Source: an uncultured SAR86 cluster bacterium (lineage in GTDB: Bacteria; Pseudomonadota; Gammaproteobacteria; Magnimaribacterales; AG-339-G14). From it: a stretch of 64,000 bases of DNA. A program made the position numbers and the translations under genes. Positions 1 through 64,000 of this stretch are shown in pieces. The notes under the pieces were generated by a model, which searched no databases, was not told the origin of the DNA, and saw only the letters and a list, made by a program, of their open reading frames with translations. Numbering within the stretch: position 1 is the first letter of the stretch; the number at the start of each line of letters is the position of its first letter. The DNA is taken from contig CASICS010000004.1 of NCBI GenBank assembly GCA_949373255.1, positions 41,625 to 105,624 of the forward strand. Reading direction: 5' to 3'.

Positions 1-878
1 GCTATTTCAACACCCAGCTCATCATGAATTTCAGTTGGCATTGGTCCTTCTCCAACTCGAGTTACATATGCTTTCACAACGCCTAAAATATACCCGACAT
101 CTAACGGACCGCATCCTGCTCCTGAAGCTATGCCTGCCGGAGAGCAATTGCTCGAAGTAACAAAGGGATAAGTACCTTGATCAACATCCAATAATGCTCC
201 CTGAGCACCTTCGAAAAGAATCCTTTTATTCTCATTATTTAATTTCAAAATTGTTCCTGATACATCGGCTAAAAGTGGTTTTAATTTTTCACCATATTCT
301 AAATTTTTATCTTTGGTTTCATTAAAATCTAACTCGTCCACACCAAAGTAATTTTTAAATTGGAAATTATAGTAAGACAGAGTCTCTTCTAATTTCGGCG
401 TAAGTTTAGACTCAGACAGAGTATCTACAATTCTAATTGCTCTTCTGGCTACCTTGTCCTCATAAGCTGGACCAATCCCTCTTAGTGTCGTTCCGATAGT
501 GGTGAAGCTGTTAGATTTTTCTTTTAGTTGATCGACTAAAATATGATACGGCTGAATCAAAGTACAAGCTGGACTTATTTTTAATCGATCTAATATTCCG
601 TCAGCGAACGGCTCTATTTCTTCTATTTCTGAGAATAAGGCATCACAAGATACAACCACACCCCTACCTATCAAAGAAGAAGCATTTTTATGACAAATAG
701 ATGAAGGTAATAGGTGTAAAACCAATTTCTTACCATCGACTATTAGAGTATGTCCGGCATTATGACCGCCTTGATATCGGCAAGCTGCATGAGCTTTATC
801 GGACAAAAAATTAACTATTTTTCCTTTTCCTTCGTCTCCCCATTGCAACCCTAATACTGCTAAATTTTTAGCTCCCAT
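1..878 (-). CDS. purA: adenylosuccinate synthetase (N-terminal ~292 aa; C-terminus lies beyond the window start)
   Basis: Reverse-strand translation from the ATG at 878-876 reads MGAKNLAVLGLQWGDEGKGKIVNFLSDKAHAACRYQGGHNAGHTLIV, which carries the AdSS GDEGKGK P-loop and GGHNAGHT motif. It follows hisZ, as in Pseudomonas. It is missing from the ORF track because it runs off the edge. Confidence 0.9.
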   Translation of the reverse strand, partial: MGAKNLAVLGLQWGDEGKGKIVNFLSDKAHAACRYQGGHNAGHTLIVDGKKLVLHLLPSSICHKNASSLIGRGVVVSCDALFSEIEEIEPFADGILDRLKISPACTLIQPYHILVDQLKEKSNSFTTIGTTLRGIGPAYEDKVARRAIRIVDTLSESKLTPKLEETLSYYNFQFKNYFGVDELDFNETKDKNLEYGEKLKPLLADVSGTILKLNNENKRILFEGAQGALLDVDQGTYPFVTSSNCSPAGIASGAGCGPLDVGYILGVVKAYVTRVGEGPMPTEIHDELGVEI

Positions 879-1831
879 TAATCTTCCATTTTTATTTTAA
901 TTAAAGATATTAAATCTATATCAAAGCCTATTGCATTTCGCATATTATTATCAGAGCTTTTGCTTTGATATTGCCCGCCATTAGCTATTGCAAATCCATA
1001 TTTTGAAGAATGTACCGAAAATACCAGCCCTTTATGGTAATCGTAGCCAGGGAAATCTGTCATATCAAAGTGGAAATCTACATCTGAATAGTTAGCGGCT
1101 AATTCCTTAAGTTCTTCAACATTTTTTTTTGCAGTATTACTAATTTTCGTAATTTGTTCCAAACAACTTATATCTCCATGACAGCTCATTAACTGATTCA
1201 AATCATCTTGAATTTTTTGGTTTATGTCTTTGCCTTTTAACCAGTCGTCTAAATTAGATTTAGATTTACTAGAAATTAGTTTTCTCAATTGCATAATTTC
1301 TTCTTCAGCAAGAGTGCAATTATTAATTAGTTCATCAAGAGTATCTGTCATTCCAAGAGATACTGTGATCCTCTCAGAACCCGCAACTTTAAAACTTTCT
1401 AGCAGTAGATCTATCAACTCTTTCTCTTTGTCTTTTGAGCCAAAAACCTCAACTCCTGCTTTTATTGTTACTCTTGATCTGCTGAATGAATCCTTTCTTT
1501 TCTTAATGACCTCTCCAGAATAACAATATTTTTGAATGTCTAATTTATTACTAGCTTGATCTATTCTTGCTATCTGTTGAGAAATATCTGGACGAATTGC
1601 TATTTCATTAGAGCTTAAATCATCGTAAAAAGTAAAAGCAGAGTTTTTTAATTCAGAGTTTACATCGCCACCTAATGCATCAGCATACTCAATGATAGAC
1701 GGATAAATGAGCTGAAATTTTTTGCTTGAATACAGGTCCAAAAGTGATCTTTTGAGAGATTCTAGTTCTTGGGCTCGATCCGGCAGTATGTCCTCCACGC
1801 CCTCGGGAAGATTGAAGAGGCTTTCAGTCAT
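878..1831 (-). CDS. hisZ: ATP phosphoribosyltransferase regulatory subunit (HisS-like, no anticodon-binding domain)
   Basis: The N-terminus LPEGVEDILPDRAQELESLKRSLLDLYSSKKFQLIYPSIIEYADAL is HisZ / class II aaRS core-like. It sits in the hflC-hisZ-purA position. Its stop overlaps the purA start by 1 nt. Confidence 0.8.
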   Translation of the reverse strand: MTESLFNLPEGVEDILPDRAQELESLKRSLLDLYSSKKFQLIYPSIIEYADALGGDVNSELKNSAFTFYDDLSSNEIAIRPDISQQIARIDQASNKLDIQKYCYSGEVIKKRKDSFSRSRVTIKAGVEVFGSKDKEKELIDLLLESFKVAGSERITVSLGMTDTLDELINNCTLAEEEIMQLRKLISSKSKSNLDDWLKGKDINQKIQDDLNQLMSCHGDISCLEQITKISNTAKKNVEELKELAANYSDVDFHFDMTDFPGYDYHKGLVFSVHSSKYGFAIANGGQYQSKSSDNNMRNAIGFDIDLISLIKIKMED

Positions 1832-1833
1832 AA

Positions 1834-2724
1834 TTATTGTTTTGGAGTTCCAACAGAGCTATCTAAATACTTGAAAAAATCACTATCAGGATCGATTAAA
1901 AGTATGTCAGATTTATTTTGAAAGGTCGATTGATACGCCTTTAAACTTCTCGTGAACTCATAGAATTCAGCATTTTTATTGAAAGCTTTAGCATAAGTGG
2001 ATGTCGCTATAGCGTCACCTTGACCTTTGGTTATCTCTGCTGTTTTATAAGCATCAGCCATAATAACTGTTCTTTCTTTATCGGCATTTGCTCTAATTTC
2101 TTCCGCCTGTTCATTTCCTTCTGCTCTTAACTCTTGCGCAAGTCTTTCTCTCTCTGTTCTCATTCGATTGTAAACGGATTCATTTACTTCAGATGGTAAC
2201 TCTATTTTCTTCACCCTTACATCGATAACTTCAACGCCTAATTCACTTGTAGCTACTCTATTTATGTCTTCAGTTAAAGCTTTCATAAGCTCATCTCTTT
2301 CTCCGGAAATAACTTCTATTACTGTCCTGATACCAAATTGGTTTCTTAAGCCCTCATCAACACGCTGAGTTAGAAGTGTTCTCATAGCTCCTAATTGGCC
2401 GCCCGATGAAGTTATATAAAACTGTTCGTTATCACTTATCTTCCACTTCACGAAAGAATCAACAATCAATCTTTTCTTTTCTTGAGTGTAATAAGGCTGA
2501 GGGACAGCGTCCAAGGTTAAAACTCTGGAGTCAAACTTCTTCACTGTATTAAATACTGGGATTTTAAAGTGCAATCCAGACTCAATTTTTGGGTCGATAA
2601 TTTCACCGAACCTTAAAAGAATGCCAGTTTGTTTATCATTAATAATATAAATACTGTTTGCCAAGACAACTATTACTAGAAGAGAAATTATTATGAAGCT
2701 TGTTCTAAAGGTTTTCATTATCAA
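1834..2724 (-). CDS. hflC: FtsH protease modulator HflC (SPFH/band 7)
   Basis: It has an N-terminal TM helix, then an SPFH domain and a charged coiled-coil (ERERLAQELRAEGNEQAEEIRANADKER). It lies immediately downstream of hflK. Confidence 0.85.
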   Translation of the reverse strand: MIMKTFRTSFIIISLLVIVVLANSIYIINDKQTGILLRFGEIIDPKIESGLHFKIPVFNTVKKFDSRVLTLDAVPQPYYTQEKKRLIVDSFVKWKISDNEQFYITSSGGQLGAMRTLLTQRVDEGLRNQFGIRTVIEVISGERDELMKALTEDINRVATSELGVEVIDVRVKKIELPSEVNESVYNRMRTERERLAQELRAEGNEQAEEIRANADKERTVIMADAYKTAEITKGQGDAIATSTYAKAFNKNAEFYEFTRSLKAYQSTFQNKSDILLIDPDSDFFKYLDSSVGTPKQ

Positions 2725-3870
2725 TTATCTCCTTTCCTGTCTTTTTCTAATTTCTTCAATTACTTGATCTGTTAGATTTTGGATACCTGACCCAGATAAA
2801 TTATTGGTTGAATCAGTAGTTTGTGATTCAGAGTTATTTCTAGCAATTGAAGCTGCTGCAATCTGATCTAATGGAAGATACATAATATTGTTACCATCCT
2901 TAACATCAATCATAACTTTGGTGCTGTTACTCATTACAGATTGAAGAGCATCTATATATAAACGCTTTCTAGTTACGCTTGGTGCTTTATTATATTCTTT
3001 AAGTAACTGGTCAAATCTTGTTGCCTCACCTTGTGCCTCTGCAATAACCTTTGCCTTGTAACCTTCAGCATCCTGAATGGCTCTTTTGGCTGCTCCACGA
3101 GCAATCGGTACAACCTCATTGGCATATGTTTCTGCTTCATTTCTCAACGTAACTTCATCTTCTCTTGCTTTCACAACGTCGTCAAAGGCTGCCTTTACAG
3201 CATCCGGTGGTCTAGATTCTCTTATGCTCACTGTTACCACTTCTATACCGGTCTGATATGAATCTAATCTATCTTGAAGTCTTCCTCTAACATCAAAAGC
3301 TATTTGTTCTCTTCCGGTGGTCAAAACATCATCCATCGTATTGCTTCCTACTACGTGCCTTAAAGAAGACTCAGACGCTTGAGCAATACTGTCTTCAGGA
3401 GATGCAGCCTCTAAAAGATAGAAAACTGGGTTAGATTTCTTATATTGAACTGCTACTTCTACGTTAACTATGTTTTCGTCTTTAGTTAAAATTGAAGAAT
3501 TAGTAGTGTGGGTGTAAAGCCTTTCAGTATTTACAATGAATCTGTTATCTACAAATGGCGGGTTCCAGTGAATTCCAGGACCTTTGGTTGTAGCATATTT
3601 TCCAAATCTAAGGACTACTGCTTCTTCTTGAGCATCGACGGTATATATTCCAAAGGCTCCGTACAAAAGAGCTAAAACCATTAGTCCAGTGGGAAGTATT
3701 TTTTTAAAAGATGGCCCTTTACCAGAATCTGAACCAGATCCACCACTGCCACCTAAAAAAGACCCTATTAGGGCTTTAAATTTTTTAATTGCTTCGTCGA
3801 TATCTGGAGCGTCATTTCTGTTGCCCCAAGGATCTCTCGAACCGTTATTTCCATTATCATTCCAAGACAT
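2725..3870 (-). CDS. hflK: FtsH protease modulator HflK (SPFH/band 7)
   Basis: I start it at the internal ATG (3870) giving MSWNDNGNNGSRDPWGNRNDAPDIDE, the typical HflK Gly/Asn-rich N-terminus. The 42-aa upstream extension in the ORF track (to 3996) overlaps miaA and is rejected. Confidence 0.85.
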   Translation of the reverse strand: MSWNDNGNNGSRDPWGNRNDAPDIDEAIKKFKALIGSFLGGSGGSGSDSGKGPSFKKILPTGLMVLALLYGAFGIYTVDAQEEAVVLRFGKYATTKGPGIHWNPPFVDNRFIVNTERLYTHTTNSSILTKDENIVNVEVAVQYKKSNPVFYLLEAASPEDSIAQASESSLRHVVGSNTMDDVLTTGREQIAFDVRGRLQDRLDSYQTGIEVVTVSIRESRPPDAVKAAFDDVVKAREDEVTLRNEAETYANEVVPIARGAAKRAIQDAEGYKAKVIAEAQGEATRFDQLLKEYNKAPSVTRKRLYIDALQSVMSNSTKVMIDVKDGNNIMYLPLDQIAAASIARNNSESQTTDSTNNLSGSGIQNLTDQVIEEIRKRQERR

Positions 3871-3911
3871 GATGGCTATTCTATGTCTTTCGAGAGAATA
3901 ATGGAACTGAA

Positions 3912-4832
3912 CTATTGTAAATAAGACAGAATTTTTATAATGATATTCGATTGGTTGCAAAAAAAGATCTCGGTAGTATTTAATTTGTTTAACCAAGTCA
4001 TTTGTCTTTTAGCTAATTGGTAGTTTGCATTAGTTGCTTTTTCAATCATTTCATCTTTCGATAAGTTATTTTCTAAAAACTCTACAACTTGTTTATATCC
4101 AACTGCTTTAAGAATAGGTATATCTTTTGAGTATTTATTTATTAACATTTCCGTTTCTTTAATTAAACCTGCATCAATCATATTTTCAAAGCGAACTCTT
4201 AGATCATGCTTAAATTTTTTTCTATCTTCAGGAATAATTGCAAAGGAAAATGATTTTCTTTTGTCAAATGTGTCTTTTGGCTTTCTCTCTTTTAATTGGT
4301 CTATCGACTTGCCTGTAATTAAAAAAATTTCTAAAGCTCTTTTTATTCTTTGTTTGTCATTTTCGTGAATTCTCGTTGCTGAAATAGGATCTACTTTCAT
4401 CAGCTCGCTATGAAGGTATTTAAGCCCTTTCTCTCTTTCTTGTTGATCTAGTTTTTTTCTTATTTCTAGATCTTGCTCCGGAAGGTTAGCCAAGCCATTA
4501 AATAAACTATAGAAATACATCATGGTGCCGCCCACCAGAATATTATTTTTATTTTGCTGATCATTTTTTGAGATTATTTCTATGATATCTTTCTTAAAAC
4601 TTCCCACCGAATAGCTTTCATCTGGCTCGATGCAATCTAGCAAATGGTGTGGGTATTTTTCTAAAATATTTTTTTCAGGCTTATTACTTCCAATGCTTGC
4701 GTGTTTATAAATTTGCACAGAATCGACACTAATTATTTCTGCAGAAAATTCTTGTGCCAACTCTATAGCAACTGATGTCTTTCCAGCATTAGTAGGACCA
4801 TAGATTGAAATGATTGGGTTCATATTTGACAC
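3912..4832 (-). CDS. miaA: tRNA dimethylallyltransferase
   Basis: It has the P-loop IYGPTNAGKTSVAIELA and the IPPT family layout throughout. Confidence 0.9.
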   Translation of the reverse strand: MSNMNPIISIYGPTNAGKTSVAIELAQEFSAEIISVDSVQIYKHASIGSNKPEKNILEKYPHHLLDCIEPDESYSVGSFKKDIIEIISKNDQQNKNNILVGGTMMYFYSLFNGLANLPEQDLEIRKKLDQQEREKGLKYLHSELMKVDPISATRIHENDKQRIKRALEIFLITGKSIDQLKERKPKDTFDKRKSFSFAIIPEDRKKFKHDLRVRFENMIDAGLIKETEMLINKYSKDIPILKAVGYKQVVEFLENNLSKDEMIEKATNANYQLAKRQMTWLNKLNTTEIFFCNQSNIIIKILSYLQ

Positions 4833-4916
4833 GATGAATAATCCTTGAGTTTTAAATATTAGATGTTAATTTAAAAACATATTAATATAAAATTTACATA
4901 TGTCGGGGAGAAAAAT

Positions 4917-6539
4917 ATGGAAATGCACTTTGCTAGTATCTGGGAAGAAATATCTGATCTTATTCCTAATGAGCCAGTTTTAATTTGTGAAGAAAATATA
5001 AAAACGTGGAAAGAATTTGACGAACGTTCGGCAAGATTAGCTAATTTTTTAGAAAGCAAATCTTTAAAAGCAGATTCAAAAGTTGGCCTATATCTTCATA
5101 ACTCAAATGAATACTTAGAGGCGCAATTTTCAGCATTTAAAATTGAAGGAGTTCCAATTAATGTGAATTATAGATACGTTGAAGAAGAATTAATTTATCT
5201 TTTAGATAATTCGGATGCTGAAGCAGTATTTTTTCAAAGTTGTTATGCAGATAGGATCAGCAAGATAGCCAACAAATTACCTAAAATAAAAGTTTTTATT
5301 CAAGTTGGTGGAAATGAGCAGTTGTCGATAGAAAACTGTTATTTATTCGAAGATATTATCCAAGAAACTGCTCCCTTGGATAGAAGAAAAAGAAATGAAG
5401 AGAACATATACATGCTCTATACAGGTGGAACAACGGGCATGCCCAAAGGCGTTATGTATAAACATAATCTTCTTATAAATGGCCTTCTTAAGACAGCTGC
5501 GTCTATGGGTTTTGACGTACCAGAAGACCCTGAAGATATTCCAAAAACAATTGTGGATCTAGCAAAATCAGGTCAGCTGGCAAAAACTATTGTGGCATGC
5601 CCTCTCATGCATGGAACCGGGATGTGGTTGGGAGCTTTTGTTCCTCTTTTTTCAGGTGGCTCGTGTGTGACGATCCCTCAATTAGGTTTCGATCCCGATC
5701 TTTTGTTAAAGAAAGTTGAAAATGAAAAAATTAATAATATTATTATTGTCGGTGATGCTTTTGCTAGGCCTCTCTTAGATTCATTAAATTCGGCAAAAGA
5801 AAATGATAATCCTTATGACTTGTCTTCATTGCGATCAATTATATCTAGTGGTGTTATGTGGAGTGCTGAAGTTAAAGAAGGTCTTTTAAATCATGCAGAT
5901 ATTTTATTAATCGATGCGATGGGATCAACGGAAGGAGGAATGGGCTCGTCTGTGGCAAGTCGAGAAGCACCAGCAATCACAGCTAAATTTACCATTAATC
6001 CCGGAGTAATAGTAATTACAGATGATGGAAGAGAAGTTGAACCAGGATCTGATGAAATGGGAAAAATAGGGACAAAAGGACTAGTTCCAGAAGGCTACTA
6101 TAAAGATCCAAAAAAATCGGCTGAAACCTTCAAAGATTTTAACGGCGATAGATATAGTTTTCCCGGTGATTATGCATTAGTTGAAGCTGATGGAACGATT
6201 AAGCTTTTAGGTAGAGGTAGTAACTGCATAAATACTGCTGGTGAAAAAGTTTATCCTGAGGAAGTTGAAGAAGCCCTTAAAAGACACCCAGAAATTTATG
6301 ACTGTTTAGTTGTTGGTATCGATGATCAAAAATTTGGTCAAAAAGTAGTAGCGGTTGCTTCAAGACAAAATGAAACTCTTAGTCAAGATGATTTAATAAA
6401 TTTTTCTAGAGAGCATTTATCTGGATATAAATTACCAAAAAATATTCTCTTTGTAGAAAAAGTGGAGAGAGCGCCGAACGGAAAGGCTAATTATAAGTGG
6501 GCTAAAAGTGAAGCTGAGAATTACATAAAAAACTTATAA
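4917..6539 (+). CDS. AMP-dependent acyl-CoA synthetase/ligase
   Basis: It has the AMP-binding signature YTGGTTGMPKGV and a C-terminal ANL domain (GDYALVEADGTIKLLGRGSNCINTAGEKVYPEEVE). The substrate cannot be determined from sequence. Confidence 0.8.
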   Translation: MEMHFASIWEEISDLIPNEPVLICEENIKTWKEFDERSARLANFLESKSLKADSKVGLYLHNSNEYLEAQFSAFKIEGVPINVNYRYVEEELIYLLDNSDAEAVFFQSCYADRISKIANKLPKIKVFIQVGGNEQLSIENCYLFEDIIQETAPLDRRKRNEENIYMLYTGGTTGMPKGVMYKHNLLINGLLKTAASMGFDVPEDPEDIPKTIVDLAKSGQLAKTIVACPLMHGTGMWLGAFVPLFSGGSCVTIPQLGFDPDLLLKKVENEKINNIIIVGDAFARPLLDSLNSAKENDNPYDLSSLRSIISSGVMWSAEVKEGLLNHADILLIDAMGSTEGGMGSSVASREAPAITAKFTINPGVIVITDDGREVEPGSDEMGKIGTKGLVPEGYYKDPKKSAETFKDFNGDRYSFPGDYALVEADGTIKLLGRGSNCINTAGEKVYPEEVEEALKRHPEIYDCLVVGIDDQKFGQKVVAVASRQNETLSQDDLINFSREHLSGYKLPKNILFVEKVERAPNGKANYKWAKSEAENYIKNL

Positions 6540-6872
6540 AGCCTCTTCACCTGTTTCACCGGTTCTAATTCTGACTGCTTGATCTAATTGGTAAACGAAT
6601 ATTTTTCCATCGCCGACCTTACCGGTATTTGCTACGTTTCTTATTGCTTCAACCACTCCATCTACTTGCGAATCTTGGACTGCCAGTTCAATTTTAATTT
6701 TTGGTAAAAAATCTACCTTATATTCGGTTCCTCTATAAAGTTCCGTTTGGCCTTTTTGCCTTCCAAAACCTTTTACTTCTGACACAGTCATTCCTGAAGC
6801 TTCAACTTCGCCTAGAGCTGCCCTAACATCTTCCAATTTAATCGGCTTAATAACCGCTACGACAAATTTCAA
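6534..6872 (-). CDS. glnB: nitrogen regulatory protein P-II (GlnB/GlnK family)
   Basis: It is 112 aa. MKFVVAVIKPIKLEDV...GFGRQKGQTELYRGTEY contains the T-loop with the Tyr51 uridylylation site. No amtB is adjacent. Confidence 0.9.
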   Translation of the reverse strand: MKFVVAVIKPIKLEDVRAALGEVEASGMTVSEVKGFGRQKGQTELYRGTEYKVDFLPKIKIELAVQDSQVDGVVEAIRNVANTGKVGDGKIFVYQLDQAVRIRTGETGEEAL

Positions 6873-6928
6873 AATTTCTCCCTAAAAGTTTTGCAGAAAA
6901 ACTACTTTACTCCTTATTAAAAAACCTT

Positions 6929-8188
6929 TCAAAGAATAGTTACTATTTTTTCTATAGACCTTTTAACTGAACCTTTTTTTGACGAAAGATAAGCATTCCC
7001 TTTTGCCTTTAATGTACCTAATGAGGAATTAGCCAATTGATTTTTCCAAATCAAAGAAATTTGTTTAGCTGTCTCGCCTTGTCGCAATATATCCAAATCT
7101 ATGAGCTCTTCGGCTATCTCTTTGAAATTGTATGTGCTTTTACCTGATGTTAGTGGCAATCCATACTTAACGGGTTCTAAAAAATTTTGACCGCCATGAG
7201 GAATTAATGTTCCGCCAACAAAGGCTAAATCAGCAATCGAAAAAATTGAATCTAAATGGCCTATTTGGTTTACAACAGTAATATTATTTTTTAAATCCAG
7301 AAGATTTTTATTCTCAATTTCTAAAAATGAAAAATCTAAACTTTTTTCTTTCATTATTTTCCCAACATCGCTTGCTCTATGAGGATGTCTTGGAACTAAA
7401 ATTAGGTGAAAGGAATCATCATTTAAATACTTAAAGCTTTCTAAGAGAATTTCCTCTTCAGAGGGATGCGTACTAGCACAAACAATTAATTTTTTATCGG
7501 CAAGAGCATTTTTATCAACCTTGAAAGACAGTCCTGTTAAGATTTCGTTTGCAGCATCAAATTTTAACGAAAAGTCATGAAAAGTTTTTTCTTCTTTAGC
7601 GCCCAATTTAATGAAATTATTTTTATCTTCCTGACTTTGAGAAATAATCAGGTCTATTTTAGAAAATATTTTTTTAGATAGATTAGAAATTTTCAAATAT
7701 TTTTTAGCAGAATCATTGGAGAGCCTTCCGTTCAATAGAATGGAGGGAATATTTCTCTTGGAGCACTGATCAATCATATTTGGCCAAACTTCTGTATCAA
7801 TTAGAATCATACAAATTGGATTCCAAGAATTTAAAAATTTGTGAACACTGAAAAATAAATCGAAAGGCAAGTATTGATGATTTAGAGAATTGCCATGTAT
7901 CTTTTTTAACCTTTGAGAGCCGGTCACGGTTGTTGTGGTGACCAAGATATTTTTTTTTGGGTATTTTTCTTTTAAGCCCTCTATAAGACTCAAAGAAGTA
8001 TTCACCTCTCCAACTGACACAGCATGTATCCAGATACAATTTTCTTCTGCGTTCTTTATCTTTTTTGGCAGAAAACCAAATCTTTCCTTAATTCTATGAA
8101 CCTCCTCTCTAGAAAACTCTTTTTTTGAGAAAACTTTAAATAATGCAAAAGGCAAATAAAGAAAAGTTATTAAATTATAAAAAATCAT
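6929..8188 (-). CDS. waaA: 3-deoxy-D-manno-octulosonic acid (Kdo) transferase
   Basis: It has an N-terminal membrane anchor, the WIHAVSVGE motif and a GT30 layout. It is divergent from a lipid A acyltransferase gene. Confidence 0.85.
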   Translation of the reverse strand: MIFYNLITFLYLPFALFKVFSKKEFSREEVHRIKERFGFLPKKIKNAEENCIWIHAVSVGEVNTSLSLIEGLKEKYPKKNILVTTTTVTGSQRLKKIHGNSLNHQYLPFDLFFSVHKFLNSWNPICMILIDTEVWPNMIDQCSKRNIPSILLNGRLSNDSAKKYLKISNLSKKIFSKIDLIISQSQEDKNNFIKLGAKEEKTFHDFSLKFDAANEILTGLSFKVDKNALADKKLIVCASTHPSEEEILLESFKYLNDDSFHLILVPRHPHRASDVGKIMKEKSLDFSFLEIENKNLLDLKNNITVVNQIGHLDSIFSIADLAFVGGTLIPHGGQNFLEPVKYGLPLTSGKSTYNFKEIAEELIDLDILRQGETAKQISLIWKNQLANSSLGTLKAKGNAYLSSKKGSVKRSIEKIVTIL

Positions 8189-8267
8189 TTTTTTTAGTCA
8201 GGTTTTACTAATTCTAGACTAAATGACTTGAAGTGATAAACCGTGGAGTCTACTCTAGTGGCTTAAG

Positions 8268-9164
8268 ATGAAATTTTTTGAATTTTTTATTACTGTTTTT
8301 CTCAAAATCATTAGCTTTCTTCCACAAAGAATGCAGTATTTTGTCGGTAGATCTATAGGGTCTTTACTTTATAAATTTCTAAAGCAGAGAAAAGGAATCG
8401 CCCGATGGAATTTAAAAAAATGCTTTCCAGAATTCTCTACCGAACAAATTGAAAAAATTTTAAAAAAAAATTTCAGTCGCTTAGGAGAGTCTCTCTTTGA
8501 ATTTTTAAATGCCTTTTGGGCTTCTGATAAGAAAATTAAGAAATTAATAATTAATTTTGAAGAAATCAAAGATATTGCTGATAATTTAGATTCCAAAAGA
8601 GGAAAATTAATTTTGCTACTGCATACCGTTAATGTTGATATGGCTGCTAGAGCTTCTTCTTTATTCCTGCCAGTATCAGGAATGGCAAAAGTGCAGAGCA
8701 TTAAAATACTCAATAACCTTCTTGATTCAAGCAGACAAAAATTTACTGAAAGGATTTTTAGACCCAATGAAGGGAGTGATTTTTTGTCTTTCTTGAAAGA
8801 TGGAAAGGCCAATTTGTATGCGCCAGATCAAGATTATGGCTACCAACATTCCTTGTTTATTGATTTTTTTGGCCACAAGGCTCTCACGGTCAAATTTCCC
8901 TCTATTTTAGTAGAAAGAACAAATTGTGAGGTTTTATTATTTACTCTAGATAAGAAAGGAAATTCGTATGAAGCGTCTTTAAAAAAATTAGATTTAGATG
9001 GTAAAGATATTGAAACTGACCTGAAGAAGATAAATTCTGCTGCAGAGAGCTATATTCAAAGATGCCCTGATAATTATTTGTGGATGCATAGAAGGTTTAA
9101 GAATAGGCCTGAAGGTGAAGATTCTTTTTACCCCAAAGATTTATTAAGAAATAGATCTAGTTAA
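8268..9164 (+). CDS. lpxL: lipid A biosynthesis (Kdo)2-lipid IVA late acyltransferase (LpxL/HtrB family)
   Basis: It matches the LpxL/LpxM family in length and layout and has the WMHRRFK C-terminal motif. It is adjacent and divergent to waaA. Confidence 0.7.
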   Translation: MKFFEFFITVFLKIISFLPQRMQYFVGRSIGSLLYKFLKQRKGIARWNLKKCFPEFSTEQIEKILKKNFSRLGESLFEFLNAFWASDKKIKKLIINFEEIKDIADNLDSKRGKLILLLHTVNVDMAARASSLFLPVSGMAKVQSIKILNNLLDSSRQKFTERIFRPNEGSDFLSFLKDGKANLYAPDQDYGYQHSLFIDFFGHKALTVKFPSILVERTNCEVLLFTLDKKGNSYEASLKKLDLDGKDIETDLKKINSAAESYIQRCPDNYLWMHRRFKNRPEGEDSFYPKDLLRNRSS

Positions 9165-9992
9165 ACAAATATTATCTATCAGGCGAACTCCAGCATAGTT
9201 AACCGCCACAGCTATAAGAATTTTTTTATCTTCTATTTTTAAACTCTCTAGAGAAAGTGCATTCACCAATTCTAAGTAATCTATTTCAAATCCTTCTTCA
9301 GAGAATTTTTTTTGATACAGGTCTTTAAGAGTTTTGATGTACTCAAGAAACTTTTCTTCGTCTTGATCGTAATTAAAGATATGTTCTGATATCTCCTTTA
9401 GATAAGAATAAATTTTGGCCGCCTCTTCTCTTCTAGGCTTGGAAAGAAAACCATTTCTTGACGATAGAGCCAAACCATTTTTATCTCTCACTATAGGATG
9501 AGTTAACAACCTAGTATTTGAATTAATTTTTTTTAAATGTTCTTTGATTATTAATTGTTGTTGAAAATCTTTTTGTCCAAAAATACAAAATTCAGGCTTT
9601 ATGACTTCTATAAATCTATTCACTATAGTTAAAACTCCATCAAAATGTCCGGGTCTACTTTTACCGCAAAGAAAATTATTCAAAGGAGCTTTTAGATTTT
9701 TTATATCGTGCAATAGTTCTTTATCGTCAGGAATAAAAACAAAATCACAATCTTCTTTTATGAGGAGATCTAAATCTGCTTCTAAGGTTCTAGGATACTT
9801 AGAAAAATCTTCGCTCGGACCAAATTGAAGTGGATTGATAAAAATACTAACGATAGTTGATAGATTTAATTCTTTAGCATGTCTTATTAGGCTGAGGTGC
9901 CCTAGGTGCAAATTTCCCATGGTAGGAATTAGGGCTAAGGGCTCGTTACGTTTGATTGAATTTAACTTATTAAAATTTTCTACAGTCTCCAC
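9144..9992 (-). CDS. panC: pantoate--beta-alanine ligase
   Basis: It has the PTMGNLHLGHLSL HIGH-like motif. A panB-panC pair is present. Confidence 0.9.
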   Translation of the reverse strand: METVENFNKLNSIKRNEPLALIPTMGNLHLGHLSLIRHAKELNLSTIVSIFINPLQFGPSEDFSKYPRTLEADLDLLIKEDCDFVFIPDDKELLHDIKNLKAPLNNFLCGKSRPGHFDGVLTIVNRFIEVIKPEFCIFGQKDFQQQLIIKEHLKKINSNTRLLTHPIVRDKNGLALSSRNGFLSKPRREEAAKIYSYLKEISEHIFNYDQDEEKFLEYIKTLKDLYQKKFSEEGFEIDYLELVNALSLESLKIEDKKILIAVAVNYAGVRLIDNICLTRSIS

Positions 9993-10807
9993 TATTCAAA
10001 CCAATGTTCTTGAGCTGGAAATTCGGAATCTTTAACTGCCTTTACATATGATGCTATCGCTTCTGCAATGGAGTTGTTTTCTTCTAAGAAATTTTTTATA
10101 AATTTTGGTGGTTTGTCTAAACACGATACACCCAACAAATCATGCACCACCATTATCTGTCCATCAGTATATGCTCCAGCACCAATTCCAATTGTTGGAA
10201 TAGATAAAGCATCGGATATCTTTTTCGTTAATTCTACAGGAATGCATTCTAATAATAATAATTCGGCTCCAGCATTTTCTAAACTTTTTGCTTCTTCTAT
10301 CATTTTAGAGTGTGACGAAGGATCCCTGCCTTGAACGAAAAAACCGCCAATTCTATTTATCGACTGAGGAGTTAAACCCATATGCGCACATACTGGTATG
10401 CCCCTCTGAGATAATAACTCCGTGGTTTTTAGAATAACTTCGCCGCCTTCAACTTTTACTGAGTTCGCACCGGCTTGCATTAACCTTGTAGCATTTTCAT
10501 ATGCTAACTGTTCGGTTGCATAACTCATAAAAGGCATATCAGCCATTAAATGAGCTCCTTTATTTCCACTTTTTACACACCTAAGATGATATAAAATATC
10601 TTCCATTGAAACAGGAACCGTTGAGTCATGACCTTGAATAACCATCCCAAGGCTGTCGCCTATTAAGATTATCTCTACTCCAGCATCGCACATCATTGAA
10701 CTGATTGTCGCTTCATAAGAAGTCAGTGCAGCAAACTTTTCTCCTTTTGCTTTATGGTTTCTAATGGTTTGGAGAGAAATTGGTTTTGTGGGGGCTTGAG
10801 TAGACAT
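9992..10807 (-). CDS. panB: 3-methyl-2-oxobutanoate hydroxymethyltransferase
   Basis: It has LIGDSLGMVIQGHDST and CAHMGLTPQS motifs. Its stop overlaps the panC start. Confidence 0.9.
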   Translation of the reverse strand: MSTQAPTKPISLQTIRNHKAKGEKFAALTSYEATISSMMCDAGVEIILIGDSLGMVIQGHDSTVPVSMEDILYHLRCVKSGNKGAHLMADMPFMSYATEQLAYENATRLMQAGANSVKVEGGEVILKTTELLSQRGIPVCAHMGLTPQSINRIGGFFVQGRDPSSHSKMIEEAKSLENAGAELLLLECIPVELTKKISDALSIPTIGIGAGAYTDGQIMVVHDLLGVSCLDKPPKFIKNFLEENNSIAEAIASYVKAVKDSEFPAQEHWFE

Positions 10808-10859
10808 TCGATTAGAAAAATATTTTAGCGTTTTTTTATTGAATTAAGTAATTAATAGT

Positions 10860-11747
10860 TTATTCATCTAAAAAATTAGAAACCTTTGAAGACACTATCG
10901 AAGCATTTTCTATAGGCAGAAAGTGAGAACCACTAAATTCTTCAATCTTTAATTTATCATTATTAGTTAAATATTCTTTGGCTTGATCTGAGAAAGTTGA
11001 TGTACCAGATGATCCTCGCAAAATATATGTTGGTATGTTTAATCTTTTTAAATGCTTATAAGTATCATATGAAACTGTATTAAAAGTTTTTGCTTCCCAA
11101 ACTGGATCGCAACTTAAAAGCATTTCTTCGCCAGCTCTTTTCAACCCGCCTTGTAAATAATTCTCTAAAGCTTCTTTTGGCCAAGTTTTAAAAATTGCTC
11201 TTCCAGTAAAATGATCTATAGCGTTTTCTAGACTATCAAAAGAATTCCTTCGCTTAGCTGCGCTTAAAGATATATCTGAGGACTCGCCTATTTTAAAAAA
11301 TCTTTTATATTTTAAAGCGAAGGCCTCATTAGGCCTATAAAATAATACTGGCTCAATCATTATTAAATTTCTAATATTTTTCTTCTTGCTCGAAATATTG
11401 GCAGCCACAATCGCGCCCATTGAGTGCCCCATTAAATCGCATGTTTCAATATTTAATTCTTCGATAAAAGAAATTGCATCTTTTGCATAAGTTTCCCACG
11501 ACTTAAGCTTTTTATGATCTGCCTTCGCCTTAGAAAGACCATGCCCTCTTTGATCCAAAAAATGTATAGACCTATTACCATTAAACTTTTCAAAAAGATT
11601 GGATAAAAAATCTATATAGGTAGACGCATTCAAACCTGTTGCATGTAAAAATATAATAGGATTTTCTGGAGATTTTGAATCAAAAGATAAATAAGAAAAA
11701 GTTTCTCCCTTTAAAATTATTTCTTTTCTTTCAGCTTTTAAACTCAT
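10860..11747 (-). CDS. alpha/beta-fold hydrolase
   Basis: It has the nucleophile elbow GHSMGA and an HG oxyanion region (FLHATG). I prefer the internal start MSLKAERKE at 11747, because the longer ORF (to 11819) would overlap the divergent methyltransferase gene. Confidence 0.65.
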   Translation of the reverse strand: MSLKAERKEIILKGETFSYLSFDSKSPENPIIFLHATGLNASTYIDFLSNLFEKFNGNRSIHFLDQRGHGLSKAKADHKKLKSWETYAKDAISFIEELNIETCDLMGHSMGAIVAANISSKKKNIRNLIMIEPVLFYRPNEAFALKYKRFFKIGESSDISLSAAKRRNSFDSLENAIDHFTGRAIFKTWPKEALENYLQGGLKRAGEEMLLSCDPVWEAKTFNTVSYDTYKHLKRLNIPTYILRGSSGTSTFSDQAKEYLTNNDKLKIEEFSGSHFLPIENASIVSSKVSNFLDE

Positions 11748-11770
11748 TGTTATTGATCTATATTTGAATA

Positions 11771-12379
11771 ATGACGATATTAAACACTGTAAAGGGTTTT
11801 CTTGACAATTCTGAAGCAAAAAAACTTGCTGAGCTAATAAACCTAACTGCTAACTTGGGACCCGGGCTTGAGATTGGAAGTTACTGTGGAAAGTCTGCTT
11901 TAATCTTTGGTGAAGCGTGCAAACAAAATAACTCTTTTTTCTTTACTGTCGATCACCATACTGGCTCAGAAGAACATCAAGTCGGAGAAGAATATCACGA
12001 TCCTGATTTATATGACTCTAGGTTAGGAAAATTTAATACCCTGCCTGAGCTATTGAAAAATATAAATCAATCGCCCATGCAAAATAATATTATTCCTGTC
12101 GTTGGCGATTCAGCCAGTATTGCAAAGAGATGGAAAACCCCTTTGGGTTTGTTATTTATTGATGGCGGTCATAGCATGGAAGCTGCTTTGAACGACTACC
12201 ATGGATGGAATGAATTTATTATACCAGGAGGCCTATTAGCTATTCATGACGTATTTCCTGATCCAAAAGATGGAGGAAGACCGCCTTATGAAATTTATTG
12301 CCTTGCAAAAAAATCCGGCAATTATGAGGAAATAGAAATGGTTAAGTCTTTAGCTATTCTGAGAAAAATTATTCGTTAA
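11771..12379 (+). CDS. class I SAM-dependent methyltransferase (O-methyltransferase-like, Methyltransf_24-type)
   Basis: GLEIGSYCGKSAL (motif I) and FIDGGHS...LLAIHDV resemble small cell-wall/sugar O-methyltransferases. Confidence 0.55.
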   Translation: MTILNTVKGFLDNSEAKKLAELINLTANLGPGLEIGSYCGKSALIFGEACKQNNSFFFTVDHHTGSEEHQVGEEYHDPDLYDSRLGKFNTLPELLKNINQSPMQNNIIPVVGDSASIAKRWKTPLGLLFIDGGHSMEAALNDYHGWNEFIIPGGLLAIHDVFPDPKDGGRPPYEIYCLAKKSGNYEEIEMVKSLAILRKIIR

Positions 12380-13370
12380 ATAAATCAGAAGATTCTGAAA
12401 AACCATAAAGAGAATTCGCTGCTAAAATTACAGCTGCTGCAGTCCAGCTTGGTTTTTCAATTGGCCAATATTTTTTATCTGCAAATACATAACCTGTCCA
12501 GAATAACTGGCTTTCTGGATCAGCTAGGCTCAATACATCTGTAAAAATTTTCTCTGCTTTTTCTATTTCTGACATTCCAACCAAAGTCAAAACAAGCTCG
12601 CATGATTCTGCAGCTGTTACCCAGGGTTCCTCTGTTACACATTTACAACCCAGGTCCTTAATTACAAATTCTTCCCATCTAGAATTAATTCTTAATCTTG
12701 CGTCTTCTCCGGAAATAATTCCACAAAGAATGGGGTAATACCAGTCCATGCTATACCTATCTTTACTTTTCCAAGATCTATCAAATCTATGAGGCTTGCT
12801 GTTAATGGCTTCATACAAAAGATTTATTTCCTTTTCATAAATATTTTTAGAAAAACCAAGTTTATTTGATATTTTTTGAAAGCAACGCAAACTTTTATAA
12901 ATTGAAGAACAACCAGTTATTAAGGAATCATTCATCCATTCATCATTTTCATCTTTAGCCCATAGAATATCTCCTTCTTCAGATTGTCCTGAAATTACAA
13001 ATTCCATAGCTTTTACTATTGTTGGCCAAATAAATTTTAAAAACTCTTCATCCTTAAAGTTTAGGTAGTGATGCCACGCACCAGTTGCTATATAAGCTGA
13101 AAAGTTAGTCTCTTTCCGTGCGTTTATTATTTCCTTTCCTAGGTACTCTGAACACCAAGAACCATCTTGTTCTTGAACATTCAATAACCATTCATAAGCT
13201 TTTAAAGATTCTCTTTGATAACCTAAGACATCCAAACCCATTGCTGATTCGATATGATCCCAAGGATCAATTTTACTATTTGGTTCCCATGCGATAACTC
13301 CGCTTTCTTGCTGACAAGAAATTATATATTTAGCTAAATGACTATACGAATCAACAGAGTTTTTTTTCAT
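12369..13370 (-). CDS. hypothetical protein with prenyltransferase/terpene-cyclase-like QW repeats (alpha/alpha toroid)
   Basis: Three Q-x-x-[DE]-G-x-W-like motifs are present (QQESGVIAW, QEQDGSW, QSEEGDILW), and the protein is Trp-rich. The fold assignment is inferred from motifs only. Confidence 0.45.
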   Translation of the reverse strand: MKKNSVDSYSHLAKYIISCQQESGVIAWEPNSKIDPWDHIESAMGLDVLGYQRESLKAYEWLLNVQEQDGSWCSEYLGKEIINARKETNFSAYIATGAWHHYLNFKDEEFLKFIWPTIVKAMEFVISGQSEEGDILWAKDENDEWMNDSLITGCSSIYKSLRCFQKISNKLGFSKNIYEKEINLLYEAINSKPHRFDRSWKSKDRYSMDWYYPILCGIISGEDARLRINSRWEEFVIKDLGCKCVTEEPWVTAAESCELVLTLVGMSEIEKAEKIFTDVLSLADPESQLFWTGYVFADKKYWPIEKPSWTAAAVILAANSLYGFSESSDLFNE

Positions 13371-13372
13371 TT

Positions 13373-14083
13373 TTATTTTTCAGCCTTATCAAAATAAAGT
13401 ACTACACTCTTTCCTATTAACGGCTGGAGTAAAAATTCTAAAATTTTTGTAAAAACTGGTTTTTTCATCATATCCCAGACTAAAAACCTATGATAAAAAT
13501 CTATAATTTTTGAACTATCTTTTGAATCCCACATCAAACATTGAAGCCACCAATATGGTGAATGAAGGGCGTGCGCCCAGTGCCTTTTTTTAAATTTGAG
13601 CCCTAATGAAAGAATTGAATTTTTTAAATTATTAAATTTAAAAATCCTTACATGTCCTCCAGGAGTATTTTGATAATCTACGCTCAATTTCCAACAAATC
13701 CACTCAGGAAAATATTTTGGAACACTAACTGCCATTTTTCCACCAGGCTTTAAGACCCTTTCTATTTCTTTAAGTGCGCTTTGAAAATCAATTATGTGTT
13801 CAAGGACCTCAGAGCAAATTACATAATCGAAAGTTCCATCCGCAAAAGGGAGTTGTGTTGCGTCTGCAACACCAAATTTACAAAGTTTTGAATTGTTATT
13901 TTCATCAAACTCATCAAAGTTTTTCTCAGCTATCTTTACGTCTGACAGGCTCATATCAAAACCATAAACATCTATATTTGCGGACATATAAGCACCAAAA
14001 CAATGACGCCCTTGTCCACATCCAAGATCTAAAAATTTTTTATTAGATTCGAATTTAAAATTATCAAAATTTATGGTTTGCAT
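13373..14083 (-). CDS. class I SAM-dependent methyltransferase (Methyltransf_11 type)
   Basis: It has motif I LDLGCGQGRH and post-I/II FDYVICSEVLEHI...LKPGG. Confidence 0.75.
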   Translation of the reverse strand: MQTINFDNFKFESNKKFLDLGCGQGRHCFGAYMSANIDVYGFDMSLSDVKIAEKNFDEFDENNNSKLCKFGVADATQLPFADGTFDYVICSEVLEHIIDFQSALKEIERVLKPGGKMAVSVPKYFPEWICWKLSVDYQNTPGGHVRIFKFNNLKNSILSLGLKFKKRHWAHALHSPYWWLQCLMWDSKDSSKIIDFYHRFLVWDMMKKPVFTKILEFLLQPLIGKSVVLYFDKAEK

Positions 14084-15322
14084 TTAATCTTCCCACTTTT
14101 CAATTTCTGCTTCATACATTTCAGTCGCTCTTATCGCAACTTCATTCCATTGCAAATCCTTGCGGATTCTTTGAAAACCTTTCTCAGCTAATGATTTTTT
14201 TAATTCTTCATTGGGCAAAAGAGCCAAGATAGCCTTTTCTAATTCTTTTGACTTGCCTGGCTCAACTATAATGCCACAATCTTTTATAACTTCGGGGATA
14301 GCGCCTCCAGAAGTTGTGATAACTGGAACCTTGCATGCCATTGCTTCTCCGACAGCAAATCCAAAACCCTCATAAAGAGAAGGAATTACAACTATATCCG
14401 CTGAGCAATATAAATCTCTAACCTCTTTAAAGGATAGTTTTTTATTGAAGGTAATATCCTTTTCTATTCCTAGTTTTTTAATCAATCTTTTTGTGTGACC
14501 GCCTTTTTTTGATCCTCCAATAATTTGAAGAGATGCATTGCTGTGAATATCTTTGACTGAGGCAAATGCCTTTAGCAGAAAATCTAAACCCTTTAAAGGA
14601 ACATCAGCACTTGCAGTAGTTACAATTCTTAAAGGAACTTTTTGCACAGTTTCATCTGGATAGTAAGCATCAGTATCTATTCCGTTTAAAATTACACTCA
14701 TCACTGATTTTTTTAAACCAAAGTCATTATGAATGTCTTCTTTGGATGACTCAGAAACAACTATTACCGATTTGAGTTTTTTAGCTACCTGAATCTGCAT
14801 TTTTAGAAAGGAATGCCACCTAATCATTAATAACTTCAAAAATAAAGATTTTGTACTTTTTAGTTGAAACTTAAGATCTTTAGAAATTGGATGATGAATA
14901 GTAGTGACTAAAGGAATTTTCTTTTGAAAGAAAATCATTTCATAACATAAGCTTTGATTATCATGAATAACATCAAACTCATCTAACCTGTTTTTTAATG
15001 ATTTTTTTATTCTTTTGCCAAAGGTATAAGGCTCAGAAAAACCGCCTGAGTTGATACTTGCCCACTCAAAAAAATTTATTGGATTGAGAAGCTTTTTTAA
15101 CTCAACGTCTTTAAATTTATTTTCTTTAGAATAAAGATCTAAACTTGGAATTTTTTCCAATTTAATATCTTCATATAAATCTGGATATGGTGGCCCAGAA
15201 AAAACAGTAACTTCGTGGCCTAAATCTCTTAAAGCTTTGGTCATATATTTAACATATATGCCTTGCCCGCCAGAGAAAGGATTACTGCGATAACTAAGAA
15301 AGGCTATTCTAAGTTTTCTCAT
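14084..15322 (-). CDS. GT4-family (retaining, GT-B) glycosyltransferase
   Basis: It has the EX7E motif EGFGFAVGE and an N-terminal GGQGIYV. It abuts the downstream methyltransferase with no intergenic gap. Confidence 0.8.
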   Translation of the reverse strand: MRKLRIAFLSYRSNPFSGGQGIYVKYMTKALRDLGHEVTVFSGPPYPDLYEDIKLEKIPSLDLYSKENKFKDVELKKLLNPINFFEWASINSGGFSEPYTFGKRIKKSLKNRLDEFDVIHDNQSLCYEMIFFQKKIPLVTTIHHPISKDLKFQLKSTKSLFLKLLMIRWHSFLKMQIQVAKKLKSVIVVSESSKEDIHNDFGLKKSVMSVILNGIDTDAYYPDETVQKVPLRIVTTASADVPLKGLDFLLKAFASVKDIHSNASLQIIGGSKKGGHTKRLIKKLGIEKDITFNKKLSFKEVRDLYCSADIVVIPSLYEGFGFAVGEAMACKVPVITTSGGAIPEVIKDCGIIVEPGKSKELEKAILALLPNEELKKSLAEKGFQRIRKDLQWNEVAIRATEMYEAEIEKWED

Positions 15323-15338
15323 GCTAAGTGCTTTGTAA

Positions 15339-16262
15339 TTAATCTATTGAAGAAAGCCACTCAGGAAAAGAATCTCTTTTCCCCCTGACTTGATCGAAAT
15401 AATTTTTTTGGAGAGTCGTTGTTATCTCTCCTCTTTTACCACCTGAAATTAGTTTTTTGTCTACGCTTCTTATAGGTACCACTTCAGCAGCAGTGCCTGT
15501 AAAAAATAATTCATCTGCTTCCAGAACATCTTTTGCCTTAATTTTTTTTATTTGTACTTCGATATTTAGTTCTTGAGCCAAGCTTATGATACTTTTTCTA
15601 GTAATGCCGTCTAAGGACGCATCAAGATCTGGCGTAAGCAGAATATTATTTTTTACGACAAAGAAGTTCTCTCCTGTACCTTCTGAAATATTATTTTCAT
15701 TGTCAAGCATAAGCGCTTCATCAAAACCCTCTTTCATGGCCTCTTGCAAAGCCATAATAGATTTTACGTAATTTCCATTAACCTTTGAACGAGAAACTAT
15801 GTTTCCTGTTTCCCTTTTATACGAAGAAATTTTTATATCAATACCGTTATCAAATGCCTCTGGAGACATATAACTTGGCCATTCCCAAGCGGCGACGATG
15901 CAATGTACTTTTAAATTATCAGCTCTTAATCCCATCCCCTCAGAACCATAAAAGCACATAGGTCTTAAATAACCCTCATCTAACTTATTAACTCTAAAAA
16001 CTTCTTTTTGAGCTTTGTTTAGCTCTTCTTGAGAAAAAGGAATCTCAAGATTGACTGCTCTAGCAGATTCAAATAATCTTTTTGTATGGTCTTCTAATCT
16101 AAAAATCTTTGTCCCGTCTTCTGTAGCGTATGCTCTCACTCCTTCAAAAACTCCTAAACCATAATGCAAGGTGTGAGTTAAAACATGTACTTTTGCCTCA
16201 GACCAATCAACTAAATGACCGTCCATCCAAATAAATCCTTCCCTATTTGCTAAAGTATTCAT
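15339..16262 (-). CDS. ilvE: branched-chain amino acid aminotransferase
   Basis: It shows class IV aminotransferase features (GLGVFEGVRAY, ISEGTGENFF, TGTAAEV). Confidence 0.9.
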   Translation of the reverse strand: MNTLANREGFIWMDGHLVDWSEAKVHVLTHTLHYGLGVFEGVRAYATEDGTKIFRLEDHTKRLFESARAVNLEIPFSQEELNKAQKEVFRVNKLDEGYLRPMCFYGSEGMGLRADNLKVHCIVAAWEWPSYMSPEAFDNGIDIKISSYKRETGNIVSRSKVNGNYVKSIMALQEAMKEGFDEALMLDNENNISEGTGENFFVVKNNILLTPDLDASLDGITRKSIISLAQELNIEVQIKKIKAKDVLEADELFFTGTAAEVVPIRSVDKKLISGGKRGEITTTLQKNYFDQVRGKRDSFPEWLSSID

Positions 16263-16302
16263 GTTTGTTAAAAAAGTAACATTATAAGCGGGACAAATTT
16301 AT

Positions 16303-17682
16303 ATGAAAGTTAAATCTGAAATTTTTAGAGCCTATGACATCAGAGGAGTAGTAGATGAAGAACTGTCAGATGAATTAGTTAAAAATCTAGGTAAAGCCAT
16401 AGGAACGTCTCTTCTTCGTCAAGGCAGAAAAGAAATTTGTGTGTGCAGAGACGGAAGGCTTTCTGGTCCAAAAATAATTGATACTCTAATAAACGGAATT
16501 ATCTCAACAGGTTGCAATGCTGTTGATATGGGAATGGCTCCAACCCCGCTTTTATATTTTGCAACTTTCACAAGTCACGTGATCGATGGAGTAATGATTA
16601 CAGGAAGTCATAATCCTAAAAATTACAACGGATTCAAAATTGTATTCAACCAAAAATCTCTTACTAGTGATTCTATACAAGAATTAAAAAAACTGATCAT
16701 TAGTGAAGATTATGAAATTGGTTCTGGTGTAATAAAGTATCTATCGGTTACAAAGGATTATATTAAAAGCCTTAGAGAAAAAATAAAAATAGAGCGTCCT
16801 TTAAAAGTTGTGCTGGATTGTGGAAATGGTGTTGGAGGAGTTATTGCTCCAGAAGCATTTAAAGCTATGGGGATAGAGTTAGTAGAAATTTTTTGTGAGG
16901 TAGATGGTAATTTTCCTAACCATCATCCTGATCCAGGTAACCCAAAAAATATGATTGATTTAAGTAAAGCTGTCATAGAAAGTTCTGCTGATCTTGGGAT
17001 TGCATTAGATGGTGATGGAGATAGACTCGGAGTCGTAGATAATTTAGGAAATATAATTTATCCAGATCAATATCTATCTCTAATTTCAGAGGCTATTTTA
17101 AAAGAGAATGATAAGAGAAAAATAGTATTCGATGTCAAATGCTCTACTCAGCTTAAAAAAGCCATAGAGAAAAATGGAGGCATTCCGGTAATGTCTAGAA
17201 CAGGGCATTCTTATATAAAATCAGAAATACTCAATTCGAATGCTATTTTAGGCGGAGAAATGAGTGGGCATATTTTTTTCAATGACAATTGGTTTGGCTT
17301 TGATGATGGAATTTTTTCAGCATTAAGACTCATTGAGATATTAACAAAAGAGAAGAACTCTTCTTCAGATATTTTTAATAGATACCCTCAGTTATTTAAT
17401 ACACCGGAATTGACAATTAAAACTACAGATGAAGAAAAATTTAAAATTATTGAAAGATTGAGAAGTGATTTTCAGTTTGATGAATATGAGAGAATCCTGA
17501 TTGACGGATTGAGGCTTGAAAATAATTTAGCGTGGGGTCTGGCTAGAGCATCTAATACTACTCCAACCATAGTCTTAAGGTTTGAAGGAAATACTGAAGA
17601 ATCGTTAAAAGAAATAATTCAAATTTTCCAAAAAGCTTTATTTGATATAGATAAAAAGCTTATTATTGATCTAAATTTATAA
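16303..17682 (+). CDS. algC: phosphomannomutase/phosphoglucomutase
   Basis: It has the active-site TGSHNP, the metal loop DGDGDR and the sugar loop GGEMSGH. algC-argB adjacency matches Pseudomonas. Confidence 0.85.
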   Translation: MKVKSEIFRAYDIRGVVDEELSDELVKNLGKAIGTSLLRQGRKEICVCRDGRLSGPKIIDTLINGIISTGCNAVDMGMAPTPLLYFATFTSHVIDGVMITGSHNPKNYNGFKIVFNQKSLTSDSIQELKKLIISEDYEIGSGVIKYLSVTKDYIKSLREKIKIERPLKVVLDCGNGVGGVIAPEAFKAMGIELVEIFCEVDGNFPNHHPDPGNPKNMIDLSKAVIESSADLGIALDGDGDRLGVVDNLGNIIYPDQYLSLISEAILKENDKRKIVFDVKCSTQLKKAIEKNGGIPVMSRTGHSYIKSEILNSNAILGGEMSGHIFFNDNWFGFDDGIFSALRLIEILTKEKNSSSDIFNRYPQLFNTPELTIKTTDEEKFKIIERLRSDFQFDEYERILIDGLRLENNLAWGLARASNTTPTIVLRFEGNTEESLKEIIQIFQKALFDIDKKLIIDLNL

Positions 17683-17684
17683 AT

Positions 17685-18545
17685 ATGAGCATTGCAAAAA
17701 AAAGCGCTGAGAATATATCAAAAGTTTTAATTGAAGCTTTGCCTTACATACAAAAATTTTCAGGAAAGACTATCGTAATAAAATATGGCGGAAGCGCAAT
17801 GAGTGATGCTTATTTAAGGAAAAGCTTCGCGCGAGATATTGTTTTAATGAAAACAGTAGGTATCAATCCAATTATAGTTCACGGGGGAGGCCCTCAAATT
17901 CAAAAAGGTTTAAAAAGAGCCAAAATAGAATCTGAATTTATTGGCGGTGTAAGAGTCACGTCTCCTGAAATTATTAATACCGTTCAAAAGGTTCTAGATA
18001 ATGAGGTAAATAAAGAAATTAAAGAGCTAATAAATTCTTGGGGCGGCAATGCTCAAGCTTTATCGGGAAAAAGATCATCATTTATAAAAGCTCAAAAAAA
18101 TCCTACACAAAAAAGACTCGGGGAAGTTGGAGAAATTTTGTCTATACAAAAAAAACTTATTACGAATACATCTAATAAAAAAATTCCAGTCATATCGCCT
18201 ATAGGGTGGGATAAAAATGGAAACCCTTTAAATATAAATGCAGATTATGTGGCATGCTATGTTGCAGGAGCCTTAAAAGCAGAAAAAATTATATTAATGA
18301 CTGATGTATCTGGAATAAAAGACTCTCAGGGTAAAAAAATATCTGAAATGAACTTAGCAAATGCAAAAAAAATATTCAAAGATAAGAAATCTATTAAAGG
18401 CGGGATGCTGCCTAAACTTAGCTCAGTAATATCTTCTTTAGAAAAGGGAGTTTCATTTGCTCATGTTGTGGACGGAAGAGTGCCTCATGCCGTTTTACTT
18501 GAAATACTTACAAACAAAGGTGTTGGTACCTTAATATCTAAATAA
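17685..18545 (+). CDS. argB: acetylglutamate kinase
   Basis: It has VIKYGGSAM and HGGGPQI motifs. Confidence 0.9.
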   Translation: MSIAKKSAENISKVLIEALPYIQKFSGKTIVIKYGGSAMSDAYLRKSFARDIVLMKTVGINPIIVHGGGPQIQKGLKRAKIESEFIGGVRVTSPEIINTVQKVLDNEVNKEIKELINSWGGNAQALSGKRSSFIKAQKNPTQKRLGEVGEILSIQKKLITNTSNKKIPVISPIGWDKNGNPLNINADYVACYVAGALKAEKIILMTDVSGIKDSQGKKISEMNLANAKKIFKDKKSIKGGMLPKLSSVISSLEKGVSFAHVVDGRVPHAVLLEILTNKGVGTLISK

Positions 18546-19130
18546 ATGTCGAAAGATCCTGCTCCGAGAAAAATTCAAATTATGCAAACTTTAGCTTCGA
18601 TGCTGGAAGAGAGGGAGCCAGTAAAAATTACTACTGCAGAGTTAGCAAAAAGAACAAATATTACTGAAGCTGCTATATATAGACACTTCCCAAGCAAAAG
18701 AAAAATATATGAAGAGTTAGTCAATTTTTTTGAAAGTAGTGTTTTTCCTAGGATTGGTTCAATAAAAAAAGATTCAAATATTGATGATGTTGCAGGCAAT
18801 ATAGTCACTCTTGTTTTGACTTTTTGCGAAAAGAATAAAGGGATCTCAAAAATTCTTAATAGAGAAGCCCTATCTGTGAGCGAGAGCAAAATAGAAGATA
18901 AAATTTCACTTCTTTTTGACAAAATCAATCTTGAAATAAAGCAATCTTTTCAGAATTACGAAAAAGAAACAAAAGGTAGACTGTCTTTAAACTCTTCCTC
19001 AGCTTCAGATTTAATTATTTCCTGTATGGAAGGACAAATTCAGATGTTTGTTCGAAGCAAATTTAAAAGAGATATTGTTGAAAGCTGGACTGAGCACTGG
19101 AAAGTTCTAAAAAAGACTATTTTTATTTAA
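18546..19130 (+). CDS. slmA: TetR-family nucleoid occlusion factor SlmA-like
   Basis: ILQTLASMLEE...ITTAELAKRTNITEAAIYRHFPSKRKIYEELVNFFE closely parallels the E. coli SlmA HTH region. Confidence 0.7.
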   Translation: MSKDPAPRKIQIMQTLASMLEEREPVKITTAELAKRTNITEAAIYRHFPSKRKIYEELVNFFESSVFPRIGSIKKDSNIDDVAGNIVTLVLTFCEKNKGISKILNREALSVSESKIEDKISLLFDKINLEIKQSFQNYEKETKGRLSLNSSSASDLIISCMEGQIQMFVRSKFKRDIVESWTEHWKVLKKTIFI

Positions 19131-19135
19131 AGATA

Positions 19136-21520
19136 TTAATCTAAGAAAAACTCAAATATTGTCTCCTGATCTTTATTATTCGCAGCTTGCCCATCAACAA
19201 GGTTAATTTTCTTAGCTATAAGACCGGGCGGCCTTTTTTGGACTCCGTATTCTACTGAGTCTATTATGCGCTCCATATAATCCAACCATATTGGAAGAGC
19301 TGTAGTGCTTCCAAATTCGTTTCGCCCTAAAGAAGATGGTTGGTCATAACCAAACCATACTGTTGTAAGAATATTTTTATTGAACCCAGTAAACCAAGTG
19401 CTTTCTGCGTCATTAGTTGTTCCAGTCTTTCCAGCAAAATCATCTCTGTTTAGTGATTTTATTTTTTTTCCCGTTCCTCTAGATGTAGCCTCTCTCAAAA
19501 TATCATTAATCATGTAAGCGACTCTTGGATCAATGGCGTAATTAATTTTTTCTTTAGACTTTTTTCCAATCCAACTTTCAATAAGATTGTTATCTGGATG
19601 ACTATCTTTTAAAAAATCTATTTCTTGTTCATTAATTTTAATTTTGCTGATGTAAGTGGGTTTAATGCTGATGCCTCCATTTGCAAAAATAGAGAAATAT
19701 GAAGCATTATCAATTGGGCTAAGGCCATAAGAACCCAAAGCCAGAGACAAATCATTTGGCAAAGAATTTCTATCGAATCCAAATCTTGTAAGGTAGTTTT
19801 TTGTTTTCGATAAACCCAGATCTTGTAAAAGCCTTATAGAAACTACGTTTCTTGACTGTAATAAAGCCTCCCTTAATCGGGTCGGCCCGTAAAACTTTCC
19901 ACTTGAATTTTTAGGTCGCCAATAATCTTCGAGATTTTCATCTTCAAAAACAATAGGAGCGTCATTGATTAAGGAAGCTGGAGAATATCCATTTTCAAAT
20001 GCCGCAGCATATAAAAATGGTTTGAAATTTGATCCAAGCTGGGGTTTTGCCTGGGTAGCTCTATTAAATTTACTAGCTATGAAATTATAGCCTCCAACCA
20101 TAGAGAGGACTTGTCCCGTGGTTGGGTCCATACTAACTAGCGCTCCCTGAACATCAGGATGCATTCCAAGCTCATAGAAACTATCAGATAAAGTTTTCAA
20201 CCAAATGAGATCTCCTGTTTCAAAAAAAGAATCAAAGTCTTTCAAGGCCGCTTTCTTTTTATTGGAATTTACCCTTGGTCTAATTTTATTTTTAATACGA
20301 TTAAAATTAATAGTAACTATTACGCCATCTTTTTTTATTAAACTTAATTTACGAGATTCCGCAGAAAGAATTAAAACTGGAGAGAACTCGTTATAGTCAG
20401 GCCTGTCAGATAAAAAATCCAAAACTCTATCTAAAGGATTCTCAAGATCCTTCTTTATTCCATATATATCTTTAAAATTTTCTTGATTATAATTAGCGGC
20501 ATAAAAAAGATCGCTTCTTTGAGTAAACTTCTTGGGTAATAAATCTATGAAATTAGATGGGTTTTTAAATCCGTGTCTTATTTCATAATTTTCTATTCCT
20601 TTTTTCAAGGCAGCATTAGCAGCCAGTTGATTTTTTGAATTTATAGTTGAGTAAACCTCATAACCTTCTTTATAAGCAGATAAACCATATTTAGAAATCA
20701 TATATCTTCTGATTTCTTCAGCAAGATAATCTGCTTCTACCTCAGGAGATACTCCTTTAAATGATGCAGAGATTGGCTCTTTAATAGCTATCTGAAGAGT
20801 ATCTTCATCAATATAGTCCAAAATTTCCATTCTAGATAGAACCCAATTACGCCTGACAAGTGACCTTTGAGGATTAGCTAACGGATTAATTCTTGACGGC
20901 GCTTTAGGCAAACTAGCTATCATGGCTTTTTCAGCCAGGCTTAAGTCGATTAGTTTTTTTCCGTAATAAATTTCTGCAGCTGCAGCAATTCCATATGCTC
21001 GATTTCCTAAAAATATCTGATTCACATACAGTTCAAATATCTCTTCTTTCGAAAAAGATAAATTTAATTTTAGGGCCATAAATATTTCTTTAAACTTTCT
21101 TTCAAAAGTTTGATCTTTAGTTAAGACGTAATTTCTTACAACCTGCATGGTTATAGTTCCCCCACCGCTCACTATTTCTCCTTCCCTGATGAGCTCAAAA
21201 GTCGCCCTTACCAAACTAAAAAAATCAACTCCCGAATTAGAAAAAAAACTACTATCTTCGGCTGCTAAAAAAGCATTTACCAAATCTTTGGGTATTTCAT
21301 CAAAACTTAATTTAGTTCTATGAACCTCCCCATATTCACCGATTAACTTTTTATCGAACGTAAATATTTTTAAAGGTACTTGAAGCTCAACTTTTCTAAC
21401 GTCTTCCGCCGAAGGCAAATCAGGAGCAAAATATAAATAGACTCCCATCGCAAATTGAATAGGCAACAGGAGCAGAAAAGCTGCCAAGAATAATATTTTT
21501 TTATTTAAAAGTCTGTTCAC
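19136..21520 (-). CDS. mrcA: penicillin-binding protein 1A (bifunctional transglycosylase/transpeptidase)
   Basis: It has GT51 motifs (EDSSFFSNSGVD, GGGTITMQ), transpeptidase SxxK (GSNFKP) and KTGTT, and is 794 aa. Confidence 0.9.
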   Translation of the reverse strand: MNRLLNKKILFLAAFLLLLPIQFAMGVYLYFAPDLPSAEDVRKVELQVPLKIFTFDKKLIGEYGEVHRTKLSFDEIPKDLVNAFLAAEDSSFFSNSGVDFFSLVRATFELIREGEIVSGGGTITMQVVRNYVLTKDQTFERKFKEIFMALKLNLSFSKEEIFELYVNQIFLGNRAYGIAAAAEIYYGKKLIDLSLAEKAMIASLPKAPSRINPLANPQRSLVRRNWVLSRMEILDYIDEDTLQIAIKEPISASFKGVSPEVEADYLAEEIRRYMISKYGLSAYKEGYEVYSTINSKNQLAANAALKKGIENYEIRHGFKNPSNFIDLLPKKFTQRSDLFYAANYNQENFKDIYGIKKDLENPLDRVLDFLSDRPDYNEFSPVLILSAESRKLSLIKKDGVIVTINFNRIKNKIRPRVNSNKKKAALKDFDSFFETGDLIWLKTLSDSFYELGMHPDVQGALVSMDPTTGQVLSMVGGYNFIASKFNRATQAKPQLGSNFKPFLYAAAFENGYSPASLINDAPIVFEDENLEDYWRPKNSSGKFYGPTRLREALLQSRNVVSIRLLQDLGLSKTKNYLTRFGFDRNSLPNDLSLALGSYGLSPIDNASYFSIFANGGISIKPTYISKIKINEQEIDFLKDSHPDNNLIESWIGKKSKEKINYAIDPRVAYMINDILREATSRGTGKKIKSLNRDDFAGKTGTTNDAESTWFTGFNKNILTTVWFGYDQPSSLGRNEFGSTTALPIWLDYMERIIDSVEYGVQKRPPGLIAKKINLVDGQAANNKDQETIFEFFLD

Positions 21521-21571
21521 AAGTTGTTTAAAGTAAAATAGTAGCTTAATTTTAATAAAAGAAATGTTTTC

Positions 21572-22075
21572 ATGAAAATTTTCTTAATAGGGCCTATGGG
21601 CTCTGGTAAATCTAAGATAGGCAAACTCCTTGCTGAGAGGCTTAATCTTACCCTAATTGATACGGACAAAGATATTGAAACAAAGTATGAAAAGAAGATT
21701 GTGGAAATTTTTGAATCTGAAGGAGAAAAAGAGTTTAGAAAGAAAGAAAGTCAATTTTTTGCAAGCTTAACTAATTTAACAGACACAATAATTTCAACCG
21801 GTGGTGGAATAGTTGAAAGTCGTTCCAACATAGAGCTTTTAAAAAAAGAAAAATTGGTAATTTTTTTAAATGCATCGGTGCAAAAGCAGCATGAATCTAC
21901 AAAAGGCAGTAAAAAAAGACCGCTGCTAAACAATACTGACTCTAGAAAAGTATTAGAGCATCTATACTCTAAAAGATTGGATTTATATCAAATGGTTGCG
22001 AAACTAGAACTTAATGGCGATAACCTGTCTAATGAGGAGATGGTTGAAGAAATAATAAGTTTTATAAATGTCTAA
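21572..22075 (+). CDS. aroK: shikimate kinase
   Basis: It has the P-loop GPMGSGKS and the TGGG motif. It overlaps aroB by 8 nt. Confidence 0.9.
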   Translation: MKIFLIGPMGSGKSKIGKLLAERLNLTLIDTDKDIETKYEKKIVEIFESEGEKEFRKKESQFFASLTNLTDTIISTGGGIVESRSNIELLKKEKLVIFLNASVQKQHESTKGSKKRPLLNNTDSRKVLEHLYSKRLDLYQMVAKLELNGDNLSNEEMVEEIISFINV

Positions 22076-23147
22076 ATCTATAAATATCAGAACTCAATCT
22101 CATAGCTATGAGGTCTTAATCGATGAAGGCTTAATCAAAACCTATGACTTTAAATGGCTTGTTCAAGGCAAACAAATCTTAATAGTCAAAGATTCAAATG
22201 TTCCTATTGAAATTTTAAAGGACTTAGAAAAATCTTTAAATAAATCTGAAGTTTCTGAAGTATTTCATATAGAAATTAAAACAAATGAAAGAAATAAAAG
22301 TTTTGAAGGAATTATGCCAATTTATGCCTTGCTCAATGAAAAGAAATTCAATAGAGACTCTTTAATTATAGGCTTGGGTGGTGGTATTACTACAGATATG
22401 GCTGGTTTTGTAGCTTCAAGTTATCTAAGAGGTATTGATCTAATTCAAATTCCTACAACATTGCTTGCTCAAGTTGATGCTGCAATAGGCGGTAAAACAG
22501 GAATTAATTTTTCGGGTTCCAAAAATAATATAGGTGCTTTTTATCAGCCGGAACTTGTACTAATGGATACCTCCTCACTAGAATCACTTCCTGAAAAAGA
22601 TTTTACTGCTGGCCTTGCTGAAATAATTAAACACTCCTTGATAGCTGATAATAATTTATTTCAAAGATTGGAAAATACATTCCTCAACGGAAATAGCCTT
22701 TCAGAAGAAGAATTAATTCAGGTAATTTATGAAAGCTCTTTAATTAAAGCTTTTATCGTTTCAAATGATGAAAAAGAGAAAGGCGATCGTGCGCTCCTTA
22801 ACTTTGGACATACTTATGGGCATGCATTTGAAGGCTCTCAATCGTTAAACGGTTTTTCACATGGAGAAGCTGTAGGCTTGGGAATGATATGCGCATCTAA
22901 TTTATCGTTATTATTAGGAAATATTTCGCAAGAAGAATATGAAAGAATAATTGCCTTAATTAAATCCGTCGGCTTACCTTTTGAAATTCCAAAGGATTTT
23001 AATGTTGATGAATTCATGCAAGCTATGAGTAGAGATAAGAAGATTTTATCTAAAAAATTAAGATTTATAACGTTGAAAGGAATTGGAAGAGCTGAAATAA
23101 CTGAAAATCTTGAAGAAGATCTAATTTTAAAAAGCATTAGCTTATAA
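22068..23147 (+). CDS. aroB: 3-dehydroquinate synthase
   Basis: It has GGGITTDMAGFVA, DAAIGGKTGIN and the NFGHTYGHAFE metal site. Confidence 0.9.
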   Translation: MSKSINIRTQSHSYEVLIDEGLIKTYDFKWLVQGKQILIVKDSNVPIEILKDLEKSLNKSEVSEVFHIEIKTNERNKSFEGIMPIYALLNEKKFNRDSLIIGLGGGITTDMAGFVASSYLRGIDLIQIPTTLLAQVDAAIGGKTGINFSGSKNNIGAFYQPELVLMDTSSLESLPEKDFTAGLAEIIKHSLIADNNLFQRLENTFLNGNSLSEEELIQVIYESSLIKAFIVSNDEKEKGDRALLNFGHTYGHAFEGSQSLNGFSHGEAVGLGMICASNLSLLLGNISQEEYERIIALIKSVGLPFEIPKDFNVDEFMQAMSRDKKILSKKLRFITLKGIGRAEITENLEEDLILKSISL

Positions 23148-23171
23148 AACTTAAATTTTATGCTCTTTTAA

Positions 23172-23204
23172 GTCATATTTGCACTTATTTAGTGCAAATA
23201 TGAC
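23172..23204. promoter_or_regulatory. perfect 13-bp inverted repeat with a 7-nt spacer upstream of gltB (candidate operator, or the aroB 3' hairpin)
   Basis: The sequence is GTCATATTTGCAC-TTATTTA-GTGCAAATATGAC. The core TGCAC-N7-GTGCA has NtrC-type half-site spacing. No U-tract follows it. Confidence 0.3.
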
Positions 23205-23332
23205 CCCTTTCTCTGTCGACATAAGTTTTCTTTACCGCTAACATATTTAAATTAATGCATTTCACATGCTTTAAAAGTGACGCATAGTCCATGCGTAAAA
23301 AGGGCATATTACTAAACCTGTAGAGGTAATGT

Positions 23333-26300
23333 GTGCCAAAGAAAAATATAAGAAAATATATCGAGCGCCCACTTAAAAATGGGCTTTACGATCCGCAATT
23401 TGAGAAAGATTCATGCGGAGTTGGTCTCGTGGCCAATATTAAAGGAGTTCCTTCTAGAGAAATAATGGAGGATGCTTACATTATAAATTCTAGAATGGAT
23501 CATCGAGGCGGGTGTGGTTTCGAAGAAAACACTGGCGATGGAGCTGGTATTTTAATGGCCTTGCCAGATCAATTTTTTCAAAAAGAAGCGAAAAAACTCA
23601 ATTTAAATCTTCCTGGGAAGGGTCTCTATGCTGTTGGCAATATATTCCTACCTCAAATCAAAAAATATAGAACTCTTTGCAAATTAATTATTAAAAATAT
23701 TATCGAAGAAGAAAATTTAGTTTTAGTAGGCTGGAGAGAAGTTCCAGTTGATCCTGAAGGAGCAAATGTTGGCCCAGCGTCCAGAGACGCTCAACCCTTT
23801 ATTGAACAACTTTTTGTTAAAGCTAAAAATTCTAAAGATTCCGATGCCTTTGATAAGAAAATTTACTTAGTAAGAAAAAAATTCACTCACAAAATTAAAA
23901 CTAATTCTGAAATAAAACAAAATTCTATGTTTTTCGCCTGCAGTCTATCTTCCAAAGTTATTACCTATAAAGGAATGCTGACTCCTTCTCAGCTTTTTCC
24001 TTTTTATCCTGATTTGATGGATAAAGATTATCAGACTCATTTAGCGATGGTTCATTCAAGATTTAGCACAAACACATTTCCATCATGGGATAGAGCGCAA
24101 CCAAATAGGTATATGTGTCATAACGGAGAAATAAATACTCTTAAAGGCAATATGAACGCCATGAAAGCTAGACAAGGTGTGGCTAAGAGCGACGTGTACG
24201 GTTCAAAACTTAAAGAGCTTTTTCCGGTATGTGAGCCAGATTGTACTGATTCGGGGAGTTTCGATAATGTTTTAGAATTTTTAATTTTGAATGGTCGAAG
24301 CTTAAAAGAATCGGTAATGATGATGATACCTGAGGCATGGCAGTCAGACGTGAATATGCCGATAGAGAAAAAGAATTTTTATGAATACTCATCTGCATCT
24401 ATGGAGCCTTGGGATGGACCTGCTTCTATTTGTTTTACAGATGGAAAATGTGCCGGAGCCGTCCTAGACAGAAATGGGCTGAGGCCAAGTAGATTTTATG
24501 TAACCAAAAACGATAAAGTAATTATGGCTTCTGAGGTTGGCGTATTGGACGTTAAACCTGAAGAGGTTGTATCTAAAGGAAGATTGCAGCCCGGAAAAAT
24601 GTTTTTAATAGATTTTGAACAAGGAAGAATGATTCCCGACGAAGAACTCAAATCCGAGATATGTAATTCAAAACCATATGGGAAATGGATTTCAGATCAA
24701 GTCATTGATCTTAAAGAGATAACTAAAGAAAAAAAAGAAAAAGGAAATGTTAATCCTGATTTAATCAAAAGAATGAAGGCATTCGGCTATACCACTGAAA
24801 CAATGCAATTCATGTTGATACCTTTAGTTTCGGAACTAAGAGACCCACTTGGTTCAATGGGAAATGACGCAGCTTTAGCATGTTTATCAGACAAGCCAAG
24901 ATTAATCTTTGATTATTTTAAACAACTATTTGCTCAGGTTACAAATCCTGCGATAGATTCCATTCGAGAAGAAGTAATAATGTCTATTGAGTGTCTAATT
25001 GGTCCAGAAGGGAATGTTTTATCCTCTAATCCTGAAAACGCTCACCGCCTAAGGCTTGAATCCCCTATCCTTTCTAATGCAGAAATAGATGGAATAAAGA
25101 AACTTAAAAAACATGGCTGGAAAACTAAAATCATAGACATAACTTATCCTAAGAAAAGTGGCTCCAAAGGCATGATCAAAGCTTTAAATAAAATATGTAA
25201 AGAAGCAGAAAAATCTATTTCAGAAAATTATTCATTTGTAGTTTTGTCGGATAGGAATGTGAATGAAGATAATGTAGCAATAAGCTCTTTAGTTGCTTGC
25301 TCAAGCGTTCATCATCATCTTGTAAAAGCTCAAAAAAGAACAAGACTAGGTTTGGTGATAGAAACTGGTGAGGCCAGAGAGGTTCACCATCATTGTTTGC
25401 TGTTTGGTTACGGTGCAGATGCTGTTAATCCTTATCTTGCGTTTGAAGCTTTATGGCAAGCAAAACTCGATGGATCTTTAAAAGCTCATAATCTCAAAAA
25501 TTTTGATGATATTGTCTATGCTTATAAAAAAGCGGTCAGAAAAGGAATGATGAAAGTAATGGCTAAAATGGGAATTTCTACTCTTCAATCATACAAAGGC
25601 GCGCAAATTTTTGAAGCCGTTGGACTCGCAGATGAAATAATTGAAAAAAGCTTTCCAGGCACGGCAAGCAGAGTTCAAGGAATAAACTTCGATGGCTTGG
25701 TAAAAGAATCTAATAGAAGACATGATCTTGGTTATCCACAAAAAGATAATAACCTATCCGTATTATCCAATAATGGAGATTTTCACTGGAGAAATGGTGG
25801 TGATTCTCATATGTGGGATCCTAAAACTATTGCCAGCCTTCAATTAGCCTCGAGAACAAATAATGAGTCCGCGTATTGGGATTTTGCCAAATACGCAAAT
25901 GAAAATACTACTAAGAATAGTGCACTAAGAGGTTTACTTAAATTCAAGTCAAAGTTAAAACCAATAGACATAAAAGATGTTGAATTGGAAAAAGATATCG
26001 TTAAAAGGTTTGCAACTGGCGCAATGAGTCTAGGCTCTATATCAACTGAATCGCATGAATCACTTGCAATTGCGATGAATAAGTTAGGAGGAAAATCAAA
26101 TACTGGAGAAGGTGGAGAAGACCCTATTAGATTTAAACCCCTTCAAGATGGAATTTCTAAAAGGTCAGCTATTAAGCAAGTAGCTTCTGGAAGATTTGGT
26201 GTAACAATGAATTATCTAACTAATTCAGATGAGCTTCAAATTAAAATTTCTCAAGGAGCTAAGCCTGGAGAAGGTGGAGAGTTGCCTGGGAAGAAAGTAG

Positions 26301-27895
26301 ATGAGTACATAGCAAAAATTAGGCATTCAACTCCTGGCGTAGGTTTAATTAGTCCACCTCCGCATCATGATATTTATTCTATAGAAGATATGGCTCAGTT
26401 AATTCATGATCTTAAAAATGCTAATAGATCGTCAAGAATAAGCGTGAAATTAGTCTCTGAGATTGGCGTAGGAACAGTTGCCTCTGGAGTAGTCAAAGCT
26501 AAGACTGATCATTTGGTTATAGCGGGTCATGACGGCGGAACAGGCGCATCTCCCTTAACCTCTATAAAGCATGCTGGTTTACCTTGGGAACTAGGAGTTG
26601 CTGAAACTCATCAAACCTTGGTTATGAATAATTTAAGATCACGGGTGGTTTTACAAACGGATGGCCAAATAAAAACTGGAAGAGATGTCGCTATAGCAGC
26701 TCTCTTAGGGGCCGAAGAATTTGGTTTTGCAACAGCTCCTTTAATTACTCTTGGTTGCATAATGATGAGAAAATGTCATTTAAATACGTGTCCAGTGGGA
26801 ATTGCAACTCAAGATAAAGAGTTGAGAAAGAAATTTAAAGGAAAACCTGAGCACGTAGTGAATTATCTTTTCATGGTTGCCAAAGATTTAAGAATGATCA
26901 TGGCTGAGTTAGGATTTAGAACCATTGATGAAATGATTGGAAGAGTGGACTGCCTTGAAGCTGATAATGCTATAGATCATTGGAAAAGAAAAGGCTTGGA
27001 TTTTTCCAACATACTCAAACCAGCAGTGAAAATTTTTGAAAATACTGAAGTCTTTAATACTCAAAAGCAAGATCATGGCTTGCATAAAGCCTTAGATAAA
27101 AAATTAATATCTAAAGCAAAAGATGCAATTAAAAAAGGTAAAAAAGTTTCTATCGAATCTAAAATAGTTAATACCAATAGAGTAGTAGGAACAATGCTAT
27201 CCAATGAAGTTACGAAAATTTGGGGAGCTAAAAGTCTTCCAAAAGATACTATTAATATTAAATTGAATGGATCAGCTGGTCAAAGTTTAGCAGCTTGGCT
27301 AGTTAAAGGTATTACGATCACACTTGAGGGTGATGCTAATGACTTTGTTGGTAAGGGTTTATCAGGTGGTAAATTAATTATTTATCCTCCCAAACAGAGT
27401 TCTTTTAAAGCTGAGGATAATATGCTTTTAGGAAATGTCGCTTTATATGGAGCAACAGAAGGAGAAGCTTATTTTAGAGGCATAGCTGCTGAAAGATTTT
27501 GCGTTAGAAATAGTGGAGCCAAAGTGGTTGTAGAAGGCATTGGTGATCATGGTTGTGAATATATGACTGGAGGAAAAGCTGTGATACTTGGTCCAACTGG
27601 AAGGAATTTTGGAGCTGGAATGAGTGGCGGAGAAGCTTTTGTGTATGATCCGAAAAAAGAATTTGAGAGCAAGTGCAATATGGATACTTTTGAGTTAGAA
27701 GATGTTGACATCAACGAGGATATCGCGGAATTAAAAAAGTTAATTGAAAATCACGTCAAATATACTGGTTCAGAAATAGCAAAATCTATTCTTTCAAATT
27801 GGAAAAAAGAGCTAAAGAATTTCGCTAAAGTTATGCCAACCGATTACAAAAGAGTACTGGCTGAGATGGATCTCAAAAGAAAGGAGGCTGTCTAA
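23333..27895 (+). CDS. gltB: glutamate synthase (NADPH) large subunit
   Basis: It is 1520 aa with the Ntn amidotransferase Cys (KDSCGVG), FMN and 3Fe-4S regions, and a GXGXG C-terminal domain. It uses a GTG start, preceded by AGAGG. Confidence 0.95.
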   Translation: MPKKNIRKYIERPLKNGLYDPQFEKDSCGVGLVANIKGVPSREIMEDAYIINSRMDHRGGCGFEENTGDGAGILMALPDQFFQKEAKKLNLNLPGKGLYAVGNIFLPQIKKYRTLCKLIIKNIIEEENLVLVGWREVPVDPEGANVGPASRDAQPFIEQLFVKAKNSKDSDAFDKKIYLVRKKFTHKIKTNSEIKQNSMFFACSLSSKVITYKGMLTPSQLFPFYPDLMDKDYQTHLAMVHSRFSTNTFPSWDRAQPNRYMCHNGEINTLKGNMNAMKARQGVAKSDVYGSKLKELFPVCEPDCTDSGSFDNVLEFLILNGRSLKESVMMMIPEAWQSDVNMPIEKKNFYEYSSASMEPWDGPASICFTDGKCAGAVLDRNGLRPSRFYVTKNDKVIMASEVGVLDVKPEEVVSKGRLQPGKMFLIDFEQGRMIPDEELKSEICNSKPYGKWISDQVIDLKEITKEKKEKGNVNPDLIKRMKAFGYTTETMQFMLIPLVSELRDPLGSMGNDAALACLSDKPRLIFDYFKQLFAQVTNPAIDSIREEVIMSIECLIGPEGNVLSSNPENAHRLRLESPILSNAEIDGIKKLKKHGWKTKIIDITYPKKSGSKGMIKALNKICKEAEKSISENYSFVVLSDRNVNEDNVAISSLVACSSVHHHLVKAQKRTRLGLVIETGEAREVHHHCLLFGYGADAVNPYLAFEALWQAKLDGSLKAHNLKNFDDIVYAYKKAVRKGMMKVMAKMGISTLQSYKGAQIFEAVGLADEIIEKSFPGTASRVQGINFDGLVKESNRRHDLGYPQKDNNLSVLSNNGDFHWRNGGDSHMWDPKTIASLQLASRTNNESAYWDFAKYANENTTKNSALRGLLKFKSKLKPIDIKDVELEKDIVKRFATGAMSLGSISTESHESLAIAMNKLGGKSNTGEGGEDPIRFKPLQDGISKRSAIKQVASGRFGVTMNYLTNSDELQIKISQGAKPGEGGELPGKKVDEYIAKIRHSTPGVGLISPPPHHDIYSIEDMAQLIHDLKNANRSSRISVKLVSEIGVGTVASGVVKAKTDHLVIAGHDGGTGASPLTSIKHAGLPWELGVAETHQTLVMNNLRSRVVLQTDGQIKTGRDVAIAALLGAEEFGFATAPLITLGCIMMRKCHLNTCPVGIATQDKELRKKFKGKPEHVVNYLFMVAKDLRMIMAELGFRTIDEMIGRVDCLEADNAIDHWKRKGLDFSNILKPAVKIFENTEVFNTQKQDHGLHKALDKKLISKAKDAIKKGKKVSIESKIVNTNRVVGTMLSNEVTKIWGAKSLPKDTINIKLNGSAGQSLAAWLVKGITITLEGDANDFVGKGLSGGKLIIYPPKQSSFKAEDNMLLGNVALYGATEGEAYFRGIAAERFCVRNSGAKVVVEGIGDHGCEYMTGGKAVILGPTGRNFGAGMSGGEAFVYDPKKEFESKCNMDTFELEDVDINEDIAELKKLIENHVKYTGSEIAKSILSNWKKELKNFAKVMPTDYKRVLAEMDLKRKEAV

Positions 27896-29346
27896 TGGGT
27901 AAACCAACTGGCTTTAAAGAATTCTCTAGAGTAGTAGAGCCCTACAGGCCCTCTCAAGAAAGGGTTTTAGATTTTAAAGAAATCTATACTGATCACAAAG
28001 AAGACGGATTAAAAACACAAGCTTCTAGGTGTATGGATTGCGGAGTGCCCTTCTGTCAATCCGATGAAGGCTGCCCTGTTTATAATTTAATCCCTGAATG
28101 GAATGATCTTGTTTATAACAACAAATGGGAGGAAGCTTTCCAACGACTAATGAAAACTAATAATTTTCCAGAAGTTACAGGTAGAGTTTGTCCGGCAGTT
28201 TGCGAGGGAGCTTGTGTTTTAGGAATCACGGAAAGCCCTGTAGCGATTAAAAATCTAGAATTTGCCATAGCTGATAAAGGCTTTCAATCAGGATGGTTAA
28301 AACCCAATATTCCTAAAAAAAGAACAGGGAAAAAAATAGCAATTGTAGGTTCAGGGCCAGCTGGATTGTCAGCTGCTCAGCAGCTCAATAGCGTAGGTCA
28401 TAAAATAAAAGTATACGAACGAGCAGATAGAATTGGTGGATTGATGATGTATGGAATTCCTAATATGAAGATGGATAAATCATTGATGGATATTCGTTTA
28501 GATATAATGAAAACTGAAGGAATTAAGTTTTTCACTAGTATGGATGTGGGCGGTTCATCTAAAAATTCTATTGCTACCGAAAAACTGCTTGAAGAAAACG
28601 ATATTATTTTATTCGCGACTGGCGCTACCAAGCCTAGAGATCTTCCAATACCAGGAAGAGAAGGTGATGGAGTTCACTTTGCTATGGATTTCTTAAGCTC
28701 AAATACTAAAAGCCTATTAGATAGCAACTTAAAAGATGACGGTTTTATTAATGCCAAAGGTAAAGATGTCATAGTCATCGGTGGTGGTGATACTGGAAAT
28801 GACTGTATCGGAACTTCACTCAGGCATGGCTGTAAATCTTTAACTAACTTTGAGATTATGGCTAAACCGCCAGAAGAAAGAGCTGATAATAATCCTTGGC
28901 CACTGTTTCCAAGAACTTATAAAGTCGATTATGGCCATGAAGAATCAGCTAAAGTTTTTGGTAAAGATCCAAGACAGTATTCAGTATCTGGAAAAGAATT
29001 CTTAAGAGATGAGAAAGGCAATCTCATAGGTATTAAAACTGTAGAAGTAGACTCTAAATTTCAAGAAATTAAAGGCACAGAAAAAGAGTGGAAAGCTGAT
29101 TTGATATTTTTAGCCATGGGATTCTTAGGTCCGGAAGAGTATGTTAACAAGAAAACTAAGGTTGATTTGGATGAAAGAAGCAATTTTAAAGCTGAACATA
29201 ATATACATAAGACATCTAATTCTAAAATCTTTGCAGCAGGCGATTGTAGAAGAGGACAATCTCTAGTTGTTTGGGCAATAAACGAAGGTAGAGCTGCTGC
29301 CAGAGAAATTGATTCTCATTTAATGGGGTCTACTTCTCTTGAATAG
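27895..29346 (+). CDS. gltD: glutamate synthase (NADPH) small subunit
   Basis: It has Cys clusters (CMDCGVPFC), the FAD/NAD Rossmann motif VGSGPAGLSAA, a strong SD (AAGGAGG), and an ATG overlapping the gltB stop. Confidence 0.95.
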   Translation: MGKPTGFKEFSRVVEPYRPSQERVLDFKEIYTDHKEDGLKTQASRCMDCGVPFCQSDEGCPVYNLIPEWNDLVYNNKWEEAFQRLMKTNNFPEVTGRVCPAVCEGACVLGITESPVAIKNLEFAIADKGFQSGWLKPNIPKKRTGKKIAIVGSGPAGLSAAQQLNSVGHKIKVYERADRIGGLMMYGIPNMKMDKSLMDIRLDIMKTEGIKFFTSMDVGGSSKNSIATEKLLEENDIILFATGATKPRDLPIPGREGDGVHFAMDFLSSNTKSLLDSNLKDDGFINAKGKDVIVIGGGDTGNDCIGTSLRHGCKSLTNFEIMAKPPEERADNNPWPLFPRTYKVDYGHEESAKVFGKDPRQYSVSGKEFLRDEKGNLIGIKTVEVDSKFQEIKGTEKEWKADLIFLAMGFLGPEEYVNKKTKVDLDERSNFKAEHNIHKTSNSKIFAAGDCRRGQSLVVWAINEGRAAAREIDSHLMGSTSLE

Positions 29347-29370
29347 ATAAATATTTTTTTAAAAATCTAT

Positions 29371-29400
29371 AAAAAAAAGGCCCCTAAAGGGGCCTTTTTT
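29371..29400. terminator. bidirectional rho-independent terminator between gltD (+) and the TonB-dependent receptor gene (-)
   Basis: The structure is A8-GGCCCC-TAAA-GGGGCC-T6. Confidence 0.75.
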
Positions 29401-29418
29401 CTAGATAGACATTTATCT

Positions 29419-32400
29419 CTATTGCATGCGATAAGTGAATCCAGCTTTGATATATCTTCCTAATGGACTATGAGTATTTGGATCATAGTTCATTTCCCAG
29501 GCTACTAAAGGTGGGTTTTCATCAGTTAGATTATAGACAGAAAGTGACAAATCAAATTGATCATCCATAGTGTAAGTATAAGTTGCATCTACAGTTGTTT
29601 GAGCATCAATGCCTAAAGAGCCTCGACGGTCGTAGTAGCTATCTATGTGATTAACCGCTACATATAGATTATGAAGGTTATCTTTATAGTTAGTAAATGC
29701 TTTAGCCTTTCTAGCCGGCATAGATCTGCAAGTATTGTTAATATTGAAAAATCCAGCACATTCATAAGCTCCAGCTATCGTTACACCATTTATAATGTAA
29801 GCAGCAACAGAGTAGTCAATAATTTCAGTTGCTTCTATACCCGTTGCCAAAGTACCGTTAGCTATATCCATTTCATATTGAACGAATAAATCTATCCCAT
29901 CTGTTTCGGTAGAAGGTCCATTAACATAGTTGGATTGAATCCTAGCAACACTAGAAGCTGCACCAGTTCCATCATTGACCAAACCACCCGATGTTGAAGT
30001 AAATATCTGGCTTTGAATAGCAGCTTTTGCTGCACCGCCGCCAGCATAAGCTGACATCAATTGAGTGTAGTTTTCACTAATTATTGGATTTCTAAAATCA
30101 AAATTATAATAATCAATAGTTGCTGTCCAATTATCTGTTCCAAAATCTGTTACAAGTCCTACATTGTAGGTAGTTGCTTCTTCCGGTTTTAAATTTGGAT
30201 TTCCTGTGATATCTACTCCTTTAAAAGCCCCTGCTTGAGATACATATGAAAGTGCAGTAACACGAGTGTTAGATGTTTCATCTGGATGTGGCGCTCTGAA
30301 GGTAGTTTGTCCAGTAAACCTCATAGTTAATGATTCCATTGGAGTCCATCGAGCTACTATTTTAGGATCTAAAGTAGAATCGGTTCCGTAATCTTCATAT
30401 CTTAAAGCTATTTGCATATCGAATGAATCAGAAACAGGTAGTGCTAACTCTCCAAAGAATGCATCAACGTTTTGATCTGTATCAACTTCAAAAGTTGGCG
30501 CCAAAAACATAAACAAACCTACTGGATTAGCCGCACATGCCGCTCTTCCAGATGCTGATTCATTTTCTGTTGGTGTCGCACATGGATAAAGTAATCCATT
30601 ATGAATATTTGTATTCGAGTTACCAGCTGTAGGGCCAGCTCTATTCGGTGTCGTAGTTTTAATATTATATTCTCGTCTTTCATAACCTAATGCCCAAGCT
30701 GCATCGCCACCGGCTAATTCAAAATTAGAGTAAGTACCTTGAGCAACAAAATCGGCTGTCGTTAATGTTGACTCTGAAATAGTTATTCTTTGATCGATTA
30801 AATATCTCATTAAATCTGCTGAGTTAGCTAAACTAGATTCGTAGTATTGGTTAGTTGTCGCTCCTGCTTGCTGAGCTAATTCGACAGAATTAGACAGAGG
30901 ATTGACATACTGACAGCCTGTAGGCCTTGCTGTGTCTTTATCTTTAACAACTGAAGCAGCAATTGCTGTATTCGTAGATTTGACTTTGAACTGCGGAGTT
31001 AAATCAGTTGCGCTTGTATTTAACGCCGTTAATTCAACATCACAATTGGGTCCACCATAGCCCCAAAGGGCGGATAAATACTTATGTTGTTGTGTATCTG
31101 AAGAAGTGATTTCTCCTTCACTAGTTGAATAATTTAAGCTAGCTGCATACTGAACATCATCTGTTAAATTACCTTCTATTCCAAAAGCCATTCTATAAGT
31201 ATCGTATTCTCTAGATTCAGTTTGCGCTCCTCTTGAATTTCCAAAAGGGTTACCGCCTGCTCCCATAGCTCTAACTCTTAACCTATGATAGGCACTTCTA
31301 TCGGTTCCATCACCACCATAATTGGTTGCGGTTAAACTATCACAAAAAGCCGAGTGATCTGTACATAACTGAGTCATACCAGGATGAAAATCAGGTATGG
31401 TGTTTGTAGAGGGATTGTTTGGAGGGTATGACGGAGATGTTGCCCAATGAGGAACATCCGTATTTCCATACAAAAACTCTGCGTGATAATCATGTCCATT
31501 GATGTCGCCATTAGCTTCCATCCACAATTGCGTGTTTTCTTGTTCTTCTTGAACATTATCAAACCAAGAGTATTGATATCGACAGAAACCTGCGGCACTA
31601 GCATCAGCTGTAACATTCGTATAAGACGGAATATTCTGGAAATATCCACCAGCATCGTTACAACCAGGATCAGCCAAGAAATTAAATCCACCTCCGTCAA
31701 ACCAAACAAAAGTTGGAGGGTTACCTAAAGTTGACCAACCACCTGCTGCGTCACCACTTCCTTTGTAAGTGTTTGGAAATGATCTGATCGCATAATCCGT
31801 TTCTCTAGCTGCGAGTTCCGGTTTGAATTGTTGACCCAAAGAAATCATAAAGTTTGTATCGCCTATGAGCGTGCCATAAGTTAAAGAAAATTCTCTTGCT
31901 TCATCATCTGCATCTGGAATATCTTTACCTGCTATATTTGCTTTAAAGCCAATAAAATTAGCGTCGGTAATAAAGTTGACTACACCAGAAATCGCATCAG
32001 ATCCATAAGTTGCTGCTGCTCCTTCTTTCAAAATTTCTATAGTTCTTAAAGCTCCCATTGGTAAATCATGAAGGTTTACAGATCGTCCAGCACCAGTCGT
32101 TAATGGAGCTGTAACTTGTCTTTTACCGTTAATAAGAACCAAAGTTCTATTTGTTCCCAAACCTCTCAAGTTAACATTTGAAAGTCCCTCAGCTCCATTG
32201 GAGCCGAACTGATTTGATTCACCATCCATCCCAGTACTTCCTGGAATCATTTTTATTAGCTCTACAATATTTAGGTTTCCCTGAGCAGTAACGCTCTCAG
32301 AATCAATTTTTTGAATAGGTGAGCCTGAATCAATTGGCGTACCTTTAATTAAGGAACCAATTACAGTAACTGACTCATCCTGAGCAAAGGCAGCAAAAGA

Positions 32401-32442
32401 AATACAGCTTGCCACCATAGTTAATAAGATTTTTTTCAACAT
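29419..32442 (-). CDS. TonB-dependent outer-membrane receptor (1007 aa)
   Basis: It has a signal peptide (…SFAAFA/QDE), a TonB-box-like ESVTVIGS, a plug domain (NLRGLGTNRTLVLINGKR), and a long Gly/Thr/Tyr/Asn-rich beta-barrel. Confidence 0.85.
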   Translation of the reverse strand: MLKKILLTMVASCISFAAFAQDESVTVIGSLIKGTPIDSGSPIQKIDSESVTAQGNLNIVELIKMIPGSTGMDGESNQFGSNGAEGLSNVNLRGLGTNRTLVLINGKRQVTAPLTTGAGRSVNLHDLPMGALRTIEILKEGAAATYGSDAISGVVNFITDANFIGFKANIAGKDIPDADDEAREFSLTYGTLIGDTNFMISLGQQFKPELAARETDYAIRSFPNTYKGSGDAAGGWSTLGNPPTFVWFDGGGFNFLADPGCNDAGGYFQNIPSYTNVTADASAAGFCRYQYSWFDNVQEEQENTQLWMEANGDINGHDYHAEFLYGNTDVPHWATSPSYPPNNPSTNTIPDFHPGMTQLCTDHSAFCDSLTATNYGGDGTDRSAYHRLRVRAMGAGGNPFGNSRGAQTESREYDTYRMAFGIEGNLTDDVQYAASLNYSTSEGEITSSDTQQHKYLSALWGYGGPNCDVELTALNTSATDLTPQFKVKSTNTAIAASVVKDKDTARPTGCQYVNPLSNSVELAQQAGATTNQYYESSLANSADLMRYLIDQRITISESTLTTADFVAQGTYSNFELAGGDAAWALGYERREYNIKTTTPNRAGPTAGNSNTNIHNGLLYPCATPTENESASGRAACAANPVGLFMFLAPTFEVDTDQNVDAFFGELALPVSDSFDMQIALRYEDYGTDSTLDPKIVARWTPMESLTMRFTGQTTFRAPHPDETSNTRVTALSYVSQAGAFKGVDITGNPNLKPEEATTYNVGLVTDFGTDNWTATIDYYNFDFRNPIISENYTQLMSAYAGGGAAKAAIQSQIFTSTSGGLVNDGTGAASSVARIQSNYVNGPSTETDGIDLFVQYEMDIANGTLATGIEATEIIDYSVAAYIINGVTIAGAYECAGFFNINNTCRSMPARKAKAFTNYKDNLHNLYVAVNHIDSYYDRRGSLGIDAQTTVDATYTYTMDDQFDLSLSVYNLTDENPPLVAWEMNYDPNTHSPLGRYIKAGFTYRMQ

Positions 32443-32558
32443 TTATTCCCCCTAGGAATTATTTTTAGTTAATTTAAATTACATGAAATTAAAAAAAGAA
32501 ACAAGGCAAAAAGGAACTAATTTATGACAAAATGTCACTAAAAGTAAAAATTTATAAA

Positions 32559-33434
32559 TTATTTTTTCATTGGTCTGATTAGCCCTTCTTGAACTGCAGA
32601 AGCAACTAAAGTTCCATCTTTTGTAAAAATGTTACCCCTATTAAAGCCATTGGCATTACTAGCACTTGGACTGTCGAGGGCATAAAGCAACCATTCATCT
32701 GCTCTAAATTCTCTGTGAAACCACATTGCATGATCTAAGCTTGCTGCCTGAATAGTTCGATTAAAAGCACCCCAGCCAATACCGTGTGGTTTTTGACAAG
32801 TACCCATTAAACCCATATCAGATGCATAGGCCAATACGGCTTGATGCACCAAATAATTATCCGGCAGTTTTCCCGATGCTTTTATCCAAATGTGTTTGAT
32901 AGGAGGACCTACATCTTTAGTAAAAGGATCCCAAGGTTCTACGTTTCTTATCTCAATTGGTTTGTCTCTTAGAAAAGCATCCAGCATTTCTTTTGGAATC
33001 TTGCCTTTAAATTCTTCTCTAACTTCCCTGTCGCTTTTGAGAGATTCCGGACCTGGGACATCTGGCATTTCAAATTGATGTTCATAACCTTCTTCTTTAA
33101 CCTTGAAAGAAACAGACATATTAAAAATAAATTCTCCATTTTGAATTGCATTGACAGTTCGCGTAGTGAAACTTTTTCCATCTCTTATTCTGTCAACGTT
33201 ATAAAGAATCGGCATGTCTACTCGGCCAGGTCTCAAAAAATATGCATGCAAGGAATGAGCAATTCTTGAACCTTCAACTGTTTGGTGAGCCGCACTCAAA
33301 GCTTGTCCTATTACCTGTCCTCCGAAGACTCTACCCCAAGCGGTTTTCTCACTTTGGCCGCGAAACAGGTTTTCTTCAAATTTTTCTAACGCTAGAGTTT
33401 TTACTAGCTCGTCTAATAATTTTTGATCTGTCAT
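32559..33434 (-). CDS. tesB: acyl-CoA thioesterase II
   Basis: It has a double hot-dog layout. LLDELVKTLALEKFEENLFRGQS and GGQVIGQAL are typical of TesB. Confidence 0.85.
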   Translation of the reverse strand: MTDQKLLDELVKTLALEKFEENLFRGQSEKTAWGRVFGGQVIGQALSAAHQTVEGSRIAHSLHAYFLRPGRVDMPILYNVDRIRDGKSFTTRTVNAIQNGEFIFNMSVSFKVKEEGYEHQFEMPDVPGPESLKSDREVREEFKGKIPKEMLDAFLRDKPIEIRNVEPWDPFTKDVGPPIKHIWIKASGKLPDNYLVHQAVLAYASDMGLMGTCQKPHGIGWGAFNRTIQAASLDHAMWFHREFRADEWLLYALDSPSASNANGFNRGNIFTKDGTLVASAVQEGLIRPMKK

Positions 33435-33436
33435 TT

Positions 33437-34225
33437 TTAATCCTTTATAGAATGATCGACTGTCTTGGCTGGCGAATCGGTCGAGGGTCTGCCAACGATG
33501 ATTGCCGGAACCCCTGCAACTGTTGTGTTCATTGGAACATTTTCAAGTACAACACTGCCTGCGGCTACTTTCGCACCTTCGCCTATTTCAACATTACCAA
33601 TGATTTTAGCTCCAGCGCTAATCAAGACACCCTTGCGAACTTTAGGGTGGCGATCTCCGGTAATTTTTCCTGTTCCACCAAGAGTCACGCCTTGAAAAAT
33701 AGAAACATCATCTTCAACTATGCTTGTCTCACCAATAACTATTCCTGTCGCATGATCTAACATCACGCCATTTCCAATAGATGCACTAGGGTGAATATCA
33801 ACGCCATAAATTTTAGAAGCCTGGCTTTGTAAAAAAGATGCCATAAAAGTTTTCTTTATCTTTATAAAGTTACTTGCCGCTCTATGTGATTGCAAAGCCA
33901 AAAACCCTTTTGAAAATAGCAAGGTTAACAAATAGCCCTTTGATGCTGGGTCTCTTTTTTTAACTGCTGATAAATCTTTTACGACTCCAGCTAATATTGC
34001 TTCATCTTGAAAAATAACTTCTAATTCTTTTTTTAAAAAAATATCACTAAAGCCTTCCTCATGAATATCGCAAGCCAAATCTTCAGCTAACCTAAAAGAC
34101 AGAGCTTCTCCCAAGCCTTTGTATGGCAAAACATGAGCTTGAAGAAAAACTTCAGCATGCGAATCTTCATCGGCAAATTTCTTTGCTTCATCTTCGATTT
34201 CAGACCAGATCTTTATTGCATCCAT
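33437..34225 (-). CDS. cysE: serine O-acetyltransferase
   Basis: It has an N-terminal SATase helical domain plus hexapeptide repeats (GVDIHPSASIGNGVMLDHATGIVIGE). Confidence 0.9.
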   Translation of the reverse strand: MDAIKIWSEIEDEAKKFADEDSHAEVFLQAHVLPYKGLGEALSFRLAEDLACDIHEEGFSDIFLKKELEVIFQDEAILAGVVKDLSAVKKRDPASKGYLLTLLFSKGFLALQSHRAASNFIKIKKTFMASFLQSQASKIYGVDIHPSASIGNGVMLDHATGIVIGETSIVEDDVSIFQGVTLGGTGKITGDRHPKVRKGVLISAGAKIIGNVEIGEGAKVAAGSVVLENVPMNTTVAGVPAIIVGRPSTDSPAKTVDHSIKD

Positions 34226-34327
34226 AATAATAACTTTAGAGTAAAAATTATAAGGTAAGTTTACTTGAAGACATGGATAATTTCTTGCTGTCTTAGTAAA
34301 AAAAAGGATAATAAACTCTTTTACATT

Positions 34328-35317
34328 ATGGCCACCTACACAAATTTTTCAGAAAACACACCTGACGTTAAAATCAATGTCGGAGATACCTTCGGTATAA
34401 AAGCAGATTTTGAAGTTCCCGCTTTCGCTGAAGCGAATGAATACGTTCCACAAATAGATGAATCTTATTGCTTTGATAAAGCAACGACTCTTTCAATTCT
34501 TGCTGGATTTTCCAACAACAGAAGAGTAATGGTGCAAGGTCTTCATGGCTCTGGTAAGTCTACTCACATCGAACAAGTTGCAGCTCGGTTAAACTGGCCC
34601 TGTGTTAGGGTCAACTTAGATAGTCACATCAGTCGATTAGACCTGTTGGGTAAAGATGCGATAGTAATTGAGAGCAATAAACAAATTACGAAATTTCAAG
34701 AAGGTATTTTGCCATGGGCTATTCAAAATCCCACTGCCTTGGTCTTTGATGAATACGATGCCGGAAGACCAGATGTTATGTTTGTAATTCAAAGAGTTTT
34801 AGAGGTGGAAGGCAAATTAACTTTATTAGATCAAAATAGAGTCTTAACTCCGAATCCCTTTTTTAGACTCTTTGCTACTGCAAATACAGTAGGTCTAGGC
34901 GATAGCACTGGTCTTTATCACGGCACCCAACAAATAAATCAAGGTCAAATGGATAGATGGCAAATCGTGTCATGTCTTAATTATTTATCAGTAGAATTGG
35001 AAACCAAGGTAATTCTTTCAAAAGTTCCCGAACTTAATAATAAGAAAGGCTTACTATCTGTGAAGAATATGATTGAACTAGCTAACTTAACTAGAGAAGG
35101 ATTTAAAAATGGAGACATATCCAATTTAATGTCACCAAGAACGGTCATTAGCTGGGCTGAGAATTTCCAAATTTTTTCAGATTTAGCCACTTCATTTGAA
35201 TTGAGTTTTTTAAACAAGTGTGACGAAACTGAGAAGCCAATAATTTCGGAGTACTTTCAAAGATGTTTTGATATTGAAGTTGCTGACTCAGTATCAAAGC
35301 TAATAGATAAGGATTGA
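34328..35317 (+). CDS. cobS: CobS-like MoxR-class AAA+ ATPase
   Basis: It is very close to aerobic cobaltochelatase CobS ([30 protein letters not shown], Walker [31 protein letters not shown]). I prefer the ATG at 34328 over the TTG-initiated extension at 34265. Confidence 0.8.
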
Positions 35318-37071
35318 GCGATAAATCTTCAGATCAAGTAATAAAGGATGCTCTCTCATCTTCGACGAGAGCTATATCTAAGAATAAGGAATTAGAACTC
35401 AGTTTTGGCATAGACTCGCTATCATCTAATTCAATTCCTAAGGTTTCATCATCCAAAGAAGATCTTGTTTTTTCCAGGGGCAAATCAGACAAGATTGCTC
35501 TTAAAGAAAAATATTCAACTGAATCTCCAAATAAAATAACTGGCGTTGCTGAATTAGATCAAATCTTATTCGACCAAAACGAGATAAGACTCGAAATTTT
35601 AGGTTCTCTACAATTCAGCGGCGTTAAAAATAATTTACATTCTGTTTTTCTTGAATCTTTAAAAGATTTTGCTCCTGAGACCCCCCTTCAAGGTGCAAGC
35701 AAAGCTTTACAGATTTGGCTCAAGCAAAACATCTTGAAACTCAAATTGACGCCTAAAGAAGAAAAGTTTTTAAAGCCCCTGAAAGAAGATTTAAATGCTA
35801 TTGAAAAAAAATATATTCCTCGTATCAAAGAGTCACTCGAGGTTAAAGAAGATTATTTATCTGAAATCCAAGAAGTATTGAATGCTCTTAATATTTCATT
35901 TGATGAAAACAAAGAAGAACAAGAAGACGAGGAATCATCATCTGATCAAGAGGATCAAAGTGATTCTGAGGATCAAGATGGACAGGATGAAGATCAATCT
36001 GAAGAAAGCACTCCTTCGGAACCCGAAGAAGCAGAAAATGAATCTTCTGAAGATTTTGATATGGAAGATGGAGAAACCGAGGAGACAGAAGAGGAGTGGT
36101 TAGAAAATAGATCAAAATTAGAAGAGCTTTTAGGTCAAGTTAAAGAAACTGAATATAAAGTTTTTTCGAGAGATTATGATGAGACTATTGATGCAGAAGA
36201 TTTATGTTCAGCCGAGGAGTTAAGAAGATTAAGAACACGCTTAGATCAACTCATTGATCCTAGCAAATCAGTTATAGCAAAACTTGCAAATCGCTTGCAA
36301 AGACTTCTTTTGGCGCAACAAAACCGTTCCTGGGAATATGATAAAGATGAAGGTATTTTAGATACCTCAAAGTTACATAAAATTATCACTGATCCGCTTA
36401 CCTCTTTAAGCTTTAAACAAGAAAAAGATACTAAATTTAAAGATACAGTTGTAACAATTTTAGTGGATAGCTCTGGTTCGATGAGAGGAAGATCAATGAC
36501 TACTGCAGCAATTTCTGCAGACATCATTGGAGCTACTTTGGATAGATGTAATATCAAAACTGAAATACTTGGTTTTACTACTAAAAATTGGAAAGGCGGA
36601 GAGAGTAGAAGATTATGGGTTGAATGCGGAAAACCCAATAACCCTGGCCGATTAAACGATTTACGTCATATTATATTTAAACCGGCAGATCTTGCCTGGA
36701 GAAGAGCTAAGAAAAATCTTGGCTTAATGTTAAGAGAGGGTTTGCTTAAAGAAAATGTTGATGGTGAGGCTCTTTTGTGGGCTTGTGGAAGACTATTTAA
36801 AAGGCCTGAGCAAAGGCAAATTTTAATGGTTATTTCAGATGGTGCTCCAGTGGACGATAGTACACTATCAACTAATTCAACTAGTTATTTAGACAACCAT
36901 CTGAAGGCTGTTATAAAAGAAATAGAAAATAAAACTGATATAGATCTTCTGGCTATTGGTATTGGTCATGATGTAACCAGGTATTATTCAAAAGCGGTTA
37001 CAATTCACAGAGCTGAAGAACTCGGTGGGGTAATGTTAGAGCAACTCACAGAATTATTTATTACGGATTAA
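35314..37071 (+). CDS. cobT: CobT-like protein with a central acidic tract and a C-terminal von Willebrand A domain
   Basis: It has a Glu/Asp/Ser-rich low-complexity block (about 35890-36110), then a VWA with MIDAS DSSGSM. It overlaps the cobS-like stop by 4 nt. Confidence 0.75.
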
Positions 37072-37120
37072 CCTTTTTAAATATACATAGAATATTTGCC
37101 CTAATATTACGTATTTTTTA

Positions 37121-37149
37121 TTGACTTATAACCTCAAAAGGCATAAGTT
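37121..37149 (+). promoter_or_regulatory. candidate sigma70 promoter (TTGACT-17 nt-TAAGTT) just upstream of the di-iron oxygenase gene
   Basis: The hexamers and spacing are read directly from the sequence. The -10 ends 6 nt before the ATG, which implies a leaderless or near-leaderless transcript if it is used. Confidence 0.3.
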
Positions 37150-37155
37150 TTTGCT

Positions 37156-38352
37156 ATGAAAATTACAAAAACTGACAGTCCCCCTAAAGATTTGGTTTAT
37201 TTTGGTGAGGCGAAGCAAGAAAACCACGCAGAAGAAGAATTAGATTTATCTCCGAAGCAAGTTGAAGATGTAGTAGAGATATTCAACACTCCTTTAACAG
37301 GCTCTTATAACTGGGATTACACAGTTGCAGATAATAGAATCAAAAAGCTCTACGAATTAGGTAAAGAAATGAATTGGAATGGTTCTATTGATCTCGATTG
37401 GGATTATAACCATCCCGCTGACCAAAAATTAATGGGTATCGAAGGAATTACATTGCCGCATGAGGAACTGGATGCATACAAGAACTTATCGCCTGAAAAG
37501 AAAATAGAATTTGATCGTCATGAAACTGCTGAGGTTCTCTCTCAGTTTTTACATGGAGAACAAGGAGCGTTGCTTGTTGCTTCTCAACTAGCGAATTGTG
37601 CGCCAACTTTTAATGCAAAACTTTATGCAGCGTCGCAAACTTTTGATGAGGCAAGGCATGTAGAGGTTTTCAACAGATATCTTCAAGAGAAAGTAGGTTA
37701 CCACTATCCAATCAACCCTAACTTAAAAGCTTTGTTAGATAAAATCCTTACCGATCCTAGGTGGGATCTTAAATTCATTGGTATGCAAATTATCATTGAA
37801 GGTTTAGCCTTAGCTGCTTTTACTAATATGAAGTTAAGTGCGAATGATCCATTATTAAAAACTCTTCTTCATTACGTCATAAGAGATGAAGCAAGGCATG
37901 TAACTTTCGGTATTAATTACCTAGAAGACTTTGTTCAAACATTAACTCCTGAAGAAATAGAAGACAGAGCTCAGTTTGCATATGAAGCTTGCGTTATTTC
38001 TAGAGAAAGATTGAGCAACAACAAAGCCATGTCTAAATACTTAGATATGACCGAAGATGAAGCTAGAGAGTTCCAATTACAAAATGGTGCAATGGATCAG
38101 TTCAGAAGCTTCCTCTTTTCAAGAGTCATGCCTAATCTTAAAAAGATTGGTCTTTTAACGGATAGTGTTAGACCTAAATATGAAGCATTAGGAATACTAG
38201 AATATGAGCATGCTCCAAGTGATTTTGAAATTGATTGGGCAGAAATAACTAAGCCTTTAGAAACTACTGAGCAAGTTAAAAAAGAATCTGATGAGATGTT
38301 AGCTGCAATACAAGCTCAAGCAGCTGCAGCAGAAGCAACAGCTAATAGCTAA
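37156..38352 (+). CDS. ferritin-like di-iron carboxylate oxygenase (AurF-like family)
   Basis: It has two E...EXXH units (HGEQGA...FDEARHVEVF; IIIEGLA...RDEARHVTFG). The substrate is unknown. Confidence 0.6.
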   Translation: MKITKTDSPPKDLVYFGEAKQENHAEEELDLSPKQVEDVVEIFNTPLTGSYNWDYTVADNRIKKLYELGKEMNWNGSIDLDWDYNHPADQKLMGIEGITLPHEELDAYKNLSPEKKIEFDRHETAEVLSQFLHGEQGALLVASQLANCAPTFNAKLYAASQTFDEARHVEVFNRYLQEKVGYHYPINPNLKALLDKILTDPRWDLKFIGMQIIIEGLALAAFTNMKLSANDPLLKTLLHYVIRDEARHVTFGINYLEDFVQTLTPEEIEDRAQFAYEACVISRERLSNNKAMSKYLDMTEDEAREFQLQNGAMDQFRSFLFSRVMPNLKKIGLLTDSVRPKYEALGILEYEHAPSDFEIDWAEITKPLETTEQVKKESDEMLAAIQAQAAAAEATANS

Positions 38353-38363
38353 ACTAATCTTTA

Positions 38364-38978
38364 ATGGGCGCGCTGGTTGATTTAAATTTGATCAAATCAG
38401 CGCCCATTGATGATACTTATTTTCCATACTTCGCAGTTGAAAACTGCATCACCGAAGATGGGCAATCCCTGCCTAAAGAATTTCCCGATTTAACTAAAGG
38501 CGGGAGTTATCCGAGCGATATGCCGGGTCTTTCTGAAAAGATTAAAAATCTTATATCTGAAATAGAAAGTGAAGAAATGCAAAAAGTACTTTCTGAAAAG
38601 TTTGACATTAATTTAGATGATGTAGAGATAGTGACCACTCTAAGAGGCTACTCAAGAATGAAGGATGGGCAAATCCATACTGATTCGAAAACTAAGCTTC
38701 TTACCATGTTGTTGTATTTAAATGAAAGTTGGGAAGAGAGTGCTGGATTACTTAGAATGCTCAAAAATGATAATGATTTAGAAGATTATATTGAAGAGCT
38801 GCCAGCTACCTTAGGTAGTTTGGTTGTATTTAAAGTAACAGAAAATTGTTGGCATGGTTTTCATCCCTTTGAAGGCAAAAGACTTTCATTGCAAATGAAT
38901 TACATCAAGAAGGAATCTGCTTCACAGCACAAGATTAGACACGGATTAAGTTCTTTTATTAAAAAAATATTTAAGTAA
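38364..38978 (+). CDS. 2OG-Fe(II) oxygenase superfamily protein (prolyl-4-hydroxylase-like)
   Basis: It has an HxD...H facial triad candidate (IHTDSK ... CWHGFHPF) and an RLSLQ 2OG-binding Arg context. Confidence 0.6.
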   Translation: MGALVDLNLIKSAPIDDTYFPYFAVENCITEDGQSLPKEFPDLTKGGSYPSDMPGLSEKIKNLISEIESEEMQKVLSEKFDINLDDVEIVTTLRGYSRMKDGQIHTDSKTKLLTMLLYLNESWEESAGLLRMLKNDNDLEDYIEELPATLGSLVVFKVTENCWHGFHPFEGKRLSLQMNYIKKESASQHKIRHGLSSFIKKIFK

Positions 38979-38990
38979 AAATATCTATAC

Positions 38991-39794
38991 ATGAGCAAAA
39001 TAAGCCTTGGGATAGATTTTGGAATTACTAATACAGATTTGGTTATCGCCGATCACAACCAAATTAGCTACTTTTCTTGCCCTTCTAAGGAAGTAACGAT
39101 TCAAAACCTAAAAGAACTCATCAAAGAAAACCAATTGAATCTCGATGAAATAGAAACTATCGGTGTAACTGGAGGCCGACATAACGATTTACCAGATTTG
39201 GTAAATGATGTCCCTATCACTCATTTTAATGAATTGGATGCCATTGGAAGAGGCGCTCAATCCTTAAGCAAAAATAAAATGGAAAATTTCTTGGTTATAA
39301 GTGCGGGATCTGGAACTGCATGTGTTTTAAAAAAAGACAATCAATTTATTCATGCTGGAGGAACAGGGCTAGGTGGAGGAACTATCAGAGGGTTATGCAA
39401 TCTTCTGATTAAAGAAAATAATCCTGAAAAAATAAATGCACTTTCTTTGAAAGGCGATTATAAGAAAGTAGATTTAATCTTAAAAGATGTTGTATCAGGC
39501 CCGATTGGAAATCTTCCGGAAGAAACTAGCGCTGTGAATTTTGGGAAAGTGAGTGCTTCAAATCTAAGTGATGCTGATCTTGCGGCTGGGGTAATAAATA
39601 TGGTGGCTCAAACAATACTAAAAACGGCAGCTACGGCCGCAATAGTTTCTGGAATATCAAATATTTTAATAATTGGAAGAACCCCTAAATATGATCTACT
39701 TACTAAAATATTAAAAGAAAGTTTTGATCATTTAAATTTAGAAACTGAGTTTATAGAAAACGGGGAGTATGCCATTTGTTTAGGCACTTTATAG
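38991..39794 (+). CDS. type II pantothenate kinase (Fumble/CoaW) family ASKHA ATPase
   Basis: It is collinear with S. aureus CoaW blocks: GIDFGITNTD (phosphate 1), FNELDAIGRGA, ISAGSGTA, GGTGLGGGTIRGL, SAVNFGKV, ENGEYAICLGTL. Confidence 0.6.
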   Translation: MSKISLGIDFGITNTDLVIADHNQISYFSCPSKEVTIQNLKELIKENQLNLDEIETIGVTGGRHNDLPDLVNDVPITHFNELDAIGRGAQSLSKNKMENFLVISAGSGTACVLKKDNQFIHAGGTGLGGGTIRGLCNLLIKENNPEKINALSLKGDYKKVDLILKDVVSGPIGNLPEETSAVNFGKVSASNLSDADLAAGVINMVAQTILKTAATAAIVSGISNILIIGRTPKYDLLTKILKESFDHLNLETEFIENGEYAICLGTL

Positions 39795-39826
39795 TGAGGG
39801 GCTTCAAAACCCTTCACATATTTTTT
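39794..39826 (+). terminator. rho-independent terminator ending the oxygenase/PanK-like operon
   Basis: The structure is GTGAGGGG-CTTCAAAA-CCCTTCAC followed by ATATTTTTT. Confidence 0.6.
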
Positions 39827-39873
39827 AGGTAATTAATAGAAGAAATGTCATTCAAACAAAACTTCCAAGTTTA

Positions 39874-40212
39874 CTAATCTCTTCTTTTAGAACATCTAGC
39901 GACGTACTCATCTTGCATAACTATCATTTTACCTTTCGATTGGGCTATTAATTCTTCACTATCCCCAGTAGTTGCCCCGACGCCTGGTAAAAGCAAAATA
40001 TTAAGCGCAATATCCCAGTTTCTTTGAGAAACTTGATCTCCAGAAAGAGCTTTTAAATTTTCAGACTCTCTATCCATCGAAACTTCTAAAGCCTCGCAGC
40101 TAAGATTCACATAAGGTAATTTTGAGACAGCCGCAGGTTGAATTGACGAAGGCTTAGAAGCGCAACTGACAATTCCAAGAATAACTAAAGTTAATATAAT
40201 TTTTTTAAGCAT
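39874..40212 (-). CDS. small lipoprotein, function unknown
   Basis: It has a signal peptide with a lipobox (LGIVS/C) and an SD AGGAGA 7 nt upstream. Confidence 0.6.
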   Translation of the reverse strand: MLKKIILTLVILGIVSCASKPSSIQPAAVSKLPYVNLSCEALEVSMDRESENLKALSGDQVSQRNWDIALNILLLPGVGATTGDSEELIAQSKGKMIVMQDEYVARCSKRRD

Positions 40213-40279
40213 AAAAGTCTCCTAAACATTATGTATGACCTTCAAACTTCCTTGGCGAAGGATTTAAATTAATAAATCC

Positions 40280-40308
40280 ATTTAATCTATTTAGCGCTTA
40301 TTATTCAA
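40280..40308 (-). promoter_or_regulatory. candidate sigma70 promoter for the lipoprotein gene (TTGAAT-17 nt-TTAAAT on the minus strand)
   Basis: The hexamers are read on the reverse strand between the rrn terminator and the lipoprotein ATG. Confidence 0.25.
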
Positions 40309-40318
40309 AGATAGCAAT

Positions 40319-40353
40319 AAAAAAAAGGGACCTCGTTAAAGAGATCCCTTTTT
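40319..40353 (-). terminator. rho-independent terminator of the rRNA operon
   Basis: The minus-strand RNA reads GGGAUCUC-UUUAAC-GAGGUCCC followed by U8, 14 nt downstream of the 5S. Confidence 0.7.
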
Positions 40354-40366
40354 ATTAAAATAAGAA

Positions 40367-40481
40367 GTCCGACGATGTCCTACTCTCGCATAGAAAAAAC
40401 TACACTACCATCGGCGCTAAGTGGTTTCACTTCTGAGTTCGAAATGGATCAGGTGGGTCACACTTGCTATTGTCATCGGAC
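40367..40481 (-). rRNA. rrf: 5S ribosomal RNA
   Basis: The reverse complement aligns along its length with E. coli 5S (…CCGAACTCAGAAGTGAAACCACTTAGCGCCGATGGTAGTGTAG…GCGAGAGTAGGACATCGTCGGAC). Confidence 0.9.
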
Positions 40482-40570
40482 AAAATTCTTATTTGTAAAA
40501 AATAATGTAATCCAACTGTTGCTACTGACAAATTAACTTGACGTTTATTTCCTAGATGTCTAGAAACATA

Positions 40571-43481
<2,911 letters not shown>

Positions 43482-43852
43482 TATATGTTTCTAAACAACT
43501 AGGTCTAAAAACTGTTAAGACATTTTGAATAATAAGCGCCAATTAAATTTGCCATTAGCATTCTAAGATATAAATATCTCAGAACATTATTGTATAAATT
43601 TGAAATAAATAAATTTATTTCGAACTTGATCTATCGTTAAAGTGAATAAATTCACTCTAAAAATAGTTTGATTAATAATTGATAACATTAATTATTAATC
43701 TAAATTAATGAATATACGAGGTCTCATCAACCTCATTCATTAATCGTTGGATTACATTACTTTAAAAGAACACACATAACTAAATACATAGTTATAAAAA
43801 TTCATATAATTCGAACGGACACTCACAAATAAAAAGGCTGTGTATAAATACA
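43482..43852 (-). other. 16S-23S internal transcribed spacer, very AT-rich, with no tRNA gene
   Basis: No GC-rich cloverleaf-capable segment and no TGGTGG.../GGGTC... acceptor sequence is present on either strand. Several AT-rich hairpins are present. Confidence 0.8.
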
Positions 43853-45385
<1,533 letters not shown>

Positions 45386-45570
45386 AATTAAACGGATAAT
45401 TTTTTTTATAAAAAAAAATATCAAAAAAATGAGTGATCTTCGAATAAATTCGAAGATTTACATATTGACACAAACCTTAATATTTTAAAGGTAAGTGCCC
45501 GCACGAATTACATGAACTAAACTGTAAAAAAACTCTCATTGTCGACGCCTAGACGTGACACGAAATCGGG

Positions 45571-45597
45571 ATTATACATAGGTTGTAATTAAATCAA
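45571..45597 (-). promoter_or_regulatory. candidate rrn promoter (TTGATT-15 nt-TATAAT on the minus strand) directly after the tyrS stop
   Basis: The minus strand reads GCTTTGATTTAATTACAACCTATGTATAATCCCG. A perfect -10 follows an A/T-rich upstream tract. The spacer is short, so this is tentative. Confidence 0.3.
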
Positions 45598-45605
45598 AGC
45601 TTTAA

Positions 45606-46826
45606 TTAAGCTTTTAACAAAACAATTTTTAAATACTTGTGTTTGCCTACTTGATAGGTGCTTTTTGAACCAACTTTTAAAATAAAACTTTCATCTACAA
45701 CCCTTTTGTTGTCTACTTTTACCGCTGCTTGTTTAATCATTCTTCTCGCTTCAGACTTACTATTACAAAGAATATTTTTATTTAACCCTTCGTGCGCAAG
45801 CAAGTTTATTAATGATATCTCTGATTCAGATATTTTTAAAATAATTTCATTAATTTTTGACGGGGCGTTCTTTTTGCTGAATCTACTTTTGAATTCTGCG
45901 AAGGCTTGTTGAGCTCTATCTTTTCCGTGAAATCTTTCTACTATTTCTAAGCTTAAGAGGTATTTAATGTTCATGGGATTCTCTCCATTTTTTTGAGAAT
46001 CTTTTAAATCTTTTAACTCGTTATTAGTTTTAAAACTAAGCAATTCTAAGTATCTCCACATGAGATCATCAGATATAGACATTAATTTTCCAAACATAGA
46101 ATTTGCATCTTCCTTTAGGCCAATATAGTTATCTAAAGATTTTGACATTTTCTTTACTCCATCTAATCCTTCCAATATTGGCACAGTCATAACTATCTGC
46201 TCTTTCATTCCCTTAAGTCTTTGAATATCTCTTCCGACAAGCAGATTAAACTTTTGATCGGTTCCGCCTAATTCTATATCAGATGATAAAGCATAAGAAT
46301 CGTAGCCCTGAACCAAAGGATATAAAAATTCATGAATAGAAATAGGTTTATTAGATTTAAACCTTTTGCTGAAATCGTCTCTCTCCAACATTCTTGCCAC
46401 AGTCATAGAAGAAGCTAGGGATATAAGATCGCTAGGTTTCATTTTATCAAACCAAGAGGAGTTATATTCAATTTTAGTTTTTTTTGGATCTAATATTTTA
46501 AATGCTTGATCAGCATATGTTTTAGCATTTTTTTTTAGTTGCACTTTAGATACTGCAGGTCTGGTTTCGTTAACCCCAGAAGGATCACCAATCATTCCCG
46601 TAAAATCTCCAATCAAAAAAACTATTTTATGACCTAGATCCTGGAACTGTTTTAACTTATTAATCAAGACAGTATGCCCCAGATGAAGGTCCGCAGAAGT
46701 AGGATCAAAACCAGCTTTTATCGTTAATTTTTTTTTGGTTTTCAACAAAGACAAGAAATCCTTTTCAGGAATAATTTCCTCTACGCCTCTTTTAAGAATT
46801 TCTATGCTTTCTTTATCTGTTGTCAT
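45606..46826 (-). CDS. tyrS: tyrosine--tRNA ligase (type 2, TyrZ-like, with a C-terminal S4 domain)
   Basis: It has the HIGH motif (ADLHLGHTV) and KMSKS ([10 protein letters not shown]). Confidence 0.9.
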
Positions 46827-46902
46827 TACTGATAATACAATTTAAATTTAAAGAAAATTTTGTAAACTAGATTAACATTTAAAACATATCAAGAAATCAA
46901 TA

Positions 46903-48198
46903 ATGAAAATTATTTTATTTGAAATTAGATACTATTTAGCTTTTTTAGTGGCTACTTCATTGCTTCTTCTTGGTGTGGTTTTCAATCCGATCGAAAATAA
47001 TTCTAGCGAAACAGATAATTCGCTAGGTGCTGAAATTATTAGATCCAAGGTAGATCTTGAAAAACTATCTCTTATTAAAAATACAGATAATGCATCGTCC
47101 AATAGAACCCAATTAATTTACATAGAAAAAAATAATACTTTAATTAAATTATTGAGAGAGGCTGGTCTTTCAAATAAATATATAAAAGCCCTTATCAAAG
47201 CAAAAGGTTCTGAAAAAATGGCTAATATTAAAGAAGGAGATATATTGGAAGTAGAAATTAATATAAATCAAGTTCCAAAATCTATTTTTCTTTCTTCAGA
47301 TGGCTTGAATGGCTTAAGAGCAGAATTTAAAGATGGATTTTTTAAAATAGAGAGGTCCAAAAGAACTCCCGAAGTATTAGAAAGGTTTGCATCTGTGTCA
47401 ATTCAAGGTTCTCTTTATCAGTCAGCACTATCAGCAGGAATTCCTGACAGCGTCATTATGGATCTTGTCTATATATTCGGCTGGGATATTGATTTTATTT
47501 TTGATATTAGGCCTGGTGACTCTTTTGATCTTTTATATGAAGAGTATTTTTGGAAAGGAAATAAAGTTAAAAATGGAGATATAAAATCTGCAAGGTTTAA
47601 GAGAGGAAAAAAGGTTTATACAGCTGTAAGGTATTTTTTAAAAAATGGAGATAAAGAATATTTTTCTACTAGAGGAAAAAATGTCGAAAAAGCATTTTTG
47701 AGATCTCCTGTTGAGTTTAGTTATATAAGTTCAAAATATAATCTGAAAAGGAAGCACCCTATTTTAAATAGGATAAAAGCACACACCGGTGTGGATTATG
47801 CAGCTCCAACTGGTACTCCTGTCAGAACAACTGGAGCGGGCTCAGTCACAACTAGAGGAACTAATGGTGGATACGGAAAACTTATTGAAATTAAACACTC
47901 TGAAGATTACTCAACTAGATATGCTCATTTATCAAGATATAAAAAAGGCTTGGCTGTCGGCAGCAAAGTAAACCAAGGTGATGTTATTGGTTATGTCGGA
48001 AGAACTGGAAGAGCTACTGGCCCACATCTTCATTATGAATTTAGAGTAAATGGAATGCACACAAACCCACTAACAGTAAAACTTCCGGCAGCTAAGCCCA
48101 TAAACGAACAAGAAAAAAAGTCTTTTTTAAAAACTGCAATCGATGCTATGACAAAAATGGATAATTTCTACTTAAAGCTATATGCCGAAAGCAATTAA
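46903..48198 (+). CDS. M23-family murein endopeptidase (MepM/OapA-like)
   Basis: It has an N-terminal TM helix and M23 catalytic motifs HTGVDYAAPTGTPV and GPHLHYEF. Confidence 0.8.
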   Translation: MKIILFEIRYYLAFLVATSLLLLGVVFNPIENNSSETDNSLGAEIIRSKVDLEKLSLIKNTDNASSNRTQLIYIEKNNTLIKLLREAGLSNKYIKALIKAKGSEKMANIKEGDILEVEININQVPKSIFLSSDGLNGLRAEFKDGFFKIERSKRTPEVLERFASVSIQGSLYQSALSAGIPDSVIMDLVYIFGWDIDFIFDIRPGDSFDLLYEEYFWKGNKVKNGDIKSARFKRGKKVYTAVRYFLKNGDKEYFSTRGKNVEKAFLRSPVEFSYISSKYNLKRKHPILNRIKAHTGVDYAAPTGTPVRTTGAGSVTTRGTNGGYGKLIEIKHSEDYSTRYAHLSRYKKGLAVGSKVNQGDVIGYVGRTGRATGPHLHYEFRVNGMHTNPLTVKLPAAKPINEQEKKSFLKTAIDAMTKMDNFYLKLYAESN

Positions 48199-49324
48199 TA
48201 ATAAAAATTTATATATTGGAACTCTTTCAGGAACAAGTGCAGATTCCATTGATGCTGTGGTGGTAGAAATAAGTAAAAATTTAAATATTATTTGTTCGTC
48301 CTCGATAAAAATTCCAGCTGAAATGAAGACTCAAATTTTAAATTTGGCAAATAAAAAGACTAATTTAAAAAAATTTCCTTCTAGAGATTTAATTGAACTT
48401 GGAGAAGATTTTGCTATTTTAACTTCAAAACTAATCAATAGAATTTTAATACGTAATAAAGATTTGAACTTTAAGATTAGAGCTATTGGCTCTCATGGAC
48501 AAACTATTCAACATTTTCCGACAATAAAAAATCCATATACTCTTCAAATAGGCAATCCTAGTTTGATTGCAAAGACAACTGGTATTAAAACTATTGCTGA
48601 CTTCAGAACAGCCAATATAAATCATGGCGGAATTGGAGCTCCCCTCACGCCTGCGTTTCATAATCAATTTTTTTATTCTAAATCCTCAAATCGAGTTGTA
48701 ATAAATATTGGCGGGATCACAAATATAACCAGGTTAATTCCTAATTCACCTGTTATTGGCTGGGATTCTGGTCCAGGAAACTGCTTAATTGATCAATCTA
48801 TTCAGTTTTTTTCAAAAAATAAAAAACAATTTGATAAAGGTGGAGAAACTGCCAAAAAAGGAGAGTTTAAAAAACTGGAAAAAGTTATCAGACTGATTCT
48901 TTCAAGAAAATATTTTAAATCTGGACTTCCAAAAAGCCAAAGTATTATTAATTTTAATTTTACAGATATTTATCAAAGATTTAAAAATACAAAAAAATTC
49001 TCAGAAGATGACTGGGTTTCTGCGATGACAGAGATTACTGCAAAAAGTATAGCCAACGATTTGAATAAATTTTGTAATGTTGAAAATCTTGAAATTTATC
49101 TATGTGGCGGAGGAAGCAAAAATAAATATTTAATATCCAGAATCAAAGACCACATAAATTCTAACTGGAAAGTTATGAATACTGATAAATTGGGATTAGA
49201 TCCGATGTTAGTTGAGGCTTGTACTTTTGCATGGCTTGCAAAAATGCGATTAGCAAATGGGAAAATTAATTTAAAGCATTCAACTGGAGCAAACCCCTCT
49301 AGGTTGGGTGATATTTTTAAATAG
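48182..49324 (+). CDS. anmK: anhydro-N-acetylmuramic acid kinase
   Basis: It has N-terminal GTLSGTSADSIDAV and an ASKHA fold layout. Its position matches the Pseudomonas anmK-erpA-argC neighbourhood. Confidence 0.85.
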   Translation: MPKAINNKNLYIGTLSGTSADSIDAVVVEISKNLNIICSSSIKIPAEMKTQILNLANKKTNLKKFPSRDLIELGEDFAILTSKLINRILIRNKDLNFKIRAIGSHGQTIQHFPTIKNPYTLQIGNPSLIAKTTGIKTIADFRTANINHGGIGAPLTPAFHNQFFYSKSSNRVVINIGGITNITRLIPNSPVIGWDSGPGNCLIDQSIQFFSKNKKQFDKGGETAKKGEFKKLEKVIRLILSRKYFKSGLPKSQSIINFNFTDIYQRFKNTKKFSEDDWVSAMTEITAKSIANDLNKFCNVENLEIYLCGGGSKNKYLISRIKDHINSNWKVMNTDKLGLDPMLVEACTFAWLAKMRLANGKINLKHSTGANPSRLGDIFK

Positions 49325-49664
49325 AAAAAGATGAGCCACAACCGCAGGTCGTAACGGCATTAGGATTTTCTATAACAAATTTTGAACCTTCTAGATCTTC
49401 TTTATAATGAAGTGTTGATCCAAAAATATATTGCAAGCTAAGGGGATCTACAACTACAGAAACATCGGATTTAGTTAATGTAGTGTCCTCATCATCAAAC
49501 TCATTATCAAGTTTGAATCCATATTGAAATCCAGAGCATCCACCGCCTGTTACAAACACCCTTAAAGATAAATTTTCTTTATCTTCATTATCTAACAAGG
49601 CTTTAATTTTAATTAAAGCCTGATCAGACACTTTCAATTCTTGTGGGGTGTACTTTTCTACCAT
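49317..49664 (-). CDS. erpA: iron-sulfur cluster insertion protein ErpA (A-type carrier)
   Basis: It has GGGCSGFQYGF and a C-terminal CGCGSSFSI. Confidence 0.85.
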   Translation of the reverse strand: MVEKYTPQELKVSDQALIKIKALLDNEDKENLSLRVFVTGGGCSGFQYGFKLDNEFDDEDTTLTKSDVSVVVDPLSLQYIFGSTLHYKEDLEGSKFVIENPNAVTTCGCGSSFSI

Positions 49665-49676
49665 GTTTTTTAAATC

Positions 49677-50696
49677 TCAAATAAGAGTATATTCCTCTTT
49701 TTCTCCAATCATCAAATTTAAACACTGAATTGCCTGACCTGCAGCTCCCTTTATTAGATTATCGATCGCAACATGAATAACCGCAGTATTTTCATTAACG
49801 AACGGAGAAATATCACAAAAATTAGTATTTTGTACCTTTTTTAGTTCTGGAACGGTACCTTTTTTTAGCACTCTCACAAAGGTTTTTCCCTTATAATAGT
49901 TAGTATATAGATCAGATAAATCTCCGTTAAATCCTTCTAAATCAACATATGCTGTAATATATTCACCTCTATATATTGGCAATAGATGGGGGGTAAATAT
50001 CAAGTTTGAATCCAAACTGAAGTTTTCTTTTAAAAAAGATTTAATCTCAGGTTGATGGCGATGAAATTCTGGAGAATAAGCCTTAAAATTATTTTCTATG
50101 TCTTTTTTAAGAGAATCTTCAACCATGTTTCTTCCTGCTCCACTTATTCCTGATTTTACATCTAAAATTATTTTTGAATTAGGCTTAATATATTCAGCAA
50201 TTGGCATAAGCCCCAATAAAGAAGCGGTAGGATAGCATCCTGGAACTCCAATTAAATTAGCTTTTGAAATATCAGATGAGTTTATTTCTGGAAGGCCATA
50301 AATAGATGACTTTAATAGATCAGGAGATTTATGTTCAGTCCCATAAGCATTTTTCCAAATGCTCTCATTAGAGAAACGAAAATCTGCAGATAAATCTATT
50401 ACTTTAATATTTCTTTTTAATAAATCAGGGACGTAGCTCATTGAAAAGTCATGCTTAGTTGCAAAAAATACAATATCTAAATCAAAATTATTAATATTGT
50501 TTATATTTTCTAATTTGAGATTGGAGATATTAGAATATTTTTTTACGACATCGAAGAGTAATTTACCTTCGCTATTAAAAGACGAAACATAACTTACTTG
50601 AACGCCTTCATGCATATCTAAAAAAGATAGAAGCTCTTCGCCAACATAACCAGTAGCGCCGACTATTCCAATATTTTTTTTAACTATTTTCTTCAT
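49677..50696 (-). CDS. argC: N-acetyl-gamma-glutamyl-phosphate reductase
   Basis: It has the Rossmann motif GIVGATGYVGEEL and the active-site GCYPTA. Confidence 0.9.
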   Translation of the reverse strand: MKKIVKKNIGIVGATGYVGEELLSFLDMHEGVQVSYVSSFNSEGKLLFDVVKKYSNISNLKLENINNINNFDLDIVFFATKHDFSMSYVPDLLKRNIKVIDLSADFRFSNESIWKNAYGTEHKSPDLLKSSIYGLPEINSSDISKANLIGVPGCYPTASLLGLMPIAEYIKPNSKIILDVKSGISGAGRNMVEDSLKKDIENNFKAYSPEFHRHQPEIKSFLKENFSLDSNLIFTPHLLPIYRGEYITAYVDLEGFNGDLSDLYTNYYKGKTFVRVLKKGTVPELKKVQNTNFCDISPFVNENTAVIHVAIDNLIKGAAGQAIQCLNLMIGEKEEYTLI

Positions 50697-50739
50697 TAAT
50701 AGAGGTTTTTATAAAGTGCAGTATTATACTTAAGCACAA

Positions 50740-51501
50740 ATGAATAAAAAGAAAGTTATTTTATCCATATCAGCACATGATCCCACTGGTGGCGCAGGCT
50801 TGCAATGCGATATTTTAACTTCAAACTTATATAATCATCATTGTGTTTCAGCACTTACTGGTCAGACCGTCCAAACAAGTAAAAAGTTGCTTAAAAAGAT
50901 TCCAAGTCAGAAAGTAATTTTTAAAAATAATCTTGAAGAGTTAAATAAAAATTTTAAAATTGATGGAATTAAAATTGGAGTTTTATGGTCTGCGGAAATT
51001 TACAAAGAATTAATTAAATTTTTAAAAAAAATTGATATTCCCATCATTATTGACCCAATAATATCTGCAGGTGGTGGCGGTAACTTTTTATTAGATAAAG
51101 AAATCTCAGATCTTAAAAAACATTTATATCCCTTATCCAAAGTCATTACGCCAAATAGAGAAGAGCTAAAAAAAATTGGGGGATACAGTTCTTCGAAGGA
51201 CTCCATTAAAAATTTATATGAATCAGGCATTAAAAATGTCTATTTAACTGGAAGAGTCTATAAAAATGAGATAATTAATTATCTTTATATAAACGGAGAG
51301 AAAAAAATAGAAACTAAATCTCAATATATAAATTCAAAGGTTCATGGAACAGGCTGTGCTTTATCAACTTCTATTCTTTGTAATCTAGTAAATGGAAAAT
51401 CTATAGAAACTGCTTGTAAAAAATCGCATGCGCTTTTATTCAAACTAGTTAAAAACTCTATAAAAACTTCAGGTCAAAATATTATTAACTTCAAGATATG
51501 A
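50740..51501 (+). CDS. thiD: hydroxymethylpyrimidine/phosphomethylpyrimidine kinase
   Basis: It has SAHDPTGGAGLQCD and HGTGCALS motifs. Confidence 0.85.
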   Translation: MNKKKVILSISAHDPTGGAGLQCDILTSNLYNHHCVSALTGQTVQTSKKLLKKIPSQKVIFKNNLEELNKNFKIDGIKIGVLWSAEIYKELIKFLKKIDIPIIIDPIISAGGGGNFLLDKEISDLKKHLYPLSKVITPNREELKKIGGYSSSKDSIKNLYESGIKNVYLTGRVYKNEIINYLYINGEKKIETKSQYINSKVHGTGCALSTSILCNLVNGKSIETACKKSHALLFKLVKNSIKTSGQNIINFKI

Positions 51502-52121
51502 AAGGTATTTATGCAATTACTCCTTGCAATGAAGAAATTAATACTTTGTTAGAGAAAGTTAAGAGGTTATTAGATTCAGGTGTTCTTTTTTTTCAGTATA
51601 GAGATAAAAATTTACACAAGCATGAGATTTCTGAAAATGCATATAGGCTTTTAGAACTAATTAAAAAATATGATGCAAAATTAATAATAAATGACAGCCC
51701 GATGGTGGCGATGGAGATAGGAGCAGATGGTTTTCACTTAGGGCTAGAAGATTACCAGGAAAAAAAAATGCAAAACTTTTTAAATGAGCATTGCGAAGTT
51801 TTAAATGAAGATTATATCAAAGGAATATCTTGCAAATGGAATATGGAATTGATAGAAACTCCACCTGAAGAAATAATTAATTGGGACTACATAGCAGTAG
51901 GTGCTTTTTATAACTCCGCAACCAAAATTGACGCGACAACCAACAAAACTATAGAAAAGAACTTGCCCCTTAAAGTATCATTAAAACCGATAGTCGCTGT
52001 CGGCGGAATAAATCATAAAAATTTTGAGGAAGTTCTATCTTACGGCTACCAAATATTAGCAATTTCAGAGGGAATTTTTTCTGAAGACAGTTCAAACAAG
52101 ATTGTTAATTATTTTAAATAG
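51498..52121 (+). CDS. thiE: thiamine-phosphate synthase
   Basis: It has YRDK, LIINDS, GADGFHLG and VAVGGIN blocks. It overlaps the thiD stop by 4 nt. The middle region is diverged. Confidence 0.75.
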   Translation: MKGIYAITPCNEEINTLLEKVKRLLDSGVLFFQYRDKNLHKHEISENAYRLLELIKKYDAKLIINDSPMVAMEIGADGFHLGLEDYQEKKMQNFLNEHCEVLNEDYIKGISCKWNMELIETPPEEIINWDYIAVGAFYNSATKIDATTNKTIEKNLPLKVSLKPIVAVGGINHKNFEEVLSYGYQILAISEGIFSEDSSNKIVNYFK

Positions 52122-52127
52122 GGAATT

Positions 52128-53126
52128 ATGAAAAAAATAAATATTTTGGGCGTCGGAAATGCACTAGTAGATATTCAGTTTTCCATTAAAGACAATTTTC
52201 TTGAAAAACTAGGCCTCAAGAAGGGCACGATGGATTTAAAAGACCCTGAAGAGCAAAAAAATACTCATAGCAAATTGATAAAAACTTTCGGTGTTAGTAA
52301 AGATGCTTGTGGAGGCTCGGCTACAAATACTATTTATGCAGCTTCAATTTTGGGATCTAATTGTAGTTTCATCGGCAAAGTTGCAGACGACTCTAACGGA
52401 AATTTTTATATTGATAATTTAAACAAAGCGGGAATTAAAAATGATTGCATGTCTGAGAGTAAAGGTGTTTCTGGGAATTGCTTAATCATGATTAGCCCAG
52501 ATGCAGAAAGAACTATGAGTACGTTTCTAGGTATCAGTTCTGAATTACAAAAAATTGATATCAAAGAAGAATTAGTTTCTGAGGCAGAAATTGTTTATCT
52601 AGAGGGATATTTAGCAAGTTCCGATAGTTGTAACGAAGCTAGTAATGAAATTATCAGGCTTGCAAATGAAAATAAAACCAAAGTGGCTATAAGTTTGTCA
52701 GACCCCAATATAGTTGAAGCCTTCAAAGACAGATTGGAAGAGTGGATGGAAAATAAAATAGACTATTTGTTTTGTAACGAGGAAGAGGCAAAAGCTTTTT
52801 CAGGCTCTAGTGACTTGGAGATAGTCAAAAAAGAACTCAGTAAACTTGCTGAAACTTGTTTCATAACAAGAGGGAATGAAGGAGCAATAGTAATATCTAA
52901 TGGTGAAGATATAAAAATAGATGGCTTTAAAGCAAACGCTATTGATTCAAATGGAGCTGGAGATATGTTTGCTGGGGCAACTCTTTATAAAATAAGTAGC
53001 GGAGAAAGTAGCAAAAATGCTGCAAAATTTGGTTGTTTTCTTGCTTCCAAAGGTGTTGAAAATTATGGTCCAAGGCTGCTAGATGAGGATTATAGAAAAT
53101 ATCAGCAATTATTTAATCAAATCTAG
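52128..53126 (+). CDS. PfkB-family ribokinase-like kinase (adenosine kinase-like)
   Basis: It has GGSATNT and C-terminal DSNGAGDMFAG signatures. Confidence 0.7.
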   Translation: MKKINILGVGNALVDIQFSIKDNFLEKLGLKKGTMDLKDPEEQKNTHSKLIKTFGVSKDACGGSATNTIYAASILGSNCSFIGKVADDSNGNFYIDNLNKAGIKNDCMSESKGVSGNCLIMISPDAERTMSTFLGISSELQKIDIKEELVSEAEIVYLEGYLASSDSCNEASNEIIRLANENKTKVAISLSDPNIVEAFKDRLEEWMENKIDYLFCNEEEAKAFSGSSDLEIVKKELSKLAETCFITRGNEGAIVISNGEDIKIDGFKANAIDSNGAGDMFAGATLYKISSGESSKNAAKFGCFLASKGVENYGPRLLDEDYRKYQQLFNQI

Positions 53127-53183
53127 AAAAATTCAGTAGCAACTTATCATCGCATTTGATAAATTGCCCCCTCAAATATTTTT

Positions 53184-53807
53184 ATGCCAACTACAAAGAA
53201 AAAAATCTTAAAAAAAGCTCCTGCTAAAAAAGTTGTAGCTAAAAAAGCTCCTGCTAAAAAAGTTGTAGCTAAAAAAGCTCCTGCTAAAAAAGTTGTAGCT
53301 AAAAAAGTTGTAGCTAAAAAAGCTCCTGCTAAAAAAGTTGTAGCTAGAAAGAGCAAATCTAAAAAGGTAATAGTAAATCCATCAGATTTTGATTCGTTTG
53401 CAAAATCATTTACTCCTTATAATTCTTCAAAAACTGAGAAGTATATGAATAAGTCTCAGAAAAAACATTTTATTGGAATCCTTAATTCTTGGAAGAATGC
53501 TTTAGAATCCGAACAAGAAAAAACAGAAAAATTAATTCAACGAGATCAAAGTAACTTTCCTGATTCATTAGATAGAGCATCGAAAGAAGAAGAATTCATG
53601 CTCGAATTAAGAAAAAGAGAAAGAGAGAGGAAATTAATTTTAAAAATCGAGTTATCACTGAAAGATATTATTGATGATTTGTATGGCTACTGCGAAACCT
53701 GCGGAGTCGATATAGGTATTAAACGCCTAGAAGCAAGGCCAACAGCAACCAAGTGCATAGACTGTAAGACAGTTGACGAAATCAAAGAAAAACAACAATT
53801 CGGTTAG
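53184..53807 (+). CDS. dksA: RNA polymerase-binding transcription factor DksA with a ~55-aa Lys/Ala/Val/Pro repeat N-terminal extension
   Basis: The C-terminal 150 aa are collinear with E. coli DksA (YMNKSQ..., coiled-coil tip DSLDRASKEEE, RERERKLI, zinc finger CETCG...CIDCK). The N-terminus is (KKAPAKKVVA)n. Confidence 0.85.
   Translation: MPTTKKKILKKAPAKKVVAKKAPAKKVVAKKAPAKKVVAKKVVAKKAPAKKVVARKSKSKKVIVNPSDFDSFAKSFTPYNSSKTEKYMNKSQKKHFIGILNSWKNALESEQEKTEKLIQRDQSNFPDSLDRASKEEEFMLELRKRERERKLILKIELSLKDIIDDLYGYCETCGVDIGIKRLEARPTATKCIDCKTVDEIKEKQQFG
53211..53345 (+). repeat. perfect 30-bp coding tandem repeat (3 full copies, one 15-bp half unit, then 1 full copy)
   Basis: The unit is AAAAAAGCTCCTGCTAAAAAAGTTGTAGCT. 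Copies are identical at the DNA level. Confidence 0.9.
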
Positions 53808-53825
53808 TATTTAATTTCTCTTTAT

Positions 53826-54296
53826 ATGACTAAAAAACTAATTAAGGTTTTTATAGGATTGGGAACGAATCAAGGAAATAAGATTAAGAATTTAGAATTA
53901 GCTAAATTGCACATCATAAATTTTCCAAGTACTAAAATTATCAAAAAATCTTCAATTTATCGTTCTGTATTCTATGGTCATATTAAGCAGTCTGTTTTTT
54001 TAAACCAAGTAATTGAACTGACTACAACATTGAGTCCAGAACTGTTTCTTAAGAAATGTTTGGAAACAGAAAGAAGGATGGGAAGAAAAAGAACAAAGAA
54101 AGGTGCTTCAAGAAATATAGACGTCGATATAATATTTTATGGAGAAAAGACTATTTCTAAACCTTTAATAAAAATACCTCATCATGACTGGGAAAATAGA
54201 CTATTTTTTGTGAGACCTTTAGTTGAAATAAATCCTAGTTACATTAAAAATAGACCGCTAGAAGTAGAAAAAAATAAAATTCATAAATTAACTTAG
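53826..54296 (+). CDS. folK: 2-amino-4-hydroxy-6-hydroxymethyldihydropteridine diphosphokinase
   Basis: It has [11 protein letters not shown] at the N-terminus, an RNIDVDII block and IPHHDW. Confidence 0.85.
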
Positions 54297-54298
54297 AT

Positions 54299-56236
54299 AT
54301 GTCAGAAAAAATTTTCGCAGTACCAGAGGCAATGAAAAAAGAAGCTATTATTTCTGAAGAAGAATTTATGACGATGTATGAATCATCAATTAATTCTCCG
54401 GAAGAGTTTTGGCCTGCTCAAGCGACAAAATATTTAGATTGGTTTTCAAGTTGGAATAATACTTATTTTGCTGATTTACCGAAAGGTGAAATTAAATGGT
54501 TCGAAGGAGCCAAATTGAATGCTGCGTACAATTGCATAGACAGACATCTGGGTTTAAAAGCTAAAGAAACTGCAATAATTTGGGAAGGTGACAACCCAGA
54601 AGAAGACCGAAAAATTACCTACCAAAGCCTTCATGATGAGGTCTGTAAATTCTCTAATCTATTAAAATCTAGAAACGTTAAGAAAGGGGACAGAGTATGT
54701 ATTTACATGCCAATGATTCCTGAAGCTGCTTTTGCCATGTTAGCTTGCGCAAGAATTGGCGCAATTCATTCTGTTGTTTTTGGTGGATTTTCAATTGAAT
54801 CTCTTAAAGATAGAATCTTAGATTCTGATTGCCAAACCGTAATTACAGCCAATGAGGGTATAAGGGGAGGCAAATCTATCCCTTTAAAAGCCAATGTAGA
54901 TGAAGCAATAAAAAAATGCCCTGGTGTCCATTCAGTCATAGTGATCAAAAGAACTGAAAATAAAGCTAATTTCAACTCCGATGTGGATGTTGATTATTTA
55001 TCAGAAAAAGAGAATTTTTTACCTGAATGCGAATGCGAAGAAATGGATTCTGAAGATCCTCTATTCATTCTTTATACATCTGGATCAACTGGAAAACCAA
55101 AAGGTGTTCTTCATACAACAGGTGGATATATGCTTGGAGCTGCAATATCGCATAAATTAGTATTTAATTATAAAGACGGAGATATCTACTGGTGTACAGC
55201 CGATGTAGGCTGGGTTACCGGTCATTCTTATATTGTTTACGGCCCTTTAGCTAATGGGGCCACAACATTAATGTTCGAAGGAATACCTACATACCCTGAT
55301 GTTTCTAGATTCTGGAATGTTATTGACAAGCACAAAGTAAATATTTTTTATACGGCGCCAACTGCAATTAGGGCGTTAATGGCTCATGGAACAAATCCAT
55401 TAAAAAATTCCTCTAGAAGTTCTTTAAAAGTAATTGGGACTGTCGGTGAGCCAATAAATCCAGAAGCTTGGGAATGGTATTTTAAAGAAGTTGGAAATGA
55501 AAACTGTCCAGTTGTAGATACTTGGTGGCAAACTGAAACGGGTAGTATTTTAATTTCTGGTTTAGCTGGATTCACAAAACAAAAACCTGGTAGTGCCTCG
55601 AGACCTTTTTTAGGGGTAGCACCAGTTCTGCTAGATGAAGAAGGAAAAGAAATTATAGGATCAGGATCTGGAAATTTAGCAATTAAAAATACTTGGCCAT
55701 CCCAAATAAGAACTGTTTACGGAGATCACGAAAGATGCATAAATACTTATTATTCAACTTATCCTGGTTATTACTTTACTGGTGACGGGGCTAGAAGAGA
55801 TGAAGATGGTTATTATTGGATCACTGGAAGAGTGGATGATGTTTTGAACGTATCAGGCCACAGACTAGGAACTGCAGAAATAGAAAGCGCATTAGTCCTC
55901 CATAACGAAGTCGCAGAAGCAGCGGTTGTTGGTTATGAACATGCAATTAAGGGTCAAGGGATATATTGTTACGTTAGTTTAATGAAGGAATCATCTCCCT
56001 CGGATCTTTTACAAAAAGAATTAATAAGCTTGATAGTTAAAGAGATAGGTCCAATCGCTAAACCAGATTTGATTCAATTTACTTTTGATTTGCCAAAGAC
56101 CAGATCTGGAAAAATTATGCGAAGAATTTTAAGGAAAATAGCTAGTAATGAAATTAATGAACTAGGAGATATTTCAACTTTAGCAGATCCTTCAATTGTA
56201 GAAATTTTAATCAATGAAAGAGTGAACACCAAATGA
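54299..56236 (+). CDS. acs: acetyl-CoA synthetase
   Basis: It is 645 aa with [19 protein letters not shown] and a C-terminal SGKIMRR with the acetylatable Lys. Confidence 0.95.
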
Positions 56237-56874
56237 GTATATTTTCCTTTAGAAACAAATCAGAACTTATAGAAAAAGTAGATGCTCTGCCTGGAAGGGA
56301 AGAACCTATTTTTATTCCAGATTTACACTATGTAAATGGTAATTCTTTGGAAGAGATTAAAAATAAAAATCTAGAAACTATAATTTTTGGAATGGGTTGT
56401 TTTTGGGGGGCGGAAAAATTTTTTTGGGAACTCAAGGGGGTTGCTTATACTTCTGTTGGTTATATTTCTGGTCATACAGCAAATGCAACGTACGAAGAGG
56501 TTTGTTCAGGTATGACTGGGCACAATGAGGTTGTGCAAGTAATCTACTCATCCGCGGAAATCTCTATTGAAATTTTATTGAAAACCTTTTGGGAAAACCA
56601 TGATCCTACGCAAGGCATGCGACAAGGCAATGACATTGGAACTCAATATAGATCTGGAATTTATTTCTCAAGCGAATCTGATTTGTTAGCAATTGAAGAG
56701 TCTAAAAATAAATATCAAAAAAGATTGACTGAGAATAATTACGGTTTAATTTCTACAGAAGTTGTTAATACTAATACTTATTATTATGCAGAGGAGTATC
56801 ACCAGCAATATTTAGCCAAGAACCCTAATGGTTATTGTGGTCACGGTGGATGTGGTATTTTATTGGACGACTAA
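56233..56874 (+). CDS. msrA: peptide-methionine (S)-S-oxide reductase
   Basis: It has the GMGCFWG active site and overlaps the acs stop (ATGA). Confidence 0.9.
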
Positions 56875-57692
56875 CTTTTCCAAAAATAATTTTGTTCTTT
56901 CAGAGCCACTCGTCCTTCCTCAATTAATTTATTTAAATGAGCTTCTAAAGAATATCTAGCAATAACTAGTAAATGTTCATCAATATCATCGTAAACAGCT
57001 TTAATTAACTCATCAAGGGTAGCTTTTGAGGCTTCAGTGATAGCATCTATAACTTTCTTTTCTCTGTACATTCTGTGACTAACAATCCAATCTACTACAC
57101 TATATGGATTCTCCATCAAGTTGCCGTGCCCAGGAGCTAATAATTTTAAATTTATGTTTTTTAGATTCTCTAAAGAGTCTATATATTGCTTCATATTTCC
57201 GTCTGGAGGAGCTATGACAACTGTCGAGCCTTCCATTATGTGATCTCCAGTGAATATCAAATTTTCCTCTTCTAGTAAAAAACATAGATGATTGGAGGCA
57301 TGTCCAGGAGTATGGATTACTTTTAATGAATACTCAGCCTCATTTATTTCATCGCCATGTTTTAAAATTTGGTTAGCTTTAAAGGTGGGATCCTGCATTT
57401 CTTTGTGAAGAGCATACATTCCCATAACCGGTGCAGCAGTTCTTTGATGAAGAAGCTTAGCCCCAGGAGAGTGGTCATTATGAGTATGGGTAACCAAAAT
57501 TTGTTTTATATCTTCCCCGCATATATCAACTATATTTTCTATATGTTCTTTAGAGGCTGGGCCAGGATCAATTACAGATATTTCTTGGTGTCCTACGAGA
57601 TAAGTATTTGTTCCTGCGCCTGTAAATACCCCACCATTGTCAGCGGTTATTCTTCTTACTAATGGCGATAACTCAGTGATCTTCATAGCCAA
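56871..57692 (-). CDS. MBL-fold metallo-hydrolase
   Basis: It has THTHNDHSPG (HxHxDH), a later TPGHA, and a C-terminal winged-helix-like tail. Confidence 0.8.
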   Translation of the reverse strand: MAMKITELSPLVRRITADNGGVFTGAGTNTYLVGHQEISVIDPGPASKEHIENIVDICGEDIKQILVTHTHNDHSPGAKLLHQRTAAPVMGMYALHKEMQDPTFKANQILKHGDEINEAEYSLKVIHTPGHASNHLCFLLEEENLIFTGDHIMEGSTVVIAPPDGNMKQYIDSLENLKNINLKLLAPGHGNLMENPYSVVDWIVSHRMYREKKVIDAITEASKATLDELIKAVYDDIDEHLLVIARYSLEAHLNKLIEEGRVALKEQNYFWKS

Positions 57693-58542
57693 TATCCCCT
57701 GGCAGAAGGCCTACCATCTTTCCGTTTTCCATAAAAAATTTAGGCTCAATACAAGACACTTCATTTTGATAATTTACTTTGTGCCTTAAAAGACTATCTG
57801 TGTCTGTGAATCCAACAATAGATTCTAAATTTTTAATTGTAGGCAGAATGATTGGAAAATTACCTTCCTTGCCTCTTTTAAGAGCATCTTCTGGAGTGAT
57901 CCAAGTGCTCTCGACACCTTCGCTTCCATCATGAATTGCATCTTGATCCTCTGGAGCTAAAGCTATAAAAAATCTAGTGCTATATCTTCTCATTTCCATT
58001 TTTGGAGTAACCCAGTGAGATACGTAAGCTAATCTATCAACAGCTAACTTTATATTTAATTTTTTACAAAGCTCTAATAATACAGGCTCTCCTTTATTCA
58101 ATTTATCTTGATAAGTATTCAGAATACTCATTTCAACATCATCGGAAGCCCCGAAGAAATCTCCATTTTCACGATAAGCTAAAAGCACTCCGCATTCTTC
58201 AAAACATTCTCTGATACAGGCTACCCAATAATTTAAGCCACCTTCTTTTAATCCTAATATTTGAGAAGCCATTTCATCTGTTAAGCCCGAACAAAAGCTA
58301 TTTATTTCAACTTCGGAATCGACAAGATCTAGTTTTCCGCCCGGGAAAACCCAAGCGCCGCCAAAATTTGTTTTGGCATTCCGCTTGATCATGAATACTT
58401 CTATTGCTTCAGAAGGAGACCTAACCAGCAGAACAGTCGCTGCTGGCCTAGGTTCTGCAGCTGGTAAATTAGGATCTGCTTTTTGAATATTTATAGATTC
58501 ATCTTTAGATAAGATTTCCGGGAAGTCTTTATCTTTAGCCAT
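57673..58542 (-). CDS. NUDIX-family hydrolase (atypical Nudix box)
   Basis: It has a REcfEEcGV helix (IRECFEECGVLL), but the upstream G-x5-E part is displaced by an insertion. Confidence 0.6.
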   Translation of the reverse strand: MAKDKDFPEILSKDESINIQKADPNLPAAEPRPAATVLLVRSPSEAIEVFMIKRNAKTNFGGAWVFPGGKLDLVDSEVEINSFCSGLTDEMASQILGLKEGGLNYWVACIRECFEECGVLLAYRENGDFFGASDDVEMSILNTYQDKLNKGEPVLLELCKKLNIKLAVDRLAYVSHWVTPKMEMRRYSTRFFIALAPEDQDAIHDGSEGVESTWITPEDALKRGKEGNFPIILPTIKNLESIVGFTDTDSLLRHKVNYQNEVSCIEPKFFMENGKMVGLLPGDIGYEDH

Positions 58543-58546
58543 CAGA

Positions 58547-59524
58547 TTAAGCTATAAATTTTGCTAAACGACTATTTATAATCTCTTCTGCTTCAGCAAC
58601 CATTCCATCTACAAGATCCTGACACGAAGGAATATCATGAATCAATCCTGCAACCATTCCACAACTCCAAGCACCATCGTCCATTTTTCCCTCTGTCATT
58701 ATTTTGGGATAAACGCCCGCTACTTCATCGAGGATATCTTCAATTTTAATATTATCGCCAAGCTCTTTTTCTTTTTCTTGAATACTTGTTACAGCAGAGT
58801 TCTTTAGGACTCTTTCTGTATTTCTAAGGGATCTCATTATAAGAGTCGTGTCTAATTCAGAAGCAGCAACAAGAGCATCCTTAACGTTTTGATGAACTGG
58901 CGCTTCTTTAGTTGCTATAAATCTAGTACCTAAATTAACTCCTTCTGCACCTAATGCTAAAGCAGCAGCAAGTTGTTTACCGTTACCTATTCCACCTGAA
59001 GCAACGAAAGGGATGTCTAGTTCTTCAGCAGCCCTAGGTAATAAAATCATATTTGGAATATCATCTTCTCCAGGATGTCCGCCACATTCGAAACCATCAA
59101 CACTAGCCGCGTCGCAACCAATATCTTGAGCTTTTAAGGCATGTCTAACTGAAGTACATTTATGTATTACTTTGATATCCGCTGCTTTTAAAGACTCTAT
59201 GTAAGCTTGAGGATTTCTTCCTGCAGTTTCTACTACTTTAACTCCACCTTCAATTATTGCTTGAATATACCCAGGATAATCAGGCTGATTGAACATTGGT
59301 AGAAAAGTTAAATTAACGCCAAAAGGTTTGTCTGTCATTTTATGACATCTAGCTATTTCTTTTGCTAAGTCTTCTGGAGTTTTTTGAGTAAGCCCGGTAA
59401 TGATTCCTAGGCCGCCTGCATTTGAAACAGCTGCTGCCATTTCTGCGAATCCTACATAATGCATCCCACCTTGAATTATAGGATGTTGAATTCCAAACAT
59501 TTCTGTTATTTTAGTTTTAAGCAT
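58547..59524 (-). CDS. nitronate monooxygenase / FabK-like FMN oxidoreductase (NMO family)
   Basis: It has a TIM-barrel FMN protein layout (IIQGGMHYVG, VIHKCTSVRHA, ASGGIGNG). Confidence 0.8.
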   Translation of the reverse strand: MLKTKITEMFGIQHPIIQGGMHYVGFAEMAAAVSNAGGLGIITGLTQKTPEDLAKEIARCHKMTDKPFGVNLTFLPMFNQPDYPGYIQAIIEGGVKVVETAGRNPQAYIESLKAADIKVIHKCTSVRHALKAQDIGCDAASVDGFECGGHPGEDDIPNMILLPRAAEELDIPFVASGGIGNGKQLAAALALGAEGVNLGTRFIATKEAPVHQNVKDALVAASELDTTLIMRSLRNTERVLKNSAVTSIQEKEKELGDNIKIEDILDEVAGVYPKIMTEGKMDDGAWSCGMVAGLIHDIPSCQDLVDGMVAEAEEIINSRLAKFIA

Positions 59525-59624
59525 TATTTCTCCCTTTACTTTAAATAATTAATTTATAACTATATCTTTAATGACGTATGTTGCAATAAATGATACAAAC
59601 GTCTTACTAAAATAGAGCGAAAAA

Positions 59625-60461
59625 TTGAAAGTACAAGAAATTAAAACTAATAAGTTGCTAGCCAAGTTAAAGCGTTCTCCTGCAGATCATAAAGGCAAAT
59701 TTGGACACGTAATGATTGTAGGTGGAAATATTGGCTTTGGCGGAGCAGGTCTTTTAGCGTCTAAAGCTGCAGTTTGCAGTGGTGCAGGATTAGTTTCTTT
59801 AGCTACAAGATCAGAACACGTCAGCGCTTCATTAAATTTTTGCCCAGAAGTTATGGCCAAACCAGTTAATAACGGTCAAGCATTAGAAGAATATTTAGAT
59901 AAGCCTTCTGTCATATGCATTGGCCCTGGATTAGATAAAAATTACTGGGCCGAACAAGTTTTATATAAGACTTTAGAAATTTCAAACAAAAGAAATATAC
60001 CTATTTTAATTGATGCAGATGGATTAAATTTATTGCCAGAATTTATAAAAAAAATTCCACTTCCAAAAAAAGTAATAATAACTCCTCACGAGGGCGAAGC
60101 AGCAAAGTTACTTAATACCTCTGTAGAGAAAATAAAATCAAACCGAATTTTAGCTGCAAAAAAATTATCGAAGAAATACTCTGCAGTTGTTGTATTAAAA
60201 GGTCACGAAACAATTGTCTGTTCAAAGGATAATATTTTTCTTTGCAACAAAGGCAATCCGGGTATGGCTTCTGGGGGCATGGGGGATGTATTAAGCGGCA
60301 TTATATCTAGTTTAGTTGCTCAAAAACTGAGTCTTTTAGAATCAGCTTGTCTAGGCGTAAATCTTCATGCAGAAGCTGGAGATGAATATGCAGAAGCTAT
60401 AGGTCAACGAGGGTTAATCCCATCCGATGTTATCGAAATTGTGAAAGAACTTATTCTTTAA
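59625..60461 (+). CDS. nnrD: ADP-dependent NAD(P)H-hydrate dehydratase (YjeF C-terminal domain only)
   Basis: It has HKGKFGHVMIVGG, PGLD and GMASGGMGDVLSG motifs. It uses a TTG start, and no YjeF_N epimerase domain lies upstream. Confidence 0.8.
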   Translation: MKVQEIKTNKLLAKLKRSPADHKGKFGHVMIVGGNIGFGGAGLLASKAAVCSGAGLVSLATRSEHVSASLNFCPEVMAKPVNNGQALEEYLDKPSVICIGPGLDKNYWAEQVLYKTLEISNKRNIPILIDADGLNLLPEFIKKIPLPKKVIITPHEGEAAKLLNTSVEKIKSNRILAAKKLSKKYSAVVVLKGHETIVCSKDNIFLCNKGNPGMASGGMGDVLSGIISSLVAQKLSLLESACLGVNLHAEAGDEYAEAIGQRGLIPSDVIEIVKELIL

Positions 60462-60464
60462 GCA

Positions 60465-60908
60465 ATGACTGATGAACTGATATTAGATTCTTTGGTTGAA
60501 ACAAAAAAGTTAGGCCAAAAAATTGGCAGTCAATTATCTAAAGTAAAAAAATCTCAGGCATATATAATTTTTTTAAATGGAGACCTTGGATCGGGAAAAA
60601 CTACTTTAGTTAAAGAGATTATTTCGGCTTTAGGTGTTGAGGAATCTGTTACCAGCCCTACTTTTACAATTATTGAGCCCTACTTGTCTGAGCACCGAAA
60701 TATTTATCACATGGATCTTTATAGAATTGAAAGCGCATCTGAACTGGCTGCTATAGGTATAAACGAGTATTGCAAAGAAGAGAATTCTATAATTTTTGTA
60801 GAATGGCCCGAGAAAGCTTTTGGCTACCTCAATGATTTTGATATGAAGATATCTTTAGAGCATTTATCCGAAACGAAGAGGAAATGCAAAATTACATTAA
60901 AGACCTAG
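60465..60908 (+). CDS. tsaE: tRNA t6A37 biosynthesis ATPase TsaE
   Basis: It has the P-loop GDLGSGKTT and SPTFTI and HMDLYR motifs. yjeF-yjeE adjacency is present. Confidence 0.85.
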   Translation: MTDELILDSLVETKKLGQKIGSQLSKVKKSQAYIIFLNGDLGSGKTTLVKEIISALGVEESVTSPTFTIIEPYLSEHRNIYHMDLYRIESASELAAIGINEYCKEENSIIFVEWPEKAFGYLNDFDMKISLEHLSETKRKCKITLKT

Positions 60909-61265
60909 AGCTTTTTTAATATCTGGATGAAAATATGATTCTGGCTTCATGATTTTACCAGCTTCGTTCTTAATAGCTTTGCCATCTATGAATTTACTCA
61001 TATTGGAAGCTTTAACTTCGTTCCAAACTTTTTCAAAATCTATTCCACAACTTGAACACATTCCCATAATTACCCAAACCATATCAGCCAACCCATCTGC
61101 AACTTCAATCATATTTTGTTCTTGAAATGCCTCTAAAGTTTCTTTGTACTCTTCGGTTATTAAATTCATATATAGCTCCGGTTGAGCTCCATTTAAAGTT
61201 AAGTTTTCTTGAATTGGTTGATCGCCTGCCTTCATAAAATTTTCTACGTCTTCTTGATAAGTCAT
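60897..61265 (-). CDS. MazG-like nucleoside triphosphate pyrophosphohydrolase (small all-alpha NTP-PPase)
   Basis: The E-x2-E...E-x2-D pattern (TEEYKETLEAF ... EVADGLADM) is typical of MazG/HisE-type four-helix proteins. Confidence 0.55.
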   Translation of the reverse strand: MTYQEDVENFMKAGDQPIQENLTLNGAQPELYMNLITEEYKETLEAFQEQNMIEVADGLADMVWVIMGMCSSCGIDFEKVWNEVKASNMSKFIDGKAIKNEAGKIMKPESYFHPDIKKALGL

Positions 61266-61340
61266 GTTTCCTCTTTTTAATTGGTGATATCTAATCTATT
61301 TTAAATGACTTATGAATTTAATCAGGTAAATTAACTATAA

Positions 61341-61775
61341 ATGGAAATAATTTTAAAAGATGGTTCTTATTATGAAATTCAACAAGACGATTTGTTGTCC
61401 TGGCAAAGAACTTATACTGATTGCAATGTATTTCATGAAATAAATGCCGCAAGAGAATGGAGTGAAGCCAATCCTTCTAGGCGAAAAACAAAAAGAGGCA
61501 TTAGAAGATTTCTAAATGCATGGCTCTCTAAAGCTCATAAACTTAAAGGAAGTCCTTTTATTTATACTCAGGAAGGCAAGACAAATAAAATTGAGGAATC
61601 TATGCATGATATTTCATGGGTTGAAGAAGAAAATAGACTGGAAACCTCTAAGTGGTATATCAAAAACAAAGGTTTTTATTTTCTAGATGGCAAGAAATAC
61701 ACTTCTCCTTATGGAGTAAAAAAAGTCGTTAATCTTTCTGAAAAAATAAAAACTTTAAAAGAAAATAAGAAGTGA
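61341..61775 (+). CDS. hypothetical protein
   Basis: It is a 144-aa ORF with good coding appearance. From memory, its N-terminal W..Y....V..E....R.W...NP.RRKTKRGI..F...WL pattern resembles small prophage-encoded proteins. This is unverified. Confidence 0.5.
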   Translation: MEIILKDGSYYEIQQDDLLSWQRTYTDCNVFHEINAAREWSEANPSRRKTKRGIRRFLNAWLSKAHKLKGSPFIYTQEGKTNKIEESMHDISWVEEENRLETSKWYIKNKGFYFLDGKKYTSPYGVKKVVNLSEKIKTLKENKK

Positions 61776-61844
61776 AATTCTATTTCTTATAAAAAGTTCT
61801 TCTGGTATAGTTCGCGATCTAAATTATTGAAAGCTTAAACAAAG

Positions 61845-62186
61845 ATGAAAGAAGGAATACATCCAGATTATGCAGCATTAAAAGCAACTTGTAGTTGCGG
61901 AAATGTCATAGAAACAAGATCTACTCTCGAGGGTGATCTATCGTTAGATATATGTTCAGCATGCCATCCTTTTTATACTGGTAAACAAAAAATTGTTGAT
62001 ACTGGAGGAAGAGTTGATAGATTCAAAAAACGTTTTGCTAAAACTGCTGGTGCAGCAACGCCAACTGAAAAACAAGAAGCTCCTGCTGAGGAAGTAGTTG
62101 CTGAGGAAGTAGTTGCTGAGGAAGTAGTTGCTGAAGAAGCTCCTGCTGAGGAAGTAGTTGCTGAGGAAGTAGTGCTGAGGAAGTAG
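61845..62186 (+). CDS. rpmE: 50S ribosomal protein L31 (type A, Zn-binding) with an acidic repeat tail. As assembled, the ORF is truncated by a 1-nt deletion, and the repeat continues in the -1 frame to 62332.
   Basis: The core MKEGIHPDY...CSCG...[24 protein letters not shown] is collinear with E. coli L31 (Cys16/18/37/40). The tail is ([10 protein letters not shown])n. Confidence 0.9.
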
Positions 62187-62290
62187 TTGCTGAAGAAGCT
62201 CCTGCTGAGGAAGTAGTTGCTGAGGAAGTAGTTGCTGAAGAAGCTCCTGCTGAGGAAGTAGTTGCTGAAGAAGCTCCTGCTGAGGAAGCT
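62076..62290 (+). repeat. coding tandem repeat of two 15-bp units (GCTGAGGAAGTAGTT and GCTGAAGAAGCTCCT), about 14 units
   Basis: The repeat is read directly from the sequence. One unit at 62161-62174 lacks a T (GTAGTGCT instead of GTAGTTGCT). Confidence 0.9.
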
Positions 62291-62407
62291 TCTACTGAAG
62301 AAAATTCAGAAGATTCTCCTAAAGAAAAATAACTTACTTTTAATTATCTTTGAAATCTTACTCAGCGCAGAGATTTTATATTCTTACAACTAACCTTAAA
62401 CAAGTAA

Positions 62408-64000
62408 ATGAATCCTAAAGATATAAGAAATATTGCAATCATAGCTCACGTTGATCACGGGAAAACTACTCTAGTTGATAAATTACTTGAACAATCTGGA
62501 ACCCTCGATAGAAAAAGCATGGGATCAGAAAGAATCATGGATTCTAACGATCAAGAAAAAGAAAGAGGCATAACAATTCTGGCAAAAAATACTGCCATTA
62601 TGTGGAAAGAACATAAAATAAATATTGTAGACACGCCTGGTCACGCAGACTTTGGCGGAGAAGTAGAGAGGGTATTATCTATGGTAGATTCCGTTCTGCT
62701 TTTAGTCGATGCTGTAGATGGGCCAATGCCTCAAACTAGATTTGTAACAGAAAAAGCTTTTGAACAAGGTTTGAATCCAATATTAGTTATAAATAAAATT
62801 GATCGTCCTGGTGCGAGGCCTGATTGGGTTCTTGATCAAGTTTTCGATTTATTTGATAGATTAGGAGGAAATGACGAACAGTTAGATTTTCCGGTTATTT
62901 ATGCATCAGCTTTAAACGGAGTTGCAGGTCTAGAACTAGATAATGTTCAAGATGATATGTCTCCATTACTCGATTTAGTTCTTTCTAAAGTAAAACCACC
63001 TGAAGTTGATCTCAACAAACCATTTCAAATGCAAATAAGTGCTTTAGATAGTAATAGCTATGTAGGTGTAATAGGAATAGGCAGAATAACTGGTGGAAAA
63101 TTAAAGACAAACGATCAGGTTACAATAATTGATAAAGACGCAAAAGAGAGAAAAGGAAAAGTTTTACAAGTTCTTAGTCATGATGGCCTAGAAAGAGTAG
63201 AGGTCCCCGAAGCTGAAGCTGGAGACATTGTTTGTATAACTGGTGTCGATAAGTTGTTTATTTCAGATACTTTATGTGACCCATTAAATGTTGAAGCTAT
63301 GCCAGCTTTATCTGTTGATGAGCCTACAGTTAGTATGACTTTTCAAGTTAATGACTCCCCTTTTGCAGGTCTAGATGGAAAATTTGTTACTTCTCGAAAT
63401 ATTAAAGAACGTTTGGAGCAAGAACTTTTAAGTAATGTTGCTTTGCGAGTTGAGCCTGGAGCAAGTTCAGATAAATTTAAAGTTTCCGGCAGAGGTGAAT
63501 TACATTTGTCGGTTCTTATCGAATCAATGCGTAGAGAGGGATTTGAACTTGGCGTTTCAAAACCTGAAGTCATCCAAAAGGATGTTGATGGTGTTACCCA
63601 TGAGCCTTTCGAGCAGATAGTTATCGATATAGAAGAAGAACATCAAGGTCCAATCATGGAAGAAATGGGTTTAAGAAAAGCTGAGTTAACTAATATGACG
63701 CCAGATGGCAAGGGTAGATTAAAATTAGAATTCATAGCTCCTTCTAGAGGAATTATAGGTTTTAGATCACAATTTTTAACATTAACAAGTGGGTCTGGAA
63801 TACTAACGAGTGTATTTGATCATTATGGTCCGGCAAAAAAGGGGGAAGTTACCACAAGACAAAATGGTGTTCTTGTTTCAATGATTGGAGGTAAAACCTT
63901 AGCCTACTCATTATTTAATTTACAAAATCGTGGAAAACTTTTTGTTGGTCATGGGTTGGAGGTTTATAAAGGTCAGATTGTTGGCTTACACTCCCGAGAC
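62408..64000 (+). CDS. typA: translational GTPase TypA/BipA (N-terminal 531 aa; continues beyond the window)
   Basis: The translation MNPKDIRNIAIIAHVDHGKTTLVDKLL...DSNDQEKERGITILAKNT...NIVDTPGHADFGGEVER shows G1-G3 motifs and BipA-type sequence. It is missing from the ORF track because it runs off the edge. Confidence 0.9.
   Translation, partial: MNPKDIRNIAIIAHVDHGKTTLVDKLLEQSGTLDRKSMGSERIMDSNDQEKERGITILAKNTAIMWKEHKINIVDTPGHADFGGEVERVLSMVDSVLLLVDAVDGPMPQTRFVTEKAFEQGLNPILVINKIDRPGARPDWVLDQVFDLFDRLGGNDEQLDFPVIYASALNGVAGLELDNVQDDMSPLLDLVLSKVKPPEVDLNKPFQMQISALDSNSYVGVIGIGRITGGKLKTNDQVTIIDKDAKERKGKVLQVLSHDGLERVEVPEAEAGDIVCITGVDKLFISDTLCDPLNVEAMPALSVDEPTVSMTFQVNDSPFAGLDGKFVTSRNIKERLEQELLSNVALRVEPGASSDKFKVSGRGELHLSVLIESMRREGFELGVSKPEVIQKDVDGVTHEPFEQIVIDIEEEHQGPIMEEMGLRKAELTNMTPDGKGRLKLEFIAPSRGIIGFRSQFLTLTSGSGILTSVFDHYGPAKKGEVTTRQNGVLVSMIGGKTLAYSLFNLQNRGKLFVGHGLEVYKGQIVGLHSRD

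Follow-up and report, generated by a model that had tools for sequence, protein, structure and literature searches.

A marine SAR86 bacterium with a tiny genome and no B12 pathway still carries intact and well-conserved genes for CobS and CobT, the ATP motor of the enzyme that inserts cobalt in B12 synthesis. Judging from the sequences, SAR86 has probably kept this motor complete and in working order for a job other than B12 synthesis. The gene pair lies in a window of 64,000 nucleotides (the whole stretch of DNA that was analysed) from an uncultured SAR86 bacterium, and was compared with its counterparts in related and more distant genomes.

The cobS-like gene encodes an AAA+ ATPase (34328..35317, + strand; TIGR01650, Pfam CobS_N and AAA_5). 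The longest open reading frame begins with a TTG at 34265, and the ATG at 34328 corresponds to M22 of this frame and yields a product of 329 amino acids. Since this ATG is consistent with the alignment to the CobS protein from Brucella, it is likely the true start, as had been assumed in the original prediction. In the profile search the product scores 504 bits against the NCBIfam model TIGR01650 (E 1.7e-151), and the Pfam domains CobS_N (PF12556) and AAA_5 (PF07728) are found with 44.7 and 43.9 bits, respectively. The best match among solved structures is Brucella CobS (9ujv, 462 bits), with 62% identity over 317 residues and no gap. Next to CobS_N, the protein has an AAA+ core with Walker A (GxxxxGK[ST]) and Walker B (DE) motifs. 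A motif scan located the former as GLHGSGKS (34538..34561, + strand), aligned to GYHGTGKS in Brucella CobS; the latter (FDEYD, Asp-Glu at 34748..34753, + strand) was assigned by alignment to 9ujv and 9udk and a numbering check, and its glutamate corresponds to E142 of Brucella CobS, which is mutated to Q in PDB 9udk.

The cobT-like gene (35314..37071, + strand; TIGR01651, Pfam CobT and CobT_C) shares an overlap of 4 bp with cobS and encodes an adaptor protein of 585 amino acids. It scores 592 bits against TIGR01651 (E 1.5e-177), with 76 bits for CobT (PF06213) and 307 bits for CobT_C (PF11775), and its best match among solved structures is Brucella CobT (9uka_G, 500 bits), to which it is 64% identical over its last 293 residues, with no gap. 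These profile and structure matches, together with the gap-free identities of both proteins, bear out the earlier view of two overlapping genes closely related to cobS and cobT. The adaptor begins with a CobT/M48C-type domain and ends with a VWA domain, the two being joined by an acidic, disordered linker. The linker (35899..36099, + strand) was recognized by its composition, with approximately 49% Asp plus Glu, and aligns to the acidic linker of Brucella CobT, which is described as disordered (10.64898/2026.07.21.739949). The MIDAS motif DSSGS (residues 385-389; 36466..36480, + strand) was found by motif scan and aligns to DNSGS in Brucella, and the same kind of scan detected no HExxH in CobT.

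The two-gene architecture and the domain order are the same as in the motor of the class I cobaltochelatase CobNST from Brucella melitensis (9ujv/9uka) and Rhodobacter capsulatus, for which structural work is available in two preprints (10.64898/2026.07.21.739949, 10.64898/2026.10.09.757910). In Brucella CobS, the residues S102, D110 and R147 touch the CobT shaft, and D263, E308, Q311, R312 and E317 touch the CobT N-domain (10.64898/2026.07.21.739949). SAR86 CobS has the identical residue at each of these eight positions, and SAR86 CobT has kept equivalents of the Brucella CobT contact residues R34, R76, D80 and N130. Walker A and B, the MIDAS motif, the ring residues and the salt bridges between the CobS small domain and the CobT N-domain are thus common to both systems. 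By these alignments the ATP site, the shaft-gripping ring residues, the residues for the CobS-CobT salt bridges and the MIDAS site are all retained, and the SAR86 proteins are orthologs of the cobaltochelatase motor rather than a separate paralog family. In contrast to CobNST, SAR86 lacks CobN, the corrin pathway and any known B12-dependent enzyme, and its proteins score below the NCBIfam equivalog cut-offs (504 versus 558.55 bits for CobS, 592 versus 759 bits for CobT). However, none of the gammaproteobacterial CobS proteins in our samples reaches the cut-off of TIGR01650, and gammaproteobacterial CobT proteins from CobN-bearing genomes likewise stay below their own. The cut-offs for CobS and CobT appear to be tuned to Alphaproteobacteria.

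The pair is also well preserved across the SAR86 order. CobT is present in 27 of 30, 24 of 30 and 29 of 30 genomes of three SAR86 families, and cobS and cobT are spaced by -4 to +12 bp in all but one of 28 SAR86 loci. At saturated dS, dN amounts to 0.03-0.08 for cobS and to 0.04-0.06 for the C-terminal half of cobT, similar to the values for gltD and tesB; both genes are translationally coupled and slowly evolving. The N-terminal half of cobT evolves three to four times faster than the VWA half, which could reflect weaker selection on the portion of the protein that touches CobN in the holoenzyme. Another SAR86 family (f2) has CobT in 0 of 30 genomes, and since a whole family can do without the pair, the job of the motor is dispensable in the most reduced genomes. 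An apparent loss of cobST in four further metagenome-assembled genomes (MAGs) was rejected; tesB and the linked copy of diFe, the diiron oxidase gene that follows cobT, are missing there too, so that the absence is attributed to an assembly gap beside the rRNA operon.

The loss of the pair in f2 might suggest that cobST is a relic from a B12 pathway since lost, decaying and without a current function, and so might assembly G038, in which cobS is found in three pieces, one of them with a TAA stop. However, the adjoining diFe gene of G038 is split as well, which points to assembly errors. Moreover, the pair is kept in streamlined genomes of approximately 1.2 Mb in three families, its dN is as low as that of housekeeping neighbors, and the catalytic and interface residues are all intact. 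Taking these points together, a relic is extremely improbable.

CobN, the rest of the B12 pathway and those known B12-dependent enzymes that we searched for are absent from the lineage. The cobN gene (PF02514) was not found in the assembly from which the window derives, but since this assembly is just 77% complete, the statement rests on the relatives, closed genomes included. CobN was detected in 0 of 50 genomes of the window's family, one of them closed, and in none of 90 genomes from the three SAR86 families that carry CobST, again including closed genomes. The only CobN match in the entire order is of half length and stems from a MAG that is 64% complete and belongs to the CobST-less family. 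CbiB and CbiC were each found in 0 of 5 SAR86 genomes, no B12-binding domain exceeded the cut-off in the genomes searched, and NrdJ was not found, the ribonucleotide reductase of SAR86 being the class I enzyme NrdAB. One match close to the cut-off of the NrdJ model was rejected, as it is a class I NrdA with NrdB adjoining. CobW-family GTPases occur in two of five genomes. Within the window there is no cobalamin riboswitch, rRNA being the sole RNA family found there. The original prediction of an orphan pair outside of any cobalamin context, for which it had proposed a search of the whole genome for cobN and other B12 genes, is supported by all of these results.

The near-identity to the architecture of a true chelatase motor leaves room for the idea that CobST serves the insertion of cobalt or another metal into a tetrapyrrole, either with an unrecognized large subunit or with corrinoids derived from the community. 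TonB-dependent receptors, which are common in SAR86, would fit to this, and one is encoded close to the locus (29419-32442). However, this receptor reaches only 41-46 bits with the BtuB models, against cut-offs of 600 and 836, nor is it a conserved part of the locus. The closed genomes contain no PF02514 candidates, even at a loose first pass, and besides CbiB and CbiC, users of the product (a B12-binding domain, NrdJ) were not found either. We consider tetrapyrrole metallation very unlikely.

The neighborhood of the pair in SAR86 is of a lipid/CoA type and does not contain cob genes. As noted previously, the neighbors are cysE, tesB and oxygenase genes. Upstream and divergent from cobS lie cysE (33437-34225, - strand) and tesB (32559-33434, - strand). 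This arrangement is conserved not only in SAR86 but also in another gammaproteobacterial family (G247). Downstream, 84 bp 3' of cobT, begins diFe (37156..38352, + strand), which encodes a ferritin-like, AurF-like diiron-carboxylate oxidase (Pfam AurF, 1.3e-12) with the ligand residues E, ExxH, E, ExxH invariant across the family. The AlphaFold model of this protein (pLDDT 81) is nearest to R2lox, the R2 subunit of ribonucleotide reductase (RNR) and aldehyde-deformylating oxygenase. It is followed by a gene for a 2OG-Fe(II) oxygenase (38364..38978, + strand; Pfam 2OG-FeII_Oxy_3, HxD...H present), which is a variable cassette, and by a type II pantothenate kinase-like gene (38991..39794, + strand; PRK13317, 191 bits; Pfam Fumble) as the last of the run. 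An intrinsic-terminator-like hairpin with a T-run (39794..39827, + strand) is the best formed of three such sites on this strand. The two others lie within the coding sequences of diFe and the 2OG gene, and none is present in the intergenic gaps before 39794. The pair heads a tight same-strand run cobS-cobT-diFe(-2OG)-panK that closes at one terminator-like site.

The original prediction had suggested, purely as a hypothesis, a role of the pair in metal loading or maturation of the oxygenases encoded downstream, which would be refuted if no linkage to their genes were conserved in relatives. Inside SAR86 such a linkage exists for diFe. The order cobS-cobT-diFe is found in 28 of 28 loci from three families, while the flanking genes rearrange, and diFe follows cobT as one or two genes on the same strand at a distance of -8 to 193 bp. 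Different diFe paralog subclades fill this slot in different lineages. The closest structural relatives of the protein, R2lox and R2, possess dimetal sites that require correct assembly, which would suit a dedicated chaperone for diFe, and perhaps for the 2OG oxygenase, in the manner of NorQ/NorD. Outside SAR86, diFe is divergently adjacent to cobS in genome G105, and in a sample of 250 genomes of the class CobT occurs in 4 of 7 diFe-positive genomes versus 9 of 243 others (Fisher p=1.4e-4, kinship ignored).

However, for the 2OG gene the linkage is mostly lacking; among the SAR86 loci it is restricted to the genus g1 and one g4 genome, and of the 13 family loci long enough to show it just 3 have it, as do none from the two other families. 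The linkage of diFe mostly disappears beyond the order as well; 77 of 80 named diFe loci outside SAR86 have no cobST within 10 kb. The family f2, which lacks CobT altogether, has kept the diFe ortholog in the same syntenic position, where 16 bp take the place of cobST. CobT is missing from 33 of 50 diFe-bearing genomes, including the complete chromosomes of Alcanivorax sp. IL2 and of Cellvibrionales, and only 4 of 27 gammaproteobacterial diFe genomes possess it (p=0.07). Since f2 and most carriers outside SAR86 do without cobST, diFe does not need it. SAR86 genomes have a second diFe paralog that is not linked to cobST, and vice versa many genomes with an orphan CobST lack diFe. Elsewhere, diFe is accompanied by genes for AraC-type regulators, patatin and acyltransferases, but never by an AAA+/VWA pair. 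Among metagenomic CobS loci, 78 of 80 have no SAR86-type neighbors, and only one SAR86-like locus contains diFe. G105 is the sole genome of its family, and a metagenome scan with its CobS retrieved nothing closer than 74% identity. Together with G160 and G247 it shares diFe, the type II pantothenate kinase and pieces of the neighborhood with SAR86, and this co-occurrence therefore looks like common descent and not like independent evidence. The adjacency of cobST and diFe characterizes the SAR86 order, and traces of it exist in three lineages that look related. A dedicated maturation chaperone is poorly supported and unlikely in our view. A lineage-specific helper role of CobST for diFe is conceivable, with the adjacency as its only support; since diFe works without CobST in most of its carriers, it is at most an optional client.

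CobST without CobN is not peculiar to SAR86 and is the more common state in the genomes that we sampled. In the 250-genome sample of Gammaproteobacteria, 10 of 13 CobT-positive genomes have no CobN, and neither do 16 of 17 diFe-bearing genomes with CobT. In the CobT tree the CobN-positive rows are dispersed among the orphans, so that orphan and CobN-linked proteins form one mixed family and the orphans are not a separate paralog. CobN is absent, as in SAR86, from CobST carriers such as Caulobacter vibrioides, other Caulobacterales/Hyphomonadaceae and several Gammaproteobacteria. Their neighborhoods differ from that of SAR86, with a gene for a phytase-like esterase or a NUDIX protein after cobT in the Caulobacterales/Hyphomonadaceae and aldehyde dehydrogenase, thiolase, PTA and other genes flanking the pair in other gammaproteobacterial orphans. 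Across nine other gammaproteobacterial lineages and nine alphaproteobacterial loci we found no shared partner gene of orphan cobST; besides those just mentioned, the neighbors there encode an M24 peptidase, cytochrome c, a molybdopterin oxidoreductase, UvrB and a HerA-like protein. The type II pantothenate kinase was rejected as a co-varying partner, because it is absent from G070, G167, G234, G415 and G420, which have an orphan CobST, and present in one CobST-less f2 genome as well as in G105, G160 and G247. A search for a client lost together with the pair in the closed f2 genome G303 was also abandoned, as 316 of 908 ORFs of the window's genome have no homolog there, which is too many. In the literature we found structural papers on CobNST and mentions of phage 'cobS', but no study of a cellular CobST without CobN.

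Phages (cyanophages, pelagiphages, Rhizobium and Vibrio phages) also encode orphan AAA+ proteins that are annotated as cobaltochelatase subunits, sometimes with a VWA protein and likewise without CobN. Their identity to the SAR86 proteins does not exceed 36% for CobS and, in the C-terminal part alone, 32% for CobT, and they form a distant branch; the SAR86 pair is therefore of the cellular type and not phage-derived. As in SAR86, an AAA+ ATPase and a VWA/MIDAS adaptor are encoded side by side in NorQ/NorD and CbbQ/CbbO. In such MoxR-class systems the gene for the client is usually part of the same cluster, and NorQ/NorD load non-heme iron into nitric oxide reductase. In SAR86 the neighboring candidate client, diFe, adjoins the pair in 28 of 28 loci, but its co-distribution with cobST fails in family f2 and outside the order. 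SAR86 CobS matches CbbQ (E 7e-6) and NorQ (E 5e-4) only weakly and is far closer to the AAA modules of midasin (E 2e-27).

From CobNST and the MoxR/VWA systems we infer, by analogy, a remodeling mechanism that is independent of CobN. As seen with the Brucella proteins, the CobS hexamer would grip the shaft of CobT, and the hydrolysis of ATP would rotate the VWA/MIDAS domain of CobT against a putative client protein that stands in the place of CobN. One could further assume that a second, CobN-free job of CobST explains its retention in many B12 non-producers, and that in SAR86 and its apparent relatives (G105, G160, G247) this job consists in building or repairing the dimetal site in the R2lox-like diFe protein at the expense of ATP, a step that would be motor-free elsewhere. 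This extended proposal strikes us as quite unlikely.

CobS and CobT are routinely used as markers of B12 synthesis in marine metagenomics. Since the abundant SAR86 bacteria have both genes but none of the pathway, counts of these markers overstate B12 production. SAR86 is uncultured, and the finding does not make the function of the motor much easier to test; however, the prevalence of orphans in the sampled genomes, which do not form a separate paralog, sharpens the old question of what this midasin-like motor does in the absence of a chelatase.

The two overlapping genes at the centre of the locus are indeed a CobS/CobT-like pair, so that this observation stands as originally written. The cobS-like reading frame lies on the plus strand at 34265-35317, with the ATG at 34328 as its likely true start, and matches Pfam CobS_N and AAA_5 as well as NCBIfam TIGR01650 (CobS; 504 bits, equivalog cut-off of 558.6 not reached). 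The cobT-like gene (35314-37071, plus strand) overlaps it by 4 bp and matches CobT, CobT_C and TIGR01651 (CobT; 592 bits, equivalog cut-off of 759 not reached). Domain matches on either side of the pair also confirm cysE, tesB and oxygenases as its neighbours. Divergently oriented cysE and tesB lie upstream of cobS (32559-34225), and cobT is followed on the plus strand by an AurF-like diiron oxidase gene (37156-38352), a 2OG-Fe(II) oxygenase gene (38364-38978) and a type II pantothenate-kinase-like gene of the Fumble/CoaW type (panK, 38991-39794). Directly after panK there is a better-formed plus-strand terminator-like site (39794-39827); two further such sites within the cobS-panK span are weak and lie inside the diiron and 2OG coding sequences. 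The intergenic gaps of this span contain none. The minus strand carries a 16S-23S-5S rRNA operon (40367-45385) with a 370-bp 16S-23S spacer. ARAGORN detected no tRNA genes anywhere in the 64-kb window, which has a G+C content of about 34%.

The best matches among solved structures are Brucella melitensis CobS (9ujv, 462 bits) and Brucella CobT (9uka_G, 500 bits); for CobS, the AAA modules of midasin come next (E 2e-27), well above CbbQ and NorQ. CobS shares 62% identity with its Brucella counterpart over 317 residues and the C-terminal 293 residues of CobT share 64%, both without gaps. The Walker A (GLHGSGKS), Walker B (FDEYD) and MIDAS (DSSGS) motifs are kept, and no HExxH motif was found in the motif scan. 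According to a preprint on the Brucella complex (10.64898/2026.07.21.739949), CobS residues S102, D110 and R147 grip the CobT shaft, and D263, E308, Q311, R312 and E317 of the CobS small domain provide salt bridges or hydrogen bonds, with R34, R76, D80 and N130 as their partners in the CobT N-domain. All of these residues are conserved in the SAR86 pair. Since contact residues, motifs and overall identity are kept, the sequences lead us to expect that SAR86 CobS and CobT form the same ring-and-shaft complex. Phage proteins called CobS and CobT are much more distant (at most 36% and 32% identity, respectively).

The pair is not a decaying relic, as is evident from its low dN and from the spacing of the two genes, which stays between -4 and +12 bp in 27 of 28 loci. 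Within the genus, with dS saturated, cobS has a dN of 0.03-0.08 and the C-terminal half of cobT one of 0.04-0.06, compared with 0.03 for gltD and 0.04-0.10 for tesB. The N-terminal half of cobT evolves three to four times faster than the C-terminal half. In one two-contig SAR86 assembly (G038:C1:1731-5618), cobS is split into three pieces, one with a TAA stop, and the diiron gene next to it into two, reflecting either long-read indel errors or a genuinely decaying locus.

The window's own assembly (928 kb) is only 77% complete, and absence was therefore judged from relatives. CobS is present in 43 of 50 genomes of the family, and CobT in 27/30, 24/30 and 29/30 genomes of three SAR86 families but in none of 30 from a fourth, termed f2. 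CobN (PF02514) was found neither in the 50 family genomes, which include a closed one, nor in 90 genomes of the three CobST-bearing families; the sole match in the order is half-length and comes from a MAG, 64% complete, that belongs to the CobST-less family. CbiB and CbiC were not detected in five genomes, four of them closed or nearly closed, and no B12-binding domain scored over the cut-off in the SAR86 genomes searched. The orphan status of the pair is thus borne out. A near-cut-off NrdJ match was rejected as a class I NrdA with NrdB alongside, and the window contains no riboswitch. In four assemblies seemingly without cobST, tesB and the linked diiron copy are missing as well, because the locus coincides with an assembly gap next to the rRNA operon. 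A gene for a TonB-dependent receptor of 1007 amino acids (29419-32442), scoring far under the cut-offs of BtuB models, adjoins tesB. In genus g2, two of three loci have an orthologue of about 65% identity here; the other loci holding receptors, L024 of g2 and L014, the only g1 locus covering the position, have distant ones (27-28% identical), and none was found in g3 and g4 loci.

The original prediction further proposed that CobST serves the metal sites of the two oxygenases. The best evidence for such a maturation role is the diiron linkage together with the exchange of subclades at that place. In all 28 loci from three SAR86 families the diiron gene comes after cobT in the same orientation, separated from it by -8 to 193 bp, and the diiron-family tree shows that differing paralogue subclades hold this slot in different lineages. 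Around the conserved cobT-diiron unit, cysE is displaced in one family, the distance to panK varies, and in another family the diiron gene is tandemly duplicated. Being common to three of the four families sampled, the arrangement appears to go back to an ancestor of most of the order and not to a recent insertion. The 2OG part of the proposal did not hold, since this gene occurs in only 3 of 13 family loci reaching that far and in no locus of the other two families. Family f2 argues against a dependence of the diiron oxidase on CobST, since it retains a diiron gene at the same syntenic position, with tesB and an SDR gene divergent from it and only 16 bp where cobST would be; the diiron-family tree places this f2 copy as sister to the clade linked to cobT.

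In SAR86, the diiron family comprises at least four subclades. G000, the window's own genome, and G007 carry an unlinked second paralogue (G000:C5:24270-25355; L063 9265-10356), which is about 58-60% identical to the linked copy. The panK gene is conserved 3' of the locus throughout three SAR86 families; tblastn gave no match in the closed f2 genome G303, none was found in G306, and G087 has a 31%-identical copy.

Outside SAR86 the linkage is mostly missing. In a scan that used a single genome for each species, 80 diiron loci were recovered (Alcanivorax, Halieaceae, Cellvibrionales, Caulobacterales, Hyphomonadaceae, Myxococcota, SAR324, Acidimicrobiia and Streptomyces); cobST lies within 10 kb in only three of them, all SAR86-type. 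For 50 of the remaining diiron loci the whole genome was searched, and 33 of these genomes carry no CobT, the complete chromosomes of Alcanivorax sp. IL2 and of a Cellvibrionales bacterium being among them. A single one of 80 metagenomic CobS loci, SAR86-like, has a diiron gene. Despite the strict linkage within SAR86, it is thus rather improbable that the diiron oxidase is the client of CobST. Elsewhere, its neighbours encode AraC-type regulators, a patatin-like lipase, an acyltransferase and luciferase-like monooxygenases, and its paralogues have acyl-CoA dehydrogenase and APH kinase genes nearby. The predicted structure (pLDDT 81) most resembles R2lox, RNR R2 and aldehyde-deformylating oxygenase, and a lipid or acyl substrate is plausible.

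In a class sample of 250 genomes, CobT occurs in 4 of 7 diiron-positive and 9 of 243 other genomes (p=1.4e-4). We rejected this association as an independent recurrence, and a larger named sample does not reproduce it; among gammaproteobacterial diiron genomes, 4/27 possess CobT (p=0.07 against background). Three non-SAR86 gammaproteobacteria among the four CobT- and diiron-positive genomes of the class sample are relevant here: in G105 the diiron gene is divergently adjacent to cobS, in G247 cysE/tesB are divergent from cobS-cobT as in SAR86, and both share a type II PanK with G160 and SAR86. Because of this shared PanK, and because all of them fall into one unresolved basal group of the CobT tree, we read the co-occurrence as shared neighbourhood ancestry. 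No usable relatives of G105 for testing the diiron-cobS adjacency were found in its family or in metagenomes.

Orphan CobST is common. In the class sample, 10 of 13 CobT-positive genomes (9 of 11 families; completeness 89-100%) lack CobN, as do 16 of 17 in the diiron set, and in a Caulobacter control genome CobS and CobT pass the cut-off and CobN was not found. CobN-positive rows are dispersed among the orphans in the CobT tree (three changes); orphan CobST therefore belongs to the same orthologous family and is not a diverged paralogue. The CobT of a gammaproteobacterium without CobN (G070, L031) nests in a Hyphomonadaceae/Terricaulis clade (SH-aLRT 96%), which suggests horizontal transfer of the orphan pair between classes. 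A PF13449 phytase-like esterase gene lies immediately 3' of cobT in three scanned orphan loci from Hyphomonadaceae, Terricaulis and Henriciella; the ORFs at this place are L147 6031-7011 (of the same size, not scanned), L148 5908-6888, L149 5892-6890 and L152 6107-7195. In the gammaproteobacterial orphans G420 and G424, a NUDIX gene takes this place. Several gammaproteobacterial lineages (L029, L030, L032, L034/L035 and the window at 32559-34225) have acyl-CoA or CoA genes only a few genes away from orphan cobST (tesB, enoyl-CoA hydratase, acyl-CoA dehydrogenase, thiolase, phosphate acetyltransferase), with cysE and panK added in SAR86; these families being common, the recurrence may be due to chance. 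Surveys of neighbours of other orphan cobST led to no client, nor did co-loss against the whole f2 genome, where 316 of 908 ORFs were unmatched. The literature searched yielded no study of cellular CobST lacking CobN.

Sequence evidence supports the complex and its ATP site, and we infer a client protein and an effect upon it. A CobS hexamer would bind CobT through the CobT shaft and N-domain, the pair being presumably expressed at the head of a cobS-cobT-diiron(-2OG)-panK run, and ATP use by CobS-CobT would drive the VWA/MIDAS domain against a client protein that is not CobN.

Follow-up and report, generated by a model that had tools for sequence, protein, structure and literature searches.

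A lysine-rich tandem-repeat tail on the DksA of a SAR86 bacterium and its possible role as a polyanion tether

Introduction

What might a lysine-rich, histone H1-like tail do at the N-terminus of DksA? In the stringent response, DksA acts together with ppGpp, and the textbook models of its action are derived from the tail-less protein of Escherichia coli. The question is raised by the dksA gene of an uncultured SAR86 cluster bacterium, which lies on the 64,000-nucleotide stretch of DNA analysed here (referred to as the window in the rest of the paper) and contains, near its start, a series of perfect 30-bp repeats. We characterized the core of the encoded protein, its tail and the occurrence of such tails in relatives and in other bacteria, and weighed the roles that a tail of this kind could have.

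Results

The dksA gene (53184..53807, + strand) consists of 207 codons and a stop, from an ATG at 53184 to the end of the frame at 53807, and was identified from the open reading frame list and from matches to TIGR02420, PF21157, PF01258 and the E. coli DksA structure 1tjl. Approximately the last 150 residues of the 207-aa product are DksA, while the first 63 or so form the tail. TIGR02420 scored the whole protein at 140.9 bits, above its curated cut-off of 115.5, with a coverage that begins at residue 88, and both PF21157 (77.9 bits) and PF01258 (42 bits) exceeded their gathering scores. E. coli DksA (1tjl) matched with an E-value of 1e-45, residues 76-207 of the query aligning onto residues 20-151 with 75 identical positions out of 132 (57%). 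The enteric-type equivalog NF008045 / PRK10778 was not reached (169.4 bits compared to a cut-off of 289). Judged by these scores, the protein is a DksA orthologue that falls outside the narrow enteric-length type.

The globular region begins with a conserved N-terminal segment (residues 64-88, IVNPSDFDSFAKSFTPYNSSKTEKYM; 53373..53447, + strand), which is conserved in relatives and aligns with residues 20-32 of E. coli DksA. It is followed by the coiled coil (53451..53672, + strand), whose two helices were placed at residues 90-123 and 128-163 by the secondary structure of an AlphaFold2 model. In the pairwise alignment with the E. coli protein, the DxxDxA tip (D127-S-L-D130-R-A132, at 53562-53579) corresponds to D71, D74 and A76, and the cysteines of the C4 zinc finger (C170, C173, C191 and C194; 53691..53765, + strand), which lie within the PF01258 match at residues 167-197, correspond to C114, C117, C135 and C138, respectively. 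The E. coli residues R91, K94, L95, K98, R129 and K139, which we take to make up ppGpp site 2, the site formed together with RNA polymerase, are all conserved in the same alignment. R125 is likewise conserved, and the one substitution among the positions checked is a lysine in place of E. coli N88.

The AlphaFold2 model was built from 16 sequences and has a middling mean pLDDT of 62.8, and was used for fold class and disorder only. Besides the two long helices, it contains a zinc ribbon and a C-terminal helix. Its best Foldseek matches in the PDB were 5vsw_M, 1tjl_A and 7khi_M, which represent DksA alone or in complexes with RNA polymerase and ppGpp. The genome to which the window belongs carries one RelA/SpoT gene, indicating that ppGpp is made. 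The fold match to 5VSW and 7KHI and the RelA/SpoT gene are indirect evidence for the predicted binding of the protein to the secondary channel of RNA polymerase and for its predicted potentiation of ppGpp. In the same genome, which is 77% complete, this gene gave the single genuine DksA match, and a search for a second, tail-less DksA paralogue found none. From these matches, the identity of the gene as dksA is almost certain, and we take it to be the single, housekeeping copy of the organism.

The gene neighbourhood is like that of E. coli K-12, in which dksA, gluQ, pcnB and folK follow one another on one strand. In the window, folK (HPPK; 53826..54296, + strand) comes directly after dksA, 18 nt 3′ of it, and its counterparts in the syntenic loci L078-L081 are matched by PF01288. 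On the 5′ side lies a gene coding for a PfkB-family sugar/nucleoside kinase (52128..53126, + strand; PF00294 in the syntenic loci), and a promoter scan recognized no promoter on the + strand of the 57-nt spacer between the kinase gene and dksA.

The lysine-rich N-terminal tail, delimited by its composition and predicted disorder, comprises residues 1-63 (53184..53372, + strand) and reads MPTTKKKIL-(KKAPAKKVVA)x3-KKVVA-KKAPAKKVVA-RKSKSKKV. It is a Lys/Ala/Pro/Val sequence with about 40% Lys plus Arg and no Asp or Glu, compared to a genome background of 11.4% and 12.9%, respectively. Residues 1-63 have AlphaFold2 pLDDT values below 50 and no secondary structure. By comparison with E. coli DksA, the extension is 56 residues long, counted up to the point at which the E. 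coli protein would begin.

Within the tail, a tandem array of four 30-bp units (KKAPAKKVVA) and one 15-bp half unit (53211..53345, + strand) was defined by Tandem Repeats Finder, by reading out the units and by the variants found in other strains. The four units, at 53211-53240, 53241-53270, 53271-53300 and 53316-53345, are letter-identical, each reading AAAAAAGCTCCTGCTAAAAAAGTTGTAGCT. The half unit (KKVVA; 53301..53315, + strand) equals a 30-bp unit minus its AAAGCTCCTGCTAAA part, which encodes K-A-P-A-K; it duplicates GCTAAAAAAGTTGTA once and has no counterpart in near-identical strains from two other metagenomes. Tandem Repeats Finder reported a period of 30, 4.2 copies and a score of 198 over 53211-53337, far beyond chance. 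A first-pass annotation of the window had described a canonical DksA core, with its DxxDxA tip and C4 zinc finger, fused to an H1-like lysine-rich repeat of about 55 extra residues made of four DNA-identical 30-bp units and a KKVVA insert. The TIGR02420 score and the residues aligned with E. coli agree with its account of the core, its reading of the repeat is exact to the base, and the fusion is a genuine in-frame joining of an H1/Hc2-like low-complexity tail to DksA.

An antisense frame of 69 codons (FLATTFLAGA...; 53147..53356, − strand) in the open reading frame list covers the repeat. We rejected it as a gene because it merely reads the lysine repeat in reverse complement, and is hence a by-product of it. 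A comparable spurious antisense gene, XCV2557, has been retired in Xanthomonas (PMC5559785).

The tail also resembles a group of basic nucleoid and granule proteins. Pfam HC2 (PF07382) matched residues 3-63 with 47.7 bits against a gathering score of 40, while the NCBIfam Hc2 model (30.5 against 135) and the Burkholderia H1-like model (34.2 against 80) both remained far under their cut-offs. We thus rejected homology with Hc2, as the curated NCBIfam H1-like models score so low and the PF07382 match is compositional. Hc2 of Chlamydia, AlgP of Pseudomonas, BpH1 of Bordetella and the C-terminus of PhaF are, like the tail, Lys/Ala/Pro-rich, acid-free, repetitive and disordered; unlike it, they stand alone as proteins of the nucleoid or of granules or are attached to other domains, and the likeness is one of composition that gives no evidence of a shared descent. 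The SAR86 protein is no stand-alone basic-repeat nucleoid protein, as its repeats belong to a tail of 63 residues appended to a DksA core of 144. A paper whose title is cited in PMC3783465 deals with intragenic repeat-number variation in Hc2, likewise a feature of the array described here.

Whether the tail is made depends on where translation starts. In a codon scan, the first in-frame ATG, GTG or TTG after the ATG at 53184 was that of Met88 at 53445, a residue that the alignment pairs with Met32, which is internal in E. coli DksA. The 24 residues that precede Met88 (residues 64-87, NPSDFDSFAKSF.PY...KTEKY) are conserved at the protein level in relatives. In 28 relatives belonging to three families of the order that includes this bacterium, the tail is in frame, starts 0-16 codons past the upstream stop, and contains about 40% Lys plus Arg and 0-1 acidic residues. 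Indels are many among these 28 tail-bearing relatives, always in multiples of three, and the frame stays open. Because there is no start codon before Met88, residues 64-87 are conserved as coding sequence and the frames of the relatives are open, we consider it nearly certain that translation of the tail is obligatory. A start downstream of the repeat in orthologues lacking the tract had been named beforehand as the outcome that would count against a fusion; the orthologues keep the tail, and no alternative start precedes Met88. No Shine-Dalgarno sequence was found before the ATG at 53184. Since SD-like motifs precede only about 20% of the long open reading frames in this genome, the missing Shine-Dalgarno sequence and promoter at the start of dksA are uninformative.

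Perfect repeats are confined to the lineage of the window and its closest kin, and the rest of the genus carries degenerate lysine-rich tails. Near-identical metagenomic strains have 1-6 units and differ by exact steps of 15 or 30 bp. Among metagenomic proteins that are 82-97% identical to the SAR86 protein, the unit is homogenised within each sublineage, is peculiar to it and varies in number: KKAPAKKVVA four times with no half unit, KKAPAQKVMA one to three times, KKAPVKKAVV two to four times, or KKAPAKKAAV six times (6.4 DNA-perfect copies). A comparison is provided by L078 and L079, contigs from two other metagenomes: within the approximately 340 bases aligned around the array, they differ from the window in nothing but the 15-bp half unit and a change from AGA to AAA at the codon of Arg55. 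From these alignments, the array expands and contracts in frame over short time scales. The first-pass annotation had taken the perfect DNA identity of the units as a sign of recent expansion or contraction and had suggested aligning orthologues; the 1-6 units of related strains, their homogenisation by lineage and the strain that differs by a 15-bp indel all support that view, and the relatives keep the extension while its length and repeat number differ between strains. Arrays of 120-190 bp are close to the k-mer limit of short-read assemblers; some repeat counts may thus be assembly choices, and some strain differences may reflect assembly collapse of the 135-bp array.

Two effects that such a repeat might have on expression were rejected. 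On/off phase variation is incompatible with units that are all multiples of three, as slippage alters the length of the tail and not its frame. Ribosome sliding on lysine runs encoded by poly-A would need longer runs than the 6-7 consecutive A bases present here.

The tail can hardly be aligned even inside the genus, where the DksA core is 80-90% identical, arguing for selection on charge and composition, not on sequence. Its persistence in streamlined genomes of about 1.2 Mb likewise argues for selection. In a genome of another family (G035), the decapeptide KKAPAKKVVA occurs three times and is encoded by different codons (GCA CCA GCT AAA AAA GTC GTG GCT), which suggests that a favoured peptide was reached by convergence or has long been retained. 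Within the order, a C4-type DksA comes with a tail in families f1 and f2 and, for the most part, in f3. In its place, family f4 and a single genome of f3 code for a DksA-like protein with two cysteines and no tail, and the tail is thus dispensable with that variant.

To place the tail more broadly, we examined an even sample of 400 gammaproteobacterial genomes, 360 of which contain a DksA above the cut-off. Among the best 150 of these 360 matches, the stop-to-stop frame reaches 200 codons or more in 76; 39 of the 76 long frames were read, and in 33 of them a basic, K/A/P-rich tail, between about 40 and 250 residues in length, is clear. These counts suggest that roughly two in five (about 40%) of the sampled gammaproteobacterial dksA genes are tail-bearing. 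Comparable tails are also carried by DksA or DksA/TraR-like proteins in Methylophilaceae, Chromatiales, Xanthomonadales, Burkholderiales, Bacteroidota and acI Actinobacteria. The best 150 matches among 1.8 billion representative proteins are mostly 190-450 residues long, and many of them align through the tail. The first-pass annotation was aware of no such repeat on a secondary-channel factor of RNA polymerase. This impression has to be corrected, since tails are widespread in Gammaproteobacteria, Bacteroidota and Actinobacteria and two examples, DdbA of Streptomyces and DksA of Xanthomonas, are published. Our literature search found nothing, beyond Xanthomonas DksA, on such tails in canonical gammaproteobacterial DksA, and no publication naming SAR86 together with DksA. 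The tailed DksA is thus a widespread, published and functionally under-studied architecture, not a new kind of protein or a new principle.

Discussion

The DksA described here shares with that of E. coli (151 aa; 1TJL, 5VSW and 7KHI) the core, the DxxDxA motif, the C4 finger, the fold and the folK side of the locus, and differs from it by the lysine-rich tail. On balance, we think it fairly probable that this tail acts as a non-specific tether for DNA or another polyanion, keeping a weakly binding DksA near its target. DksA would bind the secondary channel of RNA polymerase and work with ppGpp. Because the globular domain in 5VSW and 7KHI reportedly sits at the rim of the channel with its N-terminal residues flexible, the 63-residue N-terminal polycation would project outside the polymerase, within reach of DNA. 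Selected for its charge and composition, the tail could tether DksA non-specifically to DNA or other polyanions, and such a tether would retain DksA at the nucleoid or at complexes of RNA polymerase with DNA, thereby raising its effective concentration near the target. The perfect 30-bp units make up a slippage-prone repeat, through which the tails of closely related strains come to differ by steps of 5 or 10 residues with the frame intact. We infer both the binding of the tail to DNA or polyanions and its effect on the action of DksA.

Experimental precedent for such a tether comes from DdbA (SCO2075) of Streptomyces coelicolor, in which Aldridge et al. (2013) described an N-terminal H1-like half followed by a DksA-like half at the C-terminus (PMC3643593). 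The tail of DdbA, unlike the DksA-like half by itself, binds DNA and condenses it, and the full-length protein is needed to suppress a relA defect (PMC3643593). In the view of the authors, the tail is peculiar to streptomycetes (PMC3643593). Like the SAR86 protein, DdbA carries lysine-rich N-terminal repeats in frame with a DksA-type domain that has a pair of aspartates at the tip and a zinc finger with four cysteines, and the length of its tail varies between species. Unlike it, DdbA is one of three DksA-like paralogues of an actinobacterium, and its 93-residue tail is made of S/T-A/T-A-K-K pentapeptides. An actinobacterial DksA-like protein with a lysine-rich tail is only about 33% identical to the SAR86 core over 90 residues. 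As the SAR86 core is far nearer to E. coli DksA (57% compared to 33%), the two fusions probably arose independently; the core of DdbA is a distant relative, and the likeness is one of architecture.

A second precedent comes from a gammaproteobacterium. Abendroth et al. (2017) established by mass-spectrometric peptides and start-codon mutagenesis that DksA of Xanthomonas euvesicatoria has 256 aa and not the annotated 147, and detected, under the native promoter, a processed variant beside the long form (PMC5559785). Their paper contains no analysis of the composition or function of the extension (PMC5559785). The Xanthomonadales relatives that we read (L039-L043) have long K/A/P-rich extensions, as in the window. 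They differ in that the X. euvesicatoria extension is longer than the SAR86 tail and that the Xanthomonadales cores read lack the zinc cysteines. A further parallel is CarD of Myxococcus xanthus, which, as described in PMC2919716, joins an RNA polymerase-interacting domain to an HMGA-type DNA-binding tail. On that description, CarD resembles the SAR86 DksA as a member of an RNA polymerase-interacting family with a basic, eukaryote-like DNA-binding tail, and differs from it by an unrelated polymerase-binding domain (CarD_CdnL_TRCF) and by the C-terminal position and AT-hook type of the tail.

The partner of the tail could instead be polyphosphate, rRNA or ribosomes, or mRNA, and DksA could be drawn into polyphosphate- or RNA-rich condensates at starvation, a proposal made for the lysine-rich AlgP. 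Lysine-rich low-complexity tails are generic polyanion binders, and the C-terminal domain of AlgP has been discussed as a partner of polyphosphate (PMC9239181). However, the sole experimental precedent for a DksA-type tail is binding to DNA (PMC3643593), and the genomes lend polyphosphate little help: although PPK2 is present in the genome of the window and in 33 of 41 relatives, it is equally present in the tail-less family, and PPK1, the main polyphosphate synthase, was found in none of the 41 genomes examined in the order, 29 being at least 90% complete. We therefore rejected a link to polyphosphate by way of the PPK genes, as PPK1 is in 0 of 41 genomes and PPK2 occurs with or without the tail, with no correlation. 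We regard a partner other than DNA as possible, if rather unlikely.

It is doubtful that the tail is a neutral product of slippage, devoid of function and tolerated because the N-terminus of DksA is exposed to solvent. Such a tail would be expected to lack sequence conservation, as this one does, and to vary in length, which ranges from 27 to about 80 residues in the order and exceeds 200 elsewhere; moreover, one family manages with a tail-less DksA-like gene. Drift, however, would let in acidic residues and frameshifts, whereas about 40% Lys plus Arg and 0-1 Asp or Glu (background 12.9%) are maintained across three families with genomes of about 1.2 Mb. The recurrence of the architecture in several phyla and the encoding of KKAPAKKVVA by different codons in a distant family also speak against neutrality.

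We give still less credence to the tail as a handle for regulated processing or degradation, through which proteolysis would free or degrade DksA and thereby determine how much of it is present. Proteases typically enter at disordered basic tails. The processed variant that accompanies the long form in X. euvesicatoria fits such a handle (PMC5559785), but the sequences suggest no defined cleavage site, the boundary between tail and core differs among families, and processing would in any case be compatible with tethering. Finally, it is extremely improbable that the tail is missing from the protein, with translation starting at Met88 (53445) and the repeat left as an untranslated leader or annotation artefact: the opening of the TIGR02420 coverage at residue 88 and the absence of a Shine-Dalgarno sequence or promoter-like site 5′ of 53184 would suit that start, but Met88 aligns with an internal methionine of E. 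coli DksA (Met32), residues 64-87 are conserved as protein, all 28 of the 28 tail-bearing relatives keep an open frame with indels in multiples of three and a start near the upstream stop, Shine-Dalgarno motifs are scarce genome-wide (about 20%), and the long form of DksA is proven in Xanthomonas (PMC5559785).

If the tail does tether DksA to DNA, conclusions drawn from E. coli about the concentration of DksA, its competition with Gre factors and its promoter selectivity may not transfer to bacteria with a tailed protein. These would include a large share of environmental Gammaproteobacteria, among them the very abundant type of small-genome marine plankton to which this bacterium belongs, which make a polycation-tailed DksA. 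The locus described here is a small and clean example with repeat variation at the level of strains. One could imagine the in-frame repeat as a tuning knob, slippage by 5 or 10 residues shifting the hold of DksA on the nucleoid; we think this quite improbable, though if it were true, sister lineages and even cells would differ heritably in the strength of their ppGpp response.

Still more speculative is an electrostatic pairing, within this order, of the DksA tail with an acidic tail on ribosomal protein L31, which would link DksA to ribosomes. The window contains an L31 gene (61845-62186) with an acidic repeat tail that is broken by a one-base frameshift. An acidic L31 tail is a feature of families f1 and f2 and not of f3 or f4, and f3 does have DksA tails. 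An examination of 10 further genomes of the class with a DksA tail revealed no acidic L31 tail; nine of their L31 frames are 80-110 aa long, and the 172 aa of the tenth are due to upstream read-through. A charge mirror between a basic DksA tail and an acidic L31 tail was thus rejected as a general rule, given f3 and the 10 genomes of the class without acidic L31, and we base no conclusion about the role of the DksA tail on it. The DNA likeness of the DksA and L31 repeats is that expected from codon bias and from the amino acids common to both, and their Val-Val codons are reversed in order.

Variants of DksA and other basic segments

Family f4 and one genome of family f3 carry a DksA-like gene of 136–148 codons that lacks the basic tail (L133, L134 and L135, in genomes G027, G038 and G030, respectively). 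It retains two of the four zinc cysteines together with an intact DxxDxA tip, and resembles the zinc-independent DksA2 type. In a further family of the order, the DksA tail of genome G035 (locus L136) contains three copies of the decapeptide KKAPAKKVVA found in the window, encoded by codons that differ from those of the window (GCA CCA GCT AAA AAA GTC GTG GCT). Either the shared unit arose by convergence or it is old.

An AKP-type tail was found in no gene other than dksA in the source genome, which is 77% complete. Besides DksA, the sole 40-residue segment rich in K/R and poor in acidic residues in a real-looking non-ribosomal gene of this genome lies inside an RNase E/G-like protein. This protein is encoded on the minus strand of contig C18, in a frame of 719 codons that begins at base 14059 when the contig is reverse-complemented.

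Upstream spacer of dksA and translation initiation

The 57-nt spacer separating the PfkB kinase gene from dksA holds an imperfect inverted repeat with a 12-bp stem (53138–53168), which is terminator-like by score on the minus strand only; part of it (TTTGATAAATTGCC) is kept in one genome of the same genus (L002). Across all contigs of the source genome, GGAG, GAGG or AGGA precedes only about 20% of the ATG-initiated frames of at least 200 codons, as counted in the 17 bases upstream of the ATG (positions −20 to −4). This organism seems to use Shine-Dalgarno-led initiation only exceptionally.

Polyphosphate kinases

PPK1 (PF02503) was found in none of 41 genomes of the order, namely the source genome and 40 relatives, 29 of the 41 having a completeness of 90% or more. 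PPK2 (PF03976) occurs in 33 of the 41, including the source genome (contig C26, 5655–6329).

Ribosomal protein L31

The rpmE gene of the window (61845–62332), which codes for ribosomal protein L31, is extended beyond its 66-aa core by an acidic repeat tail. At about 62165–62175, one repeat unit reads GTAGTGCT in place of GTAGTTGCT, resulting in an in-frame TAG at 62184, past which the acidic repeat runs on in a different frame to about 62330. Acidic tails are intact in f1 and f2 relatives (frames of 108–170 aa); L31 of f3 and f4 has no acidic tail (78–96 aa).

The N-terminal half of the window L31 (61845–61945) is of the zinc type, CSCG...CSACH, while all same-genus relatives compared (L108–L115) have a non-zinc type (YREVLFHDTSVD...) at the syntenic position. 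Despite these differing N-terminal types, the C-terminal half (residues 33–67) is 86–89% identical between the window and the same-genus relatives. From its sequence, the window gene looks like a mosaic, or like a ribosomal protein gene of which one half has been replaced.

Follow-up and report, generated by a model that had tools for sequence, protein, structure and literature searches.

Oppositely charged pentapeptide tails on DksA and ribosomal protein L31 of a SAR86 bacterium

The lysine-rich tail of DksA and the acidic tail of ribosomal protein L31 in this SAR86 genome are probably two disordered charged tails that evolved independently, are each conserved in SAR86, and have recently been re-expanded and homogenised by slippage into perfect 15/30-nt repeats. 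Their mirror-like resemblance appears to come from a common repeat pattern combined with codon bias, and it does not hold up as evidence of a common origin or of a partnership between the two proteins. SAR86 is an uncultured, genome-streamlined clade and one of the most abundant bacterial groups in the ocean. The analysed DNA (hereafter, the window) is a stretch of 64,000 nucleotides. The initial annotation had recorded charged repeat tracts on both genes, and Tandem Repeats Finder and the translations of the open reading frames (ORFs) bore this out.

The two genes and their tails

The features discussed below are all on the forward strand.

53184..53807 (+): dksA gene (ORF call), 207 aa; canonical DksA core preceded by a Lys-rich N-terminal tail
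53184..53375 (+): DksA N-terminal tail, residues 1-64; 26 Lys/Arg, 0 acidic residues, predicted to be disordered
53211..53345 (+): nine perfect 15-nt units of DksA (KKAPA/KKVVA); copy number differs between strains
61845..62186 (+): rpmE (L31) ORF as read, 113 aa, ending in AEEVVLRK and a stop
62074..62293 (+): acidic repeat tract of L31, split between two reading frames
62173..62174 (+): 1-base deletion (frameshift) in the L31 repeat; a T is missing between GTAGT and GCTGAG
62174..62332 (+): rest of the L31 tail, read in the shifted frame and ending in AEEASTEENSEDSPKEK; stop TAA at 62330-62332

The DksA ORF matches the Pfam families DksA_N (PF21157, 7e-22) and zf-dksA_traR (PF01258, 9e-11), and its residues 76-207 align with residues 20-151 of E. 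coli DksA (1TJL) with E=1e-45. The coiled-coil tip FPDSLDRA is aligned with FPDPVDRA of the E. coli protein (DxxDxA motif), and all four zinc-binding cysteines (CxxC...CxxC) are kept. In the AlphaFold2 model, the core contains two long helices (H90-123 and H129-166), and residues 1-3 and 5-58 have pLDDT values below 50 with no secondary structure. Judged by these matches, the core carries every DksA hallmark and the protein is a canonical DksA. The repeats in its tail (Tandem Repeats Finder: 53211-53350, period 15/30, score 198) are encoded by AAA AAA GCT CCT GCT (KKAPA) and AAA AAA GTT GTA GCT (KKVVA), invariant within each type. The tail has a charge of +26 by composition count, and it reaches 47.7 bits against the HC2 profile (PF07382; curated cutoff, 40). 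With its Lys/Ala/Pro pentapeptides, lack of acidic residues and predicted disorder, it fits the histone-H1-like/HC2-type class.

L31 of the window is of type A. The CxC...CxxC motif is present as TCSCGN...CSACHPF, residues 1-65 match Pfam Ribosomal_L31 (PF01197, 1e-31), and residues 1-66 match solved type-A bL31 chains. The repeats (62074-62302, period 15, score 263) consist of AEEAP (GCT GAA GAA GCT CCT) and AEEVV (GCT GAG GAA GTA GTT). The initial annotation treated this tract as one reading frame, a point that has to be corrected: the deletion at 62173/62174 breaks the frame, the ORF stops at 62186, and the next frame, which closes at the stop at 62330-62332, holds the rest of the repeats together with the conserved end STEENSEDSPKEK. 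The L31 frame is thus interrupted before its conserved C-terminal end. With the missing base restored, L31 has 162 aa and its tail has a charge of -31 by composition count.

The same C-terminal end is found in frame in four relatives (P0121, P0122, P0123 and L017), and L019 has it as VSTEENSEDSPKEK. The deletion probably arose as an error of assembly or sequencing, or otherwise as a very recent slippage mutation. It falls in a hypervariable repeat, and the truncated product would keep the complete L31 core and six repeats, as might be expected of a genuine slippage-driven switch that turns the acidic tail on and off, or makes it long or short, as contingency loci do. However, such a switch is very unlikely: the closest relative, L017 (99.7% identical to the window), has L31 in frame (141 aa), the repeats and the conserved end past the deletion are undegraded, and there is no homopolymer run at 62173/62174. 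Moreover, other assemblies break or are gapped at the same tract (a run of N in L019 and the end of the contig in L022), which points to assembly difficulty.

Conservation and turnover in SAR86

DksA tails are Lys-rich in all 97 distinct tails from 120 relatives and in all 14 SAR86-like loci (13 genome loci and one metagenome contig, L030), with 39% K and lengths of 39-80 aa. An acidic C-terminal tail is present on every L31 seen at the matching SAR86 position, approximately 8.5 kb downstream of dksA; most of these tails are non-repetitive and stand on a type-B core. A more distant lineage, with L31 adjoining priA, has acidic L31 tails as well, and they are found on type-B L31 elsewhere. By comparison of these sequences, SAR86 has conserved an acidic extension on L31.

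In their exact sequence, the repeat units are specific to individual lineages, and they behave like a variable-number tandem repeat (VNTR) in copy number. The DksA unit is AKKAP/AKKVV, AQKVM/AKKAP, VKKAP/VKKAV or AKKAP/AKKAA, depending on the lineage, or the tail is non-repetitive. Among close relatives, DksA varies in steps of 5 or 10 residues, from 182 to 223 aa in total. Within a lineage the units are identical in DNA, and between lineages they differ. L017 and the window have the same DksA tail, whereas their L31 tails differ in copy number and are 21 residues apart. In L019 (approximately 95% identical), the DksA unit has become AQKVM/AKKAP and the acidic L31 repeat is unchanged. The expansion appears to be recent because the units are DNA-identical within a lineage and copy number differs even between strains that are 99.7% identical; replication slippage has probably re-expanded and homogenised each tail in this lineage, giving the perfect 15/30-nt repeats.

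The same turnover could suggest neutral low-complexity drift, in which the tails would be irrelevant slippage products of an AT-rich genome, tolerated at protein termini. Copy number differs between near-identical strains and the units turn over fast. Among the outgroups, which form a small sample, a Lys-rich DksA tail is present in the low-GC L014 and L034 (34% GC) and absent from L035 and L036 (GC 49-56%) and from L015. We nevertheless regard drift as unlikely. Presence, charge sign and approximate length of the tails are kept in all sampled SAR86 species despite complete sequence turnover, the non-repeat end STEENSEDSPKEK of the L31 tail is conserved and in frame in relatives, and, in a small genome, extending a highly expressed ribosomal protein would carry a cost.

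Likeness of the two tracts and the proposed partnership

We re-derived the hand alignment of the initial annotation, in which 23 of 30 bases are identical and four of the differences are first-position A/G changes between Lys and Glu codons. It had taken this near-identity of the DNA as a signal. When the two peptides were fixed and codons were drawn according to the codon usage of the window, the expected identity was 20.7/30 with P(>=23)=0.11. The observed identity is therefore explained by codon usage given the peptides, and is not above chance.

A shared origin, in which one 30-nt unit was copied between the genes, converted by first-position A<->G transitions and amplified, would account for this identity and for the AP/VV alternation common to both tracts. 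It is extremely improbable on several grounds besides the codon-usage expectation. The two valine codons have opposite orders: all DksA units read GTT GTA, and all L31 units read GTA GTT. Across SAR86, the Lys-rich tails of DksA and the acidic tails of L31 are older than the perfect repeats, and the seeds KKAP.KK[VI] (DksA) and EAP.EEVV (L31) are already present in non-repetitive SAR86 relatives. AP and VV are also among the commonest spacer dipeptides, ranking first and third in L31 tails and second and first in DksA tails. Neither a mixed-charge tract in an intermediate lineage nor flanking DNA homology outside the repeats was seen. Of the two options named in the annotation, a shared origin with later charge inversion is unsupported in view of the codon-usage null, the valine codons and the older tails, and strongly parallel evolution stands in a weak sense.

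This weak sense is that both tails appear to follow a widespread pattern of charged disordered repeats, namely A, two charged residues, and two residues from A/P/V/T. In the sequence database, the same acidic repeats occur in 45 protein clusters (50%-identity clusters). Thirty of the 45 were scanned against Pfam, and the families identified include uL5, bS6, bS16, type-B L31, a phage-type prohead-protease protein, cNMP-binding and CheW proteins, and others. The Lys version, AKKAP/AKKAV/AKKVV, is carried by an unrelated protein, P0258. The possibility that many unrelated proteins carry the same repeats, raised earlier as an argument against a special link, was thus borne out at the database level and not inside the window, where a six-frame scan of the 64 kb found neither repeat on another gene. 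Only two of the about 55 window genes carry such charged repeats, and the generic nature of the pattern is not demonstrable inside this genome. The mirror likeness probably arises from the general tail pattern (Ala, two like charges, and two small or beta-branched spacers, mostly AP or VV), together with the A or G that distinguishes Lys from Glu codons at the first position and the AT-rich codon bias of the genome.

The initial annotation further speculated that the two tails could mediate direct contact between DksA and the ribosome, co-condensation or mutual titration, and proposed a survey of relatives for joint occurrence and co-variation. Wherever both genes are readable in a SAR86 locus, both tails are present. 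Residue-level co-variation is absent: L019 changed its DksA unit and not its L31 unit, and L017 shares its DksA tail with the window but not the length of its L31 tail. Tail lengths correlate nominally (rho=0.67, p=0.05, n=9, with points that are not phylogenetically independent), and net charges do not correlate (rho=-0.33, p=0.38). Co-occurrence was therefore upheld and unit-level co-variation was not, with only a nominal signal for length. The co-occurrence in every SAR86 locus examined is also predicted by functional pairing, and in this respect counts against independently evolved tails.

Functional electrostatic pairing would mean that the DksA and L31 tails bind each other, and that ribosomes or free L31 titrate or recruit DksA and thereby link the control of rRNA promoters to the ribosome pool. 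Besides the co-occurrence and the length correlation, the charges are similar in size (+26 and, after frame correction, -31), both tails have a charge periodicity of approximately 5 residues, and they are retained in a streamlined clade, in which added residues on a highly expressed ribosomal protein are a cost. Oppositely charged disordered tracts have physical precedents: histone H1 and prothymosin-alpha bind with high affinity without folding, and a region of TonB has mirrored (Glu-Pro)n/(Lys-Pro)n repeats side by side. However, the former are eukaryotic, and the latter are tracts of a single protein. We consider pairing very unlikely in SAR86. In addition to the behaviour of L019 and L017, the longest DksA tail (80 aa, in L007) goes with an L31 tail of average length, acidic L31 tails are found in the priA-adjoining lineage and on type-B L31 elsewhere, the motif is generic, and L31 would not be needed for a Lys-rich tail to bind DNA or rRNA. 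Direct contact between DksA and L31 is physically possible but unsupported. The more specific proposal, a disordered charge-driven complex of the SAR86 DksA and bL31 tails by which ribosomes or free L31 sequester DksA from DNA and RNA polymerase, is highly improbable. If it were true, a genome-streamlined oligotroph would have a direct feedback by which the abundance of ribosomes acts on the control of rRNA and ribosomal-protein promoters.

Possible roles and comparison with known systems

If the tails evolved independently, as we favour, each may have its own role. DksA binds in the secondary channel of RNA polymerase. Its Lys-rich tail may be an H1-like arm that binds DNA (or another polyanion) independently of sequence, and would hold DksA at a high local concentration on the nucleoid or at promoter complexes, as with Streptomyces DdbA. 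The acidic L31 tail would project from the C-terminal end of bL31, which in solved ribosomes is located where the central protuberance meets the 30S head, and our guess is that it forms a solvent-exposed anionic brush repelled by rRNA.

The same acidic pentapeptides are found at the C-terminus of ribosomal proteins of other organisms: uL5 (P0257), bS16 (P0288), bS6 (P0276) and type-B L31 (P0280). A tail similar to the acidic A-E-E-x-x repeats is absent from solved structures, and we know of no described function for these tails. Together with L31 of the window, they would represent an undescribed and apparently recurrent ribosomal feature.

Bacterial H1-like Lys/Ala/Pro tails, including that of AlgP, bind polyanions: DNA and, for AlgP, polyphosphate granules. 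To our knowledge, no link of AlgP-type tails to DksA or the ribosome has been demonstrated. Pseudomonas AlgP has a Lys-Ala-Pro-rich repeat tail (PMC9239181), but its repeat unit and host protein differ from those in SAR86. Chlamydia trachomatis Hc2 (hctB) is described as having Lys/Ala-rich pentamer repeats in strain-variable copy number (PMC2848022). To that extent it resembles the SAR86 DksA tail, which has Lys/Ala-rich pentamers that vary in number and passes the Pfam HC2 cutoff. However, Hc2 is a stand-alone nucleoid protein, whereas the SAR86 match is compositional and its tail is on a transcription factor.

A close parallel is Streptomyces coelicolor DdbA (SCO2075). It joins a DksA-like domain to an H1-like N-terminal domain that contains five Lys-rich pentapeptide repeats and by itself binds and condenses DNA (PMC3643593). 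Its 93-aa extension has (S/T)(A/T)AKK repeats, and the authors called the N-terminal half streptomycete-specific (PMC3643593). Going by that description, DdbA and SAR86 DksA both have H1-like repeats followed by a DksA-type domain, which carries a Cys4 zinc finger and has acidic residues at its tip. In contrast, DdbA is an actinobacterial DksA paralogue, whereas SAR86 DksA is gammaproteobacterial and canonical, and its units are AKKAP/AKKVV with VNTR-like evolution. Because the core of SAR86 DksA most resembles the E. coli type, the two tails were likely acquired independently. If the H1-like tail tethers canonical DksA to DNA, SAR86 would provide a second, independent fusion of DksA with a nucleoid arm after DdbA, which would bear on growth-rate control in streamlined oligotrophs.

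Repeat tracts and the proteins that carry them

Tandem Repeats Finder detected two coding repeats in the window, at 53211-53350 (period 15/30, score 198) and 62074-62302 (period 15, score 263), which belong to the genes of DksA and the ribosomal protein L31 (rpmE), respectively:

53184-53807, + strand, DksA ORF (207 aa) with the repeat at its 5' end, reading MPTTKKKILKKAPAKKVVAKKAPAKKVV...
61845 (start), + strand, L31 gene with the repeat tract 3' of the core

In DksA, KKAPA is always encoded by AAA AAA GCT CCT GCT and KKVVA by AAA AAA GTT GTA GCT; in L31, AEEAP is always GCT GAA GAA GCT CCT and AEEVV is GCT GAG GAA GTA GTT. The tracts described in the initial annotation thus exist, and its DNA count was right: 23 of 30 bases are identical, and four of the seven differences are first-position A/G changes. 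An antisense ORF at 53147-53356 (- strand, 69 aa, FLATTFLAGAFLATTF..., with FLATTFLAGA) was rejected as a gene because it merely arises when the Lys repeat is read on the complementary strand.

DksA matches the Pfam DksA_N and DksA/TraR zinc finger families. Its residues 76-207 align with residues 20-151 of E. coli DksA (1TJL) with an E value of 1e-45, the tip motif is kept (FPDSLDRA versus FPDPVDRA in E. coli), and all four Cys residues are conserved. Judged from its sequence, the core shows every hallmark of canonical DksA proteins. The protein starts with an extension of ~64 residues, of which 26 are Lys or Arg and none is acidic. In the AlphaFold2 model, residues 1-3 and 5-58 exhibit pLDDT values below 50 and no secondary structure. 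The tail scores 47.7 bits against Pfam HC2, a histone-H1-like nucleoprotein family with a curated threshold of 40.

L31 is a type-A bL31 (CxC...CxxC), whose core of 65 residues aligns over its full length with bL31 chains of solved structure. Its tract is split over two frames by one T missing between 62173 and 62174, which the initial annotation had overlooked. The ORF as read has 113 aa and ends with AEEVVLRK at 62186, whereas the frame-corrected protein has 162 aa: eight further repeat units and the end STEENSEDSPKEK are in the next frame, with the stop codon at 62330-62332. The tail with the missing base restored has 98 residues, 35 of them acidic, and follows an RFKKRF motif at the core end. 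The missing base is most likely an assembly or sequencing error. The repeats and the conserved end 3' of it are intact, and L31 is in frame (141 aa) in L017, the closest relative (99.7% identical to the window). The tract is clearly hard to assemble, because a scaffold gap (run of N) in the ~95%-identical relative L019 and the end of the related contig L022 both fall inside it. Nothing points to programmed frameshifting, and the gene of the nearest relative is plainly in frame.

The L31 core (61845-62060) appears mosaic when compared with L022 (16365-16695) and another SAR86 locus, L007 (18504-18914). Residues 10-40 are a type-A Zn-ribbon with 61-68% identity to type-A L31s of a lineage in which L31 adjoins priA. 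The first nine residues, like the segment of 36 that begins with HPFYTG, are closer to the SAR86 type-B L31 (30/36 versus 22-23/36 for the latter segment), which occupies the matching position in all 12 other SAR86 loci. At 61871, the window ceases to be homologous in DNA to both L007 and L022. Homology to L007 resumes at 62405; the contig of L022 breaks off within its L31 gene. The comparison suggests that the Zn-binding segment was swapped in place, which may bear on zinc economy. A 144-aa ORF without a Pfam match (61341-61775, + strand) lies directly upstream of L31; it has the same position in three related contigs with gene calls (L017 9497-9931, L019 16264-16698, and L022 15864-16298).

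An rRNA operon is located ~8 kb upstream of dksA:

40367-45385, - strand, complete rRNA operon (16S 43852-45385, 23S 40570-43482, 5S 40367-40480)

ARAGORN found no tRNA in its 369-nt 16S-23S spacer or elsewhere in the 64-kb window. Apart from the L31 tract, the window has just one strongly acidic stretch, at 35884-36138. It is Asp/Glu/Ser-rich, non-repetitive and unrelated to the AEE repeats, and is part of the second (585 aa) of two adjoining ORFs at 34265-37071 (+ strand), whose translations by eye resemble a CobS/CobT-like pair of an AAA-type ATPase and a von Willebrand A protein.

Tails across SAR86 and relatives

Contig scans yielded 16 genome loci, all related ones titled 'SAR86 cluster bacterium', and seven metagenome loci; the peptide patterns used were narrow, so the sample for co-variation is small. 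A Lys-rich DksA tail is present in 13 of 13 SAR86 genome loci and in the SAR86-like metagenome contig L030. Among 120 DksA relatives, we found 97 distinct N-terminal tails of 39-80 residues, all Lys-rich (39% K). The AKKAP/AKKVV unit occurs only in the closest relatives of the window. Other lineages have VKKAP/VKKAV or, in L007, AKKAP/AKKAA, and in most relatives the tail is essentially non-repetitive (KKKPVKKKVLKKKVV...). Near-identical DksA proteins differ in length by steps of five or ten residues (182, 192, 202; 197, 207). The copies of the unit are identical in DNA within a lineage and different between lineages, a signature of recent slippage and homogenisation.

In the 12 other SAR86 loci, L31 lies ~8.5 kb downstream of dksA and has a type-B (Cys-less) core; all 12 carry an acidic tail, mostly non-repetitive. 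Type-A L31s whose acidic pentapeptide tails have 32-87 residues are also abundant in a low-GC lineage that is more distantly related. This is the lineage in which L31 adjoins priA; its TsaE shares only 39% identity with that of the window. Many L31 tails of this lineage (P0125, P0129, P0133, P0148, and others; locus L025 10001-10420) consist of two blocks, acidic repeats and then a basic end, AKKKAAKKTKKK or AKKANTKKASKKAPAKKSKKQ, so that both charge types are found on one tail. In a small sample of outgroup DksA, a Lys-rich tail was present in the low-GC loci L014 and L034 (34% GC) and absent from L035 (56% GC), L036 (49% GC), and L015. The sequences of L014 and L034 do not overlap with those of the priA-adjoining L31 lineage.

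Both tails are present in SAR86 wherever both genes are readable, which shows that their co-occurrence is a fixed clade trait and not a correlation. At the level of the repeat unit, the two tails are not coupled. In L019, the DksA unit has changed to AQKVM/AKKAP and L31 has kept the window-type acidic unit; L017 shares the DksA tail of the window, and its L31 has 141 aa versus 162 aa (frame-corrected). In L007, the DksA tail is the longest and that of L31 is ordinary. Over nine complete pairs, which are phylogenetically redundant points, tail lengths gave rho=0.67 (p=0.05) and net charges rho=-0.33 (p=0.38).

Origin of the mirrored repeats

The likeness of the two units at the DNA level had been taken as a sign of shared origin, with parallel evolution as the alternative. 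Given the two peptides and the codon usage of the window (Ala GCT 44%, Lys AAA 81%, Glu GAA 76%, Pro CCT 40%, and Val GTT/GTA 77%), the expected identity is 20.7 of 30 bases, and 23 or more are reached with P=0.11. Hence, the DNA carries no further information on top of the peptide pattern. Moreover, the order of the Val codons is consistently opposite (GTT GTA in DksA and GTA GTT in L31), which argues against a recent copy between the genes. The spacers between the charge pairs are mainly AP (43%), AV (20%), and VV (15%) in L31 tails, and VV (18%) and AP (14%) lead in DksA tails; both AP and VV rank near the top in each family on its own.

The repeats are also not peculiar to this pair. An exhaustive search with the acidic tract against 1.84 billion cluster representatives yielded 45 clusters of proteins with E<=1e-3. 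Thirty of these clusters were scanned with Pfam and matched 18 families, including cNMP-binding, CheW, Big_2, Caudovirus prohead protease, and ubiquitin-conjugating enzyme, as well as four ribosomal proteins (uL5, bS6, bS16, and type-B L31). Two retrieved proteins, P0262 and P0257, carry the exact acidic repeat of the window L31, and the unrelated P0258 carries a Lys version (AKKAP/AKKAV/AKKVV). Because such repeats of both charges occur on unrelated proteins, a pentapeptide of Ala, a charge pair, and an AP, VV, or AV spacer is a general pattern. Furthermore, the Lys-rich and Glu-rich tails are older than the perfect repeats. Four tests (codon usage, spacers, other proteins, and tail age) thus indicate that the mirror is not more than chance, and the pair is not supported as evidence of a common origin. 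The mirrored tails are real but ordinary in origin.

Possible roles and known systems

The presence and charge of the tails are conserved while their sequences turn over and their copy numbers vary, and the DksA tail is predicted to be disordered. In established ribosome structures, the C-terminal end of bL31 lies at the contact of the central protuberance with the 30S head. The acidic tail would extend from this end, solvent-exposed and repelled by the rRNA. A PDB search with this tail gave nothing at E<=1. A charge-driven contact of the putative DksA-L31 tail pair, as speculated in the initial annotation, is physically plausible but unsupported by the present results. That such pairing feeds ribosome abundance back to the control of rRNA promoters seems very improbable.

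Neither acidic L31 tails nor SAR86 DksA tails were described in the literature that we searched. The L31 tails are one example of a wide class of low-complexity extensions, also found on uL5, bS6, and bS16 elsewhere, and acidic repeat extensions on ribosomal proteins appear to be recurrent. In other organisms, uL5 (P0257), bS16 (P0288), bS6 (P0276), and type-B L31 (P0280) have C-terminal acidic repeat tails.

By analogy with Streptomyces DdbA, the DksA tail is probably a non-specific polyanion-binding arm. It would enrich an otherwise canonical DksA locally, at the nucleoid or at polymerase-DNA complexes. DdbA has an N-terminal H1-like domain with five Lys-rich pentapeptide repeats, which binds and condenses DNA, and a DksA-like C-terminal half (PMC3643593). 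The combination of an H1-like tail with a DksA domain is therefore already known there, whereas the SAR86 tail sits on a proteobacterial DksA with canonical hallmarks. Chlamydia Hc2 is likewise described with strain-variable Lys-rich pentamers (PMC2848022); the SAR86 pentamers, also variable in number, are carried by DksA. SAR86 DksA adds a proteobacterial case to the known fusions of H1-like tails with DksA-type proteins.

Follow-up and report, generated by a model that had tools for sequence, protein, structure and literature searches.

The rpmE locus and its repeat array

The window, by which we mean the whole 64,000-nucleotide stretch of DNA analysed here, belongs to a small marine gammaproteobacterium with a genome of ~1.2 Mb and 35% GC, whose assembly as examined here (G000) is 77% complete, with 26 contigs totalling 928 kb. 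The rpmE gene in this window encodes ribosomal protein L31 and runs into a 15-nt repeat array, in which one short unit breaks the reading frame. The features of the locus are listed below.

61845-62186, + strand: rpmE as assembled, core plus shortened acidic tail, 113 aa with a VVLRK-TAG end (from the ORF list)
61845-62039, + strand: L31 core domain, zinc type, residues 1-65 (Pfam PF01197)
61872-61964, + strand: zinc-type-specific middle segment, unalignable with the non-zinc L31 at the same locus in same-genus relatives
62085-62278, + strand: 15-nt array of thirteen units encoding AEEVV / AEEAP (TRF score 263, 13.7 copies)
62160-62173, + strand: defective 14-nt unit and frame-break site, GCTGAGGAAGTAGT, the sixth unit, without one T
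62174-62332, + strand: out-of-frame continuation of the tail, 52 codons plus TAA, intact and matching the in-frame tails of conspecific (sibling) contigs
62184-62186, + strand: premature TAG due to the frame break (from the ORF list), the frame reading VVLRK-TAG
62279-62332, + strand: non-repeat terminus AEEASTEENSEDSPKEK-TAA, common to all in-frame conspecific alleles

The core of the rpmE product is an ordinary bL31A. The Pfam Ribosomal_L31 profile (PF01197) matches residues 1-65 with an E value of 6e-32 and 110.1 bits against a cut-off of 27, and since all profile positions (1-65/65) are covered the protein belongs to the bL31 family. Four cysteines, C16-S-C18 and C37-S-A-C40, align with those of Pseudomonas aeruginosa L31 and reproduce the CxC...CxxC zinc-ribbon pattern of type A, the residues at 16, 18, 37 and 40 marking this as a zinc-type L31. 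Canonical bL31A proteins (E. coli 70 aa, P. aeruginosa 71 aa) have the same core, a full-length PF01197 match and four Cys. Among PDB chains, the top hit for the core is chain 3 of 7unr from P. aeruginosa (E 4e-29, residues 1-66); PDB L31 chains align at most to residues 1-75 of the protein obtained by reading through the frame break, and no PDB chain covers its glutamate-rich repeats. A profile search of G000 returned rpmE as the sole L31 match.

Parsed at GCTGA, the array is built from two kinds of unit, V = GCTGAGGAAGTAGTT (AEEVV) and P = GCTGAAGAAGCTCCT (AEEAP), which follow one another in the order V V V P V [14-nt] V P V V P V P. In the defective unit GTAGT stands in place of the GTAGTT found elsewhere, a change of TT to T, and the junction reads GTAGTGCTGAGG. 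The repeat lies far above chance expectation and the array is present in many independent assemblies. Reading through the break yields an L31 of 162 aa that stops at the TAA at 62330-62332, its terminal tail peptide ending in ...ASTEENSEDSPKEK. The residues following the RFxKRF motif number 47 as assembled, 98 in the read-through protein and 41-81 in the siblings. This is not the canonical L31 architecture, taken here as an end within a few residues of RFxKRF and a total of about 65-85 aa; canonical and solved L31 proteins end about 4-16 residues past the motif, whereas here 41-98 further glutamate-rich residues follow. A promoter and terminator scan detected no terminator-like site after either the TAG at 62184 or the TAA at 62330.

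These results bear out most of what an earlier note on this DNA had claimed, namely that a zinc-type L31 core precedes the repeats (Pfam residues 1-65, four Cys, array from 62085), that one short unit shifts the frame onto the TAG at 62184-62186, and that the repeat goes on in the -1 frame, which we find to start from 62174, to the TAA at 62330-62332. The short unit itself stands as described, although its position had been given as 62161-62174, one base off from the actual 62160-62173. A length of about 162 aa upon restoring the T is what the read-through translation gives, with the proviso that the array length may be imprecise. The truncated 113-aa product has already spread to public protein collections through automatic annotation.

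The tail is read through in conspecific alleles and varies in length

Searching with the read-through protein, combined with a protein-cluster look-up, recovered 13 distinct in-frame conspecific sequences on at least 28 contigs from marine metagenomes (ENA, JGI, TARA). Alleles of 107, 117, 127, 132, 137, 141 and 147 aa share the same core and the terminus AEEASTEENSEDSPKEK, their in-frame arrays contain 2-10 units, and over 0.6-5 kb the sibling flanks match the window at 98-99% identity. At this locus we counted 2, 4, 6, 7, 8, 9, 10 or 13 units between flanks that are 98-99.98% identical, which is the behaviour of a coding VNTR; exact unit counts are uncertain, because short reads may collapse such arrays and long-read consensus may distort them. 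As in other coding VNTR-type repeats, the units are identical at the DNA level and their copy number (2-13 units) differs among co-occurring strains. Contigs with short-read-style names (NODE_, k141_, scaffold_) carry (VP)2 in six cases, (VP)3 in two and (VP)5 in one. Three ENA assemblies with 'contig_N' records of 74-131 kb have the longer and less regular arrays VVPVPVP, vPVPV[12 nt]PVP and V[12 nt][14 nt]VPVVPVP. All conspecific alleles are in frame save one, the last of these three (L116/L126, product P0132, 97 aa), which like the window is frameshifted; among the relatives, 29 of the 29 L31 genes inspected are in frame.

Since the in-frame siblings share one terminus, this terminus is evidently translated in the population while the copy number varies between strains, and since the siblings read through to that same terminus the tail upstream of it is coding and variable in length. 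On this comparative sequence evidence the L31 tail is a coding feature and a trait of the lineage, with a length that is strain-variable. Changes in copy number occur by whole units and leave the frame untouched, so that strains differ in tail length. The within-population length variation proposed in the earlier note is thus borne out by the 107-147-aa conspecific alleles with their single terminus, and the outcome that it had named as a refutation, in which all orthologues stop at the equivalent point, does not apply, as read-through is seen in the siblings and in every relative from two families.

One of the sibling contigs shows a further broken gene: on L125 (ERZ23499043 scaffold_456), a short-read scaffold, the NAD(P)HX dehydratase at 7781-8617 is split into 229 + 44 aa. 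In the window and the other siblings this gene is unbroken, at 278 aa.

Acidic L31 tails in related genomes

The L31 gene could be extracted from 29 of 40 relatives, 23 of them in the family of the window (f1) and six in a second family (f2). With the window included, all 30 L31 genes from f1 and f2 genomes carry tails of 29-101 aa after RFxKRF. E, A, V, P and T are abundant in these tails, which have a net charge of -2 to -23 in 28 of the 30, the remaining two (both from genus g8) being Lys/Glu-mixed with charges of +4 and -4. They are often built of repeats of their own, such as ETPVVEEAAA x4 in G011 and a 50-aa duplication in G028, and those of same-genus relatives end in similar ..(S/T)(P/K)KEKE motifs. 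No tail is present on L31 in two other families, f3 and f4 (82 and 69 aa, one genome examined from each). A background sample was provided by generic L31 proteins from 76 named bacteria of diverse phyla, obtained by a related-locus search of genome contigs. In this sample a median of 7 residues follows the motif; only four proteins reach 30 residues or above, and none of these four carries an acidic repeat tail comparable to those described here.

AlphaFold2 modelling of the 132-aa allele, using an alignment of 40 sequences, assigned residues 70-132 pLDDT values below 50 and no secondary structure, and the tail is accordingly predicted to be disordered. In the literature we found no paper on long acidic repeat tails of bacterial L31, and a preprint on flexible ribosomal-protein fragments makes no mention of L31.

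Origin of the frame break

We consider that the missing T probably arose as an artefact of assembly or consensus building in an array of heterogeneous length, a reading based on the different lesions found in a near-identical sequence, L126, and on the indel-prone nature of the G000 assembly. Over 12.1 kb, only 2 substitutions separate L126 from the window, so that the two represent virtually the same strain; the DksA repeat array (described below) is shared, and indels are restricted to the L31 repeat. Here L126 has V[12 nt][14 nt]VPVVPVP, which is 48 nt shorter than the VVVPV[14 nt]VPVVPVP of the window, and the lesions are not the same: one V-like unit of 12 nt and one P-like unit of 14 nt that lacks a purine in L126, as against a single 14-nt V unit in the window. 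Two different frame-breaking lesions in one clone would come about much more easily through consensus building than through mutation. Reads with different copy numbers would align ambiguously, whereupon the consensus or polishing step could drop one T, and the 1-nt loss in unit 6 would then most likely be absent from the cells.

To gauge the indel content of the assembly, 366 ORFs taken from a 400-kb portion of G001, which is the closest relative, were compared with G000 by tblastn. One full-length HSP each was obtained for 319 ORFs, and 7 of about 340 G000 genes were split over 2-4 frames, corresponding to about 12 events. The frameshifts lie at the following positions.

C11:590-2050 and C3 near 12019: G000 frameshifts by tblastn against G001
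C6 near 4200, 44750, 44965, 50160, 50420, 52440 and 56150: G000 frameshifts by tblastn against G001

Many of them adjoin runs of A7-A9 or C6 and are located towards contig ends, a pattern that is the signature of residual assembly indel errors. Parts of the literature on long-read assembly (in PMC9262707, PMC8812927 and PMC12007338) describe this profile, in which indels fragment genes, fall near homopolymers and contig ends and persist in repeats; passages in PMC8812927 and PMC9262707 have indel errors in repeats outlasting polishing. G000 shows the same homopolymer- and contig-end-linked gene breaks as such residual long-read indels, although the L31 lesion is in a TT dinucleotide within a 15-nt repeat and not in a long homopolymer. 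We infer that G000 and the 'contig_N' assemblies are long-read based from the way their contigs are named, their contiguity, the presence of an internal rRNA operon and their error profile, and the 119-kb contig with its internal rRNA operon fits such an origin. Irregular units occur in three of the four long-contig assemblies (the window, L032 and L116) as against none of the nine short-read contigs (Fisher p about 0.014).

An alternative is a real and very recent 1-nt deletion in this strain, in which case the cell would make a 113-aa L31 whose 47-residue tail ends in VVLRK without the conserved terminus, and the downstream array would be a fresh non-coding remnant. Several observations speak for it. 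Both the window and L126 are at net -1, as expected if a true -1 lesion were overlaid by noise in one assembly, and in both the lesions lie directly 5′ of an identical VPVVPVP suffix. Elsewhere in the surrounding 12 kb no indel occurs, so that this is not an obviously poor stretch, and TT to T involves a homopolymer of only 2 bases. The existence of a natural 107-aa allele with a tail of about 41 residues suggests that a shortened tail would be tolerated, so that a real slip would probably be mild in effect, yet would cost the strain a terminus conserved across the genus. This conservation itself weighs against a real deletion, as does the state of the out-of-frame 159 nt, which are undecayed, being identical to L126 and differing at 2 SNP positions from L032 and L033. 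When the difference between the two lesions (a V unit without a T versus a P unit without a purine plus a 12-nt unit), the many frameshifts demonstrably held by G000 and the restriction of irregular units to long-contig assemblies are added, a real deletion appears unlikely.

A programmed -1 frameshift, transcriptional slippage or a phase-variable locus producing short and long L31 could in principle account for the preservation of the whole downstream frame, and the S16 tail of one relative, G037, likewise has a frameshift-like end, ...GSSRGSSRGSSS. The site itself reads GAA GTA GTG CTG, and neither an X XXY YYZ slippery heptamer nor a homopolymer of 7 or more is present at 62166-62176. As the relatives and nearly all siblings are plainly in frame, the position is not a conserved recoding site and does not qualify as a programmed -1 frameshift site. 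Tetra- and pentanucleotide contingency repeats switch genes on and off, in contrast to the 15-nt L31 unit, slippage of which would be frame-neutral, and the 2-10-unit alleles are all in frame, which is not how a phase-variable contingency locus behaves. With no slippery heptamer or long homopolymer, a unit divisible by 3 and two different lesions within one strain, neither programmed frameshifting nor phase variation fits; recoding or switching is largely refuted and we regard it as extremely improbable.

Of the three options that the earlier note had left side by side, a sequencing or assembly error, an inactivating slip and length variation, error is thus the best-supported cause of the 1-nt loss, given two lesions in one near-identical strain and an indel-prone assembly. 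Repeat-encoded tails in long-contig MAGs are evidently error hotspots, which is a useful caution.

Repeat extensions on S2, S16 and DksA

Comparable extensions are found on other proteins of this group. In G000, S2 (C9:104891-105856) has a Pfam S2 domain at residues 8-223 followed by an acidic A/E/P tail of about 95 aa, which reads AEAPAEEAAPEAA... and includes ..EEAPAEEAAPEAAAEAPAEE.. Acidic tails on S16 were observed in four of the five relatives checked (rpsP loci L177-L181: G027, G037, G009, G001 and G010), those with tails being G027 ((AEEAP)x8), G037, G001 and G010 (about 260 aa). The end of the G037 S16 tail resembles another frame break within an acidic array. In the 77% complete G000 assembly, rpsP and rplS were not found.

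The window also contains, at 53184-53807 on the + strand, a dksA gene whose product has the Pfam DksA_N domain and C4 zinc finger together with an N-terminal extension of about 60 aa. This extension is composed of AKKAP/AKKVV units (GCTAAAAAAGCTCCT / GCTAAAAAAGTTGTA), the charge mirror of the L31 units, and also matches the histone-H1-like HC2 profile. As with L31, copy number varies among conspecific contigs, on which DksA proteins of 120, 182 and 207 aa were called. The DksA extension is present in families f1-f3 and absent in f4, whereas the L31 tail is confined to f1 and f2; the overlap is partial and is neutral as to a functional pairing, which it neither supports nor excludes.

Placement and possible role of the tail

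In the ribosome, bL31 contributes to intersubunit bridge B1b, with its N-terminal part binding uL5 and its C-terminal part uS13 (PMC10931766), and the L31 of the window presumably shares this canonical role. The tail begins exactly where E. coli L31 ends. Because this is the uS13-contacting end of the E. coli protein, the tail would form a flexible polyanion near the 30S head and the central protuberance, and by analogy with the E. coli ribosome it is expected to be solvent-exposed as it emerges there, which makes the projecting tail suggested in the earlier note a reasonable expectation. The protein consists of a normal zinc-type bL31 core, presumed to form bridge B1b, extended by a predicted disordered polyanionic tail of AEEVV/AEEAP units, each encoded by 15 nt, and closed by a conserved short terminus. 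The presence of similar tails on S2 and S16 speaks for a general role based on charge, whether as a brush, in solubility or in the binding of cations or partners, over one specific to the bridge, and we infer that the tail acts electrostatically, as a polyanionic brush or in partner binding, and not structurally.

Flexible, solvent-exposed polyanionic C-terminal extensions are known from the P-stalk proteins of eukaryotes and archaea and from bS6 with its RimK-added oligo-glutamate. The tails of the P-stalk proteins differ in having a conserved hydrophobic factor-binding motif at the end and in lying at the GTPase centre, whereas the L31 tail is on a bridge B1b protein; the tail of bS6 consists of a few post-translationally added Glu, in contrast to a genome-encoded, repeat-built L31 tail of 40-100 aa.

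It could be argued that the whole tail is tolerated low-complexity drift without function, and that both its length and the frameshift are inconsequential. The very fast evolution of tail sequence and length, with repeats arising independently across genera, the predicted disorder and the lack of a tail in families f3 and f4 of the same order are all compatible with this. Drift does not readily explain why a tail is kept in 30 of the 30 f1/f2 genomes with L31, which are heavily streamlined (1.1-1.8 Mb), why its composition is consistently acidic with a terminal motif conserved within the genus, why the frame stays open over 30-100 codons in an AT-rich genome, or why similar tails occur on S2 and S16, and we therefore view it as improbable. 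More speculatively, the L31, S2 and S16 repeats might be an order-wide, selected polyanionic brush, with lengths that vary between co-occurring strains, that is paired with the basic DksA repeat and links the ribosome to this transcription regulator. We consider this quite doubtful; if true, it would represent an undescribed electrostatic tethering, or a condensate-like ribosome-DksA link, in streamlined marine bacteria. An abundant, genome-streamlined marine group in which L31, a bridge protein, as well as S2 and S16 keep long acidic repeat tails, predicted to be disordered, offers a natural system for asking what polyanionic extensions do on the ribosome.

A zinc-type core in a type-B gene framework

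At the rpmE locus, the L31 of every other member of the genus and family is of the non-zinc type (type B). Alignment at the DNA level of the window (61780-61964) with G001 (L005) showed that the rpmE leader and the first ~26 nt of the gene (the first nine codons) match closely, with nearly every column conserved, that the middle, about 93 nt in the window versus about 135 nt in G001, is unalignable, and that close alignment picks up again at CATCCTTTTTATAC and continues through the 3′ half. Since an unalignable middle lies between matching flanks, rpmE is a mosaic or an in-place replacement that has retained the tail; judged from this alignment, the rpmE of the window species is a zinc-ribbon middle set into the local type-B framework. 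Family f2 also has both types, each single-copy and with a tail. An acidic tail of the same sort is present on the bL31B proteins (YkgM/YtiA type) encoded at the rpmE locus of same-genus and same-family relatives. E. coli has bL31B as an additional copy under Zur repression (PMC10931766), whereas in the group of the window type B is the only copy. Lateral transfer of L31 has long been noted, as part of PMC1175822 records. The in-place change of the L31 core from one type to the other, one dependent on zinc and the other not, is also relevant to zinc economy in the ocean.

The genus of the window and genus g2 share the gene order tsaE-mazG-orf144-rpmE-typA, and typA is located 3′ of rpmE in most other family members. 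Between tsaE and rpmE (window 60897-61775) are a MazG-like gene and an orphan of 144 aa, both conserved at 66-87% aa identity in these two genera; the orphan has no Pfam match. As their order is conserved in both genera, they are an old part of the locus and not a recent insert. The conserved rpmE leader may be a counterpart of the gammaproteobacterial rpmE autoregulatory operator (PMC10931766).
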